In this document: positions 1-20,000 of the stretch, piece after piece
Layout: each line of letters begins with the position of its first letter
Numbering within the stretch: the first letter of the stretch is position 1
Source: Chiloscyllium plagiosum
Lineage: Eukaryota
DNA: 20,000 bases
Assembly: GCF_004010195.1 (NCBI RefSeq)
Contig: NC_057718.1
Coordinates: forward strand, 91,119,923 to 91,139,922
Direction: 5' to 3'
Position numbers and translations under genes: made by a program
Notes under the pieces: generated by a model
The model's database searches: none
What the model was told of the DNA's origin: nothing
What the model saw: the letters and a program-made list of their open reading frames with translations, nothing else

Positions 1-1248
1 AAGTGTGGTTTGTTTGCGGGTTTTCTTTTACCATATGACAAACAAGTTAGATGTGCAAGAGGCAAAATAGACTGGTATTAGGCTCATGATAGGGGAACAC
101 ATTTAAGTCCATTGTGCTGTTGTGCAGAAACCCTGTGCGTCAATACAGAACAGCCCCAGGAGTTTAATCAACACATCACTGACTCAAAGTACAGCTGTTC
201 TGCTGCATGAGTCACAGTTTTAGGCACCATCACTGAGTGCAGGCTTAGTGTGTTTGTACGCTTAACCATAGTATTTTAACTTTAAAATATGTCCACAAAC
301 AACAGGGTTCAGCTTCAATTATTTGGAATGTCTACTATTTAATCTTTCCCCATTCTGTAGAAACAAAACTGCTTGCTGTCATTAGGTTAAGTGACTTTGC
401 TCTCAGAGCCCAGCTCTCTATTAGTATTGGCTAATGGTGATGTTTTAGGGGTAGGAAGGCTGTTGGAGACAGAGAAATCAATTGCAGCCTGGGTGGAATT
501 CTTCATTTGTGTAAACAGGAAGATAATCCTGGCCTCAGTGCAATCAAGCGGATTTATTGGATTTCAGTCCTGACTCATGGGTGCAGTGCTGTGGAAACAC
601 AATTCTTTGAAAGGTTTTAAAGAGTGGGAACAGTGCATCAGAAGCACCCCATTTTCTGCAGCTGCTTCCCCTTAGTAAAACCTGAAAATATATTTTCTTT
701 TACGGGCTCTATCATAATCGCTAGTCAAGGACCTGTGTGGAGATTGCTCAGCTGATGCTCTCTACATTAAGCGTATGTAATTATCAAATCATACTTTTCT
801 TGAGTATCTTATGGTAATGGGCCGGAGGAGTGGCAGGGGTGGGGTGACCCAGCTCTTCTGCTTTTTCGAGGAGGTGGATTGAGATTGGCAGGTTCATCAT
901 CGCCCTGTGCCTGCCTCCAGTTTAACTTCATCCTTAAATCTAAAAGATCTCAGGCTGGTTTCCCTGAGACTGCAAGAAACCTGACAGTCAAAGGGAGACA
1001 AGGACCGTCCCATCCTTTATTGGGAGCTAGAGGGAACGTAACCACTTTCCCTTGCCTCCATGTGATGGGAATCTGATGATGATGCAATGAATCAACCCAC
1101 AAAATGAATCCCGTGTTCAGTCGGGCACAAGATTCCTTGGGTCCACTGAGCCTTTCTTAGGTGGCTGGAGATTAGATAAAACCATTCTATGCAATTGGAG
1201 AATGGGAGTCAGGGGCAGTGCGTGTATGGAGTGAACCAACATGAGGGT

Positions 1249-1588
1249 CATATAATCCCCACATTGTGGAAACAGGCCCTTCGGCCCAACAAGTCCACAC
1301 CAACCCTCCGAAGTTTTCCATTTCCCTACCCTGTTAGTCTGCATTTACCCCTGACTAATGCACCTAATCTACACATCCCTGAACACTATGGGCAACTTAC
1401 TGTGGTCAATCCACCCTAACCTGCGCATCTTTGGACCGTGGGAGGAAACCAGAGCACCTGGAGGAAACCCACGCAGACATGGGGAGAATGTGCAAACTCC
1501 AGACAGACAGTCGCCCAAGTCTGGAATCGAACCCAGGTCCCTGGCGCTGTGAGGCAGCAGCACTAACCACTGAGCCACCATGCTGCCC
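1249..1588 (-). mobile_element. HE1-type (V-SINE) tRNA-derived SINE, near full length
   Basis: Minus strand begins GGGCAGCATGGTGGCTCAGTGGTTAG. Pol III A box TGGCTCAGTGG (1567-1577) and B box GGTTCGATTCC (1523-1533). The central domain and CR1-like tail (GGGCCGAAGGGCCTGTTTCCACA) are shared with copies at 7981-8257 and 18889-19199. Confidence 0.9.
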
Positions 1589-3852
1589 TCAGGTCTTCCT
1601 GTGATTAAAGGTCACCTGACTGAAACAGGAATCACACTCATTGTCAGCTGAGAACAGGAATAGGGGACTAGAGGGTGGCAGGAGGCCTTCATTCTCCTCA
1701 CCAGGAATTGATGAAATGGCTCCTGATGACACACCAAGAAGTCAGGGAATTGGATAAGCCTTCACAGTTCTGAGGAGCAGTGTGGGAGCTTGGGGCGGAT
1801 TCATCCAAAGTTTCTTTGTTTGACCCCCAATGAGGACTCTCGCTTTTCCTGGCCATGATGAAATGGTAAAAACAAGCCTTTGAAAAGATAACCTTCTGGT
1901 TCCAGATCAACTTGCAGCAGATTTTTTCGGGCTGGAAAGTCATGAGAGCCTCTGCATGTAGCAGTTGGGTCCAGTTGGGATCTGGTAGAATCATTGGGCT
2001 AAATCTTCATATTTAAAGTAAGATCAGACTGCAGACCAGTGGGCAAATCTCCTGTTGTCATGCCAACCCTGCAATATCATTGTATAATTGTAGGAGTGGC
2101 TATGTCTCATAGTGCTCAGATCCAAAAGCAGTAAGTCCTCATTTTAAGTCACTTTGCTTTGCGTGATTTCACTTTAAAGTTGTACAGTCTTTAAGGGCCA
2201 GCATTCCTAATTTTCTTCGTCATTTTCAATTCAGCATCCGTGTTGATTTCTTTCCTTTCTGCTTACATTGGTGTGATGTCAGGTCCCATGACCCATCTAC
2301 ACTATTCAGTAGCAAATACGATAATAGATCATTGTGCTCAAGGGGACTGCATTCATTTTAAACTCAAAAACGATGTTCTCAAGTAAGGATATCCAAACCA
2401 ATTTTGTGTTAGAAGGAGGATGTTGAAGTCTATGGACTGCACATTTCTCTGAAGAATGGCCCATTTCTTCAATCTGTGAAGGGAATTCCTGCTGAGAAAG
2501 CTCTGTGAGAAAGAGAGGTATTTGGTACCGAACACAGGTAAAATTAATTCCCTTGTTTTGGGGTGTATCTAGGTGAAAAATACAGGCTAAGTACAGAAGA
2601 TTGTCCCTGCAATATTCCGACCCCATTTTGGAGTCGTCAAGTCTGACCCTTATAGCAGGTGAAGTTAGGAGGCCGTTTTAAGTTGACGGAGCTTAAATTC
2701 GAGGTATCAATCACACAAAGGTGTCTCTCCATGACAATGCTTTAGGGATGTTTCAAAGCATAACTGAAGAGGTCAGATATCCACATCATATGATCACAAA
2801 TTGGAAAAAACATCCATTTAGGAAAGCATTAAATTCATGCAGTGAGATTTTCCCAGGACTGGACAATAATGAGATAGTGGAAAAATACGACTAGAAAGAA
2901 AAATTTAGATTCCCAATGTTGAGAAAAAGATTTCTGAGTTTTCCTTTAAGGATTTAGCAGCGAATTCTGAATCTTGCTCAGGTGCAGAGACAGTCTTATG
3001 TCCATGCAGTTGGATCTCATTATTAGCTCATCTCACCTCGTTTCTACACAGCTCCCAATTCTCCACCCCTTTATTCAGAAGCTAGATGATGCCAATTCCC
3101 AATATGGAGGTCAAAGTGGTTTCTGCCACCACAGATCACTGTTTTCTTCTCTGGGCTTTCACCTACTACCCGGTCATCATCATTTCCCTACCTGCACCAT
3201 GGATACATTCTCTTCTACCCTTCATCCATGCAAGTGGGCATCGCCAAATACCAGCCTTACCACATCGTCAAGGCTGCTTTGACCCACACACTATAGCAGT
3301 CATTCAGGAATTCACTTTGGAGCTTATGGACACATATCACCTTGCATGCCTCTGCCAGCTCACTTTGGCCGGAGGGACAGACAGACAGACATCTTGGGTA
3401 TCTTCACAAGGTGCCTCTTAGCTTGATTTTTCAGTCTTCACTCAATTTGCATGGACTGCGAAGATGCTAGCCTCTTGTGGCTCTCATTGCTCTTCAGTAC
3501 ATGGGCTTTTTAGCCATAACTAAGGGCTGTCAATTTCTCTGGCTCGCATTTCTGCTCAGTGTAGATGGAGCGATATACAGCACATTGCATATTCAAGGAA
3601 ATGGACATGCTGCTGTACTGAACTGTCCAATGTCAACGGCACACCTACAGCATGTGCCAGCAACTTGTGCAGCGAACACACTGTGCATACTTCAATCAAA
3701 TGGACATGCTTGAAAATCACATTGGGTCAGTTGTGAAGAGGGTCTATGTTCAGGGCTTCATAAGTGAAGCAGTCCCTTCATTTCTGTGGAAAATGGGATG
3801 CTCAAGCCTGGTGTCAAAATTCATTACACTGGGTTGCTGAGGGAAGGATGAT

Positions 3853-4875
3853 GGTGAGGGGAAAGTGGCAGCCCTTACATCAAGGCCACAATCACCTGGG
3901 TGTGGCATCTAGGGCCTTGAGCAAAACTGGAATCAATGGTATTGGGAGCAAACTCACCACTGGTTGGAGTCATATCTGGCACATAGGAAGATGGTTGTGA
4001 TTGTTGGACGTCAGTCATTTCAGCTCCAGGACATCTCTGCAGGGGTTCCTCAGGGTAGAGTCCTAGGCTCAAACATATACAGCTGTCTTCCTTCAATCAT
4101 AAGGTCAGAAGTGGGGATGTTTCCCAATGATTGCACAATTTTCAGCACGATTCACGATTCCTCAAAAACATAAGTTGTCCATGTTCAAAACATTGATACC
4201 TGGACAATATCCAGGCCTGGGCCGACAAGTGACAAGTGCCAGGCAATAACATCTCCGATAACAGACAATCTAACGACCACCCCATGATATTAAATGGTGT
4301 TGCCATTACTGAATCCCCCACTATCAACATCTTTGGAGTTACCATTGACCAGGAACTCTGTTGGACCCACCACATAATCACAGTGATGACAAGAGCAGGT
4401 CAGACCCTAGGAATACTGTAGCAAATAACTCATTTCCTGACACCCCAAAGCCTGTCCATCATGTACAAGCCACAAGTCAGGAGTGTGATGGACGACTCCC
4501 ACTTGCCTGGATGAGCACAGCTCCAAAAACACCCAACCAGCTTGACATCATCCAGGACAAAACAGCTTACTTGATTGGCACCACATCCATAAATATTCAC
4601 TTACACCAGCACTGATGCTCAGTAGCAGCAGTGTATGCCATCTAAAAGATGCACTGACATAATTCACTGAAGATCCTTAGACAGCACCTTCCAAACTCAT
4701 GACCACTTCCATCTAGACGGACAATAGTAGCAGAGACATGGGAACACCACCACCTGCACCTGCACTGCAGCTGTTCAAGAAGGCAGCTCACCATCTTCTC
4801 AAGGGCAACTAAGGAGAGGCATTATAATGTTGGCCAGCCAGCGATGCCCACATCCCACAAGTGAATTTAAAAAAA
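3853..4875 (+). mobile_element. 5'-truncated, decayed CR1/L2-superfamily LINE (RT C-terminal half and 3' end), a lineage distinct from HER1
   Basis: Frameshifted RT motifs: ESYLAHRKMVVIVG, SAGVPQGRVLG, GMFPNDCTIF (degenerate FADD), INIFGVTIDQEL. 3' end GGGCAACTAAGG...GCCAGCGATGCCCACATCCCAC followed by an A-run. Homologous to 17886-18207. Confidence 0.85.
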
Positions 4876-5609
4876 CAGACATCCCCCTTGACAGCACCCT
4901 GCAATACCTGATCCACTCTACTCTCTCAGCCACTCACCTGACACTTATCTACTATCATCCTATAGCCTTACCCCCTCATGCACCTGCCATTTTACTCACT
5001 TACCCACCTACCACCTTACACCCTCACCCACTCACTTTACGCACAAACCTTCTCTCAGAAGCTGTCAAAGAGGCTATGGAGCCTTTAAATTGTGTTCACT
5101 CATTGAAGTACAACAGTGAATACCTTTAAAAGGAGGAGCATGGGTTTTGCGAAGATTCACTCCAAGTTGGTGGTGAGGTTTGTAGGACTGCATCTGCTGG
5201 GATACATCCTGCATTAGAAGTCAGTCCCAGTAAATCCTGGCAAGGCAAATGAGAGGATTTCGGCCATAATATCTGTAACTGGAAAGTGTAGCAAAGACAT
5301 AAGAACAAGAATATTAATGGGAAAGACTCAAATTATGGGTGCTATATGGAAAATTTAATGCACAGTTCAAAAAGTAAAACTCTTCATTTGGAGTGATATT
5401 TTGTCTCGGTGTGAGTTGGGCATCAGAGTTGTGAAGCACAGATTCTGAGGAAGATGAGACCTGAATTTAGGGAGTTCTAAATTCAGGGAAGATTATGTTT
5501 ATGAAGTTCAGAAGTGCTTTGGTGATCGTGAACTAGAAACAGCAACTTGAAGAAAATCAATGACACTTCAGTGAGAGGCATTACAAATGAGTTTCATATC
5601 TCCACAAAG

Positions 5610-5765
5610 ATAAAGGGTGGCACTATGAAATCGAAAGCTCCCTGCTTACCCAGAAGTATACAGGGTAAGATAAAGCAGAAGAAACCTTATGACAGTCACA
5701 AAAACCTTAATACAGTATGAAATATACAGGGGTGAAGTTAAGAAATGAAATTAGGAAAACAAAAG
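5610..5765 (+). mobile_element. Old CR1 ORF2 fragment (linker between endonuclease and RT)
   Basis: Translates roughly as KGGTMKSKAPCLPRSIQGKIKQKK, followed by a basic stretch. Resembles the CR1 'PW...' linker; highly degenerate. Confidence 0.45.
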
Positions 5766-5766
5766 T

Positions 5767-7227
5767 ATTTATATCATCCACAGCCATGGGCGAGGTGTCA
5801 GAAGACTGGAAGATGTCTAATATTGTGCCTTAATTTAAGAAAGGTTGCAAGGAAAAGCCAGGTAATCAAAGACTGGTGAGTCTAATGTCAGTGGTGGGTA
5901 AGTTGTTGGAAAGGATTGATAGACTGGATTTACATACATTCAGAGAGGCAAGGACTGCTTGGGAATAGTCAGTCTGGCTTTGTGCATGGGAAATCATGTC
6001 TCACAAACTTGATTGAGCTTTTGGAGGATGTGACCAAGAAGGTGGATGAGGGCAGAGCAGTTGATATTGTCTACATGGACTTTAGCAAGGCCCTCAACAA
6101 GGCTCCATATGCTTAGTAAAGTTAGATCATATGGGTTCCACGATGAACTAATCAGTTGGATCCAAAATTGGTTTGACGGTAGGAAACAGAGGATTGTGGT
6201 AGAGGGTTGTTTTTCAGACAGGAGGCCTGTGATCAGTGGTGTTCTGCAGGGATCGGTACTGGGTTCACTGTTGTTTGACATTTATATAAAGGGTTTGGAA
6301 GAGAATATCGGAAGCGTGGTTATTATGTTTGCAGTTGACATCAATATTGAGGTATGGTGGACAGTGAACAAAGTTATCTAATGTACAATGAGATCTTGAT
6401 CAGCTGAGCCAGTGGGCCAAGGAGTGGCAGATGGAGTTTAAATTGGATAAATGTGAGGTGCTGCATTTTGGTATGACAAACCAGAGCAGGATTTACACAG
6501 TTAATGGTAGGCCCCTGGGGAGGTTGTTGAACAGAGATACCTAAGTGTTCAGGTACACAGTTCCTTGAAAGTGATACCACAAGTAGACAGGGTGGTGATG
6601 AAGGCATTTGGAATGCTTGTCTTCATGGAGCATTGAGTATAGGAGTTGGGAGGTCATGTTGCAACTGTACAGGACATTGATGAGGCCACTTTTGCAATAT
6701 TGCATATCGTTCTGGTCACCCTGCTATAGGAAGGATATTATTAAATTAGGAGGGTGCAGAAAAGATTTACAAGGATGTTGCCATGATTGGAGGGTTTGAG
6801 TTATAAGGAGAGGCTGACTATGCTGGGATTTGTTTTACCTAGAGCATCGGAGGTTGAGGACTGACCTTATAGATATTTAAAATAATCATGAAGGGCATAG
6901 GTAAGGTGAATAGCAAAGGTCTATTCTGAATATAGGACAGTTCAAAACTAGCGGGCATAGTTTAAAGTGAGAGGGGAAAGAATTAAAAGAGACCTGAGGA
7001 GCAATGTTTTCATACACCAGGAAGTGCAAGAATGGAATGAACTGCCAAAGGAGGTGATAGATGTAGGTACAGCTACAACATTTAAGAGACATTCGGACAA
7101 GTGTACGGATGGGTAAGATTTAGAGGCATATGGGCCAAATGGGGCTAGTTTAGTTTGGGAAACCTGTTTGACATGGACAAGATGAACTGAAGGGGCTGCT
7201 TCTGTGTTGTATGGCTGCATGGCTCTA
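5767..7227 (+). mobile_element. HER1/CR1 LINE, 5'-truncated, RT domain plus 3' UTR
   Basis: Broken ORF2: EDWKMSNIVP, SQSGFVHGKSCLTNLIE, AVDIVYMDFSKA, WIQNWFDGRKQRIVVEG, SGVLQGSVLG, MFAVD (FADD), LYRTLMRPLLQYCISFWSP. Ends in a CR1-type tail TCTGTGTTGTATGGCTGCATGGCTCTA. Confidence 0.93.
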
Positions 7228-7594
7228 AGGAGGAATCCAACCTGTTAAATAGCTTTACTAGATGGGCGTGGAGGAGAACGGAAAAAATCTGCTGGACAGA
7301 AAAAGTAACAAATCACGCAGGGCAAATGAGAGTGAAGAAACAAAGTAGCTCGCTGAACGTTATTCAGAAAAGGCACAGAGACTGGGAAAGGCACAGTGTA
7401 AGAGGAAACAGAACTTGTAAAGATATCTTATTGGGAGAAGATTTCGAAGTATAAAGGAAGGAGGAGAATTCCTTAAAAATTGAGGATAGCTTTTGGCAAA
7501 TGGAATGACTGCCACAGGGAAAAGCAACATAGAAAGACTATTAAGAGCCACGGACCTGCTCTTGGGTAGCACGCATTGATGTTGACGATTGCAT

Positions 7595-7768
7595 GCCAGA
7601 TGAACTTATGCAACAATCTGATAGTAGCTTTTTATTCCTAATTTATTCAATGAACTGAATTTACATTCCTTGGCTGCTGTCATGGGGTTTGAACTCATGT
7701 TTTTGGATCATAGTTCAAATGCCTGGAAAACAAAATCAGTGCAGCAACATTACCACTATGTTATGCTG
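7595..7768 (-). mobile_element. Degenerate tRNA-derived SINE, 5' part (family of 16425-16747)
   Basis: Minus strand CATAGTGGTAATGTTG...GAGTTCAAACCCC gives A/B-box-like motifs. Layout is similar to the 16425-16747 copy. Confidence 0.55.
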
Positions 7769-7980
7769 TTTTATGATAGACCTATTACACTTGAACCCTT
7801 TTTCAGTGTTTATTTCATATTCTTCATTTTAGTTTTTTTCTCTTTGCCTCTTCATGTTTTGGTGGATAATAACACATAACTGATTTTAAATCTCTGTACA
7901 ACTTGCTGGACCAGGGGATGTCTGCCTGTCACTTTAGTTTTATGTAATGAGATTTGGATAGAAGGTTGCACGTTTTAGGC

Positions 7981-8257
7981 TCTGGAGTTTGCATATTCTC
8001 CCTGTGTCTGCGTGAGTTTTCTCCGGGTGCTCCGGTTTACTCCCAAAGTCCAAAGAATTGCAGATTATGTGGATTGGCCACACTAAATTGGCGGAGTGTC
8101 CAGGGATGTGCTGACTAGGTGGGTTAGCCATGGTAAATGCAGGGTTACAGGGATAGGATAGTGGTATGGGTCTGAGTTGGACGTTGTTCGGAAGGTCAGT
8201 GTACACTCGATGGACCGAATGGCCTGCTTCCACACTGTAGGGATTCTATTGATTCTA
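7981..8257 (+). mobile_element. HE1-type SINE lacking its tRNA head
   Basis: TGGAGTTTGCATATTCTCCCTGTGTCTGCGTG...CTCCGGTTTACTCCCA...GATGGACCGAATGGCCTGCTTCCACACTGTAGGGATTCTAT matches the reverse complement of 1249-1500. Confidence 0.88.
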
Positions 8258-8282
8258 ACATTCCCCATCACCAATTCAGCTG

Positions 8283-8515
8283 AGAGGAGAAGGTACAAAT
8301 TTAAGGTGAATGCAGGGAAAAAAGATACCTTTATAAAATCTTTTTTTCCATATGAAATTATATTGCTTTAATCTATCGTTGAAGCAGTGCCCACAAACAG
8401 TTAGTTGCTTAAGGTTAGGAAAAGAAAAGCTGATGGAAAACGCTGATGTGGTGAAAAGATACAGAGACAGGCAAACTGAGCCAAGTCACTTGTTTCCATA
8501 TTGTGCTTTCTGTCC
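8283..8515 (+). mobile_element. Very old CR1-like 3' end fragment
   Basis: RRYKFKVNAG...FIKSFF resembles the CR1 ORF2 end (GH.FK...FF); a degenerate tail follows. Confidence 0.35.
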
Positions 8516-8958
8516 ATTGGTTCAAAACACCTTCTTTCCTAACAACAACAAATTTTGAAGTCAGGAATATTTTAATAGTCATGCTTTGAAATGCCATTGA
8601 TTTTGTTTTTAAAAAGATTTCACTTTTGATCTTCACTGCTTGTACAATTGAGACATTGGAAGTGATCCATTTGAAAATGGTCCATTTTTGGAATTTTTTT
8701 GTTGGCTTTTAAACACACAGGAAGATGTGGTTTTAGTGTGTAAATGACTCATCACATTAAAACACGCATCTTGACAATTCTGTCAGAGAATGGATCCTAT
8801 TCAAAGACCACAGATCTGTCAAGTCTAAATGTTTTGTTTCACTGTATAAATCACATACATGGCTTCCTAGACGCTTGAAGGTCAGAGTTGTATATTCAGG
8901 CAATCCAGGAGCCATTATTTCTTTGTTGGGGAATGAGGAATGTATGATTTTTCTGGGA

Positions 8959-9043
8959 TAACAGCAATTTCAGACAAAACTCAGCAGGTCTGGCAGCATC
9001 TGTGGGAAGAAAGCAGAGTTAATGTTTCAAGTCTTCATCAGAA
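8959..9043 (-). mobile_element. Penelope-derived terminal fragment related to the hairpin mini-elements
   Basis: CTCAGCAGGTCTGGCAGCATC parallels CAGCAGGTCAGGCAGCATC of the hairpin elements. Minus strand carries CTGATGA-AGACTT-GAAACATT, a collapsed hammerhead core. Confidence 0.65.
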
Positions 9044-9059
9044 ATTGTTTTGTACTAGA

Positions 9060-9300
9060 ATAGTTCGAATCCCGGTTTAGCAATCCTGTGATAATGAGTT
9101 AAAATCCTATTTTGGTAAATTATGAAACTGAATGTAACAAATCAGGTAATTGGTACATAGGCACCAGAATGCAATCTGACAGGTTTTTACAAAATTTCAA
9201 TCCATCATTTAGGGGAAGCAAATCTTACGATGCAACTCTAATTGACATATCATGGTTGTTTCTTCAGGCCCATTAATTGGTCTAACAAACATTCAATTGC
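9060..9300 (+). mobile_element. Highly decayed tRNA-SINE remnant (probably the 16425-16747 family)
   Basis: Patchy motifs only: TAGCAATCCTGTGA, GAGTTAAAATCC (B-box-like), TTTAGGGGAAGCAAATCT. Confidence 0.3.
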
Positions 9301-9569
9301 ACAAACAATTATTGGTTTCACAACAAATATGTGGCATCACCAACATGGCTCAATTTAAAGATAATTTGAGCGGTTGCGTTACAATTTAATTACTGATTGA
9401 ATACTATCAACACATCATAATGGCTCCAATCCACTATGCTTAGGATTGTGAAAAATATAAATGTAGTTATATGTACAAATGTACAATTATTAAATATGGA
9501 GGTACAAGGTTGTGGGGAACTGTTGAATAAGATAATGGTTCTGAAAGGGTTAACATTGTGCTGTACTAA

Positions 9570-9759
9570 GCTTAGCTCAGTTGTCTCAATGGTTGTTTAA
9601 CAATCCAGAGTGATGCCAACAGCATGAGTTCAATTCCTGCACCAGCTGAGATTACCATAAAGGATTCTCCTTCTCAATCCCTTCCTTTACCCAAAGCATG
9701 GTGACTCTGCAAGTTATGTTTTTAATGAGAGACTAGGACTATGGTGACTTCACATTACT
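9570..9759 (+). mobile_element. Short tRNA-derived SINE of a third family
   Basis: A-box-like TAGCTCAGTTG and B-box-like GAGTTCAATTCC; ends GGACTATGGTGACTTCACATTACT. No similarity seen to HE1 or to the 16425 SINE body. Confidence 0.65.
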
Positions 9760-10531
9760 GAGCTCTACCTAATCTGATGATGTCACACAGTGTTTGGGTG
9801 GAGATGGGACTTCTACACTCGACTTCATAGGCAGCAATTGGGTTCTGTACAGCTCCTGAGAATCCTCAGTTGCTTGGTCAGATTAGAAATGCATTTTGTC
9901 CTTTTAGTTATCATGCAGCTTGTTAACCTAGACAAGTGCCTCCTCTGTAAAAAAATCAGGACACTGGTGTATTCTCTACCAATGGTTATGAACTGGCTCC
10001 AGAGACAAAGGATAATTAATGACAGCTAACTACCTCAAACAACCCTTATGTAATGCCACATACTGACAAAGGTGGAAGGCTATGGTGCCTTCAGTGGCCA
10101 TTGAAGTAAATACCACACTAGCAGAGGGGCTGGGAGGGACAGAGAAATAAACTGTAAAGTAGAGAGATAAAGATTATAGAGAAAGAAATGATAATCATTT
10201 GTAACCTGACATAGTATTTTCCCTGGGCTACACTGCACATTATTGGAGCTGATAACTTCCAAATTTCCTACAGGAATGTCCAGACAGTAGAACTGCTCAA
10301 AAAAAATCCGGACAACTGGTATTTCCATGCTTTAGGTTTCCAGCATAGTTAAATTGTTTCGTAAGTAATTTTATTTCAGACATTGAGGAGTAAGAGGCAA
10401 TGTCTTCCATGTCCTGGAATTGGCAATTTAGTTATTACTGCAAGTAAGTATTTCCACTGAGCATTTCATAGTACTTTAAACATTGCTTAAACATAAACTA
10501 TATACAGAAGCCTAGTGGAGCAGGGCTTTAT

Positions 10532-10720
10532 CATAAGACCAACAGACATAGGAGCAGAAGTAGGCCATTCAGCCCATCACATCTGCTTTGTCATTGAATG
10601 TGATCATGGCTGATCTGATAATCCTCAACTCATCGTTCCTGCATTTTTTCCATAACCCTTGCTCCCCTTACTGCTTAAAAATCTGTCTTTCTCAGCCTTG
10701 AATATTCTTAACGACTCAAC
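10532..10720 (-). mobile_element. CR1 3' end fragment (CATAAGA-type tail)
   Basis: CATAAGACCAACAGACATAGGAGCAGAAGTAGGCCATTCAGCCC...ATCATGGCTGATC is the reverse complement of a vertebrate CR1 3' UTR. Related to 17654-17889. Confidence 0.85.
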
Positions 10721-10742
10721 AAGTAAAACATAAGAACATAAT

Positions 10743-11174
10743 GGTCAATCAGAGCTGGATTTATGCACTTAATAGTATGGTCCTGGGGAGTGTTTGTGAA
10801 CAAAGAGACCTTGGAGGACAGGTTCATAGTTCCTTGAAAGTAGAGTCACAGGTAGATAGGATAGTGAAGAAAGCGTTTGGTATGCTTTCCTTCATTGGAC
10901 AGACCATTGATTATAGGAATTGGGAGGTCATATGCGACTGGACAGGACATTGGCTAGGCCACATTTGGAATATTGCAAGCAATTCTGGTCTCCTTCCTAT
11001 CGGAACAATGTTGTGAAACTTGAAAGCATTCAGAAAAGATTTACAAGGATGTTGCCAGAGTTGGAAGGTTTGAGCTATAGGGAGAGGCTGAACAGGCTGG
11101 GGCTTTTTTCCTGGAGTGACAGAGGCTGAGGAGTGACCTTATAAAGATTTATAAAATGATGAGGGGCATGGATA
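10743..11174 (+). mobile_element. HER1/CR1 ORF2 C-terminal fragment
   Basis: EQRDLGGQVHSSLKVESQVDRIVKKAFGML and RTLARPHLEYCKQFWSPSYR...LESIQKRFTRMLPELEGLSYRERLNRLGLFS. Paralogous to ~6475-6900. Confidence 0.92.
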
Positions 11175-12419
11175 CTCCAGGAAATCTTTAAATCTTTAAA
11201 GAGGGGCTGTGCAGCCAGATACCTGCATGGGTATTGCAGGCTGTCTTTGATTTCTGCACCCAAACCCTTGACCAAGAACATCTCCCTTGACCTGACTGAG
11301 GACTACTCACCTTAGGCTTTGGCAATGGCCATTTGCTTGAAACCCATGCAATGCATTTGCCACCTACACTGCGGGCACATGGTATAGGTATGAAATTGAT
11401 ATAACATGGTGCCATCCAACAACATATTCACACACTTGACTGATGACTACTGACAACTGCGACCAGATGCCTGGCTTTGTATCCACACTAAAAGGCAAGA
11501 AATACTAGCAGCCTGATATCTCTGATTGTGGGGCAAAGAGATAAGTGGCAAGGCAGACATATTGTGAGCATCCAGGTAGGTACTGAGTTGATGAGTGCTA
11601 AGAGAGCAAAAGTGCAGCCCCTGAGAGATTGCCTGAGACAGTCTGTGAGCTGGCTGCCTGTCCCTCTGCTCAAAGTGTCTTTGTAGGAGCACTCCATTGA
11701 CAGTTGGTAAAGTGCAGCACTAATGAGCTTTAAGTGGATCAGAGACTTGACATAGTGGTACAGAGGGGCTGACATGTGTCAGATGCCACTGTTTGTGGAA
11801 GTGGGATGTGTGCAGTTGTTACCTATAGAGTTTGCTCTGAGACATTAGAGAACCATAGTGTCATAGAGCCCTACAGCACGGAGACAGGACCTATGTCGAA
11901 ACTGGTCCATGCCGACCAAAGTGTCCATCAACACTAACCCCATTTCCCAGCACTTTGCCAATATTCTTCTGAACATTTCCTATGCATGTATTTGTCCAAA
12001 TGCCTTTTTAAATGCTGTTAATGTACCTGCCTCAACCACTTCTGCTGGCAGCTCATTCTATATGTGTACCACCATCTATGTAAAAAAGTTACCCCTCAGT
12101 TTCCCTTTTATTATTTTCCCTCTAACCTTAAACTGATGCCCTCTAGTCCTTGATTCCCCAACCGTGGGAAAAATACTGAGTGCATTTACCTTATACATAC
12201 CTCTCATGGTCTTATACCCCTCTATAAGGTCCCCCCGAGTCTCCTACAGTCTGAAGAAATAAGTCATAATTTGTCCAACCCCTTCCTATAACTCAGACCA
12301 TTGAGTCCTGGCAACATCCTTGTAAATTTCTTCTGCACTCTTTCTAGTTTAATAACACCTTTCCTATAACAAGGTGACCAAAACTGAACACAATACTCCA
12401 AGTGTGGCCTCATCAACTC

Positions 12420-12613
12420 TTGCTGGAACAGCACAGCAGGTCAGGCAGCATCCAGGGAACAGGAGATTCGACGTTTCGGGCACAGGCCCTTCTTCAGGGC
12501 CTGTGCCCGAAACGTCGAATCTCCTGTTCCCTGGATGCTGCCTGACCTGCTGTGCTGTTCCAGCAATAAAGTTTCAACTTTGATCTCCAGCATCTGCAGA
12601 CCTCACTTTCTCC
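12420..12613. mobile_element. Palindromic Penelope-derived mini-element (hairpin + tail) with TSD
   Basis: Perfect 71 bp inverted repeat 12420-12490 / 12496-12566 with loop TCTTC, then a ~47 bp tail. Flanked by direct repeat CCTCATCAACTCTTG (12408-12422 and 12612-12626; the ends overlap the element). Confidence 0.88.
12468..12498 (-). ncRNA. Minimal type I hammerhead ribozyme-like motif
   Basis: Minus strand C-CTGAAGA-A-GGGC-CTGT-GCCC-GAAAC-GTC-GA: CUGANGA box, 4 bp stem II, GAAA box, palindromic ACGT stem III, GUC triplet. Stem I is essentially absent (1 bp). Confidence 0.55.
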
Positions 12614-12835
12614 TCATCAACTCTTGTACAACTGCAACATAACCTCCCAACTTCTATACTCAGGGCCCTGACTAAAGTCAGTGTGCCAAAAGCTGTCTTG
12701 ACTACCTTATCTACCTGTGACTCCACTTTCAGAGAACCATGCACTCGAACTCCAAGATCCATCTGTTCCACTACACTCCTTAAGGCCTTACCATTCACCA
12801 TGGAACTCCTGCCTTGATTTGACTTACCAATGCTG

Positions 12836-12919
12836 CCTGGATGCTGCCTGACCTGCTGTGCTGTTCCAGCAATAAAGTTTCAACTTTGATCTCCAGCATC
12901 TGCAGACCTCACTTTCTCC
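12836..12919 (+). mobile_element. Half copy (tail-bearing arm) of the hairpin mini-element
   Basis: 84 bp identical to 12530-12613. Confidence 0.88.
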
Positions 12920-13669
12920 CCCAAGTCTTCATGTCTTTCTCTACAGCAAACAGAGGAGAATTATTCATTGAGGACCTCTTTCGTTTCCTGCAATTCTACA
13001 CGCACATGTCAACTTTGAACCTTGAGGGGCACTAATCTCTCTCTAGTTATTCTTTTTACTTTAATATATTTAAAGAACCTCTCTAAATTCACCCTAATCT
13101 TCTCAGCCAAGGCCATCTCGTGTCCCTTTTTCACTCTCTGGATTCCCTTCTTCAGTACACATTTGTTCCAGGTATCCAAGATGGAGATCTGGAAGAGTAA
13201 GGGGTGAGCTGGAGTCTCTCTGGCTTTCATGTCAGGAAGTCTTGGGATCTGATTTCTACTCGGCAGATGTAAGAATAATACAGGGCATATGAATGAGGTG
13301 AGATTAGTAGTGAGGTTAATAATCTCTATTAAAAAGCCTCTCGCCACTTACTAGAGAGAATCTCATCTCAACAAATGTGACTCATTGCTCCTGACATTGA
13401 GAAGGGCAACACTTGATCCTAATGTAATTCTCCTGAATTTCTCATCATAGTGCATAGTGTTCAGGAGCTATATTCCTGGCCCTTGGTTTAGATGCTTCCA
13501 TCTTCTTCAATAGTGGACACCTCTCTCATCAGTGTTCAGAACTTCCTCTAGGTGTCTGATGTCCTGATCCCTTAGACAGATAGATGTTGGCTGCAAACGT
13601 AATGTGGGGAAGTTCATTTGTGAAGTGGATAAAATGTGTCAATGTCAGAACTGAGCCCTGAGGTGGATT

Positions 13670-13875
13670 AAGTGAGGTCTGCAGATGCTGGAGATAAGAG
13701 CTGAAAATGTGTTGCTGGAAAAGTGCAGCAGGTTAGGCAGCATCCAGGGAACAGGAGAATCGACGTTTCGGGCATAAGCCCTTTCCTGAAGAAGGGCTTA
13801 TGCCCGAAACGTCGATTCTCCTGTTCCCTGGATGCTGCCTGACCTGCTGCGCTTTTCCAGCAACACATTTTCAGC
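13670..13875. mobile_element. Palindromic Penelope-derived mini-element (tail + hairpin) with TSD, second subfamily
   Basis: 84 bp inverted repeat 13700-13783 / 13792-13875 with 2 mismatches, and tail 13670-13699. Flanked by AGCCCTGAGGTGGATT at 13654-13669 and 13873-13888. Confidence 0.9.
13784..13815 (+). ncRNA. Minimal type I hammerhead ribozyme-like motif
   Basis: TC-CTGAAGA(13786-13792)-A-GGGC-TTAT-GCCC-GAAAC(13806-13810)-GTC-GA. 2 bp stem I (TC/GA) and palindromic ACGT. Confidence 0.6.
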
Positions 13876-14605
13876 CCTGAGGTGGATTGTTTTTCCAGGA
13901 GCTCCAGGAATGTTTTCCTTTGGATGCTGATGCCCTCTGAGCAGAAGATCCCCGGTCCATGGTCACCTTTGAATAGGACCAATGACAATTGGTTGAATAG
14001 GTTTGGAGACCATTCTCAATGCAGGTGCTGACTTTTGAGCATTTGATCACAGCAACTACAATTTATCTTTAAACCTGCTTGATAACATTCTGGATTAACG
14101 CAATGGTGAGGGCACTCCCTTTTAGGATAAGCCTCTTAAGTAATCTGTCTATATAAATTGACAGAGAGATGGAGCTGTGACTAAATGGAAGTTGTCTTTT
14201 TCTCATATTTTGGCAAGGCCAATACCTTTGATATGCATTACCACAAAGACAAGTGTGGAGTGCAGGAAATAGATAAAAGGAAGTTTGTCCCATTCAATTT
14301 GTTATGATCCCAGCTGATGGTAATGCTTGACAAGTCAGATTTCAGTGTGAAACCTGGCTTGATATTATTACGCCTCACCAGGGTAATGTGCTGGAAATCG
14401 AGCCCCAGGAATTTTAGTGTCACATCAAAACTTAATGATTTTCAAAGTCATGTAAAACTCTTCAATTTACCTATCTTTTAGACTTAGGTTGACAGAAAGT
14501 ACAAACAAGGTTTCTGTACTTAACAAACATTCAAAGTTTGTGCGAAGATTTGTAGCTCGGGTGCTCGTTGTTGTGGTTCTGTTCGCCGAGCTGGAAGTTT
14601 TTGTT

Positions 14606-14645
14606 GCAAACGTTTCGTCCCCTGGCTAGGCGACATCATCAGTGC
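14606..14645 (-). ncRNA. Second copy of the same hammerhead motif, in the inverted pseudo-LTR
   Basis: Exact reverse complement of 15962-16001. Confidence 0.75.
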
Positions 14646-14877
14646 TTGGGAGCCTCCTGCGAAGCGCTTCTTTGATGTTTCCTCCGGTGTTTATAGTGGT
14701 CTGTCCCTGCCGCTTCCGGTTGTCAGTTTCAGCTTGTCCGCTGTAGTGGTTGGTATATTGGGTCCAGGTCGATGTGTTTGTTGATGGAGTTTGTGGATGA
14801 ATGCCATGCCTCTAGGAATTCCCTGGCTGTTCTCTGTCTGGCTTGCCCTATGATAGTAGTGTTGTCCCAGTCGAATT

Positions 14878-15607
14878 CAGAGAAACAATAGCCACAGACG
14901 TACAGAACAGAAAACAGGATGCTAAACCTATCAACAAAGATGGCATACTTAAACTACTGGACTTGTGCCTCACAACACACTTCACATTCAACAACCAGAT
15001 ATACGAACAAATCAACGGAACACCCATGGGATCACCAATCTCGGGACACATAGCAGAGGCAGTTATGCAAAGGTTAGAACAAACAGTCCTACCACAAATT
15101 CAACACAAACTCTGGGTCAGATATGTCGATGACACGTTCGTAATCATTAAAAACACGGAAATAGAAAAAACACACCGGACCATCAACGCCACACTCACAG
15201 GAATCCAATTCACGAGAGAAGAAGAAAAGGATAGCCAACTCCCATTCCTAGACGTGATGCTACAGAGAACACCAAACGGAGAATTCACTACAAGGGTATA
15301 CAGGAAAGCCACACACACAGACCAAGTCCTAAACTATGAAAGTAACCACCCCAACACACACAAACGAAGCTGCATCAGGACACTATTCAAAAGGGCCACA
15401 ACACACTGAAGTACACCAGAACTACAAAAAGAAGAAGAGGAACACCTATACAAGGTATTCACCAAAAACGGATACCCGCGCAACTTCAACAACAGATGCC
15501 TAAGAGAAAGACCACGGAACGAGGACATACCACAACCAAAAGGACTAGCCACACTACCATACATCAGCAGCATCACGGAACTGACAGCCAGACTACTGCG
15601 ACCCCGA
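14878..15607 (+). pseudogene. Penelope reverse transcriptase (C-terminal palm + thumb), disrupted
   Basis: YEQINGTPMGSPIS, WVRYVDDTF, LPFLDV, VYRKATHTDQVLNYESNHP. In-frame TGA at 15407-15409, after which the frame continues (..FTKNGYP..LATLPYI..). Confidence 0.92.
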
Positions 15608-15981
15608 GGAAACACTATATAGTACAAACAGGAAGACAGCTAACAATCCGCATCCATGAACATCAACTAGCCATGAAACGACACGACCAGCTATCCTTAG
15701 GAGCCACACACGCAGACAACACGGAACACAAATTTGACTGGGGCAACACTACTATCATAGGGCAAGCCAGACAGAGAACAGCCAGGGAATTCCTAGAGGC
15801 ATGGCATTCATCCACAAACTCCATCAACAAACACATCGACCTGGACCCAATATACCAACCACTACAGCGGACAGCTGAAACTGACAACCGGAAGCGGCAG
15901 GGACAGACCACTATAAACACCGGAGGAAACATCAAAGAAGCGCTTCGCAGGAGGCTCCCAAGCACTGATGATGTCGCCTAG
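15608..15981 (+). pseudogene. Penelope GIY-YIG endonuclease, N-terminal (GIY) half missing
   Basis: KHYIVQTGRQLTIRIHEH...HKFDWGNTTII...AREFLEAW..IN. The YIG motif reads YIV and no upstream VY-x-I-x-C motif is present. Stop TAG at 15979-15981. Confidence 0.88.
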
Positions 15982-16001
15982 CCAGGGGACGAAACGTTTG
16001 C
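15962..16001 (+). ncRNA. Minimal hammerhead ribozyme motif in the Penelope pseudo-LTR
   Basis: GCA-CTGATGA(15965-15971)-T-GTCgCCT-AGCC-AGGgGAC-GAAAC(15991-15995)-GTT-TGC. Stem I GCA/TGC, 6 bp stem II with one G.G mismatch, palindromic AACGTT stem III, GUU triplet. Confidence 0.75.
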
Positions 16002-16424
16002 AACAAAAAATTCCAGCTCGGCGAACAGAACCACAACAACTTAACAAACATTCCTATTTATTACAAAGATGTGGATTCTAGCTACAGTTGACCAGTTATG
16101 AACTGTCAACTCTAACCCCTTTATAACTAGCCTCCTGTACACCCATGCAGGGCAAAAAACAGCTGTGGTGGCTGGAGGAAAAGACTGGGAAGGCAGCTCA
16201 ATAGTCCCTGTCTTTGGAGTTCACTGCATAGGTCCTTTGGGCTCCTCAGGATGTGCTGTTTCTTTATTTTCCTATTCCAGATGTTCTCACTGGTGACTAG
16301 TCCAAAGACCAATCAGCTGCTTGTTGGTGGACAAAGTTCGATTCATATGCATCCCTTAGTTTCAGTTCATCTGCAAACCCTCCCCATCTCTGTTGTTTGG
16401 GTGTACAGCACGTATAATGAGATA

Positions 16425-16747
16425 TTTTAAAAATGTATTCATAGGATGTGGTCATTGTTGGCTAGGCCAGCTATTTATTGCTCAACAGTAATTGCTTAGA
16501 AGGTAATTAAGAGTCAACCAGATCGCTGTGGGTCTGGAGTCACATGTAGGCCTTGTATCTTCTCCCAAAGGGCATTTATGAACCAGATGGAGTTTTCTGA
16601 CAAGCACTGATGGTTTCATTTTCATCATTCAACTTTCCATATCTAAATTCCATCACTTGCCATGGCTGGATTTGAACCTGGATGTCCAGATCATTGGCTA
16701 GGTCTCTGGATTCAGTCCAGCTATAATACCACTAGGCTGTCTTCTCC
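16425..16747 (-). mobile_element. tRNA-derived SINE with a 3' tail shared with the CR1/L2-like LINE at 3853-4875
   Basis: Minus-strand head CAGCCTAGTGGTATTATAG...GGTTCAAATCC (A/B boxes). 3' end GCAATAAATAGCTGGCCTAGCCAACAATGACCACATCCTATGAAT resembles LINE end 4800-4870. Confidence 0.8.
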
Positions 16748-16752
16748 TCCAT

Positions 16753-16873
16753 GGAGAAAGTGAAGTCTGCAGATGCTGGTGATTGGAGAGTGTGTTGCTG
16801 GAAAAGCTCAGCAGGTCAGGCATCCGAAGAGCAGGAGAATCGACGTTTCAGGCCAGATCCTGATGAAGGGCTT
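16753..16873. mobile_element. Older, truncated copy of the hairpin mini-element
   Basis: GGAGAAAGTGAAGTCTGCAGATGCTGG tail plus arm ...GAGAATCGACGTTTCAGGC, then the fold-back start CCTGATGAAGGGCTT (CTGATGA at 16860-16866), cut short. Confidence 0.8.
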
Positions 16874-17653
16874 CTTATTTTTTTAAAAACAGTACAGCAA
16901 TCCTTCAAAATCTTTTGATTTTCAAAAGTGTTATTTTCCCCTTTCAGTCCACAAACAAAAATGCTGAAAAATAAAAAAGATATGGTTATTACAAATCAGT
17001 TTATTGTTACTATTTGTTTACCATGATGGTCAGTTACTGAATATAATAATTAGAGCTGCCAATGTGCTTATTACAAAAGAACATCATTTATTACAAACAA
17101 GATGGAAAAAAGGTCTTATACTACATAAGAACTATTTGAAACAATCTTATTATCAATATCAGAAATAAACGTTCCGTCCTTTATCATCAGCAAAGTAAAA
17201 GATGCTCAAGCATCAGTAAAGAGTCACCCTTTTTTCATTTTAAAGTTCCTTGTTCAATGGGAATGAATCCAGTAGATTTCCTGCTGGCAAACTCCTACAT
17301 TCATAATAACATCTTCTTTACATGTCTTTTCATGAGCCCTTTAGCAAGTGACCTTTAGTTAATTCCTTGAACTCATGCATTCAACAGCCTTGCGACTATA
17401 CCTTCCTCTCTGACATCTTAAAATGTTGTGTTTCTAGAGATTTCTCTTACAACCTCCTAAGCTACTCAGGACCTTTTTTTCCTGTCCCAAATGCTTTGGA
17501 GGATGACAACTACTGTACTACTGTTCTTACCAATCTTTTTTTTCTCTGAAATATCTGTGTGTATGTCTCTGAAAGAAACCTGTACTGTACACTGACTGAC
17601 CTTCTGGGTGGTTCTGTCTCTCTTTCTAAAAGAAAAATTGTTTCTGCCTCTGT

Positions 17654-17889
17654 TTCAGCCTCTTGACTCTGTTTCACTATTTAATTAGATCATAACTGAT
17701 CTGTACCTCAACTCTACTTGCCTGCCTTTGATCGCTATCCCGTGATCCCTTTAATCCTTAACAAAGAAAAACGGTCTTGAAACATCCAGTTGAGCTAGGA
17801 CATCTGAGAAAGGAACTCCAGAATTCCATATACTTTGTGAAACAAATGCTTTTTGATTTTACTGCTGACTGGCCTGGCTGTAATTTTAA
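17654..17889 (-). mobile_element. Old CR1 3' end fragment
   Basis: TTCAGCCTCTTG...TAGATCATAACTGATCTGTACCTCAACTC is similar to 10565-10640. Confidence 0.65.
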
Positions 17890-18207
17890 AATTTATTCAT
17901 GGGATATGGGCGTTGCTGGATCTGCCAGCATTTTATACTCATCCCTAATTGCCCCTGAGAGGGTGGCAGTGAGATGCAGTCCTGAACCTCTGCAGTTCAT
18001 TTTTGTAGATACACCCACCATAGGGAGGTTTGATGCTCCAGGATGTTTTTTATCTGGTGACAGTGAAGGGACAGCAATACATTTTCAAGTCAGGATGGTG
18101 ATCTTGGGTGACGTATTCCCATGTATCTGCTGGCCTTGTCCTTCTACAAGTGAGTGATTATGGATTTGGAAGAGTACTGTCTGAGGAATTATGGTGAATT
18201 TCTGCAG
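17886..18207 (-). mobile_element. 3' end of CR1/L2-like LINE (family of 3853-4875)
   Basis: Reverse complement reads ...AGACAGTACTCTTCCAAATCCAT...GCAGATACATGGGAATAC...GGGGCAATTAGGGATG...GCCCATATCCCATGAAT, colinear with 4660-4870. Confidence 0.82.
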
Positions 18208-18888
18208 ATTAAGTTCTTGTCTTCTGGAGTCCCACATGGAATTGACTGGAGCCCTGGAAAAAAGATTCAAATTGCCAATCGTTTGGAAGGAAGTCTTTCA
18301 AGATTACTAGATGGGTTCATTTAAACTCTGTGTAGAATTGCTGTTTGGGGAACACAGCACTATGTGCATATAGCAATTTGATCCTCGGCCTCTGAACTGT
18401 ATTAAAGATTGATTCAGTGCTTCTGCTCCACTCACACCTCCGCCCTCCCCATTTCTCAACCATCAACCCTCATTATTGAGCAGGGATCCTAGGCCACAAA
18501 ATGAGGACAATAATGTTGTCACTCTCCTAATCGCCTGCATACTCTGTGATTGCAAAGTCTCCCTTGGGAGCTAACATAAACCACGGGCTTCTGTGTGATC
18601 AGAAGAAATAATTCATTTTCATTGCAAGGATTACTATTCAGCATACTCTTAAATTGAAAGGCTTTCCCCAAGGGATATTAATCCAAATAAATATTACTCC
18701 AAAGAAATCTAACTTGCAATATAAACATTTATTTATTGAATAACAGTAAATATAACAATATAACCACTGAAAAGCTTTTTGTCTTACACTGATGACACAA
18801 CAAAAACCAATTTCAAAAGAAACAACAATTTATGCAATATGGAAAACGGGATGCTAATTAACATGTTGTTACAGAGATTACGTGCCTT

Positions 18889-19199
18889 CATAGAATCCCT
18901 ACAGTGTGGAAACAGGTCATTTGGCCCAACAGGTCCACACTGACCTTCCAAGAAGTAACCCACACAGACCTATTTCCTAACCCTACATTTCCCCTGACTA
19001 ATGCACCTAACCTAACCTAGACATCTCTGAACACTATGGGCAATTTAGCCAATTCATCTAGCGTGCACATCTTTGGGCGGAGGGAAGCCCACACAGATGT
19101 GGGGAGGATGTGCAAACTCCACACAGACAGCTGCCTGAGACTGGAATCAAACCTAGGTGCCTAGTGCTGTGATGCAGCAGTGCTAACCACGGTCACCAT
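18889..19199 (-). mobile_element. HE1-type SINE, near full length
   Basis: CATAGAATCCCTACAGTGTGGAAACAGG...GTGCAAACTCCACACAGACAG...GGAATCAAACC...GCAGCAGTGCTAACCAC, colinear with 1249-1588. Confidence 0.9.
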
Positions 19200-19764
19200 A
19201 TCTTGACTAATCAAAGTGCATTTGTCAAACAGTCAGCACCCTGTTTCTCAAAAGGTATCAATTATATTTCCTTCTGAAATTTATTATTTTTGTGTCTGTC
19301 CTGACCAGTGCAAGTAAAAAGATTCAATACTTAGTCTCTTTTCTCAACAATACTCAAGTTCTGAACTTTCTGATGATTAAAACAAGATAATGTAAAGTTA
19401 TAGTACTTGCTTTCTTTTCTCAACCTCAGCTGAGATTAGCAGTGCATACAAATGATTCGAAGTGCGGATTACTTGGAATTCTTATCAATTTTCTTCAGCT
19501 GTTATGTGACAAGTGTACACAGGACAATTTTTAAAAGACATTCATAATCCTTGATAAATGGTGCCCTCTCGTGTTGGTAACTTTGGTTCATGCTTTATGA
19601 ATGCTCAACTGGTTAGTGTTTTCTATGCTAATGTCATGGAGGCATGAGGGGCCAGACTTTGGAGTTAAGGGTGATGGCTGCAGGGTTTTGTATGTTAAAA
19701 GTATTTTAATACATTCGTGGGAGCAGGGAAATTTTGGCTAGTTAGTATTTTATTGCCATACATC

Positions 19765-19801
19765 TAGTTATAGAGTCATAGAGGTATGCAGGACAAAACA
19801 G
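19765..19801 (-). mobile_element. HER1/CR1 extreme 3' tail stub
   Basis: TAGTTATAGAGTCATAGAG..ACAG has the same octamer-type tail as ~11850-11890. Confidence 0.55.
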
Positions 19802-20000
19802 GGGGCGGGGCTGAGGACTGGGTGGGCGGGGCCGGTGGTGGGGCGGGGCCGGCCTTGTGGACGGAGTGGGCGGGAATAGGAGGCGGGGCTGAGACCGGCC
19901 GGTGGGCTGGATGCGCGGGCGACCGTGTTTTGTGAGGGCGGGGCTATCGCGAGGGCGGGCCTGGGCCAAGGGCGGGGCGGGGCGGGGGAATTGGGTGGGT
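19801..20000. promoter_or_regulatory. CpG-rich GC-box cluster, probable edge of a CpG island/promoter
   Basis: Abrupt switch to very high GC with many CpGs. Nine GGGCGG hexamers start at 19803, 19824, 19841, 19868, 19936, 19953, 19970, 19975 and 19980, all on the same strand. Confidence 0.6.

What the first reader, a model, noticed from the sequence alone, without database searches (positions are those of the whole stretch)
12420..13875. Family of ~200 bp hairpin retro-mini-elements with a hammerhead ribozyme core at the fold-back point
Seen: two complete non-coding elements (12420-12613, 13670-13875), each a 71-84 bp near-perfect inverted repeat plus a one-sided tail, with a 15-16 bp flanking direct repeat. 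At the apex each carries CTGAAGA-A-GGGC-N4-GCCC-GAAAC-GTC. The stem II loop differs (CTGT vs TTAT) while the stem and catalytic boxes are constant. Known: PLE pseudo-LTRs carry minimal type I hammerheads with a palindromic stem III thought to act as dimers. Inference: these resemble MITEs but are RT-mobilised ribozyme-bearing units. They are either extreme 5'-truncation products of an autonomous PLE (not the one at 14533, whose tail differs) or a self-propagating non-autonomous family comparable to retrozymes. I cannot tell whether the family is already catalogued.
Basis: partly seen in the sequence, partly recalled or inferred. Interest (0 to 1): 0.78.

Follow-up and report, generated by a model that had tools for sequence, protein, structure and literature searches.

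The report
Run-off hairpin stubs of Penelope retrotransposon
The two 200-base hairpins are real head-to-head end-pieces of a very abundant Penelope-like jumping gene, with many different centres across the genome; they were likely made one at a time when the element's enzyme copied only the first 100-130 bases of its RNA onto both strands of a cut, and their ribozyme motif is predicted to be locked inside the hairpin rather than driving their spread.

Summary
Both hairpins, their one-sided tails, 15/16-bp duplications and minimal hammerhead cores are confirmed. The arm is the terminal repeat of a Neptune-type Penelope-like element (PLE): it follows an RT/GIY-YIG frame and 3'UTR, and its tail runs into the ORF start. 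At least 4,793 such hairpins exist. They are not one self-copying family: 70 different junctions in 85 pairs, and common junctions recur in both subfamilies at microhomologies. The unusual feature is that 111 of 289 arm 5' ends fall in 7 bases at an initiator-like site just before the ribozyme; only 7 fall at its cleavage site. A neighbouring Poseidon-type family shows no such peak (1 of 50). Best reading: run-off cDNAs from two internal RT start sites, primed on both strands of a staggered cut and joined by microhomology. The start site is inferred; RNA reads showed no start pile-up. The layout is published; I did not find the run-off signature in print. This scan noted the same thing in 65 findings from at least 13 genomes.

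The parts
12408..12422 (+). Element 1 left target-site duplication (15 nt)
   Evidence: the host is an old CR1-like LINE piece whose paralogue at 6660-6745 holds the site once (D5/I12/I15; LINE label recalled)
12420..12498 (-). Element 1 tail-less arm, parent positions +4..+82
12470..12497 (-). Element 1 complete minimal hammerhead core (loop CTGT); helix I mostly lost
12496..12615 (+). Element 1 tailed arm, +12..+131; joined to the other arm through a 3-nt AGG microhomology
12612..12626 (+). Element 1 right target-site duplication
12836..12919 (+). Solo tailed copy of the same subfamily, +46..+129, no hammerhead
13654..13669 (+). Element 2 left target-site duplication (16 nt)
13670..13783 (-). 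Element 2 tailed arm, +11..+124
13783..13880 (+). Element 2 tail-less arm, +2..+99
13786..13813 (+). Element 2 complete minimal hammerhead core (loop TTAT), GUC ends at 13813
13873..13888 (+). Element 2 right target-site duplication
16753..16873 (-). Older, more diverged copy: tailed arm +21..+129 plus a short opposite piece with CTGATGA at 16860-16866
14533..16040 (+). Separate Poseidon-type PLE copy with the same anatomy (311-nt inverted arms, one-sided tail, 15-nt duplication, own hammerhead core 15965-15998); used as control, not the parent

Best explanation
The hairpins are head-to-head insertions of the terminal repeat of a Neptune-type Penelope-like retrotransposon, likely made independently as run-off copies of the first 100-130 bases of the element's RNA. 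Shown: the parent order is ORF (RT, Cys linker, GIY-YIG), 3'UTR, CTC[A]TTC site (+1), hammerhead (+1..+36), arm, tail (+95..+130), ORF start; arms have two 3' ends and one sharp 5' edge. Inferred: transcription starts at +1; the endonuclease makes a symmetric cut with 14-16-nt 3' overhangs; RT primes on both ends, starting inside the RNA at about +95 on one strand and +130 on the other; both cDNAs run off the nearby 5' end and are joined through 1-4-nt microhomologies. The uncleaved RNA is the likely template, and the ribozyme is a passenger that the finished hairpin would sequester.
For: Parent link: EN C-terminus, 3'UTR and arm contiguous in both subfamilies; 31 of 50 EN loci (some fetched twice) have an arm 300-800 nt downstream; L175 has one frame from the YIDD RT core (32% to the window's Pfam-confirmed RT, E 6e-10) through CX4CX2C to GIY-YIG (E 2e-4, just under Pfam's cut-off); tail continues into an ORF of at least 260 residues in L272, 558 exact tail-to-ORF sites. 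5' ends: 111 of 289 at -2..+5, 5 at -10..-3, 26 longer; unselected arms 63 of 132; 79 raw RNA reads with mixed loose ends at +1. 3' ends cluster at +91..+100 and +125..+135; 79 of 86 pairs have the tail on one arm only; 13-20-nt duplications in 70 of 86 against 2 of 282 random pairs. Overlap of 2 nt or more in 42 of 59 direct joins against 16% by chance. G-rich, C-poor flanks on both strands. At least 6 of 30 tail-to-ORF loci join an ORF-start piece straight to +1/+2 of the next arm. In vitro precedent: a lizard PLE cuts and extends both strands from two internal sites and does not need ribozyme cleavage (PMC11167929). Drosophila Penelope has an internal promoter in its pLTR (PMC2377424).
Against: The start site is not shown: one search found no place where many RNA molecules begin, and run X20 laid no reads. 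An extra G (cap copy) before +1 was seen in 14 of 26 ends but only 5 of 14 solo ends, so it is inconclusive. [quoted passage not shown] Long copies are under-counted: 21 of 310 arms run into N gaps and raw-read depth upstream of +1 is still about 30% of that inside (100 vs 339). No intact full-length copy was recovered. Short fold-back inserts at some junctions show that snap-back also occurs.
Confidence: 0.7

Rival explanations
1. Short copies propagate themselves as a SINE-like non-autonomous family: solo or hairpin copies that start at +1 keep an internal promoter, are transcribed and are copied in trans by the PLE protein.
For: Short copies outnumber long ones in the assembly; two junction types make up 24 of the first 50 hairpins listed (hand tally); PLE termini can act in trans (PMC3846280); 2 of 8 common haplotypes (6 copies) had no long counterpart.
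Against: The common junctions occur in both subfamilies and sit on microhomologies; 131 of 137 short copies share a haplotype with long copies; some 3' ends and tandem joins carry parent sequence beyond the tail, which short copies lack.
Confidence: 0.13
2. One cDNA folds back on itself and makes the second arm by self-priming (snap-back), rather than two separately primed cDNAs.
For: Short fold-back inserts at junctions such as L127, L240, L241; recurrent junctions match small hairpins in the cDNA end; self-priming was proposed for rotifer PLE palindromes (PMC3846280).
Against: In both window elements the tail-less arm carries the fuller 5' end, and 45 of 88 tail-less arms end at -2..+5 against 25 of 82 tailed arms; a tail-less cDNA cannot template its partner's tail. 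The fixed tail-less end near +95 also occurs in solo copies.
Confidence: 0.1
3. Ribozyme-driven retrozyme: self-cleavage and circularisation create the template.
For: The core is conserved across subfamilies, with variation at N7 and loop II; short tandems with a 224-nt period exist; animal retrozymes derive from PLE ends (bioRxiv 10.64898/2026.07.22.740005).
Against: 7 of 289 ends at +31..+35, no more than background; head-to-head, not tandem; stem II probability 0.00 in the hairpins; the tandem units seen are of mixed lengths.
Confidence: 0.04
4. MITE of a DNA transposon.
For: Small, palindromic, high copy.
Against: Variable 13-20-nt duplications, asymmetric ends, variable centres, continuity with RT/GIY-YIG copies.
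Confidence: 0.01

Closest known systems
Complex insertions of endonuclease-positive PLEs: inverted 5'-truncated pLTR, 30-40-bp tail at one end, target duplication (PMC8557442, PMC3846280; passages read)
   Same: Head-to-head arms, one-sided tail, duplication, microhomology joins, palindromes at the junction.
   Different: Here the ORF-free minimal form dominates the assembly and 5' ends stop at one site; duplications are mostly 14-16 nt (8-10 nt in the rotifer cases read).
Minimal type I hammerheads of metazoan PLEs (PMC4209133; results and discussion read)
   Same: No helix III beyond a palindromic ACGU, extra base between positions 9 and 10.1, G10.1-C11.1 pair, 4-bp helix I; opposite-strand pairs from truncated PLEs were already noted there.
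   Different: Stem II is 4 bp; helix I begins exactly at the inferred RNA 5' end; in the hairpin copies the fold is predicted to be occluded.
Poseidon_Ac internal initiation (PMC11167929; main text read)
   Same: Two RT start sites defining the tail; both strands cut and extended; uncleaved RNA used.
   Different: Neptune-type parent; tail lies upstream of the ATG rather than inside the ORF; G-rich flanks rather than an ATT motif; genomic run-off products not described there.
Non-LTR retrozymes (bioRxiv 10.64898/2026.07.22.740005; first fifth and passages read)
   Same: Short, non-coding, hammerhead-bearing, PLE-derived.
   Different: Retrozymes are head-to-tail tandems with at least two intact ribozymes; these are head-to-head with one occluded core.

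Membership tests
EN+ Penelope-like element insertion | Terminal repeat linked to an RT + C-terminal GIY-YIG ORF | tested here: met
   (in pieces; no intact full-length copy recovered)
EN+ Penelope-like element insertion | 30-40-bp tail on one end of an inverted pair | tested here: met
   79 of 86 pairs
EN+ Penelope-like element insertion | Variable 5' truncation, tandem and inverted forms | tested here: met
Neptune/Nematis clades | CX2-5CxxC linker between RT and EN (PMC8557442) | tested here: met
   CX4CX2C in L132, L175, L035
Neptune clade proper | RT phylogeny | not tested
   no tree built; Neptune rather than Nematis rests on its being reported from vertebrates
Minimal type I hammerhead | CUGAnGA, extra base, G-C stem II, GAAA, palindromic 15.2/16.2, GUH | tested here: met
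Minimal type I hammerhead | Self-cleavage as dimer or with protein help | not testable with these tools
   needs an assay; fold prediction says occluded in the hairpins
Non-LTR retrozyme | Head-to-tail tandem units each with a complete ribozyme | tested here: not met
   window elements are head-to-head with one complete core
Non-LTR retrozyme | Unit ends or circular RNA defined by the cleavage site | tested here: not met
   7 of 289 ends at +31..+35; one search listed no joint or end pile-up in raw reads, in a library poorly suited to it
MITE | Fixed short duplication and symmetric fixed termini | tested here: not met
Self-propagating non-autonomous family | Inherited structure and own lineage separate from autonomous copies | tested here: not met
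   small sample, five diagnostic sites only

The most novel reading that the evidence does not exclude
This Neptune-type family makes a genome-integrating analogue of retroviral strong-stop DNA: its RT starts 95-130 bases from the cap of its own mRNA, so that most insertions are complete copies of the RNA leader, primed on both strands of a symmetric cut. Hundreds of thousands of insertions then map the start site, both RT initiation sites and the cut geometry, and explain the inverted pLTR and tail of Penelope elements; each full leader would also plant a promoter and a ribozyme core in the host genome.
Probability: 0.55. Interest if true: 0.6.

Novelty: new variant of a known kind. Interest (0 to 1): 0.4.

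Why it matters
How Penelope-like elements make their inverted ends and one-sided tail is called unresolved in PMC8557442 and only partly answered in vitro in PMC11167929. A family with about 150-220 arms per megabase gives a large natural record that fixes testable coordinates: a start at +1, RT starts near +95 and +130, and a 14-16-nt symmetric cut. It also warns annotators that MITE-like or pre-miRNA-like hairpins in such genomes can be retrotransposon run-off products, and that a hammerhead motif in a copy is no sign of an active ribozyme.

Tried and rejected
Rfam at E<=1: no hammerhead family. First BLAST-type genome search suggested one fixed junction (most of the 30 loci); rejected as query bias once the junction counted only 83 sites. 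DNA search with a 64-nt query found nothing (common words are skipped). Inverted pairs 2-4 kb apart proved to be N gaps. First automated end-caller mis-anchored several loci and was replaced. Cap-G test inconclusive. Test for arms from different subfamilies: few discordant calls (15 of 275 site comparisons), several due to mis-parsing, uninformative. Core conservation: 22 of 1,730 non-CpG core letters differ against 185 of 6,920 at invariant arm sites, but core CpGs decay at 9-13%, and exact seeds bias the count, so selection on copies is not shown. No RNA holder on record was listed; X20 and X10 laid nothing; contig runs cannot show starts. L162's N-terminal piece matched no Pfam or NCBIfam model. 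Sequence look-up among earlier findings gave nothing. Literature searches showed no paper describing run-off ends or these hairpins in sharks, judged from listings and the seven papers opened; the 2017 RNA Biology paper on dimeric PLE hammerheads is not held, supplements were not read, and Dfam/Repbase were not available, so cataloguing is unknown.

Full report
Observation. Both elements are in the sequence as described: arms of 71 nt (100%) and 87 nt (97%), a one-sided tail, and flanking repeats of 15 and 16 nt. One complete hammerhead core is present per element, on the minus strand in element 1 (12470-12497) and the plus strand in element 2 (13786-13813). Rfam has no matching hammerhead model at E<=1. 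The motif fits the minimal PLE hammerhead of PMC4209133. That the host is a shark is my inference from recalled repeat content and from earlier scan notes; I did not determine it.

Parent. An exact 33-mer made of the core plus its native upstream bases occurs 11,167 times; the tails of the two subfamilies occur 16,150 and 10,509 times. Upstream of the core lies a pyrimidine-rich 3'UTR of about 250 nt and then the end of a GIY-YIG frame, in both subfamilies. Of 50 EN loci (some fetched twice), 31 have an arm 300-800 nt downstream and most others have one a little nearer or farther. L175 holds one frame from the RT core through a CX4CX2C linker to GIY-YIG; that linker marks Neptune and Nematis (PMC8557442). 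Beyond the tail the sequence continues into an ATG and ORF (558 exact sites). No intact full-length copy was recovered, because long inverted copies are N gaps in this assembly. The element at 14533-16040 is a different, Poseidon-type family with the same anatomy.

Ends. I set +1 at the A of CTC[A]TTC, four bases before the core; the resemblance to an initiator consensus is recalled. One search examined the loci chosen by tail match, 20 random 10-kb stretches, and the other 10-kb stretches fetched around listed hits (13 of them around matches to the core-plus-upstream pattern, which favours longer arms). It found 352 insertions and kept 224 (128 dropped for low identity or not reaching +85), giving 310 arms, 21 running into N gaps. 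Of 289 resolved 5' ends, 111 lie at -2..+5, 55 at +6..+16, 17 at +17..+30, 7 at +31..+35 (the cleavage site is +32/+33), 23 at +36..+60, 45 beyond +60 (partly split alignments), 5 at -10..-3 and 26 farther upstream. Unselected arms agree: 63 of 132 at -2..+5, 6 long, 8 in gaps, at 150-220 arms per Mb, mostly from one contig. As a control, the neighbouring Poseidon-type family has the same two 3' ends but only 1 of 50 resolved 5' ends within -10..+5 of its core. In raw RNA run X19, 1,291 reads were laid, 91% running on into unlike sequence, and 79 have mixed loose ends at +1. This confirms copy ends at +1 independently of the assembly, but it is read-through of genomic copies; no clean start pile-up was found. 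Upstream depth there is about 30% of that inside, so long copies are commoner than the assembly suggests.

Pairs. Of 86 inverted pairs, 79 have the tail on one arm only; 70 have 13-20-nt duplications (2 of 282 random pairs do); 85 resolved pairs show 70 different junctions. Direct joins overlap by 2 nt or more in 42 of 59 cases against 16% by chance; 26 joins carry inserts, some of them short fold-backs. A pattern for hairpins with the apex at the core finds 4,793 sites; by hand tally the first 50 show 21 junction types, the two commonest (13 and 11) occurring in both subfamilies. Element 2's junction occurs 83 times. Of 8 haplotypes with three or more short copies, 6 also occur in long copies, covering 131 of 137 such copies. 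In 61 target sites the three bases outside the duplication are 38-49% G and 3-18% C on both strands, against 21-22% background.

Ribozyme. Across 173 arms, subfamily differences fall on N7, loop II and downstream sites, not on catalytic bases, which points to selection in the parents; CpGs in the core decay at 9-13% in the copies. Stem II is predicted at 0.95-0.98 in the parent leader and 0.00 in both hairpins. In element 1's subfamily helix I is a perfect 4-bp pairing of +1..+4 with +33..+36, so the ribozyme begins at the inferred RNA end. Activity was not tested.

Mechanism. Shown: parent order, two 3' ends, a sharp 5' edge, asymmetric pairs, microhomology joins, symmetric flanks. Inferred: +1 is the transcription start, as for the internal promoter of Drosophila Penelope (PMC2377424); RT starts internally at two sites and extends both target strands, as shown in vitro for a lizard Poseidon element (PMC11167929); because those sites lie only 95-130 nt from the 5' end, the cDNAs run off and are joined head to head. 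At least 6 of 30 loci where an ORF-start piece is joined directly to +1/+2 of the next arm fit template jumps from a physical RNA end. Against: the start is not observed, the cap-G test is inconclusive, the in vitro paper saw no strand difference in start sites, and snap-back inserts exist.

Comparison and novelty. The inverted pLTR, tail and duplication layout is published (PMC8557442, PMC3846280), as are opposite-strand minimal hammerhead pairs from truncated PLEs and PLE-derived retrozymes. These hairpins fail the retrozyme and MITE tests. I found no paper describing the run-off peak (searches; Dfam, Repbase and supplements not seen). I reached my reading, which showed that this scan had noted the same thing in 65 findings from at least 13 genomes; those notes are not independent evidence, and one supplied the lead. 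Verdict: a real feature, a known kind of insertion in an unusually stereotyped form, informative about mechanism; interest 0.4.

Noticed in passing
window 14533-16040: Poseidon-type PLE copy with 311-nt inverted arms, a 34-nt one-sided tail, 15-nt duplication, broken RT and EN frames and its own hammerhead core (15965-15998, GUU site); 2,014 exact tail hits.
   Followed up: yes
L251:1450-2300, L252, L253: Short tandems of leader plus ORF-start pieces, some with a 224-nt period recurring on several contigs; could be a retrozyme-like sub-lineage or repeated template jumps.
   Followed up: partly
L272:475-1490 (minus strand): The ORF N-terminus continues into an Ala/Thr-rich stretch and a 30-nt tandem repeat before an N gap, reminiscent of low-complexity inserts in rotifer PLE ORFs.
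   Followed up: no
parent tail end, +118..+135: The tail ends in a pyrimidine tract followed by AAG, resembling a splice acceptor; in L251 one unit jumps from there to a later ORF segment.
   Followed up: no
window 12256-12930, 10747-11154, 6510-6882: Three old copies of a CR1-like LINE 3' region (label recalled); element 1 and the solo copy are inserted in one of them.
   Followed up: partly
window 1248-1570, 7981-8249, 18888-19190: Three copies of another SINE-like repeat (D4, D10, D13, I9, I11).
   Followed up: no
window 19800-20000: GC-rich stretch with repeated GGGCGGGG boxes, like a CpG-island promoter (D1).
   Followed up: no
L121: A Neptune-type arm joined inside a Poseidon-type inverted insertion, suggesting a template switch or nested insertion between families.
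   Followed up: no
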